Below, one piece after another: positions 1-64,000 of a DNA stretch of 64,000 nucleotides. This DNA comes from Candidatus Omnitrophota bacterium. Its GTDB lineage: Bacteria > Omnitrophota > Gorgyraeia > Zapsychrales > Zapsychraceae. The notes under the pieces are model-generated. The model had not been told where the DNA came from and did no database searches. It saw nothing but the letters and a program-made list of their open reading frames with translations. A program made the translations under genes and the position numbers. How positions within the stretch are numbered: position 1 is the stretch's first letter; each line of letters opens with the position of its first letter. The stretch lies in NCBI GenBank assembly GCA_020632515.1, contig JACKFK010000007.1, forward strand, positions 13,323-77,322, read 5' to 3'.

Positions 1-236
1 TTACGCGCCGACTCTTTTAAAGCCTCTTGTGTTGTTTTCTTAACGAAATTTTCCCGACATTCTTCCTTTGTGTTTCCAGCAACACATTCATCAAGCTGCA
101 TATATTTCTTTGTTGGTCGCGTTCCACTAACTCCATTTTGATTCGAGAAAGCGCTTGCGCAAAACACAAATAAAAAAACACTTTGTAACACAAAAACTCT
201 ACCCATAAATACAGTTCTAAAATTACAGCCTTTCAT
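1..236 (-). CDS. small secreted protein; 3' end runs off the window (not in the ORF track)
   Basis: ATG at 236 with GGGAG about 8 nt upstream. The translation MKGCNFRTVFMGRVFVLQSVFLFVFCASAFSNQNG... has a signal-peptide-like core. The frame stays open to position 1. Confidence 0.4.
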   Translation of the reverse strand, partial: MKGCNFRTVFMGRVFVLQSVFLFVFCASAFSNQNGVSGTRPTKKYMQLDECVAGNTKEECRENFVKKTTQEALKESAR

Positions 237-537
237 ATCAATTCTCCCTTAAATAGTCAAATTTTCTTAAACCTAACAATCATTTAATAATGATATATGA
301 TTTGGTGAGATTTATTGAGGTAAGTATGCCTGAAAATTAAGAAAATGCAAGATGACAATCCCGGACAAACAGCGACTTTCCTAGACAAGCCAAATAACAA
401 TATTATATTCATATCTATTTTAAAAACATATATTTAAGAAAAAACAATAGAAAGTTATAGTAATAAATATTTGATCATATGATCATAAATTACAGATGAT
501 ATTCGTTTACTTTTGTAGAAATAAGTTCAGAAAGAAT

Positions 538-2172
538 TTATTGAATGACTTTAAGGTAGGGAGTGTAAATATCAAACTTTTGGCTAAGCCGTTTGATTTC
601 TTCAATGATAGCGGTATTATCTTGATTATCGGCAATCTGCCCAATGAGATAATAAATTTTATTGAACGCCCAATTCTTAGCAATATGTTCATCGCCTGTA
701 CGGGCCTTTTGCAACGCCCCTTCAATAATAAATTCACTTTTCTCTGTGGTAAGATCCCCTAACAACTGCAGGACAAATTGATTTTCCTGATCATATTTTC
801 CATAAATCGTAAATTCCGCGTTTCTGAAAAAATCAGGCAGTGTTTTAGGAAAGATATCCTCCGGATTCAAGCCGCTCATCCGGTAATTTAGATTGGTAAT
901 AAATGGATTTTTGATTTTCTCATACATATTTGCAATGTGTTTTCCTATTAAATGCGAACGATACGAGTATTCTGTCCAACCGCGATTTTTGTAAGTAATA
1001 AAATCTAATAAATATCTGTTAACCTTCAAGCCTCCGCTGAAGGCAAAAATAGATGCGCGGCCGTTATTCATGCGTGAGATTTCGTTAATAATTTTACGCG
1101 AGTCTGTCACTCCCTGTGTGGCGCGGCCATCACTAAAAAGAATAATATAGGCTGGTGAAATTAGATTCTTCTCTTTAATACTGTCATATAAAGCTGTGTA
1201 GGTATCTGTCTTATTTCCTGCTGTTAAATTATCGATAAATCGTAAAGCTTCTTCGATATTTTTTTGCGTCGGCTTAACGGAAACCTTACGAAACTTTAAT
1301 GTCTTTTCTTTAAAAGCTAAAATGTTGAAATAATCTCCTTCATTTAAATTCTTTAAACTATATTCCATTCCTTCTTTAAATTGTTCTAGTCGTTCATCTT
1401 TAATACTCAAAGAACAATCAACTAAGAATATCAATTCTTTTTTAAAAGCTTCTAACTCCTCAACATCTCTGCCCACACGGATACTGATTTTAAAGTATTT
1501 CTGCTTATCTTCTTTATCCTCATAGGTAGAAATATTAGTAACAAGATATTCTTTCAAATCAACGAGACTTGTTTTTCGTTGTAATACCGGCAAATAATCT
1601 GAATAATCAAAATCTCCCCCATCTTCATACATATCAAAAACATCTTCGGTGTGCTTTGGCGTGAACCCTGGCATTTTTTCAACAAATTCTTCTGGCAGTT
1701 TAGATTGATCTAAAAGATCATCTAAATTGGCAATTTCTTTAGCGGTTTCCGGATTAGCCACCGTCACCATTTCTTTACGGGTATCGCGTTTAAATCGGGG
1801 TTTCAGTATTTGAGCATCATCAATATTCTTAGCTAAAAGATCTTGTTTATTTAAATCAATAGGTTCAACCAAATCTTGATCAACCGGGATATCATTAGAC
1901 TTTTTAATCGCCTCATCTTTAATATAATTATTGATTAGTTGTTGATATTGAGGATTTTCGAATTTTAAAACTTTGGAAGATTCCGATTGCGATTGATTCT
2001 TTTTCCGTCGGGCTAGTGCCTGAGAGCGAATATTCTTTACCTGAAACACTTTCCGTTTAGTCAGCTGTTCTTCAACCCCCTCTAATTTTACTTCGGTTGT
2101 AACAGCAAAGAAAATGAGATGGATCGCAATGGATATCCCTATTGATATGCTCAAACGCTTATCAAGTCGCAT
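538..2172 (-). CDS. membrane-anchored von Willebrand factor A (vWA) domain protein with a TonB-like N-terminal anchor
   Basis: Single N-terminal TM (SISIGISIAIHLIFFAV, with Ser-x3-His), a charged linker, and a C-terminal vWA domain with a DxSxS MIDAS motif (LVDCSLS ... SDG). Overlaps the upstream TPR gene by 11 nt. Confidence 0.8.
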   Translation of the reverse strand: MRLDKRLSISIGISIAIHLIFFAVTTEVKLEGVEEQLTKRKVFQVKNIRSQALARRKKNQSQSESSKVLKFENPQYQQLINNYIKDEAIKKSNDIPVDQDLVEPIDLNKQDLLAKNIDDAQILKPRFKRDTRKEMVTVANPETAKEIANLDDLLDQSKLPEEFVEKMPGFTPKHTEDVFDMYEDGGDFDYSDYLPVLQRKTSLVDLKEYLVTNISTYEDKEDKQKYFKISIRVGRDVEELEAFKKELIFLVDCSLSIKDERLEQFKEGMEYSLKNLNEGDYFNILAFKEKTLKFRKVSVKPTQKNIEEALRFIDNLTAGNKTDTYTALYDSIKEKNLISPAYIILFSDGRATQGVTDSRKIINEISRMNNGRASIFAFSGGLKVNRYLLDFITYKNRGWTEYSYRSHLIGKHIANMYEKIKNPFITNLNYRMSGLNPEDIFPKTLPDFFRNAEFTIYGKYDQENQFVLQLLGDLTTEKSEFIIEGALQKARTGDEHIAKNWAFNKIYYLIGQIADNQDNTAIIEEIKRLSQKFDIYTPYLKVIQ

Positions 2173-4546
2173 TATTTTCCCTCAACCGTTGCTGCGCTTT
2201 TTCAAAAACATGACTATGTTGATATCTCTTAGTAATTTCTTCATAAACTTTTAATGCCTCGTCTTTTTTTTGCAACTGCTCAAATATCATCCCCGCCCGA
2301 TAAAGTGATTCTGGACAATAGAAGCTGTCTTCGTAGAGAACAGCCACTACCATATAAAATTTAGCCGCCTCTTCTAAGTTATTCTTTAATTTCTCAATAT
2401 TTCCTAATTCGAATCTGGCGCGCATAGTAATTGTCGCGTCGTCCGCATGATCAAGCAATGCGGCTTCAAACTCAGCTTTAGCTTCGTCCAATTTATTCTT
2501 TTCGATTAAACATAACCCTTTTCCGATATGGGAAGCGCCAGCATAAGTATCCCGTTCTAAGATCGACAAAACGTTATCATAATATTCCAATGCTTTATCA
2601 TAATTCTCTGTCCCCCGAAACGCTTCTGCTTTAAAAAACGCAATTTTATCAATCTCTTGAGCACTATCATCGCGTAAAACCGCATCTTTAAGGATTCTTA
2701 ACACATCTTCATATCTTTGTTTAGCCAAATATTCTTCGGCAATCCAAACATAAGTTTCAACCTCCAAATCATTTTCATTAAACTGTGTCACTAATTCATC
2801 AAAAATCTTTGCGGCTGCCTCTTCTTCTTTTCGTTTCATATGAATTAGCGCTGTATTCTTTAACGCGGAGTAATACAACTTCGTATCATTTTTATTTTCC
2901 AAAATCTTTTTGTACCGCTCAATCGCTTCATCATAACGCTCCATGCTTTGAAGGTTATATCCTAATAAAAATAACGCCTCCTGATATTTAGGGCTTTGTG
3001 GATATTTCTCTATAAATTGATTTAACCGTTGAAAAGATTTATCAAATTGATTAACTTTCTGATACAAAGTACTCACATAAAACAAAACATTTTCTTTCTG
3101 CATATTGTCGTCTGGCATTGATAAATACTCTTCACATAAAGGGATAGTCTCTTGAAACTTCTCTAATTTTATTCCAATAATAATTGCGTTATACAGGGCT
3201 TCAATTTGCTTAACCGTATTCTTCCCGTCTTTAGAAAACTGAACAAATAAATCAAAAGCCTTTTGACCATCCCCTTTAGAATTCTGTGCATGCGCCATAC
3301 CGTAAAGCGCTTCACTATAATATTCAGAGTCTTTAGATCCTTGAATCACTTTATTATAAAGTTCAAAAGCTTGATCATTTTGCCCCAACCCATAATTGGC
3401 CTCCGCTAACAAAAACTGAAAATGATCCTGATTTTCTTGAGCTTGCTTTAATAAAGCAGGATCTATTTTTAAAATCTCCTCGAACTTCTTAGCTTTCAGC
3501 AATATTTCTAATTTACGTAAAAGTGCTTTATCGTACTGTTGCGGCGTCAATTCCGCAAAAGCAAGCACTTCATCTAAGTCTTTCGTCGCTGCATCAAAAA
3601 TATTTAATTGCGCGTGCGCGTTAGCTTTCGCATAATGAACATCAAAGAATGTCTTGTCATTTTTAATCAAAAACTTATATTCTTCAAATACGTTCAGCAG
3701 TTCCTGATATTGCGCAGTATTGTAAAGTGCTAAAACTAAATTCGCCAAAGCCTCACTAGCTAAATTCTCTTTTTTATATTCCTTAAGATACATCCGAAAA
3801 ATATCTGCACTACCTTTATAATCTTTGAGAATAAAAGCCATCTCTCCTTCTTTAAATAGACTCAAGGCTTTTAAAGAAACATCCTCCGCTATAGCCGCAG
3901 CTTTCTCAAAATAAATTTTAGCTTCACCAAAATTCTTATCTTCAGCAAACATTTCCGCCATTTCGATAAACGCATAAGAAGCATTTTTCTTATTCTCAAG
4001 GTTAGCAGCTTTTTCTAAAAATTCTTTAGATTTGGTTTGATCTTTTTTAGCGCGATACGTTTTTCCGATATAAAGAAAAAGAATTTGTGGAAATTCGCCT
4101 TCCAGTTGTTGCGCCGGAACAGACAACAGTTTTGCCAGGGCTTCATCATATTTCTGCAAAGAATAAAACGCTTGGCCGATCCGAAGTTCCGCGACTAATT
4201 TCTTTTTATTATCAGGATATAACTCGATGAACCGCTGATACCCATCCATAGCGGCCTGAAAATCTTCAGCAAAAAAGTGAGCCTCTCCCACGCCAAAAAA
4301 TGATTCGTTAAGATATGGACTTTCCGGGAATGTTTGAATATACTTTTCATACTCTTTAACGGCCATGTCGTAGAAACCACGCTGCAGCAAACCGTTGGCA
4401 AAATCAATTTGTTCCACTTCTTTTGAGTTTGAATCTTTAACCGTCGCATCTGAAGAAATTGTTTCCTGCGCTTGCAGAGGAAATCCTATCAAAAGGCAAA
4501 TGACAAGATTAAATACTAAAATTGTAATAATATTCTTATTTTTCAT
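2162..4546 (-). CDS. exported tetratricopeptide-repeat (TPR) protein
   Basis: Signal peptide (MKNKNIITILVFNLVICLLIGFPLQA), then many TPR-like A/Y/F-rich helical repeats over 794 aa. Confidence 0.8.
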   Translation of the reverse strand: MKNKNIITILVFNLVICLLIGFPLQAQETISSDATVKDSNSKEVEQIDFANGLLQRGFYDMAVKEYEKYIQTFPESPYLNESFFGVGEAHFFAEDFQAAMDGYQRFIELYPDNKKKLVAELRIGQAFYSLQKYDEALAKLLSVPAQQLEGEFPQILFLYIGKTYRAKKDQTKSKEFLEKAANLENKKNASYAFIEMAEMFAEDKNFGEAKIYFEKAAAIAEDVSLKALSLFKEGEMAFILKDYKGSADIFRMYLKEYKKENLASEALANLVLALYNTAQYQELLNVFEEYKFLIKNDKTFFDVHYAKANAHAQLNIFDAATKDLDEVLAFAELTPQQYDKALLRKLEILLKAKKFEEILKIDPALLKQAQENQDHFQFLLAEANYGLGQNDQAFELYNKVIQGSKDSEYYSEALYGMAHAQNSKGDGQKAFDLFVQFSKDGKNTVKQIEALYNAIIIGIKLEKFQETIPLCEEYLSMPDDNMQKENVLFYVSTLYQKVNQFDKSFQRLNQFIEKYPQSPKYQEALFLLGYNLQSMERYDEAIERYKKILENKNDTKLYYSALKNTALIHMKRKEEEAAAKIFDELVTQFNENDLEVETYVWIAEEYLAKQRYEDVLRILKDAVLRDDSAQEIDKIAFFKAEAFRGTENYDKALEYYDNVLSILERDTYAGASHIGKGLCLIEKNKLDEAKAEFEAALLDHADDATITMRARFELGNIEKLKNNLEEAAKFYMVVAVLYEDSFYCPESLYRAGMIFEQLQKKDEALKVYEEITKRYQHSHVFEKAQQRLRENNAT

Positions 4547-4563
4547 TATATAAAAAATTTTGG

Positions 4564-4983
4564 TTATTCATCCTTCATGGTGGAAATAGAAATATCCCAA
4601 ATCTGCGCTTTGGCACAGGCATCTAACACTTTTACAACTTGTTTATGATAGGTGCTTTCATCGGCGCGAATAATAACCGGCTGATTCGGGAATAATACAG
4701 AAACTTTCTGAAGCATTGTGGCAAGATCGTCAAAGGATAGTTTTTTCTGATTAACAAAAACATCCCCTTCTTTAGTGACATTAATAATAATTTCACCGGG
4801 ACTGCGAACCGCCTGTTTAGATTCTGAAGCTTTTGGAACGCTGATGCTTAACTCTGATTCCATCTGCGCAAAAATAGACAATGTCATAAAGAAAATCAAA
4901 ATTAAAAAAATAATATCAATAAGCGGCGCCATTTGAACCACGGGCCCTTGTCTGTGTTCTTCTGGAATAGATAATCTAACCAT
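4564..4983 (-). CDS. exbD: biopolymer transport protein ExbD/TolR
   Basis: 139 aa. N-terminal TM (PLIDIIFLILIFFM) followed by a periplasmic domain, typical of ExbD/TolR. Adjacent to the ExbB-like gene. Confidence 0.8.
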   Translation of the reverse strand: MVRLSIPEEHRQGPVVQMAPLIDIIFLILIFFMTLSIFAQMESELSISVPKASESKQAVRSPGEIIINVTKEGDVFVNQKKLSFDDLATMLQKVSVLFPNQPVIIRADESTYHKQVVKVLDACAKAQIWDISISTMKDE

Positions 4984-5002
4984 GAGATTCCCAACCTTTC
5001 CT

Positions 5003-5764
5003 CTAATTTTTTGTTTCTTCTATAACCTTAATCACATCTGTCGTGTAACTTTCGACAGCGTTGGAAATATCTTGAACTTTGCCTTTAAAATACGAATAGA
5101 AAAGCATTGCCGGAATTGCGACAATCAATCCTCCTGCCGTCGTCACCATCGCCTTGGAAACACCTCCAGCTAATAAAATTGGTTTAACAACAGCTGTTTG
5201 AAACGCAATCACATTAAACGCCTGAATCATCCCTAAAACTGTTCCTAATAATCCGATTAACGGCGCGACCGTTGCCACGTCGGCCAAATAACTAATCCCT
5301 TGCCATAACATACCGACTTCTTTACGCGCGGCAACTTCAATGGATTCACGGACGAGTAACGGACCTTTTTGCTTTTTATCTAATCCCGCAAGGATGATTG
5401 TTGAAATCATATTCTTTTCATTCTGACATTTATTACTAACTAAATTAAATTTACCTTTTTCAAGTTCAGGAAGAATTTGTTCAAAAAAAGCCCGTGGAGC
5501 CAGTTTTTGAACATTTAAGTTCATAAAATTAAAAATAATCATGGTAATCGCTACAACCGATAATGCCGCCAGAACAATCATAATAAATCCGCCTGAAGCT
5601 ATCATCTGCCAAAGAGTCATCCCTTCTTTGGCTTGTTCAACTGTATCAATATATTCCTTTAATTGCGGATCAGCCGAACTAATTCCCTGAAAAACAAATA
5701 ATCCCACCAACGATAAAACTAAAACTGAAAGTATAAAATATTTTTTTATCCTAGTCCCTTGCAT
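5003..5764 (-). CDS. exbB: MotA/TolQ/ExbB proton-channel protein
   Basis: Conserved C-terminal TM pair and motif (PLIGLLGTVLGMIQAF ... GGVSKAMVTTAGGLIVAIPA). Confidence 0.8.
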   Translation of the reverse strand: MQGTRIKKYFILSVLVLSLVGLFVFQGISSADPQLKEYIDTVEQAKEGMTLWQMIASGGFIMIVLAALSVVAITMIIFNFMNLNVQKLAPRAFFEQILPELEKGKFNLVSNKCQNEKNMISTIILAGLDKKQKGPLLVRESIEVAARKEVGMLWQGISYLADVATVAPLIGLLGTVLGMIQAFNVIAFQTAVVKPILLAGGVSKAMVTTAGGLIVAIPAMLFYSYFKGKVQDISNAVESYTTDVIKVIEETKN

Positions 5765-5939
5765 AAACTCTCCCCTTTTCCTAAATAAAGTATTTTTAAA
5801 TTGTATAAATGGATAGTAGATTTATTTGTAGTAGTTTAATGATGGTATTTTATGTCAGCCTTATCAAAAATGCCACATTTTATTTAAATAAGTCTACACG
5901 AATAAAACATCATTCTTTTCACTTTCTTAGAAGATATTT

Positions 5940-6800
5940 TTAAGCTAACACGATCAAAACAACACCAAACACCATTAAACATACTCCAAATAATCGCTGT
6001 CTAAAACCTTCTTCCTTTAATATTATCAATCCATAAAGGGATGACATAATCGCGCTTGATCTTTTAACCGCAATCAAATAAGGCACAAGCGTTAAAGAAA
6101 TCGCCTGCATCTGACATAAAAACGCAATTGCGTTACAAATTCCGATTAGAATCAATCCACTGCCTCCAGCCGCTATTTCCTTTCGGATATCTTTAACTTT
6201 AAAAAATATAAATATAGAAAAAATAATAGCCACTAAAGTATAAATTGTCGCAGCCCACATCACCGGCGAAGAATTTCGAACACCAATCTTATCAATGTTC
6301 GCGGATATACTGAATAAAAGAGCGACAACCAGCATGTAACGCGGTCCTTTTTCTTTAAAAAGATGTTGAAAGGGTTCCCACAAAGATTTGCTGTTTCTAG
6401 AAAACTTTAGAAGATATCCGCCAACAACAATCAACACCACACCTAAGAATCCTGTTAATTTCGGAAATTCATGCAGCATAAGCGGCGATGTAATCAATAA
6501 GAATACCGGTGTAAAGGTTAGAATCGGAATCGTCAAAGATAAATCTGAAGCTTCAATCGCTTTTGTGTAGAAAATTAATCCAAAGGAAAGAATAGTTGCT
6601 GAGGTTGCGGCGGCTGTAAAGAAATTATCCCCTAAAACAGGAACCCCTTGCTTCATCATCAATAAATATAAAAGAGGCAGAGAAAACATCATCCAGCCCC
6701 ATGTCACAACATAAACATTAATTTTACGGGAAACTTCTTTTATAAGAATATCATGGAAAAACGTGAATAAAGCTGTTAAGAATGCATAAATAAGCCACAT
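5940..6800 (-). CDS. EamA/DMT-family transporter
   Basis: 286 aa with about 10 TM segments; duplicated EamA-like halves. Confidence 0.75.
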   Translation of the reverse strand: MWLIYAFLTALFTFFHDILIKEVSRKINVYVVTWGWMMFSLPLLYLLMMKQGVPVLGDNFFTAAATSATILSFGLIFYTKAIEASDLSLTIPILTFTPVFLLITSPLMLHEFPKLTGFLGVVLIVVGGYLLKFSRNSKSLWEPFQHLFKEKGPRYMLVVALLFSISANIDKIGVRNSSPVMWAATIYTLVAIIFSIFIFFKVKDIRKEIAAGGSGLILIGICNAIAFLCQMQAISLTLVPYLIAVKRSSAIMSSLYGLIILKEEGFRQRLFGVCLMVFGVVLIVLA

Positions 6801-6923
6801 TAGATTTTACAAACAAGATTAAAATAAATTATATTACTTCCGTCTAAATTTTTTGTATTATATATTATCTATAACCACTTTGAAGCTTTTTATTTTAATT
6901 CTTGGATACCATTAGGAGACATT

Positions 6924-7793
6924 ATGCCAAAGAAGACGCCCCCGGAAAAACAGTCAAAAAACACTATTAAAGCGTACAACAATTATGAATTCTTAAATAG
7001 CCCCGCCGCACGCAATATCCGCATCTTGGCAGAAATGATGGAACCGCAAGAGCGTCTTCGCCATCACAATATTCGTAATACTGTTGTTTTCTTCGGTTCT
7101 GCCCGCATTAATTCACAAAAAGAGACTAAAAAAAAACTCTTAGACTTACAGCAAAAAGCAAAAACTTTAAATAAAGTTTCTCCTCAACTGAACAAACAGC
7201 TGCAGCAAGCTCAGCATGATTATCATATGTCAAAATATTATGAAGATGCCGTGAAACTGGCGGAAAAATTAACGCTTTGGTTTCAAGAGTTATATAAAAA
7301 CCATCACAATACAAATTGCCATTTCACCATTTGCTCAGGAGGCGGCCCTGGTATCATGGAAGCTGCTAACCGTGGGGCAAAAAAAGCTAAAGGCCCATCT
7401 ATCGGACTTAATATCAGCCTGCCTATGGAACAAAATCCTAACATTTACCAATCCGCTGACATTTCATTTGAATTCCATTACTTTTTTATCCGAAAATTCT
7501 GGTTCTTTTATCTCGCCAAAGCCTTGGTTATTTTTCCTGGGGGCTTTGGAACTTTTGACGAATTATTCGAATTATTAACACTAACGCAAACAAAGAAGTC
7601 TAAAAAATATATGCCAATTGTGATTTACGGACGAGAGTATTGGGAAAAAGTTGTTAATTTTAAAGAAATGGTAAAATGGGGAACCATTTCTTCTGAAGAT
7701 TTAAAACTATTTAAATTTTGTGATGATATTGAAGAAACTTTTAAATATTTAAAATCAGAGCTTACAAAACACTACATTAATAAATATCTTTGA
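6924..7793 (+). CDS. LOG-family (TIGR00730-type) nucleotide nucleosidase-like protein
   Basis: Motifs GGGPGIMEAANRGA and PGGFGTFDELFE. Confidence 0.75.
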   Translation: MPKKTPPEKQSKNTIKAYNNYEFLNSPAARNIRILAEMMEPQERLRHHNIRNTVVFFGSARINSQKETKKKLLDLQQKAKTLNKVSPQLNKQLQQAQHDYHMSKYYEDAVKLAEKLTLWFQELYKNHHNTNCHFTICSGGGPGIMEAANRGAKKAKGPSIGLNISLPMEQNPNIYQSADISFEFHYFFIRKFWFFYLAKALVIFPGGFGTFDELFELLTLTQTKKSKKYMPIVIYGREYWEKVVNFKEMVKWGTISSEDLKLFKFCDDIEETFKYLKSELTKHYINKYL

Positions 7794-7838
7794 TAATAAC
7801 GCTACTGCCTCTCATCATCTTATATATTGTTAATTAAA

Positions 7839-7872
7839 ATAGAAGGACAGGCATTTTGCGCTGTCCTTCTAT
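7839..7872. terminator. bidirectional hairpin terminator between convergent genes
   Basis: ATAGAAGGACAG-GCATTTTGCG-CTGTCCTTCTAT, flanked by A/T runs. Lies between the LOG stop (7793) and the GST stop (7907). Confidence 0.6.
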
Positions 7873-7906
7873 TTCAATTATTAGCTGTTAAGTTATTTAC
7901 TGCAAA

Positions 7907-8554
7907 TTATTTCGCACTCATTGCAGCTAAAACATCCGCATAACTCTTATGACACTTGGTATAAAAGTCTTTTGCCTGCAAATCTTGACGCCACTTCACA
8001 AGATTTGTATACGGAGTTAAATCAATCTGACATGCTTCAGCCGGATCCACAGAAGCTAATAAGACAATATCCGCTAACGACATATTATCTCCGGCTAAAT
8101 ATTTACTTTTACCTAATTGCTGGTCAACTATCGGTAAGAATTGCGCTAAAAATTCAATCCCTGTTTTAAGCGAGTTTTCATCAACCTCCGCCCCAATTAC
8201 CGGCGCTAGGATTCGATTAAAAAGAACCCGCGTCATGGCAGCAGCGATGTGCAAAGAAGTAAAATCTATCCATTGTTCGACTTTAGCCCTTGCCTTTAAA
8301 TCCTTGGGATAATAAGCAGAATTATTTTTATCTGCAAGATATTTGATAATGGCATTACTTTCAAACAGAGAAAATCCATCATCATCGATTGCCGGAACCC
8401 GACCGACTGGATTTATCTTAACAAACCAATCTGCCTTTTGTTCTCCCTCCATCAAATTCATGCTTTTATATTCATACTCTAAACCAAGAGCGTTCGCTGT
8501 AAAACGCACCTTGTTACTGGGAACAGATAGCTCCATACCATAAACTTTTAACAT
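7907..8554 (-). CDS. glutathione S-transferase family protein
   Basis: GST N-terminal thioredoxin-like region (VRFTANALGLEYEY...NPVGRVPAIDDDGFSLFESNAIIKYL) plus a helical C-terminal domain. Confidence 0.8.
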   Translation of the reverse strand: MLKVYGMELSVPSNKVRFTANALGLEYEYKSMNLMEGEQKADWFVKINPVGRVPAIDDDGFSLFESNAIIKYLADKNNSAYYPKDLKARAKVEQWIDFTSLHIAAAMTRVLFNRILAPVIGAEVDENSLKTGIEFLAQFLPIVDQQLGKSKYLAGDNMSLADIVLLASVDPAEACQIDLTPYTNLVKWRQDLQAKDFYTKCHKSYADVLAAMSAK

Positions 8555-8645
8555 TTCCTTCTCCTTTTTTGTGATTGATTAATAAATGAAATCGACAGCA
8601 ATTAATGTACCATTTAGTACATGATAAGGCAAGTTTTTTTATCTT

Positions 8646-9245
8646 TTATTTCGCAAGAGACTTCAAATACGCCAAAGCCTGCTGAATTGAATTCTCAAAA
8701 ATATCACTTTCTCTATTAATCTTCGCCACAAGCAAACCACCCTGCATTACCGTAAAACAAAAATCAGCTAAAACATCTGGATCAACAGAATCTTTCAGCT
8801 CCCCCTTTACTTTCAACCCATGAAAAAATCGAGATAATGAGTTTCTGGTAAATTCGAATATTAATTTAATATCCTGACGAATTAAGTCTTGACCTGTAAC
8901 CAGTTCACTACCGATTGTTCCGATTGGACATCCTCGATCACAATTCATTGCCTTTTGCATTCCAACAAAATTATAAAACCAACGCTCTAAATCTTTCCAT
9001 GATTCTATTTTATTATTTATTGGCAATTCATTATTCTTTAACTGTCCGTAAAAAAACATCAGAACCGAATGGACCAAATCTTCTTTATTTTTAAAATAGT
9101 AATAAAACTGACTTTTCCCTGCTTGTGATTTTTCTAGGATTTCATCCACACTAGTCGCATTGACACCTTGCTTATGAAATAAATCAAAAGCCGTCTGGAT
9201 AATCTTTAAACGCGCTGGCTGGTTTTCTTTTTTAACTTTCACCAT
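8646..9245 (-). CDS. TetR/AcrR-family transcriptional regulator
   Basis: N-terminal HTH (RLKIIQTAFDLFHKQGVNATSVDEILEKSQAGKSQFYYYFKNKEDL). Confidence 0.85.
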   Translation of the reverse strand: MVKVKKENQPARLKIIQTAFDLFHKQGVNATSVDEILEKSQAGKSQFYYYFKNKEDLVHSVLMFFYGQLKNNELPINNKIESWKDLERWFYNFVGMQKAMNCDRGCPIGTIGSELVTGQDLIRQDIKLIFEFTRNSLSRFFHGLKVKGELKDSVDPDVLADFCFTVMQGGLLVAKINRESDIFENSIQQALAYLKSLAK

Positions 9246-9251
9246 GCTACA

Positions 9252-9271
9252 ATTGTACTATGTAGTTCAAT
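9252..9271. promoter_or_regulatory. imperfect 20-bp palindrome in the tetR / AI-2E divergent promoter region (candidate TetR operator)
   Basis: ATTGTACTAT|GTAGTTCAAT. A related ATGTAC-N6-GTACAT element lies at 8605-8622, upstream of the GST gene. Confidence 0.3.
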
Positions 9272-9370
9272 AATGTCAACACATACTGATGATCGTCCTT
9301 GACTTCCCCAACTTCCTTCGTTAAAATTCTACTATATTTTAATTTCAACCCATCTCATTTTCACCATTTT

Positions 9371-10390
9371 ATGAAAGCAACATCAACCGAAATCCGCATT
9401 CAAACTATTTGTCTTTTAATCCTATCAATCATTTCTGTTGCCCTAGGCCTTTTTCTGGTTCGACCCGTCATGATCCCGTTCACGCTGGCTCTCTTCTTTA
9501 CTTTTATGCTGGATCCTCTAATTGACATACAGCTAAAATATTTTAAAATCCCCCGCTTATTAGCGATTTTTACCACTTTAATTATCGGCTTTATCATCTT
9601 ATTAACTTTTCTCGCGCTGATTTCAACATCAATTCAACAGATGGCAACAAATTTTGATTCTTATCAAGATAAAGTGGAAAACCTTCTTCGAGATGGCGCC
9701 AATAACTTAAACCTTGAACGTTTCGGCATTAATCCCAAAGAACTTATTACCCCTTTTTTCTCCAATATTAATAAAAGTGTTGGTGGCATTGTCTTCGGGA
9801 CGATAAATACATTGGTTAAACTTCTTTCGCAAGGTATTCTGATTTTAATCTTTGTTATTTTTCTATTAATCGGCAAAAAAAAGAATATTTCTCCAAAAGA
9901 CAGCGTCTGGAAAGAAATCGAAATTCGTGTTAAACGCTATATTTCAACAAAATTTCTACTTTCAATGATTACAGGCATATTAGTCGGCGTCACTCTAAGT
10001 TTATTAAATATTGATCTTGCCTTAGTCTTTGGATTACTTGCTTTTTTATTGAACTTTATTCCAAGCATTGGTTCAATCATTGCAACGCTTCTACCTTTAC
10101 CCGTTGTCATTGTGAGCCCTGATATATCTTCATTTATCGCGATATCCGCTATTGCCATGCCGGGAATTATTCAATTTTCAATCGGCAATGTGATTGAACC
10201 TAAAATAATGGGGGATTCCCTTGATCTTCATCCCGTAGCAATTTTAATGGCCTTAATATTTTGGGGAATGATCTGGGGTCTTGTCGGCATGCTTTTAGCC
10301 GCTCCACTGACTGCAATTATGAAAATCATTTTTGAAAAAATCGAATACACCTCTCCTCTCGCCAATCTTCTCGCAGGACGCATTGAATAA
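9371..10390 (+). CDS. AI-2E family (PerM/YdiK-like) transporter
   Basis: Multi-TM protein with a C-terminal PLTAIMKIIFE-type motif. I place the start at the ATG at 9371; the track ORF begins at an upstream TTG (9299) that adds a non-membrane leader. Confidence 0.75.
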   Translation: MKATSTEIRIQTICLLILSIISVALGLFLVRPVMIPFTLALFFTFMLDPLIDIQLKYFKIPRLLAIFTTLIIGFIILLTFLALISTSIQQMATNFDSYQDKVENLLRDGANNLNLERFGINPKELITPFFSNINKSVGGIVFGTINTLVKLLSQGILILIFVIFLLIGKKKNISPKDSVWKEIEIRVKRYISTKFLLSMITGILVGVTLSLLNIDLALVFGLLAFLLNFIPSIGSIIATLLPLPVVIVSPDISSFIAISAIAMPGIIQFSIGNVIEPKIMGDSLDLHPVAILMALIFWGMIWGLVGMLLAAPLTAIMKIIFEKIEYTSPLANLLAGRIE

Positions 10391-10464
10391 AATATTTCAT
10401 TTTATTTTTTTCGAATTTATATTGTTTTTACCTTCATTCTCTTTAAAATGATTAATATAAAATT

Positions 10465-11709
10465 ATGTCGGAAATTAACAATGAAAATTCAGAAAGAAAA
10501 TCCGCGTTAGCATCGATCAGCGGTCTCAATACCACAACCGCTCTTCCCCGCAATTTTGTCGGCATTATCGGTGATGGTGAATGCAAAACAACACCACCCA
10601 ATCAACTATCCGCAGAAAATTCGTTGGATGAAATCCTTACCTTTGCCCGTAAGATTAAAGCCACCGATATCCACTTATGCGTGAATAATCCAATTATATT
10701 ACGCATGTTTGGGGCTTTAAAGATTGCATCGAAAGAAAAACTTACCGCTGAGAATACAAAACGATTAATTGAATCTTGTCTAACAACGGAACAATTAACT
10801 GAGTTTCTCGACTATGGTGATCTGCAATTTGTTTATATTATTGAAGGTGCTGGTCGTTTTCGTATGACCTTAATGAAACAACGTTTTGGCTGGGATTTAA
10901 CTGTGCGGCTAATCCCAATGACCATTGCCTCATTTGAAGAATCCAAAATGCCTGCTGCCTGTAAAGAATTAACTAAATGGGCTCAAGGCTTGGTACTTGT
11001 CACCGGCCCGATCGGGTGCGGAAAAACAAGCACTTTATCTACTTTAGTTCAAATGGTCAACCAATCAAGACTTGATCACATTATCACAATCGAAAATCCA
11101 ATCGAAATTCCTTTTAGACCAGATAAATGCCAAATCACCCAACGAGAAGTTAACACCCACACGCTTAGTCAGGCCAATGCCTTAAGAGCAGCGTTACGTG
11201 AAGACCCAGACATTCTTGTCATTAGTGAATTACGTGATTTAGAAAGTATTCAACTGGCTGTTTCAGCTGCCGAAACCGGCCATTTAGTCTTTGGAACAAT
11301 GAATACCAATGATGCCGCTCAAACCATTTCAACACTGATCAACTCTTTTCCTCCCGATGAAAGAGCTATTGTTACTAACATGATTTCCGAATCACTGCGC
11401 GGAGTTATTTCTCAACAATTAGTTCCTAAAAAAGATGGCTCGGGGGTTGTAGCCGCTTATGAAGTCTTAATTGTCACGCCAGCAATAGCTAACATTATGC
11501 GTAAAGGGCAAATGCAGCAAATTAATAATGCGATGACAACTGGAAAGTCGCAAGGCATGACCTTGTTAGACGAATCTTTGGAAGCGTTAGTAAAATCAAA
11601 TATCATTTCTGCTGAAGAAGCCCTTGTCCGGGCCATAAATCCAGCGACGATCCAACAATATATGAATTTTAATTCCCCTGCTCCTGGAGAAATCAATGGC
11701 GAAAATTGA
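10465..11709 (+). CDS. PilT/PilU-family type IV pilus retraction ATPase with an N-terminal extension of about 60 aa
   Basis: Walker A GPIGCGKTS, Asp box, Walker B (DPDILVISELRD), and the His-box region LVFGTMNTNDAAQT. Confidence 0.8.
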   Translation: MSEINNENSERKSALASISGLNTTTALPRNFVGIIGDGECKTTPPNQLSAENSLDEILTFARKIKATDIHLCVNNPIILRMFGALKIASKEKLTAENTKRLIESCLTTEQLTEFLDYGDLQFVYIIEGAGRFRMTLMKQRFGWDLTVRLIPMTIASFEESKMPAACKELTKWAQGLVLVTGPIGCGKTSTLSTLVQMVNQSRLDHIITIENPIEIPFRPDKCQITQREVNTHTLSQANALRAALREDPDILVISELRDLESIQLAVSAAETGHLVFGTMNTNDAAQTISTLINSFPPDERAIVTNMISESLRGVISQQLVPKKDGSGVVAAYEVLIVTPAIANIMRKGQMQQINNAMTTGKSQGMTLLDESLEALVKSNIISAEEALVRAINPATIQQYMNFNSPAPGEINGEN

Positions 11710-12757
11710 CGAACTATTTAACCAACTTATCGCTTTAAAAGGTTCTGATCTGCATCTAGAGCAAGGCCAACCGCCTAAGCTACGACTTAACGGTTCTCTT
11801 CGTCCATTAGACAATCACAATAATTTGCAACAAGAATACCTTGTTGAAATCTTAAAAGAAATTACGTCGGATGAAAATTGGATTCACTTTGAACATACAG
11901 GCGATCTTGATTTTGCGTATTCTCTTGGTGAGGACGCACGTTTTCGCGCCAATTATTTCCGTCATTTTCATGGATATGGAGCTATCTTCCGACTCATTCC
12001 TTCCAAGATTCTGACATTAGAAGATTTAGGACTTCCACAGACAATTCATAAACTATGTAAAACCCATTCCGGATTAATCTTAGTGACGGGCCCCACTGGC
12101 AGCGGAAAATCAACAACACTGGCTGCTATGATTAACGAAATTAACGCTACTCAAACAAAGAAAATCGTCACCATTGAAGAACCGGTTGAATTTATCCATC
12201 AAAATAAAAAATGTATTATCACTCATCGTGAAGTAGGTTTAGATACTAAAAGTTTTGCAGAAGGATTAAAAGGGGCCACTAAAAGCGATGCCAACATTAT
12301 TCTTGTCGGAGAAATGCGCGATCGTGAAACAATTAAATTAGCCCTTACAGCCGCTGAAATGGGAATCCTTGTCTTTGGCACTTTGCATACGAATTCAGCC
12401 GCTAAAACGATTGACCGTGTTATTGATGTCTTTCCCGCTAATCAGAAAGAACAGATCCGAACTGTTTTATCTAACACGTTAAGAGGGGTTATTTCACAGC
12501 AACTCTTAAAAAGCACAGACGGCTCCCGTCGATGGGTAGCCTATGAAATTCTTCTACGCTCCCCTGCCCTGCGTTCAATCATTCTTGCCGGGGAAACTTC
12601 TAAACTCATCAATGAAATTCAAATGAATAGCCAGATGGGAATGGTCTTAATGGATAATTGTTTAAAGGAATTGGTCGCGCAGAAAAAAATAACTAAAGAA
12701 GAAGCTTATCTAAAAGCCTTGGATAAAAGCAACTTTAAAACTGAATCATTTCATTAA
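11696..12757 (+). CDS. pilT: type IV pilus twitching-motility ATPase PilT
   Basis: GPTGSGKSTT, IILVGEMRD, LVFGTLHTNSAAKTIDRVIDVFP. Overlaps the upstream paralogue by 14 nt. Confidence 0.85.
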   Translation: MAKIDELFNQLIALKGSDLHLEQGQPPKLRLNGSLRPLDNHNNLQQEYLVEILKEITSDENWIHFEHTGDLDFAYSLGEDARFRANYFRHFHGYGAIFRLIPSKILTLEDLGLPQTIHKLCKTHSGLILVTGPTGSGKSTTLAAMINEINATQTKKIVTIEEPVEFIHQNKKCIITHREVGLDTKSFAEGLKGATKSDANIILVGEMRDRETIKLALTAAEMGILVFGTLHTNSAAKTIDRVIDVFPANQKEQIRTVLSNTLRGVISQQLLKSTDGSRRWVAYEILLRSPALRSIILAGETSKLINEIQMNSQMGMVLMDNCLKELVAQKKITKEEAYLKALDKSNFKTESFH

Positions 12758-13380
12758 TTCTCTAAATTTGATTTTTCCGCCTCTTGTTTTCTTGCTTTTC
12801 GCTCATCAAAAATACCAAACAAAAATAAAATTTGATCCTCTTCTTGATTAATAATTTGTACTTCAAAGGATATCCCGTTTTTATTATATAAACCGGTGGG
12901 CGTAAAAACATTTCTTAAAAAGGACTGTGTTATTTCTGAAATTTCAATATCTCGTGAAGGATAAGATATTTGAGGAATTTTTAATGTTACACTGTCATTC
13001 GAAATTCTGATCAACTGCACAGCATTCCAATCAATAGACAAAGATTTTGGCATAGTATTATAATTTGTTGGAACAAATTTCTTAAAAGCGTATGCCATAA
13101 TCTTATACCCATCAGGGTAAATTTCTTGAATTTGATCAAGCATAGCAGCATCTACAGTTGCCGTTAAAACTCTGGTAGCATCCCAAACTTTTTTATTGAC
13201 TGCAAAGTATTTGATCGCCCCTAAAGCAAAAAGACAAACACAAAATAAAACAATTTCTAAACGATAAGTTTTTAGATATTCGGAAAAATTAAATGATGAA
13301 GGTTGATTGGATTGCTGAGCATCACGCTTTTCTTTAATACGCCGCAATTCTTTTTTTCTTTTTTCATCCTTTTGTCCCAT
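12754..13380 (-). CDS. hypothetical membrane-anchored protein
   Basis: Basic N-terminus, one TM (IVLFCVCLFALGAIKYFAV), no recognisable domain. Confidence 0.5.
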   Translation of the reverse strand: MGQKDEKRKKELRRIKEKRDAQQSNQPSSFNFSEYLKTYRLEIVLFCVCLFALGAIKYFAVNKKVWDATRVLTATVDAAMLDQIQEIYPDGYKIMAYAFKKFVPTNYNTMPKSLSIDWNAVQLIRISNDSVTLKIPQISYPSRDIEISEITQSFLRNVFTPTGLYNKNGISFEVQIINQEEDQILFLFGIFDERKARKQEAEKSNLEN

Positions 13381-13459
13381 AACAACCTCTTGGTGAGATA
13401 ATTTGAATTATTCATATAGTATCGAAATAAACATTAATTGTCACGGTAATTATTACTTT

Positions 13460-13496
13460 AAAAAATGGGCTCAGCTAAATCTAAAGCCGAGCCCAT
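13460..13496 (-). terminator. rho-independent terminator
   Basis: On the minus strand, ATGGGCTCGGCTTTAGATTTAGCTGAGCCCAT followed by TTTTT. Just downstream of the 13512 gene. Confidence 0.6.
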
Positions 13497-13511
13497 ATTC
13501 ATAATGGAATA

Positions 13512-13769
13512 TTATTTATTCCCCTCTTCTTTAACTTCTTGTTCTTCCGCTTCCTTGAACTTTACATAACTCTTACTAGGTTCCAATCCTCGCTCAATCG
13601 CTTCTTCCAGTGTAATTTTCTCAACACCTTCATAAGTACTATAGCGAGAATTGCTATGATGATACTTTTTTCCACTTTTTGTTACATAAACATATTCAGC
13701 AAAAGCAGATGTTGAAACAAAAGCCATCATCGATACCCCAAGCAATAAAGCCAACAGTTTCTTTTTCAT
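13512..13769 (-). CDS. small exported protein
   Basis: Signal peptide MKKKLLALLLGVSMMAFVSTSAFA, then the SGKKYHHSNSRY...LEEAIERGLEPSKSY motif. Confidence 0.6.
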   Translation of the reverse strand: MKKKLLALLLGVSMMAFVSTSAFAEYVYVTKSGKKYHHSNSRYSTYEGVEKITLEEAIERGLEPSKSYVKFKEAEEQEVKEEGNK

Positions 13770-13938
13770 ATGACGTCGCCTCCTTTCCGTTCGTAAATAG
13801 TATTGCTAAAAGTAATAGATATGCACTATGTTTTGAATGTACTAAATTTGACAAGGATTCTTAGGGGGGATGCCAGATAAGTCTAAAGATAACACATTAT
13901 TGATTATTTGTCAATATATGATTGCTTTTTAAGTAAAA

Positions 13939-14166
13939 TTAACGCTTTGAATTCTTAGGGACAGGATCATAACCATATGAACCCCAAGGGGTACAGCTTA
14001 ATATACGTTTTATACCTAATCTTGCACCTTTTAGGACTCCAAACCGTTGAATAGCTTTGATGGTGTATTCACTGCAGGTGGGTTGATGACGACAATGCGA
14101 GGGAAATAATGGGGAAATTCCAACTTGATAAAATTGAATTATAAGCACACAAAGATTTTTTAACAT
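13939..14166 (-). CDS. yidD: membrane protein insertion efficiency factor YidD
   Basis: ISPLFPSHCRHQPTCSEYTIKAIQRFG...ILSCTPW. Confidence 0.85.
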   Translation of the reverse strand: MLKNLCVLIIQFYQVGISPLFPSHCRHQPTCSEYTIKAIQRFGVLKGARLGIKRILSCTPWGSYGYDPVPKNSKR

Positions 14167-14167
14167 A

Positions 14168-14434
14168 TTAAATATCTTTTATACTAATCAACTCTTCCAC
14201 TAATAAAATCGGAACCCCTTCTCGAACCGGATAAATATGATCTTGATCCCCTTCCCGAAACAAAGCAGCATCAATTTTATCCTGAACCTTTTCCTTCCTG
14301 CGATTAAAAATCTTTCCCGCTGAGATAGCCTCATTAACCTTCATAATCACATCATCCTCCGCCAAGACTAAATTCTTCTTTGTCTCAGGACAGGATAAAA
14401 TATCAATTAAATCAGGATCAATCATGTATACCAT
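14168..14434 (-). CDS. Trm112-family small protein
   Basis: 88 aa with ILSCPETKKNL near the N-terminus and YPVREGVPILLVEE near the C-terminus. Confidence 0.65.
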   Translation of the reverse strand: MVYMIDPDLIDILSCPETKKNLVLAEDDVIMKVNEAISAGKIFNRRKEKVQDKIDAALFREGDQDHIYPVREGVPILLVEELISIKDI

Positions 14435-14437
14435 TCC

Positions 14438-14866
14438 TTATGAATCTGTTTCTAACATATAATCAATAACTTTATCTTGAACATCATTCTCTTTTAAATA
14501 CTCAATCATTTCCGCGGTTAAACTATACACGGACCGAGACTGCTTGATCTCATCAATGATCACATCGCTGGGCACACCGCTTTTCGCTAATTCAGCAATC
14601 TTAGTTAACGGAATATACGAAGGATTTTCAACCATCTGCTTTTTTTCCATTTGACGCCCAATTAACCCGCCACCAACGGCGCCAGCTGCCCCGCCGATGA
14701 GAGCCCCTTCCCAGCCATGCCCATCTTGATGACCGATAATTCCGCCAAGCGCGGCACCCGTTAAAGCTCCAATGCCAGCTCCTTTTTTCGTATTATCATC
14801 TAAGGTTTCACATCCTGCCAAAGTTAAAAACAAGACAATTAATATAATGAATTGTTTATCTTTCAT
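14438..14866 (-). CDS. glycine-zipper lipoprotein
   Basis: Lipobox LTLAGC. Gly-zipper stretch GAGIGALTGAALGGIIG...GALIGGAAGAVGGGLIG. Confidence 0.65.
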   Translation of the reverse strand: MKDKQFIILIVLFLTLAGCETLDDNTKKGAGIGALTGAALGGIIGHQDGHGWEGALIGGAAGAVGGGLIGRQMEKKQMVENPSYIPLTKIAELAKSGVPSDVIIDEIKQSRSVYSLTAEMIEYLKENDVQDKVIDYMLETDS

Positions 14867-14889
14867 ACCATCTCTCCATAAAGTGGTTA

Positions 14890-15384
14890 TTACAACTGCG
14901 TTGGATTTGGCGCGTCTCCATAAACTTCTTTAGGATCAAAAACTTTCTCACTTTCTTCAAATTTTAACTCAACAGGATTTTCTTTATCAAGCTTTTTCCC
15001 AACCGGGACACTGCGATAAAAACAGGACCGGTATCCGACGTGACAGCTAGCCCCACCTTGAACATCCACTCTAAGCCACACACAATCTTGATCATCATCA
15101 ACCCGCAAGTCTTTCACTTTTTGTACCAATCCACTGGTGGCGCCTTTATGCCAAATAACTTTTCGACTGCGACTATAATACACCGCTTCACCCAACTCAA
15201 TCGTTTTTGCTAAAGCCTCATCGTTCATATAAGCGTGCATTAAAACCTCTCCGCTTTGATAATCTGTGGTAACAACCGGAATTAATCCGTCTTTGTCAAA
15301 CTTAGGGGCTAACCGCTTCCCCTCTTCTACCTGCTCAACACTATCTCGCCGAGCAAAGAGTTCTTTCCATTCACTCATGTTCAT
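14890..15384 (-). CDS. hisI: phosphoribosyl-AMP cyclohydrolase
   Basis: [26 protein letters not shown]...YYSRSR...WHKGATSG...[27 protein letters not shown]; the three Zn-ligand Cys are retained. Confidence 0.8.
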
Positions 15385-15415
15385 CTCCTCACATATTAAT
15401 GATTTATTATTTACT

Positions 15416-16231
15416 CTATTTGTTCTTAAATGTTTTTAGCAACCAAATACCCACAAACCAAATCGTTGTCATCAAAACAATTGCGGCTCCAGATGAAACA
15501 TTAAAATAGTACGAGATATAGATACCGACAATTCCAGAACTAACCGCGATAACAGCCGCTAAAATCATCATCGTACGCAATCGATTTGTTAACAAACGCG
15601 CCGATGCTACCGGAACAATTAATAACGCGTTAGTTAAAATCGTCCCCACAGCTTGAATACCTGTAACCACAGTCAATGCCAGTAAAAACAACAACCCATA
15701 ACGCATTAGATTCAGATTAATTCCAATAGCCTTAGCATAATACGGATCAACGGAAAATAATTCAAATTCTTTATGAAATAAAAATAGCGTGCCTATTACG
15801 AATAATGTCAGCAAAGAAATCCAAATCATATCACTAATCCCAACACCTAAAATATTTCCAAATAACATCGCGGATAAATCACGGTAAGACTTTGTCGTGC
15901 TGATTAATAAAATACCAAACGCAAACATGAAAATAGGAACTATTCCAATAGCCGTATCTTCATAAACAGATTCATTCTTAACGATCAAACCTATACCAAG
16001 AGCTGTCAGCACTGTTGCCACAATAGCCCCGCCGAAAAGATTATAACCACATAGATAAGCAATCACAAGCCCTGGCAAAGCGCTATGGGAAAGCGCGTGG
16101 CCGATAAATGCCATCTTTCGCAACACCACATAAATTCCCAAAACCGCACAGGCAAGGCCCACTAGAATCGAGGCGAATAGCGCCCGCTGAATAAACGAAT
16201 ATTGCAATGGTTCAAAAATAAAATCAATCAT
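15416..16231 (-). CDS. znuB: zinc/manganese ABC transporter permease
   Basis: 271-aa ABC-3 family permease, overlapping znuC by 4 nt. Confidence 0.8.
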
Positions 16232-16980
16232 CTTAACTTGATTCCAGAAAATCCCCCCGGAGGAATCGCAGCTTCTTCTCCTTCATTTAAATAGAAAGCC
16301 CCGTCATAATCTTGCGCCATTTTATCAAGAAAATGAGTCGCGACTATAACTGTCTTTCCCTTATCTTTCAAATCCTTTAAAACTTTAGAAACAATTTCCC
16401 GCGTATCCGCATCGATCGCGTTAAGAGGTTCATCTAAAAGCAGCAAATCCGCATCTTGCACCAAAGCCCGCGCTAATAAAACCCTCTGCTGCTGCCCGCC
16501 GGAAAGTTGACTAATCTGCCGTTGGCCAATCGATTTAATTCCTAATTGATTTAGCGCAACATCAACCTTCTGATAATCTTCTTTTGCCGCTCGATGAAAC
16601 CAACCTAAATGAACATAACGTCCGCTTAAAACCAGCTTACGCACATCAATGGGAAAAGACCACTGCACTTCACTGCGCTGGGGCAAATAAACCGTACGAT
16701 GAAAACATGCCCCAACAGCTTCACCATAAATTTTAATCTTTCCATTTCGAATCGGTAGCAAACCAGCCACAGATTTCAAAAGTGTGGACTTGCCAGACCC
16801 ATTCGGCCCAACAATTGCCACTCGCGCCCCTACGGGAACTGATAAATTGATTTTTTTTAATGCTAGACGCTGTTCTCCAGAATAGCCTGCACTTAGATTC
16901 TTAATCTCCAGCGCCGGAGCTAATGTATCAGGATTACCATGACGGCAACCGCTATAAGGAACGTGTAATCTTCCAATCAC
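16228..16980 (-). CDS. znuC: zinc ABC transporter ATP-binding protein
   Basis: Walker A GPNGSGKST, signature LSGGQQQR, Walker B LLLLDEP. Confidence 0.85.
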   Translation of the reverse strand: MIGRLHVPYSGCRHGNPDTLAPALEIKNLSAGYSGEQRLALKKINLSVPVGARVAIVGPNGSGKSTLLKSVAGLLPIRNGKIKIYGEAVGACFHRTVYLPQRSEVQWSFPIDVRKLVLSGRYVHLGWFHRAAKEDYQKVDVALNQLGIKSIGQRQISQLSGGQQQRVLLARALVQDADLLLLDEPLNAIDADTREIVSKVLKDLKDKGKTVIVATHFLDKMAQDYDGAFYLNEGEEAAIPPGGFSGIKLR

Positions 16981-17903
16981 TTTAAGACTTCCGTTATTTG
17001 TTTTATATTATATTTCATCATCTCGATATATGTACTGCCTTCACTTTGCGTCTCACCAAGAGCACCAGAATATAAAGGCGGTGCCAGTGTGACTTGCGCC
17101 TCATCAGCCAATGCTTTAATTAATTGATTATTAAACATGTTTTCAGTAAAAACAGCTGAAACATTTTCACTTCTTACTTTACTAATCAATTGGGCGATTC
17201 TTGCCGCAGATGGGTCAAAAGCCTCAGTTGTAAAAGAATTCACCGCTGCCCCAATAATAATAAATCCATACCGTCGGGCAAAATAACCAAACGAGTCATG
17301 AGACGTCACCAATTTCCGTCGTGCCGGTGGAATCTTTTTTACCTGATCCGTAATCCACACATCTAAATCCTTTAATTCCTGAATATATTGCTGCGCATTG
17401 GCATGATATGTTGACGCGTGAATAGGGTCTTTATCAGATAACTCAGAATCAATACGTTCAATAATCTTAATAACTAACGCAACATCGTGCCATACGTGAG
17501 GATCCTGATCACTATGATGATGAGATTCTTTTTTATGAACATCCTCATCGCGATGATCAACGGCAATTAAATTTAATCCTTGAATAACCTCAATCCGCTC
17601 TGCCTTTGATTGTGATGATTGATATAAATCATCCAACCACGATTCTAACTTAGCGCCATTTTCAAGAATAATATCAGCCTGCTGCAAGATTTTCATCTCG
17701 CGGGGCGTTGGTTCAAATGTGTGCACATCCGAGTTGGCACCGACTAGAATCTGGACATCCGCGTCAACACCTGCCACATTTTGAACCCAATCTCCTAAAA
17801 TGCTAAACGTAGCAACAACTTTAATTTTTTGAGATTCATCTGCAGAAGTTATTTTAGTCGTCATGAAACAAAACAGCACAAACACAAGACCTATGAAGCG
17901 CAA
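16977..17903 (-). CDS. znuA: periplasmic zinc-binding protein (cluster A-I SBP)
   Basis: His/Asp-rich loop (HRDEDVHKKESHHHSDQDPHVWHD). I place the start at the TTG at 17903, which gives the signal peptide MRFIGLVFVLFCFMTTKITSA. The track ORF (to 18026) reads through an 8-bp repeat array. The start coordinate is uncertain. Confidence 0.7.
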   Translation of the reverse strand: MRFIGLVFVLFCFMTTKITSADESQKIKVVATFSILGDWVQNVAGVDADVQILVGANSDVHTFEPTPREMKILQQADIILENGAKLESWLDDLYQSSQSKAERIEVIQGLNLIAVDHRDEDVHKKESHHHSDQDPHVWHDVALVIKIIERIDSELSDKDPIHASTYHANAQQYIQELKDLDVWITDQVKKIPPARRKLVTSHDSFGYFARRYGFIIIGAAVNSFTTEAFDPSAARIAQLISKVRSENVSAVFTENMFNNQLIKALADEAQVTLAPPLYSGALGETQSEGSTYIEMMKYNIKQITEVLK

Positions 17904-17913
17904 ACATCTTCCC

Positions 17914-17993
17914 TGCGATTTTACGACTTTGTAACCTTGTGACCTTGTGACTTTGTGATCTTGTGACTTTGTATCTTTGTGACTTTGTGACTT
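17914..17993. repeat. tandem array of ten 8-bp units (consensus TGTGACTT on plus, AAGTCACA on minus)
   Basis: Read directly: tgcgattt tacgactt tgtaacct tgtgacct tgtgactt tgtgatct tgtgactt tgtatctt tgtgactt tgtgactt. Lies between the moaB-like stop and the znuA start. Confidence 0.9.
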
Positions 17994-18009
17994 ATATACC
18001 ATTCTCAAC

Positions 18010-18513
18010 CTACCGGGTGATCTCAAAGACCAAATGTTTCATCTCAGGAGCAATCAATTTTTCCCAAGCCAACTGCACGGCTTTCACCGAACCTGGTGTA
18101 GAGAAAATAATACATTGCTGAAAAACTCCCGCAACTGCTCGTGAAAGCATTGCTGCTGATCCAACCTGCTGATAACTTAACATGCGAAATATTTCTCCAA
18201 AACCATCTAACGTTTTATCTAAGCGGCGGCTAAGCACATCATACGTTGTATCCCGACGGGATATTCCGGTTCCGCCATTAAAAATCCCAACATTACAACC
18301 GGCCGCGTCTAGCTCTGCTAACACCTCATCAATGGCAACAGCCTCATCTTTAATGATTTTATACAACCCTAAAGAATGGCCTGACTTTGCAATTTCATTT
18401 TTTAAAAACTGCCCGTTAACATCCGTTTCCTCCGTGCGGGTATCACTCACGGTAATCACTCCAATTGTCAATGTGAACGATTCTGCTTTATCTTTATGTT
18501 CCGTGCAGCTCAT
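18010..18513 (-). CDS. moaB: MoaB/MogA-family molybdopterin-binding protein
   Basis: GVITVSDTR...NGGTGISRRDTTYDV...STPGSVKAV. Confidence 0.7.
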   Translation of the reverse strand: MSCTEHKDKAESFTLTIGVITVSDTRTEETDVNGQFLKNEIAKSGHSLGLYKIIKDEAVAIDEVLAELDAAGCNVGIFNGGTGISRRDTTYDVLSRRLDKTLDGFGEIFRMLSYQQVGSAAMLSRAVAGVFQQCIIFSTPGSVKAVQLAWEKLIAPEMKHLVFEITR

Positions 18514-18514
18514 T

Positions 18515-19456
18515 TTATTTTAACCCACCGGGAATGCCTTTGCGGATCACCGCTACAGCATTATGACTATGCAACGATTCCCAATGTTCAACTGAAACCA
18601 CCCAATCTTGAATATTTTCCTGCGCGTTTAAGACCTGGCTTAACCGTCGGGTGGCATGCTCCACAAACATCGGATTCTCCGCATTTAATACGGCAAAAGC
18701 TTGTTCATCCGCCCTTTTAGCAAAACTTTGCGTTTCGGTTGGAATGGCTTTTCGCAAGAGCTCGATTAAATCTTCAATAAAGAAATTCTCATCCTCCGGT
18801 AATACAATTGTACATCTCGCCTCGGAACGTTGTGAATGCGGCACTGCCATACCGTTTCCTTCCGTAATCAAATTCTGCGCGTGCTGTGATTCATACTGCT
18901 TAGACATTGATAAACTGCACGGACATGTGGAAGAATATTCATAATGAACCGTTAGATAAATAACAACCTTACCTTTTTCATTTTCCCAACCCTCAAGCAC
19001 ACATGGATAATACTGCCATCCCCATTTCTTACTTTTTAATGAAGGTTGTTTAATAGCATAATTAAACCGAAGTTTCAAATAAGCCTGATCAAATAAAGGA
19101 TCTGTTTCTAAATCGCGCATATCCCGACGGAATCGTCCCAAAACCTTCTTAAAGAAGTTCCGATCCGCAACAATATTCTGCGCTTCCTGCTGCAAAATTT
19201 CATACAATCGGCTCATATTGATGCCAGCTTTGCCTTTACGGAAATGGATGTACATACTAGCCAAGGTGTCATGATTGATGATCGTTCCGTCTTTATGGCG
19301 ATAGTTCATCGGAATACGAAAACGGTTCACACCGACTTTATCAATATCAATCCCGAATAAATCTTCTGTTTTATGAAAATCATTTAAACCGGAACTATCT
19401 TTATGCGGATTAAGAATCCGGTTTTCCGTCTGCTCATTTAAAGGATTCATTGTCAC
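18515..19456 (-). CDS. folE2: GTP cyclohydrolase I type 2 (FolE2 / GCYH-IB)
   Basis: KAGINMSRLYE, the cysteine-containing STCPCS region, and C-terminal ESLHSHNAVA. Confidence 0.8.
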   Translation of the reverse strand: MTMNPLNEQTENRILNPHKDSSGLNDFHKTEDLFGIDIDKVGVNRFRIPMNYRHKDGTIINHDTLASMYIHFRKGKAGINMSRLYEILQQEAQNIVADRNFFKKVLGRFRRDMRDLETDPLFDQAYLKLRFNYAIKQPSLKSKKWGWQYYPCVLEGWENEKGKVVIYLTVHYEYSSTCPCSLSMSKQYESQHAQNLITEGNGMAVPHSQRSEARCTIVLPEDENFFIEDLIELLRKAIPTETQSFAKRADEQAFAVLNAENPMFVEHATRRLSQVLNAQENIQDWVVSVEHWESLHSHNAVAVIRKGIPGGLK

Positions 19457-19932
19457 ACTCCTTGCCCTAACGGCGGATAAAATATAACGCTATGGTTCAT
19501 CAACTGTCCTTCTTTATATGTAAATTTTGCGGAGAAAAACTTATCGTCCTGCAGCCACTTTAAAAAATGTTTATCCCCTTCCCACAATGTCAAATCCAGA
19601 AGTTTCTCATCACTAATCCATTCCAGTTGCCCTTCTTCACAAGGACTTAATGTTCCCTCAAATTGCTCAGCAATAAATAAAAAAACAACCCAATCTTCCT
19701 GATCTTTGAACTCCGGAAATGTCATCACCCCCCGCAACCTTGGATGAACGATATCTAACCCGGATTCTTCTTTCACTTCTCTGATAACGCATTCCTCGGG
19801 CGTCTCGCCCGGCATGAATTTCCCGCCTAAACCGTTCCACTTCCCCTGATGCACATCTTTATCTTTCTTGATACGATGCATCATCAGAGTTTGATGATCT
19901 CTCTTAATGTAACAAAGCGTTGATAATTGCAT
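19453..19932 (-). CDS. NUDIX hydrolase
   Basis: Nudix box GGKFMPGETPEECVIREVKEESGL. Overlaps folE2 by 4 nt. Confidence 0.85.
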   Translation of the reverse strand: MQLSTLCYIKRDHQTLMMHRIKKDKDVHQGKWNGLGGKFMPGETPEECVIREVKEESGLDIVHPRLRGVMTFPEFKDQEDWVVFLFIAEQFEGTLSPCEEGQLEWISDEKLLDLTLWEGDKHFLKWLQDDKFFSAKFTYKEGQLMNHSVIFYPPLGQGV

Positions 19933-20033
19933 TTAATTATAATTAATATGTGTCTCGTTGCTCATATTTTTAAACTCATGAATTTTACATCTTTGAATCA
20001 CAAAATCTGAAACCCGAGACATAAGTTTTATAT

Positions 20034-20450
20034 TTAATTTGCGCACTGCTGACAAACTCCCTCCGCTTGATAAAAATGTTTCAGGATTTTAAAACCTTTG
20101 ACTTTATCAACTTCAGGAACAATATTCGTAGGAACATCCTCAACTCTTCCACAATCCACACAGATCATATGATAATGTGGATGATCATCATGATCTTTGC
20201 ATAACGCGTAATATAACCGCCTATCCGTTTTCTGTATCTTGGTCAAAACTCCATGTTGCGCAAATAATTCCAAATTCCGATAAACGCTGGGCAAACCGCA
20301 GTGCTTAAACTGCTTACGCAAGTGGCCCCAAACCTGATCCGGAGAAAAACAGCATTCTCTATTTAGAAACAGCTGTAAAATCGCTTCACGTTTAGGCGTA
20401 ATTTTAATGTGTTTAGCTTTTAATTTGGCAATCAATTGATTATCAATCAT
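20034..20450 (-). CDS. zur: Fur-family regulator, probably Zur
   Basis: 138 aa. Winged-helix N-terminus, HPHYHMICVDCGRVEDV and C-terminal CQQC metal sites. Sits at the head of the znu/folE2 cluster. Confidence 0.75.
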   Translation of the reverse strand: MIDNQLIAKLKAKHIKITPKREAILQLFLNRECCFSPDQVWGHLRKQFKHCGLPSVYRNLELFAQHGVLTKIQKTDRRLYYALCKDHDDHPHYHMICVDCGRVEDVPTNIVPEVDKVKGFKILKHFYQAEGVCQQCAN

Positions 20451-20468
20451 TACAAAAATCTTTCAAAA

Positions 20469-20491
20469 TAAATAGAAATGATTTCTATTTA
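20469..20491. promoter_or_regulatory. 23-bp perfect palindrome, candidate Zur box
   Basis: TAAATAGAAAT-G-ATTTCTATTTA, starting 19 nt upstream of the zur ATG. It has the same 11-1-11 layout and the same TAAAT...ATTTA ends as Firmicute-type Zur boxes. Confidence 0.6.
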
Positions 20492-20544
20492 AGGGAAGCA
20501 TAATATCAATTAAGCTCAAAGGTGTCAAGAAATTATCGTTAGAG

Positions 20545-20582
20545 AAGAAAAAATAGGCAGGTGAAATAACTCACCTGCCTAT
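20545..20582 (-). terminator. rho-independent terminator
   Basis: On the minus strand, ATAGGCAGGTGA-GTTATT-TCACCTGCCTAT followed by a T run. Lies downstream of the FKBP gene. Confidence 0.65.
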
Positions 20583-20609
20583 TCAAATACTTTGCAATAA
20601 ACTTACAAC

Positions 20610-21107
20610 TTAATTAATTTCAACAATCTTGATTTTAAAAGCAAGCTCTTGTCCGGCTAAAGGATGATTAAAATTAAGCGCAACTGTCTCGTCCTTTACT
20701 TCTTCAATAATACCTGGCAAAGCCTGTCCGGTCTGTGTCGTCATCTGTAAAACCATGCCCTTTTGCGGCTCTACCTCTGGCGGAAGATTCGCTTTTGGCA
20801 CTTCAATTATCATTTGCGGGTTAACTTGTCCATACCCTTCATCCGGAGAAACAACAATCTCTTGTTCATCACCAACTTTCAATCCAGCTAATTTCTTTTC
20901 CAAACCAGGAATAATCATATTCTTACCATGAACATATTCTAAAGGAACTTTTCCTTCAGAAGAATCCGCAACCGTCCCGTTTACTGTGAGAGTATAATCG
21001 AATTTAACCGTTTTTCCATCGACAATCACATTGTCCTCAGCTTGAAGAGGGGTTCCCCCGAATACTGTCAGACTTAACGCTAATACTGCCAAAATCATAC
21101 GCTTCAT
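20610..21107 (-). CDS. exported FKBP-type peptidyl-prolyl isomerase (SlyD-like, with insert-in-flap domain)
   Basis: Signal peptide MKRMILAVLALSLTVFGGTPLQA. FKBP motifs VKFDYTLTV...IIPGLEKKLAGLKVGD...NHPLAGQELAFKIKIVEI. Confidence 0.8.
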   Translation of the reverse strand: MKRMILAVLALSLTVFGGTPLQAEDNVIVDGKTVKFDYTLTVNGTVADSSEGKVPLEYVHGKNMIIPGLEKKLAGLKVGDEQEIVVSPDEGYGQVNPQMIIEVPKANLPPEVEPQKGMVLQMTTQTGQALPGIIEEVKDETVALNFNHPLAGQELAFKIKIVEIN

Positions 21108-21395
21108 ACTAAACTCCTTTGATTTGTCCTAATAATCCAAACTCTTTTGGAAATACATTTAAGGGTGAATTAAAAGGAAAGGTTATGTTGAAACTACCGT
21201 TGATGAAAAAATAGGATTAATAATTAAATATTATTGCCATTATGGCAGATATTTGTCAGAATACCAGCATAATTTTGGACTTAAGATGAACGAACTTAAG
21301 TTTCTAAATGCTAAGTTTTTAATATAAAATACAGATAAATTCTACGAGCACCCAACAATATAACGCCTAATAATTCGGAATTTTATTCTCCTTTC

Positions 21396-23321
21396 ATGAA
21401 ATACGATCCATTCCAACAAAAAGCTATTGATCATATTAATGATGGATTCTCCGTGATCGTTTCAGCACCTACTGGAGCTGGCAAGACTGCGATCGCTGAA
21501 CACGTTATCCGACGATGTTTGGAACGCCGGGAAAAAGTCATTTACACCTCGCCTATCAAGGCCCTGTCGAACCAAAAGTACCGTGACTTTAGTGAAGACT
21601 ATCCTGAGCAGGTAGGCATTCTCACCGGAGATGTCAGCATTAATCAAAACGCGCCAACATTGATCATGACAACAGAAATCTTTCGCAATAAGATTCTAGA
21701 TGAACAAAGCACATTAAAGGATTACACCTGGATCATCTTTGATGAAATTCATTATCTGGATGATCTTGAACGCGGCAGCGTTTGGGAAGAATCATTAATC
21801 TTTCTCCCGGATCACATGAACATTCTTGGCCTTTCCGCCACTATTCCCAATCTTGATCAGTTGGCGCAATGGCTGCAGACGATTCACCACCGTCCGATCA
21901 AAGTAGTCAAAGAAGACAACCGTCCGGTGCCGCTGCATTTCTTTTTCCAATGCCAGGGCCAGATTTACGATAATTTTAAAAAACTCAAATACGAAGGCTT
22001 TCGCACCATTGATTGGTATAATCATGATGCCCGGCGCGTGCCAAAGTCAGTAAGCGTGAAACCCAACCGTCCAACGGACTTAATAAAACATCTCAAGACG
22101 CAGGAAGCCCTGCCATGCATTTTCTTTACTTTCAGCCGAATACGGACCGAATACCTTGCCGGAGAAATGAAAATCTTTGATTTATTAACACCTGATGAAA
22201 AGGTTAAGATCAAAAATTTGTTCCAGCAATTATGCCACCGTTTTGAAATCCTTCACGAACCCAGCACCTATGACATCATGCCGCTGGTGGAAAAAGGCAT
22301 CGCCTATCATCATGCCGGCATGCTGCCGACTTTAAAGGAAGTTGTTGAACGACTATTTACAACGCGCTTAATCAAAGTTATTTTCACGACGGAGACATTC
22401 GCCCTGGGCGTGAACATGCCCGCGCGCAGCGTTATCTTTGATGAAATGCGCAAGTATTATGAACGCGGATTCCGGCCGCTGAAAACCCGTGATTTTTATC
22501 AAATGGCGGGCCGTGCCGGACGGCGATCCATTGATAAGGAAGGTTATGTGTTCTGCCGGGTTAATCCGCATGATCTGGGCATTGAAGAACTCAAACATAT
22601 TATTGAAGATGAACCGGAAAAGGTGCTCTCGCGCTTTAACGCTTCTTACGCTACCCTTCTTAATTTATATGAAAAATATGGCGAAAAACTATATGAGATT
22701 TATCCGTTTTCGTTCCATCATTTTCAAGTGAGAAAAGGCGCGCAAAAAAAAGCAGTTGCAACCTTACGCGCGAAGGTGACATTACTCAAACAACTCGGTC
22801 ACATCCGCAAAAATAAATTAACGGAAAAAGGCACTTTTGCCGCCAAGGTTTATGGCTATGAACTTCTTTTCTCTGAACTTTATCATCTCGGCATGTTAGA
22901 ACAACTGCCGCCGGAAAAATTGGGTGTATTATGCTTGGCGATGTGTTACGAACCGCGCAAAGGCATGCGTAAACCAAAACTTAATTACCAGACACAACAG
23001 CTGCAAATCCTCACTAACGATCTTATCTTTCCCATACACAAGATGGAACGCAAGGCCGGGCTAGCACCTTTAAGCAAATCGTGTTATTTTCATCTCTCCC
23101 CCTGCTTAGAAGATTGGATGAAGGGCGAAAATTTTAATCAGATTACAGAATACACGTCGGTGGATGAAGGTGAAATCGTCCGCTACTTTCGCATGACGAT
23201 CCAACTTTTACGCGAGCTCTTAGAAACAAACATTTCAAAAAAGATGAATGAAACCATTTATAAAGTGATTGGAAAAATGAATCGCGGTGTGATTGACGCG
23301 GAAAAACAATTACGGAGTTAG
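21396..23321 (+). CDS. superfamily-2 DEAD/DEAH-box helicase (Ski2/HelY-like)
   Basis: Motif I APTGAGKT, motif II DEIH, SAT, and motif VI QMAGRAGRR. Confidence 0.85.
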   Translation: MKYDPFQQKAIDHINDGFSVIVSAPTGAGKTAIAEHVIRRCLERREKVIYTSPIKALSNQKYRDFSEDYPEQVGILTGDVSINQNAPTLIMTTEIFRNKILDEQSTLKDYTWIIFDEIHYLDDLERGSVWEESLIFLPDHMNILGLSATIPNLDQLAQWLQTIHHRPIKVVKEDNRPVPLHFFFQCQGQIYDNFKKLKYEGFRTIDWYNHDARRVPKSVSVKPNRPTDLIKHLKTQEALPCIFFTFSRIRTEYLAGEMKIFDLLTPDEKVKIKNLFQQLCHRFEILHEPSTYDIMPLVEKGIAYHHAGMLPTLKEVVERLFTTRLIKVIFTTETFALGVNMPARSVIFDEMRKYYERGFRPLKTRDFYQMAGRAGRRSIDKEGYVFCRVNPHDLGIEELKHIIEDEPEKVLSRFNASYATLLNLYEKYGEKLYEIYPFSFHHFQVRKGAQKKAVATLRAKVTLLKQLGHIRKNKLTEKGTFAAKVYGYELLFSELYHLGMLEQLPPEKLGVLCLAMCYEPRKGMRKPKLNYQTQQLQILTNDLIFPIHKMERKAGLAPLSKSCYFHLSPCLEDWMKGENFNQITEYTSVDEGEIVRYFRMTIQLLRELLETNISKKMNETIYKVIGKMNRGVIDAEKQLRS

Positions 23322-23323
23322 CT

Positions 23324-26300
23324 TTAGTTCAGACTAGCAGCCGTCAATAAATTCTCAGAAAGCTGTTGAATATCCTCATTCTTGGCCCAGATATCATCCG
23401 AACGATAATCAAAACTCAAGTTTTTGAATTCTTCTTCCTGAGTATCAGCGATGCCTAAAAATAACGGCAAGTTTGGTACAGGTGTGACATTGAGAATAAT
23501 CGGCGCAAACCCTTCAATGCGCATATTGCCAATCGGTTGCTGCGGTAATGGCAGCGGTACTCCGTTGCCATCGCGCTTAATCTGCAGATCAAAAAGCGCT
23601 GGATTCAAATCAATCCCCCCTAATTTATCCGATCCAGGTTTTTGAGGAGTTAAAGGTGTTTCTTCTATTCGAGTTTGCCCTTGCGCGGGAGCAACATTTT
23701 TCTTCACTTCAGCAATAACACGATCAAGTTGAAATTTATTAAAAACCGGAACATCAATACCATTCAATTTCCTCTTAATATTTTCAATTGATCCCATTGT
23801 ATGCATCATAATCGGTATGGGAATCTGCTGTTTTTTAATTTCCTGAACTAACTTAACGCCGTCCATCTCCGGCATCTGATAGTCTGTTAAAACTTGTGAA
23901 ATGTCTGTTCGCTGGTTTAAAACATCTAAAGCCTCTTTCCCATTGGAAGCAACTACAACCTCATACCCCGCTAATTTTAGCTTTCCTTCAATTGTCAAAG
24001 CAGTATCACCATCATCTTCCACCACTAATATCATCGGGCTGGAGGAAGCAGTAGGTGTCACAGGTGTTTTCTCTGACTCAGGAATAGGTGCTGGGAGAGT
24101 ATTCCCGATTGTCAATTTTAGATCTTTAATGATTAATCGTCCTGCATCAACCCGCATCTCTCCACTTTCAATATTATAAGGGATAGCGTTATCTGGTCTT
24201 AGGAGGTCATTCAATCTCACTGTTACTCCTGGTAAATTGTTCACAACCGAAATATTCCCTTCCATTCTTGATTCTTTAATTGAAACCCGTCCTTTAATCG
24301 TTAAACTATCCAAGTTATTTACGTCTGTTCGTCCAAATCCTTCGGTCCATGTTGTTACATTATTATAAAACTTATCTTCCGCATCACTACCCTGAACATC
24401 AATTAATGGAGGAACCTGTCCTGCTTTCGTATTCTTTAATGTCCATGTTGTTTGATCAACTTCAAAGAAATTTGTTTGGGCCATTAACCAATAATCCACA
24501 GCAAATTTAACTGGGGTAAAAAATTTTGTTCGGTTTTCTGCTTCAATATTAACAATACGCAAGATTCGATCTACGTTATATTTTTGGAAAATCTTATTAA
24601 TATTTCTAGATTTTTCACTTTCATTATACCGATTTGTTTCCATAAAATTGTGTAAGTTTAAAAAAACAGTCCCAATTGGCCCTTCTAGCTGAATGTATCC
24701 TTTTTTCTCCCCTGAAATTAAATCTGGTTGAATGATTTCATAAAATTCCTCTCGATTGCCACTAAAAACATCCTGCAATACTTCCCGTAGAATTTTACCA
24801 ATAAGACTATAATTTATTAATGCAATATTAGTATTAAAATATTGTTTTCCTTTTTCACCAATACTTCCTTCTAAGCCCAACCCTACTTTTTCAAAAATCT
24901 CTCTCTGTCCATTACTCTTTGCTGATCCATGTTCTAACATACGAATCTTAACTTTTCCTGGTGTATTGTCTCTATTATCTAAAAATTCAACACCTATTTG
25001 CCCCCCCTTACGATCCAATCCAGTTTTGGTTGTTGAAAGCATAACAATAGGAACATTATTTTTCACCATCCATTCTACAATATGATGGTCAGGCGTGTTA
25101 TTAGGTCCATCACCATTATAAAACGCTAGAATTTCCGGTCTTTCTTTTATTGGAGCATCTAAAGTATCATTTAGATATTTAAACCCGTGCTCTCCATGAC
25201 TACCAGACCCATTATAAGCGATTGTAGGCTCTAACTTTACTGTTCCTGGAGTTAATCCTGGATAAAACGGTGTATCACGATATTCAATTGTTACATTCAA
25301 TTTTTCTAACAATTGTTGATAAGTAATAATTTTTCCTGACTGATATTCTGAATTTAATTGCAATCCTGCAAAAACTTGCTTATTTAATAAATTTACATAA
25401 TGTGGTTGAGACTCCACGTTAACAACTGGCTGAAATTTGACCTTCTGGACATTCTTATAAATATTTTTGTCTTGTAGTTCTATAATTAACTGCATTAATT
25501 TTAATTCCGCAATCGATATTTTATTATCTCCTATTTGGAAAGCCAAATCAGTTCCCTTCGCGCCCAACGTATCGCGATTAAATTCAGATAATAAATACTC
25601 CAATCTCTCAATAGATGAACCTAAACCAGCGTCTAAATTTGCAAGAATAAGATCATAGGCTGTTTTATTAGGTTGCTGCACTATTTCCCTTATAATATCA
25701 TTATAATCTGAAACGCCTATAATAGTTCGCCGCTCTTCTTCTGTTAAATCGGCTGACGGAATAAAATTGCCACCTTCTCTGTTCTTAGGTGCAATAATTA
25801 ACGGTTTTTCTTGAGACACCCCATTTTTTAGATTTAAATGTCGCTTTACAAGTGTTCGATAATATGCTTGACTCGGTGTATCTAACCCCTTTTGATCCAT
25901 GACTTCTTGTAAACGGACAAAGTCAACTTCAAGCGGCGAGCTGGAAGGTTTTTCGACCTGTCGAATTTGCGAATCCGCTCCATTCTCAACTATTCCCACA
26001 TCCAGTCTAGAAATTCTTCCAGGCCGAGATTCCCCGTCCAATACATCCGTTTGTCGAGATAAAGGCAATGTCTTAAGAGGCTCTGTTTCTACTTTTCTAG
26101 GTGTAATAGTCCGAATACCTCCGGAAAAATATTTTCGCGGGATCAGCATTTGCGTAGAAGGATCATATTCTTCTTTAATATAGTTATAAACACCGATTTT
26201 AAAAGATTCGAGATATTGCTGGTAAAGCTGATCTTTCACTGACGGATCTTCGGTATCCACGCCCTTAATCTTATTTTGATCTACATAGACCTGGCCAAGC

Positions 26301-27190
26301 AGACTTTCTTTTAAAGATTTCTTGTACCAGGTGGCGAGAATCATGGAATTAAAGATCTGACGCAACTGGGCGAAATTTTTACCTTCATTAACTTCTTTTT
26401 CTAACTCCGGAATTAGAATCTCACGAACGATTTTCGAAGTTACGCCGCTTACATCTTCAATCTTGGTTTGCTCCAACGCTTTAGTGCCGAATTTATCGCT
26501 GCGCACGTTCTCAGACAGAGCTAAATAATCTTCTTCCAGCATCACCTTAAGCCGGCGCTCGCCCACAAACGCGGTGTTTTCATGCTCATAAACAACTGCC
26601 CGTTCCGGAATAATCCAAACTTTGTTAAACGTATTGATCGGGATTTCAGTTGTTCCAAAACGCTCCCGCGCCTGGCTGTAAACACGATCCCAAAACGCTC
26701 GGCCCATTTCTTCTTCCGGATACATCAAAGATGACATAATCTGCTTTAAAAGATAATCTTGTGCTAACAAATCAATCCCCATTTCGGTTTGCCCTAAACC
26801 GGCGGGAATAATACGGCCGCCTTCATACGGAGAAAGATTCACCCACTGTTCATTTTCAGGCACAGTTAAAGAAGTAAGGAAATATTTAACTAACTTTCGA
26901 CCTTCTTCTTTTAGTGGTTCCCCGGTCAAAGCATCATCACCGGAGTCGATCAAAAAATCAAATTTTAAGGGATCATTTGGATTAATAGTTACACCAATAA
27001 TAATCGGTGGGACATATCGGGGACTTACCGATACCATTGAACCAAGCGCGGGCAGATTTAATAAAGCCCCGATGGAAACCTGGGCTTGCGCTACACCTGG
27101 TGGCAAAATAAAATTAAAGAGAAAAGCTATATTGATAAATATTGATAAGACTTTGGAAAATAATGACTTACGAATTTGGTGAATTGACAT
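23324..27190 (-). CDS. 1288-aa membrane-anchored chimeric protein: conserved uncharacterised N-domain + UDP-sugar pyrophosphorylase (UDPGP)-like domain + CheY-like receiver + conserved GGIDLN C-terminal motif
   Basis: N-terminal TM. UDPGP-like motifs ANLDAGLGSS (about nt 25654), GSHGEHG, YNGDGPNN, FNTNIALINY. Receiver MILVVEDDGD...LTDYQMPEMDG starts at nt 24034. GGIDLNP at nt 23603-23620. Confidence 0.8.
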   Translation of the reverse strand: MSIHQIRKSLFSKVLSIFINIAFLFNFILPPGVAQAQVSIGALLNLPALGSMVSVSPRYVPPIIIGVTINPNDPLKFDFLIDSGDDALTGEPLKEEGRKLVKYFLTSLTVPENEQWVNLSPYEGGRIIPAGLGQTEMGIDLLAQDYLLKQIMSSLMYPEEEMGRAFWDRVYSQARERFGTTEIPINTFNKVWIIPERAVVYEHENTAFVGERRLKVMLEEDYLALSENVRSDKFGTKALEQTKIEDVSGVTSKIVREILIPELEKEVNEGKNFAQLRQIFNSMILATWYKKSLKESLLGQVYVDQNKIKGVDTEDPSVKDQLYQQYLESFKIGVYNYIKEEYDPSTQMLIPRKYFSGGIRTITPRKVETEPLKTLPLSRQTDVLDGESRPGRISRLDVGIVENGADSQIRQVEKPSSSPLEVDFVRLQEVMDQKGLDTPSQAYYRTLVKRHLNLKNGVSQEKPLIIAPKNREGGNFIPSADLTEEERRTIIGVSDYNDIIREIVQQPNKTAYDLILANLDAGLGSSIERLEYLLSEFNRDTLGAKGTDLAFQIGDNKISIAELKLMQLIIELQDKNIYKNVQKVKFQPVVNVESQPHYVNLLNKQVFAGLQLNSEYQSGKIITYQQLLEKLNVTIEYRDTPFYPGLTPGTVKLEPTIAYNGSGSHGEHGFKYLNDTLDAPIKERPEILAFYNGDGPNNTPDHHIVEWMVKNNVPIVMLSTTKTGLDRKGGQIGVEFLDNRDNTPGKVKIRMLEHGSAKSNGQREIFEKVGLGLEGSIGEKGKQYFNTNIALINYSLIGKILREVLQDVFSGNREEFYEIIQPDLISGEKKGYIQLEGPIGTVFLNLHNFMETNRYNESEKSRNINKIFQKYNVDRILRIVNIEAENRTKFFTPVKFAVDYWLMAQTNFFEVDQTTWTLKNTKAGQVPPLIDVQGSDAEDKFYNNVTTWTEGFGRTDVNNLDSLTIKGRVSIKESRMEGNISVVNNLPGVTVRLNDLLRPDNAIPYNIESGEMRVDAGRLIIKDLKLTIGNTLPAPIPESEKTPVTPTASSSPMILVVEDDGDTALTIEGKLKLAGYEVVVASNGKEALDVLNQRTDISQVLTDYQMPEMDGVKLVQEIKKQQIPIPIMMHTMGSIENIKRKLNGIDVPVFNKFQLDRVIAEVKKNVAPAQGQTRIEETPLTPQKPGSDKLGGIDLNPALFDLQIKRDGNGVPLPLPQQPIGNMRIEGFAPIILNVTPVPNLPLFLGIADTQEEEFKNLSFDYRSDDIWAKNEDIQQLSENLLTAASLN

Positions 27191-27376
27191 TAAGAAACTC
27201 CTACACTACGAAGATTTAAATATTGATAGCATGAAAACAGTTAAAATATAACATATTTATATATAAATGACAATCCTATGAACACTTTTTTTCTATATTT
27301 TTCTTTAAATAAATTATTATTTTTAACATAAAAAATTATAACTAATTATAAATGAATAGGATACAATCTAACAATC

Positions 27377-28024
27377 TTATTTCGCCTTCTGCTGCAGAAT
27401 CAATTCAGGCTTGTCGACATCAATTTGAAAGACAAAATGGTTTAAAAACGACATACCTAAGAGGCCATCGTCATCATCCATATCCACATCCAATACCAAC
27501 GCCTTCACGTTGGTAACACGAACATTATTCAGCCGTACTTCTTTTAACACCACTTCCCGGCCAGAGACAACCGCCCCATTGGCGAGTGAGGCCATAATCG
27601 GATCACCTTTGTTAAGATTAACACCCAGCTTTCGTGCCAGCGCGCGCGAAATTTGGGTTTTAGACGCGCCCGTATCAATCAGCAATTTGGCCTTGGCTTT
27701 TTTATTGATTTTTACTGTCGTATACAGACTGTTGCCGTATTTTTCTAATGGAATAATTTGCTTCCCCTTAGCCATGTAAACCGCCGTACGAACAACTTTA
27801 CTGGTGACCTTCCCCGTCTTATAGGCTACTTCGCCGGTTTTATAGGCAACCTTACCGGTTACTTTGGCTGTTTTCCATCCAACCTTTCCAATGGTTTTCG
27901 CGGTTCGTCCTGTTGTCCGTAACGCGCCGCAGCCCGTCAGAACAAATGTTAATGTCACAGCTAACACTAAAATATACTTATGAAAATAATTTATCATTCT
28001 GACAATTTGCTTAAAATTTAACAT
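27377..28024 (-). CDS. retropepsin-like (clan AA) aspartic protease lipoprotein
   Basis: Lipobox LTGC. Repeated KV-x-YKTG segment. Catalytic LIDTGASKT. C-terminal GLLGMSFL. Confidence 0.75.
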   Translation of the reverse strand: MLNFKQIVRMINYFHKYILVLAVTLTFVLTGCGALRTTGRTAKTIGKVGWKTAKVTGKVAYKTGEVAYKTGKVTSKVVRTAVYMAKGKQIIPLEKYGNSLYTTVKINKKAKAKLLIDTGASKTQISRALARKLGVNLNKGDPIMASLANGAVVSGREVVLKEVRLNNVRVTNVKALVLDVDMDDDDGLLGMSFLNHFVFQIDVDKPELILQQKAK

Positions 28025-28043
28025 TTTTTTATTTCATTGCCAA

Positions 28044-28074
28044 CAAAAAAACAACCTAGCTTGATGCTAGGTTG
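28044..28074 (-). terminator. rho-independent terminator
   Basis: On the minus strand, CAACCTAGC-ATCAA-GCTAGGTTG followed by TTTTTTTG. Just downstream of the MCP gene. Confidence 0.65.
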
Positions 28075-28114
28075 CATTTTTATCACTATATGCTTTTTAA
28101 AAAAATTGTCCAGA

Positions 28115-29623
28115 TTAACCAGCGCTGACTTTAAAACTATTCACCAAGTCAGCTAACTCACTGGTTTGATTAGCCATTTTGCCGGCGGAAGAAGCCAATA
28201 CTTCTGCTGAAGAAGCATTGGTTTCGGTAACAGATGTATTCTCTTCCATTGTTGCAGCTTGTTCCTGCGTTGAGGTTGAAATCGCACTTAACTGTTCCGC
28301 AATTTTACTAATACTTTTAACCATCTCTGCCAGCTTTTCTCCTGCTCCTTTAGATAATTCAACTCCTTGCAAAACATCTTTCGAACTATCCTCCATTAAT
28401 TTCTTAATATCATTTGCCGATGTCGCACTGCGTTCTGCCAACTTTCGAACTTCATCCGCCACCACCGCGAATCCTTTTCCATGCTCCCCTGCTCGGGCCG
28501 CCTCAATCGCCGCATTAAGCGCTAATAAATTAGTCTGGTCCGCAATATCAGTAATCAACTCTACTGCCTCAGTAATTTTAGTAAAACTCTTCTCAATGGA
28601 ATCAATAGAACTAACTGTTTCTTCCATACTGTGCCCTGTCGTCTCTGCGTTCTTAGCCACATTCTGCGCCAGCTCATTTGATGATGACGCATTCGAAGCG
28701 TTTGACTGCACTGAGCTGGAAAGTTCTTCAAAAGAAGCTGCCTGCTGCTGCGCCCCCTCGGCAATACGTTGTGCGCTTTCAGAAATCTCTCGTGTCACTT
28801 GATGCAATTCCGTCGCCGTTCCTTTAACTTTAATAATCACATTCTCAATTCGTTCAACAAACATATTAAACCATTTGGCCAACTGCCCAAGTTCATCTTG
28901 TGAAGTAACATTAATTCGTCTTGATAAATCACCTTCTCCCTGAGAAATATCGCGAAATGACTCCACCATCCTTACCAAAGATTTGGCAATTGTTTGACTT
29001 AATAAAAACCCTAAAACACCGACCACAATTGAAATTGTCGTCAGTAAAAGAACCATCGTAACAGCTGATTGCCCTACAGCTTTATCTTTCTTGACTGTTT
29101 CTTCAGCCCCTTGTTCAATCAATTCCCCTAATTTAAATAACCCTTCTTCTAATTCCTCAAAACTATCGGTAAATCGTCCCAATCCCGCATACGCTTCTTC
29201 CGCTTTGCCACTTAACGCTAGTCCCACAACTTCATCCGTAACATCCGTATATTTTTGAAGGGCCGGCTTAGCTTCGGTAATAGCCGCTTTAATTGAATCA
29301 CTGATAGGAAGATTTTCAATCTCAGCAATATAATTATGAAAATCAGCAATAAATTCTTTAACTTCAGCTCGTATTTCCTCGACGGAATCAGGATTTTTGT
29401 ATTCTACTAACGCTCTGTACAAAATTGCCCGCAAACCATCATGCATCATGTCGGCTAAAGTCATGTCTCTGACCGCGACCATTTGAACTTCCGCAATTTC
29501 TATTAATCCTTTATTAAGCGTTCTAATGGATTTGAGAGTAATTAATCCTGATATGACAAAGATCGCGATAAAAATCCCCATCAATCCGATTAATTTGTTC
29601 TTAATGGAAAGATTTGCCAGCAT
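28115..29623 (-). CDS. methyl-accepting chemotaxis protein (paralogue A)
   Basis: Two TMs flanking a helical sensor, a HAMP domain, and the signalling hairpin [39 protein letters not shown]. Confidence 0.9.
28127..28900. repeat. direct repeat copy 1 (MCP signalling-domain coding sequence)
   Basis: Near-identical to 29690-30463 at a constant 1563-nt offset, with scattered substitutions. Confidence 0.85.
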
Positions 29624-29677
29624 ATTTTTTCCTCATTCTTTAGAGATATTAATAACACACAATTAAATTTGTATGAA

Positions 29678-31207
29678 TTATTTATTACCGACTTTAAAAC
29701 TATTCACTAAATCAGCTAACTCACTGGTTTGATTAGCCATTTTGCCGGCGGAAGAAGCCAATACTTCTGCTGAAGAGGCATTAGTTTCGGTAACAGACGT
29801 GTTCTCTTCCATTGTTGCAGCTTGTTCCTGCGTTGAGGTTGATATCGCCCCTAATTGTTCTGCAATCTTAGTAATATTTTTAACCATATCTGTTAGCTTC
29901 TCTCCAGCACCCTTAGATAGTTCCACCCCTTGTAAAACATCTTTCGAACTATCCTCCATTAATTTCTTAATATCATTTGCTGATGTCGCACTGCGCTCAG
30001 CCAGTTTTCGAACTTCATCCGCCACCACCGCGAATCCTTTTCCATGTTCCCCCGCCCGGGCCGCTTCAATAGCCGCGTTTAACGCAAGTAAATTTGTCTG
30101 GTCGGCGATGTCCGTAATCAATTCCACAGCCTCGGTAATTTTGGTAAAACTCTTCTCAATGGAATCAATAGAACTAACTGTTTCTTCCATACTGTGCCCC
30201 GTCGCCTCCGCGTTCTTAGCCACATTCTGCGCCAGCTCATTTGATGACGACGCATTTGAAGCATTTGACTGCACCGAGCTGGAAAGCTCTTCAAAAGAAG
30301 CTGCCTGCTGCTGCGCCCCCTCGGAAATGCGCTGCGCGCTTTCAGAAATCTCTCGTGTCACTTGATGCAATTCCATTGAAGTTCCCTTAACTTTTATAAT
30401 CACATTCTCAATTCTTTCAACAAACACATTAAACCATTTAGCCAACTGCCCAAGTTCATCTTGCGAGTTTAATTCGATCCGACTCGTTAGATCACCTTCA
30501 CCTTGAGCAATATCACGAAGTCTAAAAATAACCAGCTTTATCCCACTAATTATTCCATTAGAAATTAAATAAGCGACAACAAGTCCAAATAATAAAACAC
30601 TCATTCCAACAACAATGTTAATAAAAACAACAGATTTAGATGAAGTAACAATGTTATCCAAAGAATTAATCATGTTATCCACATTATCATTTACAAATAT
30701 ATCAATAGAATCACCTATTTTTGCAGCGTAGGGATCAAATTGTTCCATCCAAACGTTTCCTTTTTCAGGCCCTTCTTCTATATAAACATGCGCCATTTTC
30801 TCACCCATTGCATAATATTCATCGAAAGATTTATCCAACGATTCAATATTCTTTAACTGTTCCGTTAACCCTTTTTCACTATAATAGGCACGAAACTCTC
30901 CTAATAATTTCTTAAATTCATCTGCATTATTCTTTGCTTCTGCAAAACCATCATCAAACCCTTCCATTGCACGCGTGGCAGAAATATCAGTAAGCCACTG
31001 CTGGACTTGAACCACATAGAGTTTCATATCTTTGGCGTACATAGCAAATCTCACAGCTTCTTCCTTCGTATATTCAGCTTTATTCTTTGATTTAGTCGCC
31101 AAATAACAATTGAGACTAAGAATTGCAATTAAAATAACTATAAGCAACCCAAAACCAAGAAATAACTTTTTATTAATTGATAAATTTTTTAACAATTCAC
31201 CCTCCAA
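29678..31207 (-). CDS. methyl-accepting chemotaxis protein (paralogue B)
   Basis: Same architecture as paralogue A. TTG start in the track. The C-terminal ~260 aa are almost identical to paralogue A. Confidence 0.9.
29690..30463. repeat. direct repeat copy 2 (MCP signalling-domain coding sequence)
   Basis: Near-identical to 28127-28900. Confidence 0.85.
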
Positions 31208-31233
31208 CTTTAATAAAAAATCTTTTGATGTAC

Positions 31234-32565
31234 TTAAAAATCAATTTGCGCTCTTGCGCCACCAACAACAATAGTGTCATCTCCCAGAGCCGCGTCTCCG
31301 CCATAAGGATTCCAAATGACTTGAAGATCCGGAGATAATGTTAAATGATCATTGATATAAAAACTATAATAAGCTTCTAAATGGCTTTCCGGATCTGCAA
31401 CTAAAGAATTGGCTGTTTTATACTCGTCTGAAGGAATCGCTTGTCCATAAGCAATCGCGAAAATATCGTTTTCCCGTCCCCATGGCTCTCCAGCAATCTG
31501 CATCCCCGCACTCCACGCATGTTCTAACGAAAAAGAGGTTGTGTCCATTGTCACTTCCGGATTCTGCCAACCATAACGGAGAAAAATTCCAACCAATTCC
31601 GTAAGTTCCTGGTCAATGCTTAAACCAAAACCGTATCCTGTTTCCTGATCGTCGAGCTGATGCAACCATTTGGTATGCGCGGTGTCATTGATCCAACCAT
31701 ACGCGCGAATATTTCCTTCACCGCCAAATAATCCTTTCTTAAGATTAATTTGCCCGGCTCCAAAAATCGTATTAAACAAATCTTCCGGACTGGCAGAACC
31801 ATCACCATCGGAAGCGATCACCTGAATCTCCAAATCTTCAATAGGTTCGATCCCCAGTCGAACACCAGCCCCATTGTCGGGAAATTCGATGGTTGGATTA
31901 TTACGGAAAATTTCTCCTAAGAACTGTGTTGTTTCATCATTAGCGTATTCATTGGTATCAATGTAAACTGTCGGATCAATTTTTCCGAAAGTAAACGATG
32001 TCATATCTTGACCGAATAAATGAGTTTCATAAAACATTTCCGTCACACTAACCGCGTTACCAGAATTATCCTGATCTCTGTTGACATTTGAAAACACTTT
32101 AAGCTCATCAGTAACTCCTGCCCCGTTTCCTGTCTCTAAATGTAAAAAGGCAATTCCTTCGCCAAACTCTTTTTCAATCTCAATATCGACTGAATATGAG
32201 CCGTCGGTTACATCATCCTTTCCTTGACCTGATAAACCGTCTGCGTTAGCTCCACTGGTAACCTGAACAATGGATGTTGCCCCAGCCGCGATTTTTAAGC
32301 CATATTCCGCCAACACTCCTTCACTTTCTTCTTTTATATTATCAACACCAGCAAATTTTTTACGATACTCGGAAATTTCATTCGCCTGGCTTTTAATAAC
32401 ATTCGCCTGTGAACCAACTACATTTTCCAGATCACTTACTCTTTGCTTCAAACTCTGCACTTCACTAAGAATTTTCTTAAGCGTTTCTTCATCCGCATGC
32501 GCAGAAATAGGCATCATCACAAACGCGGTAATGGAAAACAGAATAAAGATTCTTTTCATGTTCAT
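31234..32565 (-). CDS. outer-membrane porin (OprB/carbohydrate-porin-like) with an N-terminal coiled coil
   Basis: Signal peptide, coiled-coil segment ([22 protein letters not shown]), beta-strand-rich body, and C-terminal ...GGARAQIDF. Confidence 0.7.
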
Positions 32566-32695
32566 TATTTTTCTCCAAATTGGTTTAAAGTATGTAATCT
32601 GCTACTTATTTTAAAGAATGGTTTATATAACACAATAAAATTATCCACTATTTCCCGGAATAAAAAATGTCCGACGATAAGAAAATAAAATTAAT

Positions 32696-35600
32696 CTATT
32701 TTTTACTAAATTTAAGAACACATTCTTTTAATTGCTTCATCAAAATAGGTTTTACTAGAAAATCTGTCATCCCGGCAGCTAGCGCGTTTTCTTGATCCTC
32801 TTTCATAACCGCCGCTGTCAACGCAACAATAGGTAACTGTTTACTGATCTCCTGTCGAATAATCTTGGTTGCCTCCACACCCCCCATAATCGGCATCTGA
32901 ATATCCATCAAACATAAATCAAATTGATCGGTTCCTTGACGCAAAACATCTATTGCTTCTTGGCCATTATTAACAAAATGACCTTCACACCCAAGCTGTA
33001 TAAAACACGCCTTAATAAGCTGTTGATTTGAATACGAATCATCTACAACCAACACCTTTGCTTCTATTTTCTTAGTTTCCAAAGAAACATCCTCTGCTTT
33101 TTTCTTTACTTCCTTTATTATACCCAGAGCTTTACTAACACTTAAAATCAATTCACTTCCAATAAACGGCTTCATTAAAAAAGCATCAAATATTCCGCTA
33201 GACTCATTTTCAATTGATTCCTGCCTTTCATCAGCGGTTGCAGCAATAATCTTCACATTCTTAAATTCCAAATTTGATTTTATTTTTTCCGCCAACTGCA
33301 CCCCATTCATACCTTCCATTAAAACATCACAAAAAATAATCTGTGGAACAATCTTACTCTCTGAATATAATTGATCTAATTGCTGCAAGGCGCCACGCGC
33401 CGAATCAGCTTCGCCTAAAACCTTCAATCCTCCACGTTCACAAATTTTCTTCAGAATCTTTCTGGAAATTTCATTATCATCAATAATAAAAACGGTTTTT
33501 CCTGCAAACTCATTTCTTATTTTAGAATCAATTTCTTCAGCTGTAGAAACATCTTTCTTTGACACTTTAAACAAGAAATGAAATTCACTGCCTTTTCCCT
33601 CCTCAGATTCCACATAAATCTTTCCATCCATTGCCTCAACAATCGCTTTAGTTATCGTTAAACCCAATCCGGTTCCACCATATTTTCTGGTCGTTGATTC
33701 ATCCACCTGACTAAATGATTCGAAAATTACATCTAACTTTTCTTTTGGAATGCCTATCCCCGAATCTTTAACAATCCCGTGTAAAAGAATTTCCTGACCA
33801 CTTAACTCTTTTTCCAGACGAATCTCCACGCCAATTTCACCAGTTTCTGTAAACTTGACGGCATTGCTTAGCAGATTAACAAAAATCTGCTTAATCCGAT
33901 TTACGTCACCTTTTACTATTTGCGGTACATCATCGTCAATTTCAATATACGTTTCATAAATCTTATCCTTTGCCTGAGTGACAATTATTTTCATAAGTTC
34001 ATGAATTGTTTTTTCTAAATCATATTCCACCACTTCCAGATGAATTTTTCCTGCTTCAATCTTAGAAATATCTAAAATATCATTTATGATCCCGACAAGC
34101 AGCTTGCCGCTAGTCATAACCGCATCCAAATATTTCTGTTGTTTATCATCTAATGATGTTTGCTGAAGCAGTTCGCTAAAACCCAAGATAGAATTCATTG
34201 GGGTTCGAATTTCATGACTCATATTCGCTAGAAAATTACTTTTAGCTTTCGTTGCCTCCATCGCTTTTTGACTAAGAATAACAGCCTTTTCTTTTTCTTC
34301 TTTTAAATTCTTTTCTGCTTCAAGGCGTTCGATTTCATGGGCTGCTCGCACCGCAAAAATCTTTAATAAAGAAACAATGATTTCTTTATTAAGCATGGGT
34401 TTATTGTCCATAATCGACATTAAACCAATAACACGATTATAAGAATCTTTTAGTGGTATTCCTGAATAACTTTCGATACCCATGTCGACAAGCATCTTAT
34501 CTTTCGGAAACTGTTCTGCAACACGACTTGGATAAAAACACAGCGATCTATCAACAACATTTTCACACGGCGTGTTTTCCAAAGCATAAACAAAATTTTC
34601 TTGAATGACTCCATCATTACAAATAACAATCGTGCGGACAGCTTGAGAATCTTTAATAACTTTGCCGATAAAAGCAAACTTAACCCCCATAGCTTTGGTT
34701 AAACTTGTCATAAGATTTTGAAAAAATATCTCTCCTCCTGCTGAACTCACGCCTTGAACAACTTCTCGTAAAGCTTCTTGCTGCAAAGACAACTCTTTTG
34801 TTCTCTCCTGAACTTTTCTTTCTAAGTCTTTATTGACTTCAATAATTTTCTGTCGATTACGCTGAACAAGAAAGATCCCTAACATTAAAAACCCCGCTAA
34901 AACCCATATAAAAAGATATCCTAGCCCTAAAAAATGCCGTGCCGCCACCACATCCGGACGCATCCAAAAAACATCATTGGGCAATCCAATCCATAAACCC
35001 CATTGACTTTCACCGTCGATAATATTTAATGGAATAAATTCAGAATAAATCAAACCTGGATCTGCAGATGTCTTTTGAATCCAAGGATTCATATTTTTCT
35101 GTATAGTCTTAATCTGATTTAACGCGGTAAAATTATATTCGACATTCCGTAAAGCGTAATAACTTTCTGGGAGAACTTCTTTTAATGCGTGGGATAAAAT
35201 AATAGCAGAAATTGTTCCTTTTAATTTTCCATCGATATCATAAAAAGGCACTGAATAAACAAAACCTGATCTATCCGCATCATTAGGATTTTCTGGATCA
35301 AACCGGCTATTATCACATGTAATCACTTCCTTTCCACTGATCGCCGGATATCGCAAACCTTCAAAACTATTTTCTGTCGGGAAATATTGCCTAAACCATT
35401 TTATTTGCTGAGTTAATAATCGATACTCATATATTTCAATTTCTTCAACCTCCTCATCTTCATGATCTTGATCCTCTAAAGACAAGGCAGTTTTACCGAC
35501 AATTAACTCATCATACATTTTAATCGGGATTTCTAAGGCATTGGTAAACGGATCTAATTTCTCCGGATTAAATGATTCCGGAACGATGTAAACTTCCGAC

Positions 35601-35908
35601 ATAGAAACTGAATTTGCAAGATTATTGTAAATCTCCTGAATAGTTAAATTGGCATCACCCTGAAGATTTTGGGCATGTCTGTCAACTTTGCGAACGCCGG
35701 GAAGGCGCGCGATAGTGCGGATATTATCATAAAGAACCTGAAAAACATTTTCAACCTTCTGAGCAACTTCAAGCGAAATAAGATGTTCTTCTGTTTGATA
35801 ATTCTTCTTAGCCGTCGCAATATCTTCCGCATATTTCCAGTGTGCGACATTGGCAAAAAAGAGTCCTAATAATAGAATTAAAATGTGTGGGAGTAATTTT
35901 TTAGACAT
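32696..35908 (-). CDS. hybrid sensor histidine kinase (periplasmic sensor - TM - GAF - HisKA - HATPase - 2 receivers)
   Basis: H-box FLANMSHEIRTPMN, N-box LLSNAVKFT, G-boxes DSGIGI and GGTGLGL. Two receiver domains (VFIIDDN...FCDVLMEGMNG and VLVVDDS...LMDIQMPIMGG). Confidence 0.9.
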   Translation of the reverse strand: MSKKLLPHILILLLGLFFANVAHWKYAEDIATAKKNYQTEEHLISLEVAQKVENVFQVLYDNIRTIARLPGVRKVDRHAQNLQGDANLTIQEIYNNLANSVSMSEVYIVPESFNPEKLDPFTNALEIPIKMYDELIVGKTALSLEDQDHEDEEVEEIEIYEYRLLTQQIKWFRQYFPTENSFEGLRYPAISGKEVITCDNSRFDPENPNDADRSGFVYSVPFYDIDGKLKGTISAIILSHALKEVLPESYYALRNVEYNFTALNQIKTIQKNMNPWIQKTSADPGLIYSEFIPLNIIDGESQWGLWIGLPNDVFWMRPDVVAARHFLGLGYLFIWVLAGFLMLGIFLVQRNRQKIIEVNKDLERKVQERTKELSLQQEALREVVQGVSSAGGEIFFQNLMTSLTKAMGVKFAFIGKVIKDSQAVRTIVICNDGVIQENFVYALENTPCENVVDRSLCFYPSRVAEQFPKDKMLVDMGIESYSGIPLKDSYNRVIGLMSIMDNKPMLNKEIIVSLLKIFAVRAAHEIERLEAEKNLKEEKEKAVILSQKAMEATKAKSNFLANMSHEIRTPMNSILGFSELLQQTSLDDKQQKYLDAVMTSGKLLVGIINDILDISKIEAGKIHLEVVEYDLEKTIHELMKIIVTQAKDKIYETYIEIDDDVPQIVKGDVNRIKQIFVNLLSNAVKFTETGEIGVEIRLEKELSGQEILLHGIVKDSGIGIPKEKLDVIFESFSQVDESTTRKYGGTGLGLTITKAIVEAMDGKIYVESEEGKGSEFHFLFKVSKKDVSTAEEIDSKIRNEFAGKTVFIIDDNEISRKILKKICERGGLKVLGEADSARGALQQLDQLYSESKIVPQIIFCDVLMEGMNGVQLAEKIKSNLEFKNVKIIAATADERQESIENESSGIFDAFLMKPFIGSELILSVSKALGIIKEVKKKAEDVSLETKKIEAKVLVVDDSYSNQQLIKACFIQLGCEGHFVNNGQEAIDVLRQGTDQFDLCLMDIQMPIMGGVEATKIIRQEISKQLPIVALTAAVMKEDQENALAAGMTDFLVKPILMKQLKECVLKFSKK

Positions 35909-36027
35909 GAATTATAACTAGACATGAAATTTATTATATTGATAGTCATAATTATAATTTTACGTAATGATAATGCAATGAAAGTTTCAAAAATTTTTAT
36001 TAAAATCTCTGAAAATATGAAATTGTT

Positions 36028-36780
36028 TTATTGATTTTTTAGATAAATATCAAAGCGATGATTTTTTGTCTTAAGGAAAGTGGTCGTTTTTTTATCATTT
36101 AGCCATCCAGCTAACGAAGGCCGCTTAACAACAACACGCTCCTTGACGACGGCGAGTGCGTTTCTTAAAAGAACATTCGCATCGTGGTCTTCACCAATTA
36201 AAGCTTGCAGGACCTGCATTTCTTTTTTGACCAATGCTTTTTTCTTTTTCTGCGGATACATTGGATCAAGATAAATTACATCTGGCACAAATGGCAGATT
36301 GGATAAATCCTGACAACTATTTTGATAGCTAAACGTCAGCCGTTGCTCAACCCAAAACCCCACATCAGAATCTAATCGCGCCCGACGGAGCCCATCTTCA
36401 AGTAAGGCAGCCATAACCGGAGACCGTTCTAACATATGCACACGACAGCCCAATCCCGCTAAAATAAAAGCATCACGTCCAAGACCAGCTGTGGCATCGA
36501 CAATATTGAGATAACTTTTTTTCTTTAATCCAACAGCTTTGGCAATCGCTTGTCGCCGGCCACCGCCGAATTTCAATCGATATTTTATTTGCGGAGAACA
36601 AAAATCAACATAGAGGATATCAGTTTTTCCGTTTTCATAACGGCGCAACTGCAGACGATCTTTAAAAAATTCCAAAACAAACTGATCAGTGCCGCAGGCT
36701 GGCCTGATTTCGAAGCCCCACTCTTGAGCAATAGCTGTGATTTGCTGATGATGCAGGTGATTAGGAAGCAAAACAATCAT
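36028..36780 (-). CDS. rsmJ: 16S rRNA (guanine1516-N2)-methyltransferase RsmJ
   Basis: VDATAGLGRDAFILAGLGCRVHMLERSPVMAALLEDGL and YLDPMYP. Confidence 0.8.
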   Translation of the reverse strand: MIVLLPNHLHHQQITAIAQEWGFEIRPACGTDQFVLEFFKDRLQLRRYENGKTDILYVDFCSPQIKYRLKFGGGRRQAIAKAVGLKKKSYLNIVDATAGLGRDAFILAGLGCRVHMLERSPVMAALLEDGLRRARLDSDVGFWVEQRLTFSYQNSCQDLSNLPFVPDVIYLDPMYPQKKKKALVKKEMQVLQALIGEDHDANVLLRNALAVVKERVVVKRPSLAGWLNDKKTTTFLKTKNHRFDIYLKNQ

Positions 36781-36818
36781 GTCGCTCGCCAGATATTATT
36801 GAAATAACTATCAATTAT

Positions 36819-37220
36819 TTATTCAACTTCCGCTTCTAAATCTTCATCCACTTCGACTGTGATATCTGTCTTTTTATCCGGCCGCGGGATACGATGACGA
36901 TCCTGACGACGCTTCTTTTCTTTTCGAACTAATTCTTGACTACGTTTAAAGATTTTATTAACAGCGCTCATTAATGGGCCTTCTTCTTCACTGCATTTTT
37001 CGCTGATAACAATGTCGTCGAAATTCGCCACCTTCAAATCCAACCGAACACAGGCCGCGTTCGCTGTTTGATGATGTTTACTTAACTTTTCTAAAATAAC
37101 ATGACATTTAGTGATATCCGGACTGATACCTTCCAACTTATCAAATTTTTCCTGAATTAATTTCTCAATTTTCTCATTATTCCTTAAATCACGAAATGAA
37201 ATTTCTAGTGGATTCTGCAT
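36819..37220 (-). CDS. HPF/RaiA-family ribosome-associated protein
   Basis: 133 aa. N-terminal beta-alpha pattern resembling a sigma-54 modulation protein, and a basic C-terminal tail. Confidence 0.55.
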   Translation of the reverse strand: MQNPLEISFRDLRNNEKIEKLIQEKFDKLEGISPDITKCHVILEKLSKHHQTANAACVRLDLKVANFDDIVISEKCSEEEGPLMSAVNKIFKRSQELVRKEKKRRQDRHRIPRPDKKTDITVEVDEDLEAEVE

Positions 37221-37271
37221 AGCTCTCCTTCTTCCTGATTATCCTGTTCATCGTTGAAAATTTAAAAACTA

Positions 37272-37514
37272 TTACGCCCCTAGACTAATTAAAATCAGCT
37301 TGAGTTCATTTAAAACCGCGGCAATACTAGGATGCTTAACCTCAAAAAAAATAGCTGCTTCCTCGATTTGATCAACCAGTCCATGATGTTCCTGCGCATC
37401 AACTCGATTAAGAACAGAAGAAAGTTTTTCCTGAGATGCCGTATCTTTCGCATCCAACTCTTTCAACTGTTCTTTTAATCTTTTTGAAACTTGTTTAACT
37501 TTTTCTCGCTTCAT
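37272..37514 (-). CDS. small helical protein (DUF4404-like)
   Basis: 80 aa; charged helices with a hydrophobic C-terminus. The family assignment is from memory only. Confidence 0.45.
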   Translation of the reverse strand: MKREKVKQVSKRLKEQLKELDAKDTASQEKLSSVLNRVDAQEHHGLVDQIEEAAIFFEVKHPSIAAVLNELKLILISLGA

Positions 37515-37583
37515 CGCACGATCGCCTCCTTAGCGGATTTGCCTGTCTTTACAGCAATAATTTAACCACCTTGATACCTCATT

Positions 37584-37611
37584 ATCATACTCGGACATAA
37601 AATACTGTCAA
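37584..37611 (-). promoter_or_regulatory. sigma-70-type promoter
   Basis: On the minus strand, TTGACA - 16 nt - TATGAT. About 70 nt upstream of the 37514 ATG. Confidence 0.45.
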
Positions 37612-37629
37612 GAAAACTTGATCCTTGAA

Positions 37630-38013
37630 TTAAATTTCCGCCACCACCTCAATCTCTACCAATGAATCTAATGGCAAAGCCGCTACTTGAATGGTTGAAC
37701 GCGCTGGTGCCGTTTCCGCTTTAAAATACTGAGCATAAACCTCATTCATTTGGCTGAAATCTTTCAAATCCTTCATAAACACAGTCGTTTTGATCACCTT
37801 ATCTAATGATGTCCCCGCCTTTGTTAATACGGCCTGAATATTCTTGATAATCTGATGTGTCTGTGCCGCAACATCGGTTGCGGTAATCTTACCCACAGTA
37901 GGATCGATAGGAATCTGTCCGGCTAAGAAAACTAAATTCCCTGTTTTGACCGCTTGATTATACGGGCCTACAGGCTTTGGTGCGTCTGAACTAAAAATAA
38001 TTGTCTTATTCAT
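37630..38013 (-). CDS. ridA: RidA-family reactive enamine/imine deaminase
   Basis: APKPVGPYNQAV...GQIPIDP...ARSTIQVAALPLDSLVEIE. AGGAG lies 8 nt upstream of the ATG at 38013; the track uses an upstream GTG. Confidence 0.85.
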   Translation of the reverse strand: MNKTIIFSSDAPKPVGPYNQAVKTGNLVFLAGQIPIDPTVGKITATDVAAQTHQIIKNIQAVLTKAGTSLDKVIKTTVFMKDLKDFSQMNEVYAQYFKAETAPARSTIQVAALPLDSLVEIEVVAEI

Positions 38014-38103
38014 AACATATCTCCTCACATTTTCTAAATAACTATTTAATGACTTTACAATTTCTTTAATTTATCCGCATTCGATCATAATCTCCATTTA
38101 AAA

Positions 38104-39018
38104 TTACCCAACACTTTCCATCCACCGCTTGTTCAACCAACCGCCCCATTGCAATGGATATTTACACACAAACAATTCAATAATCTTCGTTAACTTACTT
38201 ATATTCACAACATTTTCATCCTGCTGTTTATTTTTCTTCTCCACCTTTAATTCTGGTTCAATATGAACTTCAAAACTTGTCTTTGTATTTCGCACAATAA
38301 AAATCGGAACAATCGGCGAACCCATACGATTATGAAAAAGCAACGGACCAACAGCTCGTGTAACTTTTTGACCAAAAAAGTCCACCAAAACACCTTCTTC
38401 TCTTGGGACGACTTCATCTAAAAGAATAAATAATAATTCATTATTTTGTAACACCTTTAGCGATTCTTTGATAAATTCTCGTTTAGATGCCAAAGAAATC
38501 ATATTAATATTCCATTTAGCGCATAATTCGTGCATAAAATCGCTAAAACCATTATCCCGCATCTTCCGGATAATGACATTCACCTTATATCCTCGACGAA
38601 CAAGAATAAGAAATAATAAAGGAAAATTCCCAAGATGCGCCGTGACCCCGACAACACCTTTTTTATTTTCTAAAGCAGCTTTTAAAATATGTTCATTCTT
38701 GATAACAACACTCTTTTCTAATTCTTCCGGCCTGTCGACAAAATACAACATATCCATCATCGTCAATCCAATATTCTTCAAGCATCTTTTTCTTAATTGA
38801 TCATATTCCTGCTCTGTTTTTGTATTTTTATAGACAGATTCTAAATTCTTCCGGCAGGTATTATTCAACCGTCGCGTAAATAGACACGCAATCGAAAATA
38901 ACCGCTCCGTGAAAAACTGCACCACCGGCCGCGGGAATATCCCCAATGAAAACTGCACTAATTTCAAACTATTAACTGTTAATTTATTTTGAAAGCGTCT
39001 GGAGGATTCTCTTAGCAT
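38104..39018 (-). CDS. lysophospholipid/lipid A (LpxL-type) acyltransferase family protein
   Basis: VGVTAHLGNFPLL catalytic-His region; typical size of about 300 aa. Confidence 0.7.
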   Translation of the reverse strand: MLRESSRRFQNKLTVNSLKLVQFSLGIFPRPVVQFFTERLFSIACLFTRRLNNTCRKNLESVYKNTKTEQEYDQLRKRCLKNIGLTMMDMLYFVDRPEELEKSVVIKNEHILKAALENKKGVVGVTAHLGNFPLLFLILVRRGYKVNVIIRKMRDNGFSDFMHELCAKWNINMISLASKREFIKESLKVLQNNELLFILLDEVVPREEGVLVDFFGQKVTRAVGPLLFHNRMGSPIVPIFIVRNTKTSFEVHIEPELKVEKKNKQQDENVVNISKLTKIIELFVCKYPLQWGGWLNKRWMESVG

Positions 39019-39110
39019 AATCGACTTAAGAAAAAATTAAAAAACTTTTTCTCTACAATATCTATTTAAAAATATTAAATTGAATAAATTGAAAGGGATT
39101 GTTTTTTATT

Positions 39111-39440
39111 TTAATCACCAATAGCGGCTATTTTAAGCGTGGTCTGGGTTTGATTACCCCATGGCCAAAACATGACAATGACCATTTTTCCTGAAAACTC
39201 TTTTTTAAACAATGTTTGATTTTTATAGATACCGCCGAACTCTTTTGTCACAGCTTGATCATCGCTAGCTGGATCTTTTCCGGCGGGTTTAACAGCTGGC
39301 CCTAACAGCGAAATAAAAAAACTCTCCCATTGCTCAATCTCGTTATTATCAACTACAAATTCCGCATAGTCTTCTGAGACTTCTCTTTCCTGCTCTATTT
39401 TTAGCGTGCTAAATTGTTCTATAATTTCTTTAATCGTCAA
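39111..39440 (-). CDS. hypothetical protein
   Basis: 109-aa ORF; no recognisable motif. Confidence 0.45.
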   Translation of the reverse strand: MTIKEIIEQFSTLKIEQEREVSEDYAEFVVDNNEIEQWESFFISLLGPAVKPAGKDPASDDQAVTKEFGGIYKNQTLFKKEFSGKMVIVMFWPWGNQTQTTLKIAAIGD

Positions 39441-39456
39441 AATTAAATCCTATTAT

Positions 39457-39765
39457 TTAAAAAACCATACGATATGTTTCCTGAATTGATTCAAAGGCAG
39501 TTCTAGTTGCTTGATATAAATAATACGTAATAATCAAAACAATAACTGTAATAACAATCTTCTTTGTTTGACTATATTTAGGGTTTATCCAAATTAACGG
39601 CAATGCGAACGGGCCAACACAAAATAACGCCATAACAAAAACAGAAGTTGATAGATACCATTTTTGTTTTTGGCGTGGATTCCCATCAATAAATTCTCCA
39701 CAGTGTTTACATTTAATGGCTTCTTCTTGAATTTCTTCGGCACAAAATGGACACTTTTTCATCAT
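39457..39765 (-). CDS. zinc-ribbon membrane protein
   Basis: CPFC...CKHC ribbon followed by two TM segments. Confidence 0.6.
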   Translation of the reverse strand: MMKKCPFCAEEIQEEAIKCKHCGEFIDGNPRQKQKWYLSTSVFVMALFCVGPFALPLIWINPKYSQTKKIVITVIVLIITYYLYQATRTAFESIQETYRMVF

Positions 39766-39858
39766 TATATTTCACACTCTTTATATTTTTTCAACAGTGC
39801 TGTAAGAACGTAGCCATAGTATGCCATTAATTCCTATGATATTCAACCTAATACTAAA

Positions 39859-40905
39859 TCAATTATGGACAAAACGTTCTATATTGACATTTGAAATAAT
39901 TGGACCTTTATTAATTAAGAACGCGGAAAAATTCTTGGCATAGAATGGCCCAATAAGGAAACCTTTTGAACCAAATCCATTAAATATCCCAATATTCTTC
40001 ATTTTCGGATGCATACCAATGACAGGCTGCTGATCTTTTATCACCGGACGAACCGCGGCTTTATGTTGAACAACAGTTTTCTCCCGCTGAATATATTGAA
40101 GCTCTTCTAAAATATCATCTCTACCCTCTTTGGTAGGTTCACAATTTAAATCCTCCCATAAATAACTGGCCCCGGCTGCCCATCGATCTTTTTCTAATGG
40201 CACACACCATTTTCCTTTATTGATAATAGCGTCTGGCAGACCATCTGACGTCATTTTCAATTCAAGAATTTCTCCCTTAACACTATTAAAAGGAAGCCAG
40301 TCAAACCAAGGATTAAATTGCGCTTTAAATCCTTCACAAAAAATAATATTTTTAAATGACTGGCCCTGATATTTCACATGATCATCATGAACAGTCAAAT
40401 CATTATAGACAAATGCCTGGCGCGCAAGCAAATTGCTCTCAAGAAAAAACTCTTTAAAAGAATTAAGGAGTAACTCCGTGGCCACAACCGCGGCATTAAG
40501 AATACGAATGCTGCCTAAAGGATCATCAAGAAATGGTTGGTGGGTATGCGCGGGAAAATATTCCTCAAGATATTTCTTAAGTATCCCCCGCTCGTCTTTT
40601 TTATTATACTTAGCCCGCTCTTCTTCATTCTTGAAAATACGCAAGATCGGCACTTCTTTAAAGAATTTCCTATTAAAATGTCCTTCCAAATCACGATAAA
40701 CTTCTTTCGCGCAGGAATAAAACATATCAAAATCCGGCATTAATGCCAGCCGTTTTCCTGTAACAGGATTAATAATACCTGCCGCTGTAAGAGAAGAAGA
40801 CTGCTGATGAAAATTATCAATGATCCGTATTTTCTGCTTCCTCTTAATTAATTCCCAAGCAAGAAAACTGCCAGCCACGCCTTGACCGATAATAAGCGTT
40901 TCCAT
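39859..40905 (-). CDS. mnmC: FAD-dependent oxidoreductase (stand-alone MnmC oxidase-domain-like)
   Basis: N-terminal dinucleotide fold IIGQGVAGSFLAWEL; DAO-family layout. Linked to the MnmC methyltransferase gene two genes upstream. Confidence 0.6.
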   Translation of the reverse strand: METLIIGQGVAGSFLAWELIKRKQKIRIIDNFHQQSSSLTAAGIINPVTGKRLALMPDFDMFYSCAKEVYRDLEGHFNRKFFKEVPILRIFKNEEERAKYNKKDERGILKKYLEEYFPAHTHQPFLDDPLGSIRILNAAVVATELLLNSFKEFFLESNLLARQAFVYNDLTVHDDHVKYQGQSFKNIIFCEGFKAQFNPWFDWLPFNSVKGEILELKMTSDGLPDAIINKGKWCVPLEKDRWAAGASYLWEDLNCEPTKEGRDDILEELQYIQREKTVVQHKAAVRPVIKDQQPVIGMHPKMKNIGIFNGFGSKGFLIGPFYAKNFSAFLINKGPIISNVNIERFVHN

Positions 40906-41006
40906 AAAATCTTATCCGACTTTAATGAAAAATGATAAGCCTTACTCGTCAATTACTTGAGTAACACTTATCATTCTTCAATTAATACTAAATTCCATGA
41001 AACTCT

Positions 41007-41489
41007 TTAATGCTCATGCCCATGCGGTCCATGAACATGACCGTGAGACAGTTCTTCTTCAGTGGCATCACGTACCTCAACAATTTCTACATCAAAATGC
41101 AATGTAACATCTGCCAACGGATGATTCAAATCAAGAACGACATTCTCACCCTCAACTTTTGCCACTGTTGCTATCCGCACCCCTTGAGGTGATTGCATCT
41201 GAAACTGAACACCTACTTGAACTTCTTCCTTTTTCGGAAACTGTGAAATTGGAACAGGCTGTATTAAACGTTCATCCTTTTTACCGTAAGCCTCTTCAGG
41301 AGGAATTACCGCATTTACTTTATCTCCAACAATTTTCCCTTCTAAAGCTTTTTCTAAACCAGGAATAATATTCCCAATTCCCTGGATATATCCTAAAGGA
41401 TTATTTCCATTTGATGTGTCAAGGACTTCTCCTTGATCGTTTTTTAACGTGTAATGAATGCTAACAACTTTGTTATTTTCAATCTTCAT
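41007..41489 (-). CDS. slyD: FKBP-type peptidyl-prolyl isomerase SlyD with a His-rich tail
   Basis: VSIHYTLKNDQGEVLD...IIPGLEKALEGK...NHPLADVTLHFDVEIVEV, and the tail HGHVHGPHGHEH. Confidence 0.85.
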   Translation of the reverse strand: MKIENNKVVSIHYTLKNDQGEVLDTSNGNNPLGYIQGIGNIIPGLEKALEGKIVGDKVNAVIPPEEAYGKKDERLIQPVPISQFPKKEEVQVGVQFQMQSPQGVRIATVAKVEGENVVLDLNHPLADVTLHFDVEIVEVRDATEEELSHGHVHGPHGHEH

Positions 41490-42253
41490 AAAGTCTCCTT
41501 AACTTTATCTTCCTTCAACATTCCGATTAACATCTGTCTTTTTTGACCGAACCCTTTTATTTTCTCGGTCGAAAAACCCTGTGCATTCAATCCACGGCGC
41601 ACCAAACCTGCTACTGTAAACGTACTTAATGTTGTTCCACTATAACTTAAAGCTGCCATTAGCGCAAATACTTCATTCGTCCACATCTGCGGATTCTTGG
41701 CCGGCGCGAAACCATCTAAAAACCAAGCGTCAATCTGCTTTGAATATTGAATCTTAAATCGTTCTAAGGCCTTAAGAACATGATCAAAGATTAAAGAAAG
41801 TTTTATCTGTCCACCTTCCAAAGAAACAGACTGAATTTGTTGGTTTGACAGATTGAAAGACTCATAATTCTCCACCAACTGATCCGCGTATAACTTTAAT
41901 TCAGGCCAAAGGTTTAACGCCTTGGCTAAATCTTCAACCTTCAATGGAAATTGATCTAAGGAAAGATAATGCAGCCTCCAATTCTTCGGTGCATGTGTCT
42001 GCCATAATTTCCAAGCACAGCAAAAATTTAAACCTGTCCCAAAGCCTGTTTCGACAATTGTGAAAATACCTGGCTGAGCTTCAGATAGATTCGCCCATCG
42101 TTGTTCTAAATTATTGCCGCCGCAAAAAATATATTCGGACTCTAAAAGGCCATTTTCCTGACAAAAATACTTATCATCAAAAAATGTTGAATGCGGACGC
42201 CCTTGTGCATCCCATTTGATCACCGCCCTTTGGTTTACACTTTCAGTCATCAC
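41486..42253 (-). CDS. mnmC: tRNA 5-methylaminomethyl-2-thiouridine methyltransferase (stand-alone MnmC methyltransferase domain)
   Basis: ETGFGTGLNF and the hallmark DAWFLDGFAPAKNPQMW. Confidence 0.8.
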   Translation of the reverse strand: MMTESVNQRAVIKWDAQGRPHSTFFDDKYFCQENGLLESEYIFCGGNNLEQRWANLSEAQPGIFTIVETGFGTGLNFCCAWKLWQTHAPKNWRLHYLSLDQFPLKVEDLAKALNLWPELKLYADQLVENYESFNLSNQQIQSVSLEGGQIKLSLIFDHVLKALERFKIQYSKQIDAWFLDGFAPAKNPQMWTNEVFALMAALSYSGTTLSTFTVAGLVRRGLNAQGFSTEKIKGFGQKRQMLIGMLKEDKVKETL

Positions 42254-42477
42254 ACATTAATTTCATATTTACGGGTCAAAAGATTGCCGTTGACCTGATG
42301 AATAAACTGTTTTAGCTTCGTATTGGGAATATTAATTTCCGTAACTTTATCATGTGTTGCATCTTCAAAAACAATTTGCAGACAAACTTTTTCTTTTTCG
42401 TCCAAATAATGCTTCACATATAAACGAAACTCGCTTCCATAATCTTGCCACTCAATAATATCATTTAAATTAGCCAT
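42250..42477 (-). CDS. hypothetical small protein
   Basis: 75-aa ORF overlapping the mnmC methyltransferase gene by 4 nt. Confidence 0.45.
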   Translation of the reverse strand: MANLNDIIEWQDYGSEFRLYVKHYLDEKEKVCLQIVFEDATHDKVTEINIPNTKLKQFIHQVNGNLLTRKYEINV

Positions 42478-42527
42478 ATAAACTCCTTTATTAGTTGATA
42501 AATTTTATTAAGGAATATTGAAAAAAA

Positions 42528-43607
42528 TTATTTTAACCGTTCGGTAATCTGGTAAAGGATACCTCCTGCCACTTTTGATTTTGGCATGAGATATTTTCTG
42601 GCGGTTACATTTAATTTGGTCTTTTTAGAAGAAACTTCTTCAAACCACACTTTCACATCATACCCATTAATCTTGGCGGAAATAGCTTTGCGTTCATGAT
42701 CAATTTTTTTGATAGAACCAATTTCTTGAAAAATTCTCTCAACCTCTTTAAAAACCTTCCGGTATTTCATATCAAATTCTGCTGTCGCGTTATCTTTTCC
42801 GACAATTACCCCAAAAACACCAGCAGGCAGAAATCCCACCCCCATCAAAGCACCAGCCGCATAAATACCTGCACTGCGAATCGCAGTCGGCCCCATAGCG
42901 TTAATTAAGACTATCGTCACCAGCTTTGAAATACTATTAATATTCTTAAATTCTTTGTTCTTCAAATCCACGTCATAAACAAGAATCGTTGGATTTTCTC
43001 CTTTAGAATAATCTTTATAAACAACCTGTTCAACATTCAATCGCAATTCATCGATCTGCAAAGGCGGCAATAGTGGCTTTTTTGAAGATTTTTTATCCAA
43101 AACTTCTTCGTAAGAAACAATTTCTTCAACAGGAGATTCCGGAAAAACTTCTTTTTCCTTCTCTTCTTGTTCTGGTTCAATTATATCCGGTTCTGGCCTG
43201 CTAATTTCTTCTGCTTTTTGCGAATCTTTAACAACTTTAAGCGCATCCACATTCAGCTGTCCGTCTTTATTCTTAACAACCACCATCTTCTTTAAATTGA
43301 TTACCGCTAATGGAATATGCATCTTACCCGCGGCCATGGCCCATAAATTACATTTAATAGTAATCTCTGGCATTTCAATTAATTCATCGTTCCCAAAACC
43401 CGGAGGATTATAAATCCGCACATCTTTCATAGACACTTTTTGGGTTAATATACTTAACGAAAATTTCCTAACTTGAACCTGAGCTCCCAGTGTCGATGAA
43501 CCTACTTTTGTGATAACGGTCTTAATAATAAAGTTCTTTGAAATCAGAAAAACTAAAAAAATAAGACCAATAACAAATAAAATCTTTTTTAATATTTCTT
43601 TATTCAT
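42528..43607 (-). CDS. membrane-anchored protein (AsmA/DUF748-like N-terminus, DUF3568-like C-terminus)
   Basis: N-terminal TM, an acidic linker, a Gly-rich hydrophobic patch, and a C-terminal alpha/beta module. Family names are from memory only. Confidence 0.5.
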   Translation of the reverse strand: MNKEILKKILFVIGLIFLVFLISKNFIIKTVITKVGSSTLGAQVQVRKFSLSILTQKVSMKDVRIYNPPGFGNDELIEMPEITIKCNLWAMAAGKMHIPLAVINLKKMVVVKNKDGQLNVDALKVVKDSQKAEEISRPEPDIIEPEQEEKEKEVFPESPVEEIVSYEEVLDKKSSKKPLLPPLQIDELRLNVEQVVYKDYSKGENPTILVYDVDLKNKEFKNINSISKLVTIVLINAMGPTAIRSAGIYAAGALMGVGFLPAGVFGVIVGKDNATAEFDMKYRKVFKEVERIFQEIGSIKKIDHERKAISAKINGYDVKVWFEEVSSKKTKLNVTARKYLMPKSKVAGGILYQITERLK

Positions 43608-43620
43608 AAATCAACGGATA

Positions 43621-43716
43621 AAAAATTAGGCGCGCTCAGATTGTGGCAGGCTATTCATCTCATTTGGCATATTAAAACCAATACCACGAATGAGCTACCC
43701 ACAATCAAAGCGCGCC
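43621..43716 (-). terminator. long imperfect GC-rich hairpin followed by a T run (terminator or structured RNA)
   Basis: Arms GGCGCGCT..ATTGTGG.. (43629 onward) and ..CCACAAT..AGCGCGCC (to 43716). On the minus strand it is followed by TAATTTTT. Confidence 0.5.
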
Positions 43717-43753
43717 ATAACCTTACATCAATAACTGTTTATTTCGAATTCTA

Positions 43754-44287
43754 TTATTTCAAAAACTTTTCTTCAAATGCTTTAATTTCACGCGGCGAAT
43801 AATTCTTTACAAGTTCAAGACCACCATCATAAACAGACACTTGGCCATTACCGTCACGTGTCGATACATATAAAAGATTACCATCTTTATCTAAAGCACG
43901 AACTAACCCTTCGTTCTTTTCAATAATTACGGTAGAATCACCTTGAGCTGTTTGTGCGTCAATAGTGATTTGTTGATTTTCCTGATTAAACGAAATCGTC
44001 GCTTCTGAGGATCCTTCTTTAACGAACTTCATATTATTATCAACCTCAACCACATCTACAGGATTATCTCCTGTCCAAAATTCAATTGAGTTAAAAATAA
44101 CAGCATCAGCAAATGTACTGATTCCATATATAGGAAGAAAGATTGTACCTAAGAATAACAGCTCATCAGCCCATTTATCATCTTGCGATCGATGAAAATT
44201 GTAAACTTTACGTGTTAAATTAAACGACCCTGTACAACCAGTAAACACAAAACAGCAAAGTACTAATGTGATTAATGATTTTCTCAA
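43754..44287 (-). CDS. DUF3332-like lipoprotein
   Basis: Lipobox FTGC, then SFNLTRKVYNFHRS...DAVIFNSIEFWTG. Confidence 0.6.
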   Translation of the reverse strand: MRKSLITLVLCCFVFTGCTGSFNLTRKVYNFHRSQDDKWADELLFLGTIFLPIYGISTFADAVIFNSIEFWTGDNPVDVVEVDNNMKFVKEGSSEATISFNQENQQITIDAQTAQGDSTVIIEKNEGLVRALDKDGNLLYVSTRDGNGQVSVYDGGLELVKNYSPREIKAFEEKFLK

Positions 44288-44404
44288 GGCTTCCTCCTTT
44301 GTTGAAGTTTAATCCGATTGAGGCTTATCCTCAAATTTTATTCATTTTAAACTTTGATACTCAATTATGTCAATATAAAACTACCGTAAACACATTTTAT
44401 TTAC

Positions 44405-45082
44405 CTATTTTTCTTTTTTAAAACCCTTACCGTTCCAACGAAATCCATCTTCGTTAAATTTCTTAAATAATTTCGTGTCCACACACTGATTTTGACACAG
44501 CCAACGGATAAATCTTCCTTTGATATGTTTGCCTTGATGTCCAGCAGGAATCGCTTTCCCATTTTTCACGACGACAAAATCAACAGCAACACCATCATCA
44601 TAAACAACTGCTTTTTTATGCGTCTGCGGCAGCAAATCAATCACAAAACACCCCTTTAATTCTTTTCCATTATGCGGCCGCCAATGTTTATCCGCGCCTA
44701 ATTTCTCAATCTTTAGTTTATAATCCGGAATCAAATCTGTCGGCTTCACCAAACCAAAAACAGCCGAGACAATACGCACATGACGGTTAAAGAAAGCCTT
44801 CGCTTTTTCATCAAATGAAGGATAATCAATCGCGATATAGACTACGCCGCTGTAGCGTTCCACTGCTGGCATCGTCGAAAAAGAAAGGATATTCTGGTTA
44901 GCATGCCTGGCCTGTTCCAACGTCTTTCCCTTCACGCCTAAAATTTTCTCCCAATTTTGATGTTGATCTGCCAATTGCGTGATGATTGTTTTAACCGTCG
45001 AAGATACTTTCTTTAAAGCCGGCCCTGTTCCTCCAGCTTGCTTCCCCTCTGACGGTGGAATAAGAATAATTACATCATTCAT
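44405..45082 (-). CDS. yaaA: YaaA/DUF328 family (peroxide-stress) protein
   Basis: ILIPPSEGK N-terminal motif; PAVERYSGVVY. Confidence 0.65.
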   Translation of the reverse strand: MNDVIILIPPSEGKQAGGTGPALKKVSSTVKTIITQLADQHQNWEKILGVKGKTLEQARHANQNILSFSTMPAVERYSGVVYIAIDYPSFDEKAKAFFNRHVRIVSAVFGLVKPTDLIPDYKLKIEKLGADKHWRPHNGKELKGCFVIDLLPQTHKKAVVYDDGVAVDFVVVKNGKAIPAGHQGKHIKGRFIRWLCQNQCVDTKLFKKFNEDGFRWNGKGFKKEK

Positions 45083-45083
45083 A

Positions 45084-46196
45084 TTAAATATTTTTGTTCT
45101 TGGAATTTAAAAAACTTGTTATAAATCTTTGCCCGCTTATAAGACAAATATCCCATGCCCAGGCGACAAAGAAAATGAAAAACGGCATGATCCACACAAT
45201 CTGTCGTGCCAAAAACCAATATTTTGTTTTCACGTCCACCAGAATTATTAATGTGATTGGCAGAAAAATCAGCAAACCAAAAAACAAAAGCATTTTTATC
45301 CTCTGTTTTAAGGCCAAATAAAAAGCGACTGGAACTGCCAGTAACGTAAAATTAAAAACTTTATATCCTAAACAATTACGGACAATAACATCACAAAATT
45401 TATAGAAATGCTCAAGCGGATGCGGAACAAATTGAAACGCCGGACGGATCGACTGCATTTTGTTAGCTGTCCATCCAAATGAATTTCCTGATGCATACCA
45501 GATCCAAATTATTAAAGCAAGAATCCAATATTTTAGATAATAACGCAGCCCTTGATGTCGAATCATAGTTTTCCAATCAAAATGTTCTGCGGTAAGAATG
45601 ACAAACATAAGCGGCAAAAAAACAATCAGAATTCCATAAGCATGAAAATTCATAGCTATCATCCAATAAAACCCGATCAATATACGTTTTTTCGTCGAAA
45701 GATTTTCGAAATGATTAACAATCAATTGCGCAAAATAAAAACTCCCCAAGGCCAAAGCCGGCAAGACCGCGTAAGGTCGAAATTCCAAAGCATGATACAC
45801 AAAATATTGATGATGAAAAACCAGCAAAAACATTATAAAAAACCCTGCAAATGTTTGAAAATAAATCTTACCCAATCTAAATAAGAAATAAAAAAATAAA
45901 ATAATGAACGGCGCATGCGGCAAAGCCAACCCCCATTTGTGCACGCCAAATATTTGCACAAAAGGATACGTTAATAAATATTCTCCAGGAAAGCTGGTAT
46001 GATCTCCATAATAATGATGCTGCCAAAAAGGCTTAAAAACTCCTTTTGTCATTTCAATCTGATACAATTCATCGGCGTTAAACGATCTTGTTGTATACAT
46101 CTTAAAAATAAAATAAAGCCAAAGAACAAAAAAAATAACAGCCATTACGACTGTTATAACTCCATTCCATTTCCCTTTTTTTATCTTCATAACCAT
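45084..46196 (-). CDS. polytopic membrane protein, GT-C-like glycosyltransferase candidate
   Basis: About 10 TM segments; acidic motif in the first loop (FNADELYQ). Sits next to two GT2 genes. Confidence 0.45.
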   Translation of the reverse strand: MVMKIKKGKWNGVITVVMAVIFFVLWLYFIFKMYTTRSFNADELYQIEMTKGVFKPFWQHHYYGDHTSFPGEYLLTYPFVQIFGVHKWGLALPHAPFIILFFYFLFRLGKIYFQTFAGFFIMFLLVFHHQYFVYHALEFRPYAVLPALALGSFYFAQLIVNHFENLSTKKRILIGFYWMIAMNFHAYGILIVFLPLMFVILTAEHFDWKTMIRHQGLRYYLKYWILALIIWIWYASGNSFGWTANKMQSIRPAFQFVPHPLEHFYKFCDVIVRNCLGYKVFNFTLLAVPVAFYLALKQRIKMLLFFGLLIFLPITLIILVDVKTKYWFLARQIVWIMPFFIFFVAWAWDICLISGQRFITSFLNSKNKNI

Positions 46197-46203
46197 CGGT
46201 ATA

Positions 46204-46575
46204 TTATTTTTTTAAACTACCGAATCCTCGCGTCTGAAGTTCCTTCAAAACAATATCGCGTTTATCCCCTTGAATCTCGATAACACCGCTCTCTTCTTTA
46301 ATATAAAAAGTTCCACCACTGCCAGTTTTAGATTTTAAATGCTTGGCCAACTGCTTAAGGTATTTTTCATCCATCGGCAGATCTGTAATTAATGTAACAA
46401 TCTTGCCATGCCGGTTGGATTTATCCAGACAAACACGAGGGCTGTATAAATTCTGTTTAGGCTGGGTAGGATCATACCCTGGACACTGACAGTCTGCCAC
46501 AATTTTCTGACATTTAGGACAGAGGGTATTTCCTTGAAGATCTTTGGGGAAAACAGATTCGGGAATATCAATCAT
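46204..46575 (-). CDS. yciH: SUI1/YciH translation initiation factor-like protein
   Basis: CPKC..C..C N-terminus, then KTGSGGTFYIKEESGVIEIQGDKRDIVLKELQTRGF. Confidence 0.8.
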   Translation of the reverse strand: MIDIPESVFPKDLQGNTLCPKCQKIVADCQCPGYDPTQPKQNLYSPRVCLDKSNRHGKIVTLITDLPMDEKYLKQLAKHLKSKTGSGGTFYIKEESGVIEIQGDKRDIVLKELQTRGFGSLKK

Positions 46576-46600
46576 AACTATTGGTAAATTTTAAAAATCC

Positions 46601-47605
46601 TTAACTGCGATATCGGATAAACATTTTTTCACGTTTCTTATGCCATTGACCTCGAAACTTTTTTAACAGATCAATAACAGGAAAATAAGATATAACATAA
46701 TAAAGCCAAAGTTTATTGGCAAACGGATTAACCTTATACTCTAATGCTTTTCGCAAATTTTCTCGCCCTTCCCGCCCCTGATTATTTAAAATCAAACTTG
46801 TCCCTAACGCATAATACGTTTTAAACCATTTTTGCTGCAACGCTTCTTCACCAATACGCTTTTTAATTTCCGGTGAATATTTTAAAATATTCTTGTTAAT
46901 CCGCAACTGCGCTTTAGCCTGTGTTAATCCTTTAAAAGACAGACTAGTTTCATGCCGGCGCATCCGGCATAAAATCTTTGGAATATATCCGATATCAAAA
47001 CGGGATGTCAGTTTCATCCAATAATCATAATCTCCCCCAACTCGCAGCTCTCTGTCAAATTTTCCAACTTTTTGAAGCACATCCTGCCGAGCAAGATTAG
47101 CAGAAAAAGGAATAAAATTTCCATTTTGAAAAAGCTGATCAACGCAGCGGCCAGTATATGGTTTTTTATTTGATCCTTCTCCAAAACGATGAGCGACTTT
47201 CTTATTAGTCTTAGAATCAAAAAATTCGACATTTGAATAAACAAAGGCTTTATTCTCATTTTTATCCAAATATCGCACAAAATTCTCTAAAAGGGTTTTA
47301 TGCCAAATGTCATCTGCGTCCAGAAACCCAATAAATTCTCCCCGTGCCAAATTCAAACCAACATTTCTTGCCGCGTAAACCCCTTGATTTTCTTGATAAT
47401 GATAACGTAACCGTCCTTGAAATTTTTTCTGGAACTGCGCGATCAGCTGATCAGTGTTATCAGTGGATCCATCATCAACCACTAACACTTCATAATCGGT
47501 AAAAGTCTGCTTTAATATACTTTCAAGACTTTCCTGCAAATACTTACGATAATTATATGTGGCAATAATGATACTGACGCGGGGGTTTTTGGTTTGATTA
47601 ATCAT
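46601..47605 (-). CDS. family 2 glycosyltransferase
   Basis: VSIIIATYN...VVDDGSTDNT...FLDADD. Confidence 0.85.
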   Translation of the reverse strand: MINQTKNPRVSIIIATYNYRKYLQESLESILKQTFTDYEVLVVDDGSTDNTDQLIAQFQKKFQGRLRYHYQENQGVYAARNVGLNLARGEFIGFLDADDIWHKTLLENFVRYLDKNENKAFVYSNVEFFDSKTNKKVAHRFGEGSNKKPYTGRCVDQLFQNGNFIPFSANLARQDVLQKVGKFDRELRVGGDYDYWMKLTSRFDIGYIPKILCRMRRHETSLSFKGLTQAKAQLRINKNILKYSPEIKKRIGEEALQQKWFKTYYALGTSLILNNQGREGRENLRKALEYKVNPFANKLWLYYVISYFPVIDLLKKFRGQWHKKREKMFIRYRS

Positions 47606-48579
47606 GTTCTAACTAATGCCTTGCGAATGTTCCGACGGCTTAGAAGATTAAATGATAATAGTCGAATAAACTTATTACAGAATTTCTTTAAAAAAAGGAT
47701 TCCATTTCCTATTGATACCTGGCTTAAAAATCCCCGCCAATAAGCATGAAAGGCCTGCATTGTCTGTCCACATTCGTAATAAGCATCACCCAGCTCATAA
47801 TACGATTTCCCTAATTCTAACTTAGCTAAGTTAATAAACTGTTTATTAAGAAAAAAACTTTCCTTCAAAAAATGAATTAACACATTTTTATGTTCTTTAC
47901 ATCGTTTGATAGCATTAAAGGATAAGTTCCCCCCATGCACCCGCTTAAACAACAAGATATCTGCTTGCAAGGCAAACTTGGTTACCTTAGCGCAGCGAAT
48001 CCAGTATTCAAAATCAAAACAAATCCGAAATTCCGGATTAGTAACGCCTATTTTCTCGATAATATTCCGGCGAATCATTACTGATGAAAACGTGCAGACA
48101 AAATTCTCCTTCATCATAATCTGCAGATTATCGCCGGCTAATGGGGCATCAAAATTATATGTATCTTTTAAACGTAAACGATGGAAATGACGTTTTAGAG
48201 GGGTATCTTTTCCGGCAAACCGTGTCACAAAATTTGCGCATGTTACTCCAACATCCGGATATTTGAGCATAAGGTCAACCTGCTTTTCCAATTTATGCTT
48301 AAACCACAAATCGTCCTGTTCAAGAATAGCAATAAAATCCCCTTTAGCCATTTGCATTCCAGTATTCATGGCCTTAGCCGCTCCGCCGTTCTCTTTACGG
48401 TGATAAATGATCTTATCTTCAAATGGCTTTAAAACATCCGGCGTATTGTCTGTGGAGCCGTCATCAATCACAATAATTTCAAAAGGCTGATAGGTTTGTT
48501 GAAATACACTTTTAAGGGTTTGCGGTAAGAATACTGCGCCGTTATAGGCAGGAATTATGACAGAAATTTTGGGATTCAT
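47602..48579 (-). CDS. family 2 glycosyltransferase
   Basis: ISVIIPAYN...VIDDGSTDNT...ILEQDD. Confidence 0.85.
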   Translation of the reverse strand: MNPKISVIIPAYNGAVFLPQTLKSVFQQTYQPFEIIVIDDGSTDNTPDVLKPFEDKIIYHRKENGGAAKAMNTGMQMAKGDFIAILEQDDLWFKHKLEKQVDLMLKYPDVGVTCANFVTRFAGKDTPLKRHFHRLRLKDTYNFDAPLAGDNLQIMMKENFVCTFSSVMIRRNIIEKIGVTNPEFRICFDFEYWIRCAKVTKFALQADILLFKRVHGGNLSFNAIKRCKEHKNVLIHFLKESFFLNKQFINLAKLELGKSYYELGDAYYECGQTMQAFHAYWRGFLSQVSIGNGILFLKKFCNKFIRLLSFNLLSRRNIRKALVRT

Positions 48580-48703
48580 GAGACGCTTCTAAGTATAAAC
48601 TGTTTTTTATTCAATTTCTCTGACTATTAAGCGTCTTAGTAAACCACAGGACAGCTTAGCTGTCAACCTTGGAAAGAGGACGTGTAATATTCCAAATATT
48701 TGA

Positions 48704-49786
48704 TTAAAGTAAACCAAAAAGATAACCTAAACCTGAACCCAAAAGAACAAGCCAAATTGAACTAAGTTTTTTAAAGAAAATAACAAAGATAAGGCCGACC
48801 GCAGCGATCACAAACATTTTCCACCCCACCAAAACACTCACCGCTAATTTTATTAAGACTGCTGCCATCACTCCGACCGCGCTCACATTGACCGCGTCTA
48901 AGAATGCCGCACTCCAAGTCGATTTACGCATCATCGGGATTAAAGGATTTAATAGCGCCACAAAAACAAAAGACGGCAAAAATATCCCTACTGTTGCAGC
49001 TATCGCTCCGCCGACACCGGCGATTTGATAACCGATAAATGTCGCAGTGGAAAGCACTGGGCCTGGCGTAAATTGACCAATAGCCACCGCATCTAAGAGT
49101 TCCTGCTGTGTGATCCATTGAAGCTGTTCCACCAATCCTCCTTGCAGATACGCGATCAAAACATAACCACTGCCAAAAAGAATCATTCCGATCTTAAGAA
49201 AAAAAAGAAATACCGGCGTCACCATCAGGCATTTCTTTCCCTTAATATGTTTTGAAATTTGCAGCCAGAACATACCTAAAATGCCGCCAAAAAGGATCGC
49301 CGCAATTTCACTTAGTCCTAAAAAGACGCCAATAACAACCAATATTCCCAATATACCTAACTCAAAACGCTTAACAGCCTTTTGTCCCAGCTTCATCACC
49401 GCGCCTAGAATTAATGCCAACACAACCGGACGAATCCCGACAAAAAAAGGTTCCACTGCTGGCAATTGGCCAAATTCAACATAAAAAGCGGCAAGCACGC
49501 CAGTTAAAATACACGCCGGAAAAATAAAACTTACCCCAGCGGCGATTAATCCCGGCCAGCCAGCGCGATGAAACCCGCAATGAATCGCCATTTCTGTTGA
49601 ATTAGGACCAGGAATAAGATTGGTCGCACCGACAAGATCCAAAAAATGTTCCCGGCTCATCCATTTGCGCTTGGTGACAACTTCATCTTCCATCATGGCG
49701 ATATGCGCCGCCGGCCCGCCAAACGCGCTGATGCCGAGTTTGAAAAAAAGAGTGCTAACTTCTTTAAGATGGTCTAATTTTGGCAT
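48704..49786 (-). CDS. chrA: chromate transporter (CHR family, fused two-domain form)
   Basis: FGGPAAHIAMMEDEVV...PGPNSTEMA, with a repeated half containing FTPGPVLSTATFIGY. Confidence 0.8.
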   Translation of the reverse strand: MPKLDHLKEVSTLFFKLGISAFGGPAAHIAMMEDEVVTKRKWMSREHFLDLVGATNLIPGPNSTEMAIHCGFHRAGWPGLIAAGVSFIFPACILTGVLAAFYVEFGQLPAVEPFFVGIRPVVLALILGAVMKLGQKAVKRFELGILGILVVIGVFLGLSEIAAILFGGILGMFWLQISKHIKGKKCLMVTPVFLFFLKIGMILFGSGYVLIAYLQGGLVEQLQWITQQELLDAVAIGQFTPGPVLSTATFIGYQIAGVGGAIAATVGIFLPSFVFVALLNPLIPMMRKSTWSAAFLDAVNVSAVGVMAAVLIKLAVSVLVGWKMFVIAAVGLIFVIFFKKLSSIWLVLLGSGLGYLFGLL

Positions 49787-49798
49787 GATTAGAAATTG

Positions 49799-50056
49799 CT
49801 ATTCATAGCTTGATTTTCGATGAGAGATTCTTAATATTACAATCAATATTTCTTTTTCCGAAATCTTATATATAACCCGATAATCTCCCCATCGGTACCG
49901 CCAATACCCTTGAAAATTACCTTTTAATGCCTTCCCCAACTTAGTTGGATCTTGTGCTAAATATTTTTCAATTCGGTCCAAAATCTTCTTAATAACTGCT
50001 TTATCAACTCGCTTTAAATCTTTCTCAATCTGATCAGAATAAACAACTCTATACAC
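49799..50056 (-). CDS. RelE/ParE-family type II toxin
   Basis: 85 aa with ...GDYRVIYKISEKEILIVILRISHRKSSY. Overlaps the antitoxin gene by 8 nt. Confidence 0.8.
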   Translation of the reverse strand: MYRVVYSDQIEKDLKRVDKAVIKKILDRIEKYLAQDPTKLGKALKGNFQGYWRYRWGDYRVIYKISEKEILIVILRISHRKSSYE

Positions 50057-50267
50057 CTAAACGACCCCGCAACTCTTTACTGGATATAATCTTACTTTTT
50101 GGATCATTAAAACGATCTTTGGCTATTTGCGCATCAACATAATCTGCAAAATAATGACGCAAGGCTTCTTCAACGTAAAACTTCTCACTACGGTGATTTT
50201 CTTTAGCTATTTTTGATAATTTAGCGACCAATGTTTCTGGCAATCGAAATGCTTTTAAAACAGACAT
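50049..50267 (-). CDS. ribbon-helix-helix type II antitoxin
   Basis: 72 aa. N-terminal beta-strand then helices (KAFRLPETLVAKLSKIAKENHRSEKFYVEEALRHY). AAAGGAG Shine-Dalgarno sequence. Confidence 0.75.
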   Translation of the reverse strand: MSVLKAFRLPETLVAKLSKIAKENHRSEKFYVEEALRHYFADYVDAQIAKDRFNDPKSKIISSKELRGRLGV

Positions 50268-50299
50268 AAACGCTCCTTTCTATTCACTTGTAATATAAA

Positions 50300-50314
50300 T
50301 ATAACATTGTTATA
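50300..50314. promoter_or_regulatory. 15-bp perfect palindrome in the TA promoter region (candidate antitoxin operator)
   Basis: TATAACA-T-TGTTATA, about 35-50 nt upstream of the antitoxin ATG. Confidence 0.45.
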
Positions 50315-50322
50315 CACAATTA

Positions 50323-50436
50323 TCAAATAAAAGTAAAAACCGCCACTAAAACCGAAACTGGATATGAAAGATATTTAATAAATGGAAGCACCCTAAATAT
50401 CCAAAAATCATATATAAACTTCCAAAAATCTTTCAT
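50323..50436 (-). CDS. 37-aa hydrophobic peptide ORF (speculative)
   Basis: ATG at 50436, TGA at 50323-50325. Translation MKDFWKFIYDFWIFRVLPFIKYLSYPVSVLVAVFTFI. Below the ORF-track size cut-off. Confidence 0.25.
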   Translation of the reverse strand: MKDFWKFIYDFWIFRVLPFIKYLSYPVSVLVAVFTFI

Positions 50437-50455
50437 TTACAATAAACCTCTATGA

Positions 50456-50881
50456 TTATTCTTTAATTCGAAACATTTTTTTATTTTGATTAAAAATAAC
50501 TTCAGTAAATTGATCAAAAAATCCTTTCCACCCTAATAGTCCTGTTCCTTTCATATTCATTTTATAAGAAAACCCTACATCTGCATTAAATTTCCATATC
50601 TCATTTCTAATATATATTCCCACTTTTATTAAATGAAAATATAATATTTCTGATCCTCCAACTCCATAACTGACAATAGGACGGCCTTTTTTAATATCTA
50701 AACCAATGATAGCACCATAATTCGCTGGAAAAACACAAAAAGCTGCACCTGAATCTATAACAGAAAGAAAATCAAATAATGTTTGAGCGTCTTTATAAAA
50801 TAACTTCGTATTTAATAACGGATAATAAACCGTCTTCCTTGGCTTTTTATTTTTTTTTCGTATATGAAAGCGTAGTGTAAC
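50456..50881 (-). CDS. retropepsin-like (clan AA) aspartic protease ORF lacking any start codon, in frame behind the TAA of the upstream gene (readthrough product or pseudogene)
   Basis: A 141-codon open frame that I translated by hand: VTLRFHIRKKNKKPRKTVYYPLLNTKLFYKDAQTLFDFLSVIDSGAAFCVFPANYGAIIGLDIKKGRPIVSYGVGGSEILYF...GLLGWKGFFDQF... It has the catalytic D-S-G-A. There is no ATG/GTG/TTG/CTG/ATT/ATC before that motif. Absent from the ORF track. Confidence 0.6.
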   Translation of the reverse strand, partial: VTLRFHIRKKNKKPRKTVYYPLLNTKLFYKDAQTLFDFLSVIDSGAAFCVFPANYGAIIGLDIKKGRPIVSYGVGGSEILYFHLIKVGIYIRNEIWKFNADVGFSYKMNMKGTGLLGWKGFFDQFTEVIFNQNKKMFRIKE

Positions 50882-51091
50882 TTAATAGATAAACGCGGCG
50901 ATGTTGCCATCGGGAGATTTAATAAGGAAAGGATTTTCAACACCTTTGTTATAAGCTTGATTTAGCGCGGTCTGCATTCGTTTGGAATGTCCAACAACTT
51001 TCTTTTTATCGGAAGATAACGTCACCCATTGGCCAGGAAAAGGTTCAATTAATTGCCCCACATCTGCTAATGGATTAAAAAACTTAGACAT
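50882..51091 (-). CDS. small conserved protein (DUF5678-like)
   Basis: 69 aa with GQWVTLSSDKKKVVGHSKRMQTALNQAYNKGVENPFLIKSP. The family name is from memory. Confidence 0.6.
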   Translation of the reverse strand: MSKFFNPLADVGQLIEPFPGQWVTLSSDKKKVVGHSKRMQTALNQAYNKGVENPFLIKSPDGNIAAFIY

Positions 51092-51153
51092 GTTTTTATT
51101 ATGTACTGCGTTTCCTCTTTTTCAAGGAAAAAATGAAAGTAGCTAACTTTCAC

Positions 51154-52614
51154 TTAAAACCGCATTGTTCTTCGATTATAAAAGGGTGGTTGAGGATCCT
51201 CACCCCAACTTCCGCCGAGAGCTTTAATTAGCTGAATGGCGGAAATAAGCCGTTGGTTCGCAACCCGGGTTGTCTGCAATTCCGCGTCCAGCCGTGAACG
51301 TTCCGCGTCAATGACCTCCAGAAACGTAACCAGCCCTTCTTTGTAGCGAAAGATTGATAGCTCGGCAGTCTGCCGGGAACTTAATAATATCTCTTGAAGT
51401 ACCGTGGATTGTTTTTCCAACTGCCGAATATTCGACATGGCGGTTTCCACTTCTTCAATCGCCTTTAACACTGTTTGCCGGTAATCTTCTACAGTTTGGT
51501 CATACTCAGCCTCGGCAGCCTGAATGTTAGCTTTACCCTTGCCGCCGGTAAATAAAGGAATCGACACATTCGGTCCTAAAGACCAAAACCGACTTTCCCA
51601 ATTTCCCAAACTACTTAATTCAACACTTTTAAAACCACCAGTCGCGGCCAGACTGATTTTTGGAAACAGCGCGCCTTGCGCAACTCCAATATTCGCATTG
51701 GCCGAAGCCACCGACCGTTCAGCTTGCGCAATATCTGGACGGCGCTCCAATAATTCAGAAGGCATATTTAACGGAACATTGGGAACGCTCAAATTTAGCG
51801 GATGATAATCCACACTAAATTCCGAGGGCAACTGCCCGCACAATACCGCTAACGCATTTTCGATTTCCTGACGTTGTCTTACAATCTCAACACGATCCGC
51901 CTGAACTTTGGCTAATTCTGTTTTTGCCCGATTAAGATCCAGATCACTCGTCACACCGCCTTTTACCCGTTCCTCAACAACTTCAACCGCATACTCCCGC
52001 AATTTGATAGTTTCATCAATTACTGCGATTTCTTTATCCAATTCTAATAATTGAAAATAATGCCGCGCGACATCCGCGTTCAGCGTCAACATAACCGTAT
52101 AATATTCCGCCACAGTAGCCTCTGCTTGCGCTACACCAGCCTCATAAATCCGACGGACTCGTCCCCACAAATCAATTTCATACGTTAAATCAAAAGGAAT
52201 TTCATATCGTTCGGAAATAAAACTGTTCGCGCTGGCAGACGTTGAATTTAAACTATTTCGGGTTGTTCTAGATCGCTCAAATTCCGGACTCATCATAATC
52301 GTGGGGAGAAAACTCGCCTTATCAATTCGCGCTAAAGCCCGTGCTTTACGCACATTGGCCATAGCACTTTTCAAATCATGATTATAATTAAGCGCCTTTT
52401 CCTGAAGCGCATTAAGAATTTTATCATCAAAAATTTCCCACCAAGCCCCTTTGGATTGATGGTCTTGAGGATCGGCTTCTTTCCAATAACGGTAGTCGGA
52501 ACTATGCTCCCAATTTTTTGGCAATCTGACTTCCGGCCGCGTATAATCGTCTCCAACAAGAGCGCATCCGGTCAAAAATAAAAATACCATGAAAGACATC
52601 AAAATCGATTTCAT
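51154..52614 (-). CDS. RND efflux outer-membrane lipoprotein (NodT family)
   Basis: Lipobox LTGC; two OEP repeats; typical size of 486 aa. Confidence 0.85.
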   Translation of the reverse strand: MKSILMSFMVFLFLTGCALVGDDYTRPEVRLPKNWEHSSDYRYWKEADPQDHQSKGAWWEIFDDKILNALQEKALNYNHDLKSAMANVRKARALARIDKASFLPTIMMSPEFERSRTTRNSLNSTSASANSFISERYEIPFDLTYEIDLWGRVRRIYEAGVAQAEATVAEYYTVMLTLNADVARHYFQLLELDKEIAVIDETIKLREYAVEVVEERVKGGVTSDLDLNRAKTELAKVQADRVEIVRQRQEIENALAVLCGQLPSEFSVDYHPLNLSVPNVPLNMPSELLERRPDIAQAERSVASANANIGVAQGALFPKISLAATGGFKSVELSSLGNWESRFWSLGPNVSIPLFTGGKGKANIQAAEAEYDQTVEDYRQTVLKAIEEVETAMSNIRQLEKQSTVLQEILLSSRQTAELSIFRYKEGLVTFLEVIDAERSRLDAELQTTRVANQRLISAIQLIKALGGSWGEDPQPPFYNRRTMRF

Positions 52615-52631
52615 TCTTGCATCACTTTCTT

Positions 52632-55600
52632 TTATTTATTCTTTCTCTTGCGTTTATTCAATAACACATAAACAATTGGAATAACAAACAAGGTTAAAAA
52701 TGTACCTACCGCAATTCCGCCTACCGCCGCGACACCCAATGGTCTTCGACTTTCAGCTCCGGCGCCAAATCCAATAGCAATCGGAAGAATCCCGGCAATT
52801 GTAGAAAACGCGGTCATTAAAATCGGACGAAACCGCATTTTTCCGGCAGCCATCATCGCCCGGACAGCGTCAGAACCTTTGGCCATTTGTTGATTAGCAA
52901 AATCCACCAAAAGAATACCATTTTTTGTCACAATACCAATTAACATAATAATCCCTATTTGACTAAACAAATTAATACCCATCGCCGGGATACGCGGCAA
53001 AAACTTTATATTTCCCACCATCGCCAATTTATCCACATACGCTAAAATCCACAATGACCCCAGTGCTCCGAATACAGCTAGTGGAAGACTAAACATAATC
53101 ACAAACGGATCCTTTAAACTTTCAAACTGAGCGGCCAAAACCATATAAATGATAAGACTAGCCAAAAGCAAAATAAATAATGTCTCATTACCAGCTTCTT
53201 GCAAATCCGCAGCCTCACCATCCCATTCGTATCTTAGTCCTTGAATATTATTTTCTTTGATCATTTCCTTTAACAATATCTCTGTTTTCTTAATCACGGT
53301 TCCTAAAGGCATATTTAACGGCGTGGCTTCAATCGTCGCTGATCTTAAACGGTTAAAATGATTAATAGCACTGGGACCACCACCGGTTTCATAATCAATT
53401 AAATTATTTAGTTGAATAAGCCGCCCTTCTGCATTACGGATATAAACCTTTTCTAAATCTGACGGCACCAATCTGGATTTTCTTTCCAGCTGGGCAATCA
53501 CATCATATTCTTTACCACTAAGATTAATTTTAGATAAATCCAACCCACCAAATAAAATCTGCAACGTACGTGAAATATCTTCCACAGAAACACCTAATAC
53601 TGAAGCCCGGTTTCGTTTAATTTGAATTTGCAATTCTGGTTTGCTTAACTCAAAAGTAGAACGGACATTCATCAAATATCCAGCCTGCCTTAATTTATTG
53701 CTGAATTCATCGGCAATTTGATTTAATTCACGCAAATCCTGATACTGCAGAACAAGCTGAAACGGTTGAGAAAATCCTCGTCCGATAGCTTTAGGAATAA
53801 TCGGAATGACAAGAGCGCCTTCAATAGTAGAAAAAAACTGCGCGCCTAACCCCTTTGGTCCGCCGACAATATCCCGCACATGACGCCTTTTTTCTTCCTT
53901 TAGACGGATAAATGATAAACCTTGTGAAGCTTGTCCAGGTCCCCCGCGCGCTAAAGCCACTGCTGTAAAGAAACCCTGCACTTCCGGGGTTGACTCAATA
54001 ATTTTTTCCATTTTACGAACCATACGATTTGTGTATTCACTCGTTGATCCTTGAGGAGAAATCGCTATACAAAATAAACGCCCTTTATCTTCTTCCGGCA
54101 AAAAATCACTTTCTAAATTGGAGTAAAAATAAAATGTTGCGGCAACAACCATAACACAAATAACTAAGACAACACTATTATGACGTAATGTCCAGCCCAG
54201 CATCCGCTGATAACCTTTTCGTCGCCGATTAAGCCAAACTTCAAATTTCATCAAGATTGATTGTTTTTCATTATCCGCGTGCGGTTTTAATAATCTCGCG
54301 CACATCATCGGTGCCAGCGATAAAGCCACAAAAGTTGAAATAATAACACTAAATGAAATGGCCACAGCAAATTCAATAAAAAGCCGGCCAGTATCACTTG
54401 TCTGAAATGCCATCGGTAAAAACACAGCGACCAAAGCCACTGTTGTGGCGATAACCGCAAAACCTATTTCCTTCATCCCGAGAAATGCGGCATTCATCGG
54501 AGCCATTCCATTCTCAATATGCCGATGAATATTTTCCAGAACTACAATCGCGTCATCAACCACCAATCCAATCGCCAAAACAAAAGCAAGCATCGTAACG
54601 ATGTTAATAGAATATCCAAACATATAAAGAACACCAAAAGTAGCTATAATTGAAATAGGAATTGTGACGCTAGGAATTAACGTGGCCCGAAAATTATGTA
54701 GAAAAATATAAATAACAAAAACAACAAGAAAAAATGCTACCGCCAAGGTAATCCAAACTTCTTTAATTGACTTTTCAATATAAATAGACTCATCGTAGGG
54801 GATATTATAATTGATGCCTTCTGGAATAATCGGTTTGATTCGTTGTAGTTCTTCTTTTATTCCCTGAGCCACATCGATAATGTTAGCCTTAGATTGTTTA
54901 ATAACACCGATACCAACAGCTGGTTTTCCATTATACCGGGCCACCGAACGCTCGTCTTCTACTCCAATTTCAGCACGACCAACATCTCCCAATCTGACAA
55001 AATCATCTCCTGTTGAACGAATAACTAAGTTATTAAACTCTGCTGTGGTCTTAAGTTGACCGCGTGTTTCAATCGACAGTTCCCGCTGAAACCCTTCGAC
55101 CCGCCCGCTTGGTAATTCAACACTTTGTTCCTTCAAGGCCCGGTCGATATCTAAAACTGTGATCCCGCGGGCTGCCATTTTCTGCGCGTCGAGATAAATA
55201 CGGATAGCAAACCGCTTAGATCCGCCTAAAATAACAGAACTTACCCCAGAGACTGTTTGTAAACGATCTTTAAACAAGTTTTCCGCGATTGTCGTTAATT
55301 CAAGCGTTGAGAATTTTTCACTGAATAAAGCAATCCATAAGGAAGGATTCGCATCTGCGTCTTGCTTAGAAACAATAGGTTCTTCAATATCATCCGGAAG
55401 CCGCCCGCGCGCCCGTGCGATACGGTCGCGAACATCTTGAGCCGCGACATCGACATCTTCAGACAAATCGAATTCAATTGTAATAGAACTTAATTGTTCG
55501 CGGTTTTCACTGGTAAGTTTCTTAATCCCTTCAACACTTGTTAAAGTATCCTCTAAAGGTTCTGTCACTTGTGTTTCAATAACTTGCGCGCTAGCTCCAG

Positions 55601-55754
55601 GATAAATGGTTTGCACGTTTACAATCGGAGGATCAATATCAGGCAATTCCCGAACTGGCAAGCGAAACACTCCCACCAAACCGAATAAAATGAGCAAGAG
55701 GCTCATCATGGTTGCTAAAACTGGCCGTTTTATACTAACTTCAGATAATTTCAT
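52632..55754 (-). CDS. RND efflux inner-membrane permease (AcrB/HAE1-like)
   Basis: Starts MKLSEVSIKRPVLATMM at the ATG at 55754; the track ORF is extended to 55838. 12-TM RND architecture. Confidence 0.9.
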   Translation of the reverse strand: MKLSEVSIKRPVLATMMSLLLILFGLVGVFRLPVRELPDIDPPIVNVQTIYPGASAQVIETQVTEPLEDTLTSVEGIKKLTSENREQLSSITIEFDLSEDVDVAAQDVRDRIARARGRLPDDIEEPIVSKQDADANPSLWIALFSEKFSTLELTTIAENLFKDRLQTVSGVSSVILGGSKRFAIRIYLDAQKMAARGITVLDIDRALKEQSVELPSGRVEGFQRELSIETRGQLKTTAEFNNLVIRSTGDDFVRLGDVGRAEIGVEDERSVARYNGKPAVGIGVIKQSKANIIDVAQGIKEELQRIKPIIPEGINYNIPYDESIYIEKSIKEVWITLAVAFFLVVFVIYIFLHNFRATLIPSVTIPISIIATFGVLYMFGYSINIVTMLAFVLAIGLVVDDAIVVLENIHRHIENGMAPMNAAFLGMKEIGFAVIATTVALVAVFLPMAFQTSDTGRLFIEFAVAISFSVIISTFVALSLAPMMCARLLKPHADNEKQSILMKFEVWLNRRRKGYQRMLGWTLRHNSVVLVICVMVVAATFYFYSNLESDFLPEEDKGRLFCIAISPQGSTSEYTNRMVRKMEKIIESTPEVQGFFTAVALARGGPGQASQGLSFIRLKEEKRRHVRDIVGGPKGLGAQFFSTIEGALVIPIIPKAIGRGFSQPFQLVLQYQDLRELNQIADEFSNKLRQAGYLMNVRSTFELSKPELQIQIKRNRASVLGVSVEDISRTLQILFGGLDLSKINLSGKEYDVIAQLERKSRLVPSDLEKVYIRNAEGRLIQLNNLIDYETGGGPSAINHFNRLRSATIEATPLNMPLGTVIKKTEILLKEMIKENNIQGLRYEWDGEAADLQEAGNETLFILLLASLIIYMVLAAQFESLKDPFVIMFSLPLAVFGALGSLWILAYVDKLAMVGNIKFLPRIPAMGINLFSQIGIIMLIGIVTKNGILLVDFANQQMAKGSDAVRAMMAAGKMRFRPILMTAFSTIAGILPIAIGFGAGAESRRPLGVAAVGGIAVGTFLTLFVIPIVYVLLNKRKRKNK

Positions 55755-56847
55755 AAAGTTTTTTCTCTGACATATCTTCCAGGCGGACATTAACTGTCGC
55801 TCCTGGTCCGATTTTTTGATAACCTTCTGTGACGACAACTTCGCCTTCTTTTAACCCTTCTTTCACTATCACCATTCCATCCAGACGCTTACCTTCTTGT
55901 ATTGATCGCATTTCCACGGTTTGATCTTCTTTAACAACATAAACAAAAACTTTATCGCCTTTAATGATCAAAGCTCTTTCTGGTATCGCCAGTGCATTTT
56001 TTGTGACACTGATAATCAAGTTAACATTTGCAAACATTCCTTCTCGTAATTCGCCGGATGGATTATCAACCTGTGCTTTTACCAAAACAGTTCGGGTCAG
56101 CTCATCAATTTTAGGATCAATAAAATAAACTTCACCTTCATATTCCTTTTCTTTGTACGCATCTACTTTCATCTCGATAGTTTGATCAATCTCTACATCA
56201 CTAAGATACCGTTCCGGCAAATGGAATCCTACTTTAATCGGATCCTGATTAAAAAGTGAACTCAACCTTGTCCCTTGAGCCACAAATTGTCCGACGCTGA
56301 CAAAACGTTCCCCCATAAATCCGTCAAAAGCGGCCGTAACAGTGGCATCTTCCAACTGCTCTCGAACCAAATCCAATGCCGCACGGTTTGATTCCAATGT
56401 CGCGACTGATTGTTCATATTCTTGTTGCGACACTGCCTTATTAATGACAAGATTTTCATATCGCTGTGCTGTTGTTTCCGCCAATTTCAGATTCGCCATA
56501 GCTTGATCATAAGAAGCTTGCAACTTTTTCTTTTCAATCTGAAAAAGAATATCGCCTTTTTTGACATATTGCCCTTCTTCAAAATTAATTTTCTCAATCG
56601 TACCGTTGATCTCACTAATAATATTGACCGATTCATTGGCCTCCAAAGTTCCCACCATCGAAATGACATCAGAAAAATCTTTACGGACTGTTTTAAATCC
56701 CACAACATTCACCGCTGGCACCGCCGGAGCTGAACCAGAATGCTCTGCTTTCACATCCTTAGAACATCCATAACACAACAAACTTATTATCATCACACCC
56801 CACAACATGTTATTGGCAAAAACCTGTTTTCTTTCAAATAATTTCAT
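55741..56847 (-). CDS. RND efflux periplasmic adaptor (membrane fusion protein)
   Basis: Lipoyl and hairpin regions (GDILFQIEKKKLQASYDQAMANLKLAETTAQRYENL). Confidence 0.85.
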   Translation of the reverse strand: MKLFERKQVFANNMLWGVMIISLLCYGCSKDVKAEHSGSAPAVPAVNVVGFKTVRKDFSDVISMVGTLEANESVNIISEINGTIEKINFEEGQYVKKGDILFQIEKKKLQASYDQAMANLKLAETTAQRYENLVINKAVSQQEYEQSVATLESNRAALDLVREQLEDATVTAAFDGFMGERFVSVGQFVAQGTRLSSLFNQDPIKVGFHLPERYLSDVEIDQTIEMKVDAYKEKEYEGEVYFIDPKIDELTRTVLVKAQVDNPSGELREGMFANVNLIISVTKNALAIPERALIIKGDKVFVYVVKEDQTVEMRSIQEGKRLDGMVIVKEGLKEGEVVVTEGYQKIGPGATVNVRLEDMSEKKLYEII

Positions 56848-57299
56848 CGCGACTCTCCTTTAACTGAAGATAAACTTTGTACTAACTTTTCAATAATTCT
56901 AAGATAATCGGCACGCTCTGAAGAGTTTAACCGCTTAAAAAGCTCAACAATACCTTCCTTTTTCTGATCATAAATTTCTTCAAGGATCTTGTGTCCCTTA
57001 CGAGTTACTTTAACAAATACCGTACGCCGGTCTTCTTCCCCACGAATTCTTTGCACCAACCCATGCTTATCCAACCGGTCCAGCATCTCGGTTGTTGAAG
57101 AAAATGATGTGTCCATAACCTGAACCAATTCATTCATTTTCCACTGCGGCTTCTGCGAAACCTGCTCTAGCACCAAAAATTGCTGGCAGGTGATTTTGCC
57201 TGAAGTAACATAATTATTTTCATAGCGGGAGATTTCCTTCATCAATTGCGGTAGCAATGAAACCAACCGTTCACCAAAATCTTTGGCCTCTATACCCAT
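56844..57299 (-). CDS. MarR-family transcriptional regulator
   Basis: Winged HTH (MNELVQVMDTSFSSTTEMLDRLDKHGLVQRIRGEEDRR). Overlaps the adaptor gene by 4 nt. Confidence 0.85.
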   Translation of the reverse strand: MGIEAKDFGERLVSLLPQLMKEISRYENNYVTSGKITCQQFLVLEQVSQKPQWKMNELVQVMDTSFSSTTEMLDRLDKHGLVQRIRGEEDRRTVFVKVTRKGHKILEEIYDQKKEGIVELFKRLNSSERADYLRIIEKLVQSLSSVKGESR

Positions 57300-57316
57300 A
57301 AAATTTTTCCTTATTT

Positions 57317-57333
57317 ATTTCGTCACACGAAAT
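57317..57333. promoter_or_regulatory. palindrome upstream of marR (candidate MarR operator)
   Basis: ATTTCGT-CAC-ACGAAAT, 18 nt upstream of the marR ATG. Further ACGAAAT/ATTCGAC half-site-like sequences follow. Confidence 0.45.
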
Positions 57334-57420
57334 ATTTATAGACGAAATATACAATATTCGACAACAAAGGTCAAGCTCTCCGAAATAAGCACAAATTTTC
57401 GTGATAATCCGTAAAATATA

Positions 57421-57450
57421 AAACCCCAAACCGTGATAGTTTAGGGCTTT
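57421..57450 (-). terminator. hairpin downstream of ssrA
   Basis: On the minus strand, AAAGCCCTAAAC-TATCACG-GTTTGGGGTTT followed by TATATTTT. Confidence 0.5.
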
Positions 57451-57469
57451 AAGCTATATTTATCTATAT

Positions 57470-57887
57470 TGGTGGAGGTGCGGGGAATTGAACCCCGGTC
57501 CTTAAAGCGCTTTAGATAAGCTTCTACATGCGTAGTACGTTTATTAATCTCACCTTACGAACTCCAACGCACAGGATTGCATAAGGCCATCTCTTTATTT
57601 TCGAAACAGTGCTCAGAGAATGCGCTGCTCTAGTCTGTTAGAGACCTTTTATTAACCCACAGACATGATTAATAAAAGGGCTAAATAGAGATTAGTCTAT
57701 TTAGACTTGGGCTGCTAAAGTAGGTTCAGCAGGTGCTTCAGAAGCATCAAACTGTTCCATAACTTTAGCAAATGTTAACGTATTTTCGTTAGCATTTGTT
57801 TTTTGCCTGGGTTATTTACGAGGCCAACCAGACATCCTCGGCATGCCACTTACCCTCGGACTGCTTAAGTCGAATCCGATCACCCCC
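57470..57887 (-). ncRNA. ssrA: transfer-messenger RNA (tmRNA)
   Basis: 5' GGGGGUGAUCGGAUUCGAC..., 3' ...GGGGUUCAAUUCCCCGCACCUCCACCA. The acceptor stem pairs with a G3:U wobble. The internal tag frame GCU AAC GAA AAU ... UAA lies at 57793-57701. Confidence 0.9.
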
Positions 57888-57935
57888 ATATCTAGTGCTA
57901 AGATCTATGTCTTAAGTGGTAAGTACTGAAAGAAC

Positions 57936-57964
57936 ATTATAGTGAAGAAATAGAATTTATGCAA
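57936..57964 (-). promoter_or_regulatory. sigma-70-type promoter for ssrA
   Basis: On the minus strand, TTGCAT - 17 nt - TATAAT, about 48 nt upstream of the mature 5' end. Confidence 0.5.
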
Positions 57965-57986
57965 ACTTACTGTAAAACTCCATTAA

Positions 57987-58175
57987 TTATTTACCTTTAT
58001 TACACATAACATCACGGTTCAATAAACGAACCTTTTTAGAAACTGCTTTTTTATAAAAAAGCCTCATTTGTTCCAACCATTCTAACTTTCTTAAAGGAGA
58101 TAACTTGCTCCACTTCAATAACATCTCATCCGTTGTGTTTGACAGATGTTTCCATTCTTTTTTTCTCTTAATCAT
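57987..58175 (-). CDS. hypothetical small protein
   Basis: 62 aa with LSPLRKLEWLEQMRLF. Overlaps the upstream ORF by 8 nt. Confidence 0.45.
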   Translation of the reverse strand: MIKRKKEWKHLSNTTDEMLLKWSKLSPLRKLEWLEQMRLFYKKAVSKKVRLLNRDVMCNKGK

Positions 58176-58659
58176 CCCCTAATTTCTCCAAACGTTTTAA
58201 GTCATCCAAATCAGCTAAGTCTTTAGGCCGTCCAGCCTTTTTCTTAAGTTTTTTTAGTTGATCAAGATCAATAATTGGAACTTTAATATTACCGACTTTT
58301 ACATTCCTTTTTAGAACCTTATGATAGTCCATAATTTGTCCAATTGAAACATCGACCATCTTACAATCATCTTACTTATTATAAAAAGATAAAACTTTCA
58401 TATTCTTATCTTTTATCCACGATTTTCGTACCTGAGGATCTTTAAATTGATCAACTGTTATCGGAACTTTGGGATAATAACCTATAGTTAATAAAGCTTT
58501 AAAAAATTTTTCAATATTATGAGACGATAAATCAATCATAATATTAATATCCATTGTTGACCTATGCACGCCATAGATAATTGCCGCCACACCTCCGAAA
58601 ACCACATAGTCAACTTTTGCTTTATTTAATGTTCTTAAAACATCTTCATAATAAAACAT
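58168..58659 (-). pseudogene. nucleotidyltransferase-fold protein interrupted by one in-frame TAA (58372-58374)
   Basis: N-terminal half: VDYVVFGGVAAIIYGVHRSTMDINIMID (G-G...D-x-D NTase motif). C-terminal half: ...IIDLDQLKKLKKKAGRPKDLADLDDL. The two track ORFs share one frame, reading ...SFYNK * DDCKMVDVSIG... Confidence 0.6.
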
Positions 58660-58723
58660 AACTTTTCAATTATACCTTGTCTACAGTAACTATGCAAATT
58701 CATCAAATCCAAACGCTCTACAG

Positions 58724-60064
58724 CTATTGAAACGAATAAATACTCCCCAAATTAAGGATTTGGGTTAGTTTATCCAAGGCTTGACGGGATTCGCACAGAA
58801 ATTCATAACTTTTTAAATCTTCAACATGAATTTCATCTCTGAAATATTTCTTAATCCATTCTTCAAGCAATCCAAAATGTAATTTTTCTAAAATAAAACT
58901 ATGGTGAATCTGATAATATTCTTCCTCCGTCAAAACAACACGCAACCGTAAACACGCTGGTCCGCCGCCGTTAGCCATGCTTTGCTGAAGATCAAAATAA
59001 TGAACATTCTTAACCGGATTATCACCTTCAATAACCCAGTTAATCACCTCTTTTGCCCTTGAATTTTCACATTGCAATGGCGCAATAAGAATCATTGACT
59101 GATCCGGCAAGGTAATCATTTGAGAATTAAATAAGAATGATTCCACCGCCTCATCCATGGTAAGCATTTCTTTTTTCACTTCAATAAGACATGCTGGCTT
59201 TGAACTAAACTGCGCATACTTTTCTTGAATTTCTTTCATTTTCTGTTCTTTATCCAAAAACGCTTCTTCATGATAAAGAAAAAAATTATCATTCGTCGTC
59301 GCGATTAAATCATTATGAAAAACACCCGCGTCAATGGCCTTTGGATTTTGCTGGAGAAAAACAAGCCTTGATTCGTCTAGTTGATGTGTGAGCGCGACAG
59401 CTTTAGAAGCTTCAAAAGTCTGACGCGCAGAAAATTTAGCTGGCATTGGACTTTGTTCATTTTCATAATGCCGGCCGTAAACAAACAGTTCAACACCTTG
59501 ATGTCCGGCCTGCGGCGTCAGACGCATATGATTGGCTGCGCCTTCATCACAAAGGCTTTCATGATTCGGCAGTCGAGGATGATGCACAAAATGCCGGCGT
59601 TCAAAAAATATCATCTTTAAAATCTTGGTTGTTTGGTCTGATTCTATCGCCCGATGGGCTTGGGAAATTAAATTTGCCGGCGTGATATGAACCCGCCGAT
59701 CCTGCGTATCCGCTGATGGAGAAATTGTGGCTGCATTCGCCGTCCACATAGATGACGCGCTTGAACACTGCAGCAGCAACTTAAAATCATTTTGCGCGAC
59801 TTTTTCCAAAATCTGTTGATCATCCCCCTCATATCCGGCCTTACGTAACGCGGGAAGATATGGACGTTCTTGCGGCGGAATAATTCCCTGCGGAATCCCC
59901 AACAGATGCAACTGCTTCATCTTTTCCAGCCCCTGCAGGGCTGCTTTTTTCGGATATGAAACTGCGTATTGATTTTTTGAAGACGGTAGATTACCCAACG
60001 CTAATCCACCAAAATTATGGGTTGGACCAATTAGACCGTCGAAATTTAATTCTTTTGATTTCAT
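58724..60064 (-). CDS. astB: N-succinylarginine dihydrolase
   Basis: ELNFDGLIGPTHNFGGLALGN at the N-terminus and GGGPACLRLRVVL near the C-terminus. Confidence 0.85.
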   Translation of the reverse strand: MKSKELNFDGLIGPTHNFGGLALGNLPSSKNQYAVSYPKKAALQGLEKMKQLHLLGIPQGIIPPQERPYLPALRKAGYEGDDQQILEKVAQNDFKLLLQCSSASSMWTANAATISPSADTQDRRVHITPANLISQAHRAIESDQTTKILKMIFFERRHFVHHPRLPNHESLCDEGAANHMRLTPQAGHQGVELFVYGRHYENEQSPMPAKFSARQTFEASKAVALTHQLDESRLVFLQQNPKAIDAGVFHNDLIATTNDNFFLYHEEAFLDKEQKMKEIQEKYAQFSSKPACLIEVKKEMLTMDEAVESFLFNSQMITLPDQSMILIAPLQCENSRAKEVINWVIEGDNPVKNVHYFDLQQSMANGGGPACLRLRVVLTEEEYYQIHHSFILEKLHFGLLEEWIKKYFRDEIHVEDLKSYEFLCESRQALDKLTQILNLGSIYSFQ

Positions 60065-60179
60065 AAAATGAAATAAAACTAATTACGTTCCTCGTGTCTC
60101 GTGACTTAAAAATTTTATTGAAGCACGAGAAACAAATCTCCAGATTTACTTCCTTCTTCTCACTGCTTTCTTTAATAAT

Positions 60180-60977
60180 TTACTTATTGTCCGTACTCTC
60201 AAAAATCTTATCCGCGGATTGGGCGACAAAACCTTGAAACAATTTCCCATTAGGTAAAGGATAGCGGCGGGCAAACTCATAATAACAAGCTGGCACTGTT
60301 TTCTTTGTATCAGCAAAATCAATTTCTACTGGGTGCGCCAATGTCGAGGATTGTTCCAAATATTCCTTGGCCGACCCCTTAATTAAACCGCCGGATTCAT
60401 TCATTTTAAAACCACTATCCTGCAGAAATTGATTGAATTCAGGAAAGTCTTTAAATGTTTTTAACGCGTTAAATAACACTGTAAAATGATTCGCGCGAAA
60501 ACCAAAAATCGCCATCCAAGCGGCATATTCACTTTCCTGTTTTAATTTTTCATAATCTGCAAAGGAAATACTATTCCATAATCTTCCGCTCACTGGAAAC
60601 ATAGAATCATTTATTTTATTTTCAGGAACCTGATCCACTAAATTCTCCACTGTCTTTTGTAATTCCGGCGAGAATTGTTCAGTCAACAATTCACTGATAA
60701 ACACTTTTGGATACTTATCATCACTATGCTCAAAATGTTTCGCGAATAATTTCTTTGCTTTAAACTCATATTCTCCTTTAACCTGATAACCTAATTTAAT
60801 AAAGTGCTGCGCAATCGCGTCAATACCAATCTTACGGATATTATAAGTCCGAAAAGCGATGTGATCATTTTCAACTTTTTCTCCCCGTTCCGTGAGCAAC
60901 CTATAAATCGCATCCGCCTGTTTATTAATTCCGGCATAATCGCTCCATAATTTTTGTAACAATTCATCAAGTGTCAT
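60180..60977 (-). CDS. DUF1338 (YdcJ/HglS-type metalloenzyme fold) family protein
   Basis: NDHIAFRT, FRANHFTV, EQSST, YYEFARR and FVAQSADKIFEST motifs. Confidence 0.7.
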   Translation of the reverse strand: MTLDELLQKLWSDYAGINKQADAIYRLLTERGEKVENDHIAFRTYNIRKIGIDAIAQHFIKLGYQVKGEYEFKAKKLFAKHFEHSDDKYPKVFISELLTEQFSPELQKTVENLVDQVPENKINDSMFPVSGRLWNSISFADYEKLKQESEYAAWMAIFGFRANHFTVLFNALKTFKDFPEFNQFLQDSGFKMNESGGLIKGSAKEYLEQSSTLAHPVEIDFADTKKTVPACYYEFARRYPLPNGKLFQGFVAQSADKIFESTDNK

Positions 60978-61059
60978 TGAACTCTCCTTTGAATAAAGTT
61001 ATATGGTCACAACAACAAATGTCCGAATCTTGAGTCACAATGTCGCAATATTAGATATT

Positions 61060-61083
61060 CGCTGACTTTGTGACTTTGTGACT
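61060..61083. repeat. three tandem copies of the same 8-bp unit found at 17914-17993
   Basis: gctgactt tgtgactt tgtgactt, in the same orientation. Lies between the astD stop and the DUF1338 gene. Confidence 0.85.
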
Positions 61084-61092
61084 TTAAATTAT

Positions 61093-62565
61093 TTAACTCA
61101 ATTTAATTCCCGGGGTCAACTTCTCCGGCAATGTTAATTTTTCATTCTCAATCGACGCCACCGGATACGCGCAATAGTCTGCCGCAAAATACGCACTTGG
61201 CTGATGATTGCCGCTGCGACCAACGCCACCAAACGGAGCTTGTGAACTCGCGCCGGTTAACGGTCTATTCCAATTAACAATTCCTGCCCTGCTCTGTTCA
61301 TAAAATTTCCTAAACTTATCCTTTTGATCCGTCAATATACCTGCCGATAAACCAAATACTGTATTATTCGCTTCATTCACAGCCTCTGTAAAATCCTTAA
61401 CCCGGATTACCTGTAAAAGCGGTCCAAAAATCTCTTCATCTTCCTTTTGCTTCACTCGCGTCACATCAATAATTCCTGGAGAAAGAAACGCCCCTCCTTC
61501 CTGCAATTTTTCAACCGCCAATAAAATCTTTCCTCCTTTTCTTTTCAATTGATTTTGATACTTCACAATGTCGTCCGCAGCTTTCTTTGAAATCACCGGC
61601 CCCATAAACGGTTCAGGCTGTTGATCATAAGAACCTACTTGAATTTTCGCGGTCATTTCTATTAAACATTTTATAAATTCATCTCCCTCTTCTCCTTTAA
61701 GAACAATTAACCGACGAGAACAAACACACCGCTGACCAGATGTAATAAAAGCGGATTGAATAGTCATATAAGCGGCGGCAACTAAGTCTTTCACATCATC
61801 GACTATCAAAGGATTATTCCCTCCCATCTCCAACGCTAAAATCTTCTCGGGATATCCGCCGAATACTTGGTGCAAAATCTTTCCAACCCGATAACTCCCA
61901 GTAAAAAGCAAACCATTAATATTCTGATGCGAAGACAAAATCTTTCCTGTCACTTTTCCGCCTTGTACCAAATTAATAACTCCTCGCGGCAACCCCGTTT
62001 TCTGCCAGCATTCAATATACTTTTGGGCGACTAAAGGCGTTTGTTCACTCGGCTTAAATACAATTGTATTTCCTGCTAACAGCGCCGGAATGATATGCCC
62101 GTTAGGCAGGTGCCCCGGAAGATTAAACGGACCAAAAACAGCCATAACCCCGTGCGCTTTAAATTGCGTTTTTCGGATTGCCCCGGCCATTTCTTTTTCA
62201 ACAAAACGGCAGCGTTCGTCATAAGCTTCGAATGAAATCGGAATTTTATTAATCATCGCTTCAACTTCCATACGGGATTCCCATAATGGTTTTCCGGTTT
62301 CCTGACTGATGGTTAAAGAAAGATTCTCTTTCTCATCTTTTAAGCATTGCGCAAAATGATTAATATACTCTTTCCGTCTTTCAATGGCTGTTACTGACCA
62401 TCCCCTATATGCTTTTTTGGCCGCTTCAACAGCCGCGTCCACGCCAACCGTCACAGCAGCTTTGCCTTGCCAAAGCACTTCATTTGTTGCAGGATTAAGC
62501 GAAGTAAACTCTTCACCCTTAGCAGTTTTCCAGACGCCATTAATAAACAAACTTTTGTTTTTCAT
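61093..62565 (-). CDS. astD: succinylglutamate-semialdehyde dehydrogenase
   Basis: Aldehyde dehydrogenase motifs (ALEMGGNNP, catalytic SGQRCVC); position in the ast operon. Confidence 0.85.
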   Translation of the reverse strand: MKNKSLFINGVWKTAKGEEFTSLNPATNEVLWQGKAAVTVGVDAAVEAAKKAYRGWSVTAIERRKEYINHFAQCLKDEKENLSLTISQETGKPLWESRMEVEAMINKIPISFEAYDERCRFVEKEMAGAIRKTQFKAHGVMAVFGPFNLPGHLPNGHIIPALLAGNTIVFKPSEQTPLVAQKYIECWQKTGLPRGVINLVQGGKVTGKILSSHQNINGLLFTGSYRVGKILHQVFGGYPEKILALEMGGNNPLIVDDVKDLVAAAYMTIQSAFITSGQRCVCSRRLIVLKGEEGDEFIKCLIEMTAKIQVGSYDQQPEPFMGPVISKKAADDIVKYQNQLKRKGGKILLAVEKLQEGGAFLSPGIIDVTRVKQKEDEEIFGPLLQVIRVKDFTEAVNEANNTVFGLSAGILTDQKDKFRKFYEQSRAGIVNWNRPLTGASSQAPFGGVGRSGNHQPSAYFAADYCAYPVASIENEKLTLPEKLTPGIKLS

Positions 62566-62567
62566 AT

Positions 62568-63590
62568 TTATTTCGGTGTCACAAAACGAACTTTATGCCC
62601 GATAGTTACTCCAAGGGCATCTGCAGTCATCTTTGTTAAACTGACACCTCCTTTTGGATTTATCACCAGCGGGGCCATTGTTACTTTAAAATCTTTAAAA
62701 TCATTCACATTAGCGATTAAATAAAGCTGCTCGTCTAAGCATTGATCAACAATCGCTTCAACAATTATTTCCTTACTGTCATGAATTGAACGCACCTTAT
62801 CAACCTTCGCGCCTAGCACAGGCCCTGCTTCGAAAATATCAATCTCATTGATAAACTGAAAACCTTCACTTTCTAATAAATGTCGTGCCGGTTCCGTATC
62901 ATTATGAACTTTTCCGATAACTTCTTGCGCAGATATTGGTAATAAAGGAATATACAACGGATGTTCAGGAATCAGCTCAGCGATAAACGTTTTATCTTCC
63001 ATCACCATCAAATCCGCTTTCTTAAACTCGATATCAAAAAAATGCTTACAAACCGCATTCCAAAATGGAGATTTATCATGTTCATCTAAAACACCGCGCA
63101 ATTCCGCAATCACTTGTTTTTCAAATCGATGTGGATACTGTGCCATAAATAAAAACCGGCTTAATGAAAGTAGTCGACCAGTTCCTTTCAGACGGACTTT
63201 CGGACTTAAAAAAAGAGTGCCAATCTCACTGGGGCCGTTATGAACTTTTAATAACTGCAAATATTTTATTTTCTTTTTAACATTAAGTTTCTTGGATTCT
63301 TTGATCGCGGTTTTAATTTTATAAGTATAAAAGGGCTGAAACCCTCCTACTTTTGAAACCACACCACAGGTTCCATAAATTTTATGATCTTCCAAGTTTT
63401 CCAAAACAAAAAGATAAACCTCTCCGTCGGGTTTAATGGCTTTTTTCTTAAATCCGATTAAAGATTCCTCAATTCGTTTTTCAAGAATTTTGCGGTCATG
63501 CGGCAAAGTGGTTAAACCTGCTTTAGCTTGAGAGGCCAGCGTCATCAATTGTTCAATGTCATTTTCCTGAATCGGTCGAACAACAAACAT
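62568..63590 (-). CDS. astA: arginine N-succinyltransferase
   Basis: MFVVRPIQENDIEQLMTLASQAKAGLTTLP...; typical AstA length of 340 aa and operon context. Confidence 0.85.
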   Translation of the reverse strand: MFVVRPIQENDIEQLMTLASQAKAGLTTLPHDRKILEKRIEESLIGFKKKAIKPDGEVYLFVLENLEDHKIYGTCGVVSKVGGFQPFYTYKIKTAIKESKKLNVKKKIKYLQLLKVHNGPSEIGTLFLSPKVRLKGTGRLLSLSRFLFMAQYPHRFEKQVIAELRGVLDEHDKSPFWNAVCKHFFDIEFKKADLMVMEDKTFIAELIPEHPLYIPLLPISAQEVIGKVHNDTEPARHLLESEGFQFINEIDIFEAGPVLGAKVDKVRSIHDSKEIIVEAIVDQCLDEQLYLIANVNDFKDFKVTMAPLVINPKGGVSLTKMTADALGVTIGHKVRFVTPK

Positions 63591-63591
63591 G

Positions 63592-64000
63592 TTAATCCTT
63601 ATTTAATTTTTCAATTACTGCGGAAATAATTCGGCTAACATGATCAATATCTTCTTTGGAAACACCAGCCATTGGCATGAGAAACCGCACCCGATATGGA
63701 TTTTTTCCAGCAAGAAAACATAACACTCCAGCTTCATACAATTCTTGAATAAAGATCTTCGTTGTTTCCAGATCCCCGTCGAAAACGGTCATTCCAATCA
63801 TCGCTCCCATACCAAAAGGGCCTTTAAGCTTCTTAGAAAATTTCTCCGCGATATTCTGCAACTTCACTCGAAAATAATTCGATAACTGTTCAATCTTTCC
63901 TGCCGGACCTAAATAACCACCGTTTTGAATTTCATCCAACGTGGCCAGACAAGCATATATCGCAGTTGTACTTCCGGTAAATGTTTGACTTAGAATCGCA
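63592..64000 (-). CDS. astC: succinylornithine/acetylornithine aminotransferase, C-terminal part (5' end off-window)
   Basis: The frame is open to the window edge (...AILSQTFTGSTTAIYACLATLDEI...). Class-III aminotransferase C-terminus; the track M at 63939 is an internal TTG. Confidence 0.75.
   Translation of the reverse strand, partial: AILSQTFTGSTTAIYACLATLDEIQNGGYLGPAGKIEQLSNYFRVKLQNIAEKFSKKLKGPFGMGAMIGMTVFDGDLETTKIFIQELYEAGVLCFLAGKNPYRVRFLMPMAGVSKEDIDHVSRIISAVIEKLNKD

Follow-up and report, generated by a model that had tools for sequence, protein, structure and literature searches.

The locus analysed here lies on the minus strand of a 64,000-nucleotide stretch of a Candidatus Omnitrophota contig (hereafter "the window") and comprises an intact DUF5678-like gene, a start-less reading frame that follows it across a single stop codon, and, directly downstream, a pair of toxin-antitoxin-type genes. 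The features, from upstream to downstream, are as follows.

50882..51091, minus strand: intact gene for a 69-aa DUF5678-like protein, the upstream cistron of the module; stop codon TAA at 50882-50884
50883..50885, minus strand: TTA in the place of the ancestral protease TTG start (TTGA here in 16 distinct close loci; DNA alignment)
50847..50885, minus strand: what is probably left of the protease N-terminus, read in the -1 frame: (TTA) SYTTLSYTKKK and then TAA
50456..50881, minus strand: start-less 141-codon frame plus TAA, the probable protease pseudogene body (from its translation)
50741..50755, minus strand: catalytic D-S-G-A-A; D codon at 50753-50755, last residue GCT at 50741-50743
50654..50665, minus strand: G-V-G-G, the probable flap-tip equivalent; G79 and G82 conserved in at least 90% of 95 homologues
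50528..50542, minus strand: G-L-L-G-W; W codon TGG at 50528-50530, in place of Arg
50049-50267, minus strand: putative RHH/Arc antitoxin of 72 aa; Arc/RHH matches weak (E = 0.002-0.008)
49799-50056, minus strand: ParE/RelE-superfamily toxin (PF05016, E = 1.6e-12)

ORF analysis and translation confirm the layout described in a first-pass annotation of this DNA: the 69-codon gene ends ...AAFIY-TAA, with its stop at 50882-50884, and the TAA is followed in the same frame by 141 open codons (50459-50881) that close with a TAA at 50456-50458. Given the base composition of the minus strand, the probability of 141 stop-free codons by chance is ~8e-7, and the frame is therefore a real coding, or formerly coding, frame. 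ATG, GTG, TTG, CTG, ATT, and ATC are, as annotated, all absent from the 42 codons that precede D-S-G, among which two are ATA (codon positions 7 and 42 of the start-less frame), and the annotated run of nine A residues (A9) is present at 50850-50858. By NCBI accession numbering, no protein is annotated between the RHH and DUF genes. The AT-richness ascribed to the module is likewise real, with a GC content of 27.9% in the protease remnant, vs. 38.6% in the upstream DUF5678-like gene and 37.8% in the window as a whole. In 12 of 13 intact relatives, the GC content of the protease gene is 3.5-11 points under that of the DUF5678 partner, and the gap of 11.9 points in the window stands at the extreme of the relatives' range. 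We considered low GC as a mark of decay or of foreign origin and rejected it, since intact relatives have the same protease-below-partner offset; base composition argues that the low GC of the remnant is largely a family trait.

Three further observations concern the surroundings. A promoter-like site (TTGAAA-16-CATAAT; 51098..51125, minus strand), found by a consensus scan with 10/12 matches and of putative function, has a -10 element that ends 7 nt upstream of the DUF5678-like start codon, an ATG; as a consensus match, it would imply a leaderless or near-leaderless DUF5678-like mRNA, and the number of promoter-like sites in the region is not above shuffle expectation. Between the pseudogene and the RHH gene there is a very hydrophobic 37-aa putative ORF (MKDFWKFIYDFWIFRVLPFIKYLSYPVSVLVAVFTFI; window 50323-50436, minus strand) that has no Pfam match. 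Directly downstream, at 49799-50267, is the RelE/RHH pair noted earlier, in which the toxin gene and the upstream 72-aa gene overlap by 8 nt and in which the Arc/RHH match of the latter is weak. From its sequence the pair looks like a conventional type II toxin-antitoxin pair; it is context, outside the DUF5678-protease module.

The results of profile and structure comparisons indicate that the start-less frame derives from a family of retropepsin-like proteases. The 141-aa translation is 57-74% identical to homologues P0001-P0005, and a family HMM matches the window frame with E = 1.5e-60 over profile positions 10-147. A family profile search found 435 proteins (101-207 aa among the best 120), and an exhaustive search of family representatives at 50% identity found 2,858 at E <= 1e-3 (93-179 aa among the best 150). 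Of 95 aligned members, 73 match PF13650 (Asp_protease_2) and 29 match PF13975, in each case at E <= 0.01, with a best clan AA E-value of 1e-6; the NCBIfam clan AA models TIGR02281 and TIGR03698 are matched neither by the window sequence nor by any of the 95 members. An AF2 model of the intact homologue P0003, on which, rather than on the window copy, we assessed the retropepsin fold, has a pLDDT of 90.7 and a pTM of 0.83. The best PDB match of this model by Foldseek is APRc, with the FIV and HIV proteases next, and its 14 PDB hits at E <= 0.001 are APRc, FIV protease, cathepsin D, and the pepsin-fold allergen Bla g 2. By sequence, the family profile matches FIV protease weakly (E = 0.0074). 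The claim of a retropepsin-type domain thus stands at the level of the family, through the relatives' Pfam matches and the structure model; the translation from the window itself has no HMM match in Pfam (E <= 1) or NCBIfam. On these grounds, the assignment to clan AA is sound for the family. Other matches of these proteins were seen as well: in PADLOC, P0001 and P0003 weakly match PDC-M08B, a candidate defence protein (best E = 4.4e-4), and P0003 has a short, spurious-looking match to Cas12a models (PADLOC, E = 4e-4; NCBIfam, E = 1.5e-3).

The motifs of the frame can be placed on this fold. The catalytic motif V-I-D-S-G-A is at 50744-50761, and its D, S, G, and A are invariant in the 95 homologues. 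The C-terminal GLLG had been read as a flap-like motif, a reading that proves to be wrong: GLLG belongs to the retropepsin G-R-(D/N) region, here mutated to GW, and the flap tip corresponds instead to GVGG. In the P0003 model, G79 and G82 are at the turn of a hairpin formed by strands 73-79 and 82-97, and we take GVGG at 50654-50665 to be the flap tip by analogy with retroviral GIGG.

The assignment of the upstream gene is likewise firmer for its family than for the gene itself. The 69-aa protein scores 20.4 bits against Pfam DUF5678 (PF18929), below the gathering score of 23.2 (E = 4.7e-4), so that its own Pfam score falls short of the identity proposed in the first-pass annotation, whereas its homologues support membership of the family: a search found 151 homologues, and many of the best 120 (64-121 aa) carry PF18929 among their precomputed matches. 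The window protein is 85.5% identical to the partner gene in the first of two module copies at locus L001, and keeps all of the family-invariant residues G20, W22, A46, G50, and P54. A structure model of DUF5678 (pLDDT 84) has no PDB match with E < 1 (best E = 1.4), and the PADLOC defence-system models give no match to the DUF5678 partner. A search of the literature on DUF5678, on PF13650, and on retropepsin-like proteins with toxin-antitoxin systems found nothing relevant.

Comparison with related loci shows that the two parts form a conserved pair of separate genes. In HMM scans that covered more than 80 genome loci, 82 of 89 protease-family hits have a DUF5678-like ORF immediately before them. 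The pair occurs across Omnitrophota, Patescibacteria/CPR, Chloroflexota, and others, usually with an NTGA stop/start overlap (for example, L009:2816-3445 and L027:1647-2242, in a set that ranges from L009 to L087), and the genes that flank it are unrelated from locus to locus. This two-gene DUF5678-protease module is apparently undescribed so far. In relatives, a DUF5678-like gene of 64-79 aa is followed by a separate protease gene (~147 aa) whose intact product begins MSYVTLPYTELFIP... The junction is TTGA in 16 distinct close loci, which come from Candidatus Omnitrophota and allied MAGs: the TTG with which the protease starts overlaps the TGA that ends the preceding gene, and the protease is thereby in the -1 frame; in one further locus, TGA is followed directly by TTG; and in distant loci, mostly from Patescibacteria, the junction is ATGA, GTGA, TAATG, or TAAATG. 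In intact pairs, the NTGA overlap implies that the two genes would be translationally coupled. No fusion-length protein is present among the best 120 homologues of each partner or the best 150 protease representatives, and two long homologues that were candidates for fusions, P0016 (207 aa) and P0027 (196 aa), owe their length to miscalled starts, which extend them over the partner gene in the -1 frame. The homologous loci thus answer the question of whether the two parts are fused, divided by a conserved in-frame stop, or separate: they are separate genes with starts of their own. Of the proposal that the frame is a freshly inactivated fusion gene, the recent inactivation stands and the fusion falls, the protease being separate in every intact relative.

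The module was observed in several other settings. The Omnitrophota MAG OFTM390 carries two tandem copies (L001:3818-5497), with partners 62-64% identical between copies, and each copy is followed by a conserved ~40-nt motif, TAGTGCCCAAAYGGTGCCCATCTTACACCAAAACAACGG, which is absent from the window region. At L010:50-448, the C-terminal part of a second retropepsin-like gene stands as a separate fragment, without a DUF5678 partner, ~700 nt upstream of an intact module. IMG/VR holds only 2 related loci, and there is therefore no phage association.

Against this background, the junction in the window is exceptional: in our junction survey, it alone within the close clade has TTAA without a start. 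The survey and a DNA alignment show that a G-to-A change made TTGA into TTAA and so killed the protease start while keeping the upstream stop. Three-frame translation shows that the -1 frame in the window reads SYTTLSYTKKK-stop, resembling the MSYVTLPYTE... of homologues, and upstream in this frame there is no canonical start (ATG, GTG, and TTG are absent). The earlier statement that the protease cannot be initiated canonically is thus borne out, and extends to both frames.

A second lesion accounts for the change of frame. A MAFFT DNA alignment has a single 14-column gap in the window relative to L004, L005, and the first copy at L001, located at A9, and, counted by hand, the stretch between the start position and the PLL Pro codon is 67 nt in the window vs. 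81 nt in L005. The 14-nt deletion removes the conserved 'E-L-x-I-P' codons and has the A9 run as its junction; A9 is specific to the window lineage and, in the DNA alignment, absent from relatives. The deletion also moves the remaining 121 conserved codons of the body by one base, so that they fall in the DUF5678-like frame. What looks like an in-frame 'fusion' with a single TAA in it is thus the product of start-codon loss together with a frameshifting 14-nt deletion.

These results bear directly on the idea that programmed readthrough of the UAA yields a low-abundance DUF5678-linker-protease fusion. The idea draws on the coincidence of the two frames across a single TAA, with 141 codons open behind it, and on the established knowledge that retroviral proteases are produced by readthrough or frameshifting. 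The frame coincidence, however, is due to the lineage-specific 14-nt deletion; relatives all have a canonical start at or beside the upstream stop, so that the in-frame stop is not conserved; and the homologues listed for both partners include no fusion. The stop in the window is TAA, whereas close relatives all have TGA, and TAA is generally the least leaky stop in bacteria. The 111 nt that span the stop and the downstream region fold no better than shuffles (MFE -8.4 kcal/mol; z = +0.86) and have no Rfam match. A readthrough product would, moreover, lack the conserved N-terminal hairpin and carry substitutions at two invariant residues, D53A and R124W. We therefore regard programmed readthrough as very improbable.

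The substitutions themselves are as follows. DSGAD is changed to DSGAA (D53A) at an Asp column that is invariant in 95/95 homologues, and GR is changed to GW (R124W) at a position that is Arg in 68/68 close homologues. Of 20 subfamily-invariant columns, 2 are thus changed in the window sequence, where the average sequence has 0.12 such changes; P0068, also of this family, likewise has two. We take D53 and R124 of the window, by analogy, to correspond to D29 and R87 of HIV-1 protease, a pairing couple.

It had also been proposed that a sequencing or assembly error has corrupted an intact gene, through a miscount of A9, a miscalled junction base, or both. A frameshift at a 9-base homopolymer is at a classic site of error, and with a single A removed, the N-terminus in the -1 frame would run on into the protease body. 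Even with A8, however, the start codon and five conserved codons would still be missing, and the substitutions at the two invariant residues do not depend on an indel. The same 69-aa protein, with matching surroundings and identical TTAA and A9, is encoded in four further assemblies (two Logan runs, one NCBI MAG, and one ENA metagenome), which come from different samples; one of the four differs by a SNP elsewhere. The lesions, being common to four other assemblies, are therefore not a sequencing error, and we consider this explanation to be next to impossible.

We conclude that the 141-codon frame is very probably a pseudogene of recent origin, left by the decay of the second cistron in a conserved two-gene operon. 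The pattern that the first-pass annotation had associated with a plain pseudogene is the one found here: homologues carry starts of their own, and the copy in the window carries additional lesions. The intact ancestor would have consisted of a ~69-aa DUF5678-like gene and a ~147-aa protease gene, translationally coupled through a TTGA overlap. A G-to-A change from TTGA to TTAA removed the protease start and preserved the stop for the upstream gene; a 14-nt deletion removed 'ELxIP', formed A9, and brought the body into the upstream frame; and the Asp of DSGAD and the Arg of the G-R motif changed to Ala and Trp. The presumed outcome is that no protease is made and that the DUF5678-like gene remains intact and presumably functional.

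The inactivation appears recent, since no other stop or frameshift interrupts the 121-codon body. The protease body is no more diverged from relatives than relatives are from each other, and we find no faster divergence of the protease than of its DUF partner: for the window, protein identity minus DUF identity averages +3.8, an offset within the spread of intact pairs (mean +6.9, sd 10.6), with synonymous sites expected to be saturated at ~70% amino-acid identity. Relaxed selection would accordingly be demonstrable only by the two invariant-site changes. No intact copy was found in a close relative (>75% identity), and for this reason the events cannot be dated.

The good state of the body also bears on the suggestion that low-level expression of the remnant persists by a non-canonical route and that the remnant has retained or acquired a function. 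Ribosomes might re-initiate at TTA or ATA after termination, or there might be transcriptional or ribosomal slippage on A9, A9 tracts being slippage-prone; the product might serve as a catalytically impaired binding partner, or the gene might be phase-variable. The intact ORF body, no more diverged than other family members, speaks for this suggestion, as does locus L087, where an analogous change of ATGA to ATAA stands before an otherwise intact ORF and hints that weakening of the start may be a recurrent way of turning expression down. The suggestion has to contend, however, with the absence of a canonical start in either frame, with the absence of A9 from relatives, which makes the run a mere deletion scar, and with the constancy of its length among five assemblies; restoration would need slippage plus initiation at TTA, and the invariant D53 and R124 are lost in any case. 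We consider residual expression with a function to be improbable, and the pseudogene reading, under which nothing is programmed at the locus, makes the window an example of a deletion that gives an overlapping bicistron the look of a 'stop-separated fusion'.

Loss of the protease next to an intact DUF5678-like partner recurs at five other loci.

L014:2986-3447: protease nonsense codon; DUF5678-like partner intact
L051:2998-3432: protease nonsense codon; DUF5678-like partner intact
L025:2992-3425: protease deletion and frameshift; DUF5678-like partner intact
L026:2992-3207: protease truncation; DUF5678-like partner intact
L087:971-1390: ATGA to ATAA, parallel to TTGA to TTAA in the window; DUF5678-like partner intact

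Two other loci, L045 and L066, were candidates for disrupted or start-less copies and are intact on inspection. Disruption was flagged in only 1 of 84 DUF hits, and the count of decay events, 6 for the protease vs. 0-1 for the DUF gene, is not statistically decisive, the protease gene being ~2x longer.

The decay asymmetry, the overlap architecture, and the occasional adjacency to toxin-antitoxin genes together suggest a toxin-antitoxin-like logic: that is, that the bicistron is a toxin-antitoxin-like or defence-type module, spread widely across Omnitrophota and Patescibacteria, in which the dimeric aspartic protease is a harmful effector and the DUF5678 protein its co-translated neutraliser. 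We regard this as a tentative proposal that is rather unlikely to be correct. If it were correct, the window would represent a typical end state, in which the effector has been killed by an NTGA-to-NTAA change and the antidote gene has been retained. The ParE/RelE and RHH pair of the window is found downstream of the module in the other assemblies too (L088, L090). In several relatives, small CopG/BrnA-like or XRE-like ORFs, identified by eye, adjoin the module (L013:3558-3824, L015:3877-4149, and L011:3635-3847), which hints that the DUF5678-protease module may tend to sit among toxin-antitoxin-type genes.

Only one lead from this locus deserves mention, a mildly interesting by-product: the gene pair, which is conserved and uncharacterised. 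The pair gives DUF5678 its first functional association, with a bacterial retropepsin-like protease, and it attaches to a protease family of ~2,900 representative clusters, mainly from Omnitrophota and candidate-phyla-radiation bacteria.

Three known systems invite comparison. With type II toxin-antitoxin operons, the DUF5678-protease pair shares a small upstream gene, a larger downstream gene, and a 4-nt overlap; like toxin-antitoxin modules, it occurs in variable genomic contexts, sometimes beside bona fide toxin-antitoxin genes; and, as in the decay of such modules to 'orphan' partners, the downstream protease is repeatedly inactivated and the upstream DUF5678 gene retained. Unlike them, it has in DUF5678 a partner without a recognisable DNA-binding or antitoxin fold (no PDB match), and, unlike toxin-antitoxin and defence systems, it gives a significant PADLOC hit for neither partner (protease, weak, PDC-M08B, E = 4.4e-4; DUF, none). 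With APRc of Rickettsia conorii (RC1339, PDB 5C9F; PF13650/PF13975 type), the protease family shares a single-lobe retropepsin fold, and with APRc-type proteases in general it shares a D-S-G-A catalytic motif, a flap-like G-x-G-G hairpin, and a C-terminal G-R motif. It differs from them as a divergent subfamily, of which the window copy and P0003 themselves match no Pfam model, in having an extra N-terminal beta-hairpin (residues 3-13), and in being nearly always encoded directly behind a DUF5678-like gene; the window copy differs, in addition, in being a probable pseudogene. In the retroviral proteases of HIV-1 and FIV, finally, DTGAD and G-R-N parallel the DSGAD and G-R motifs of the family; and, whereas retroviral gag-pro is expressed by recoding, the relatives of the window copy instead use a start of their own that overlaps or adjoins the upstream stop.
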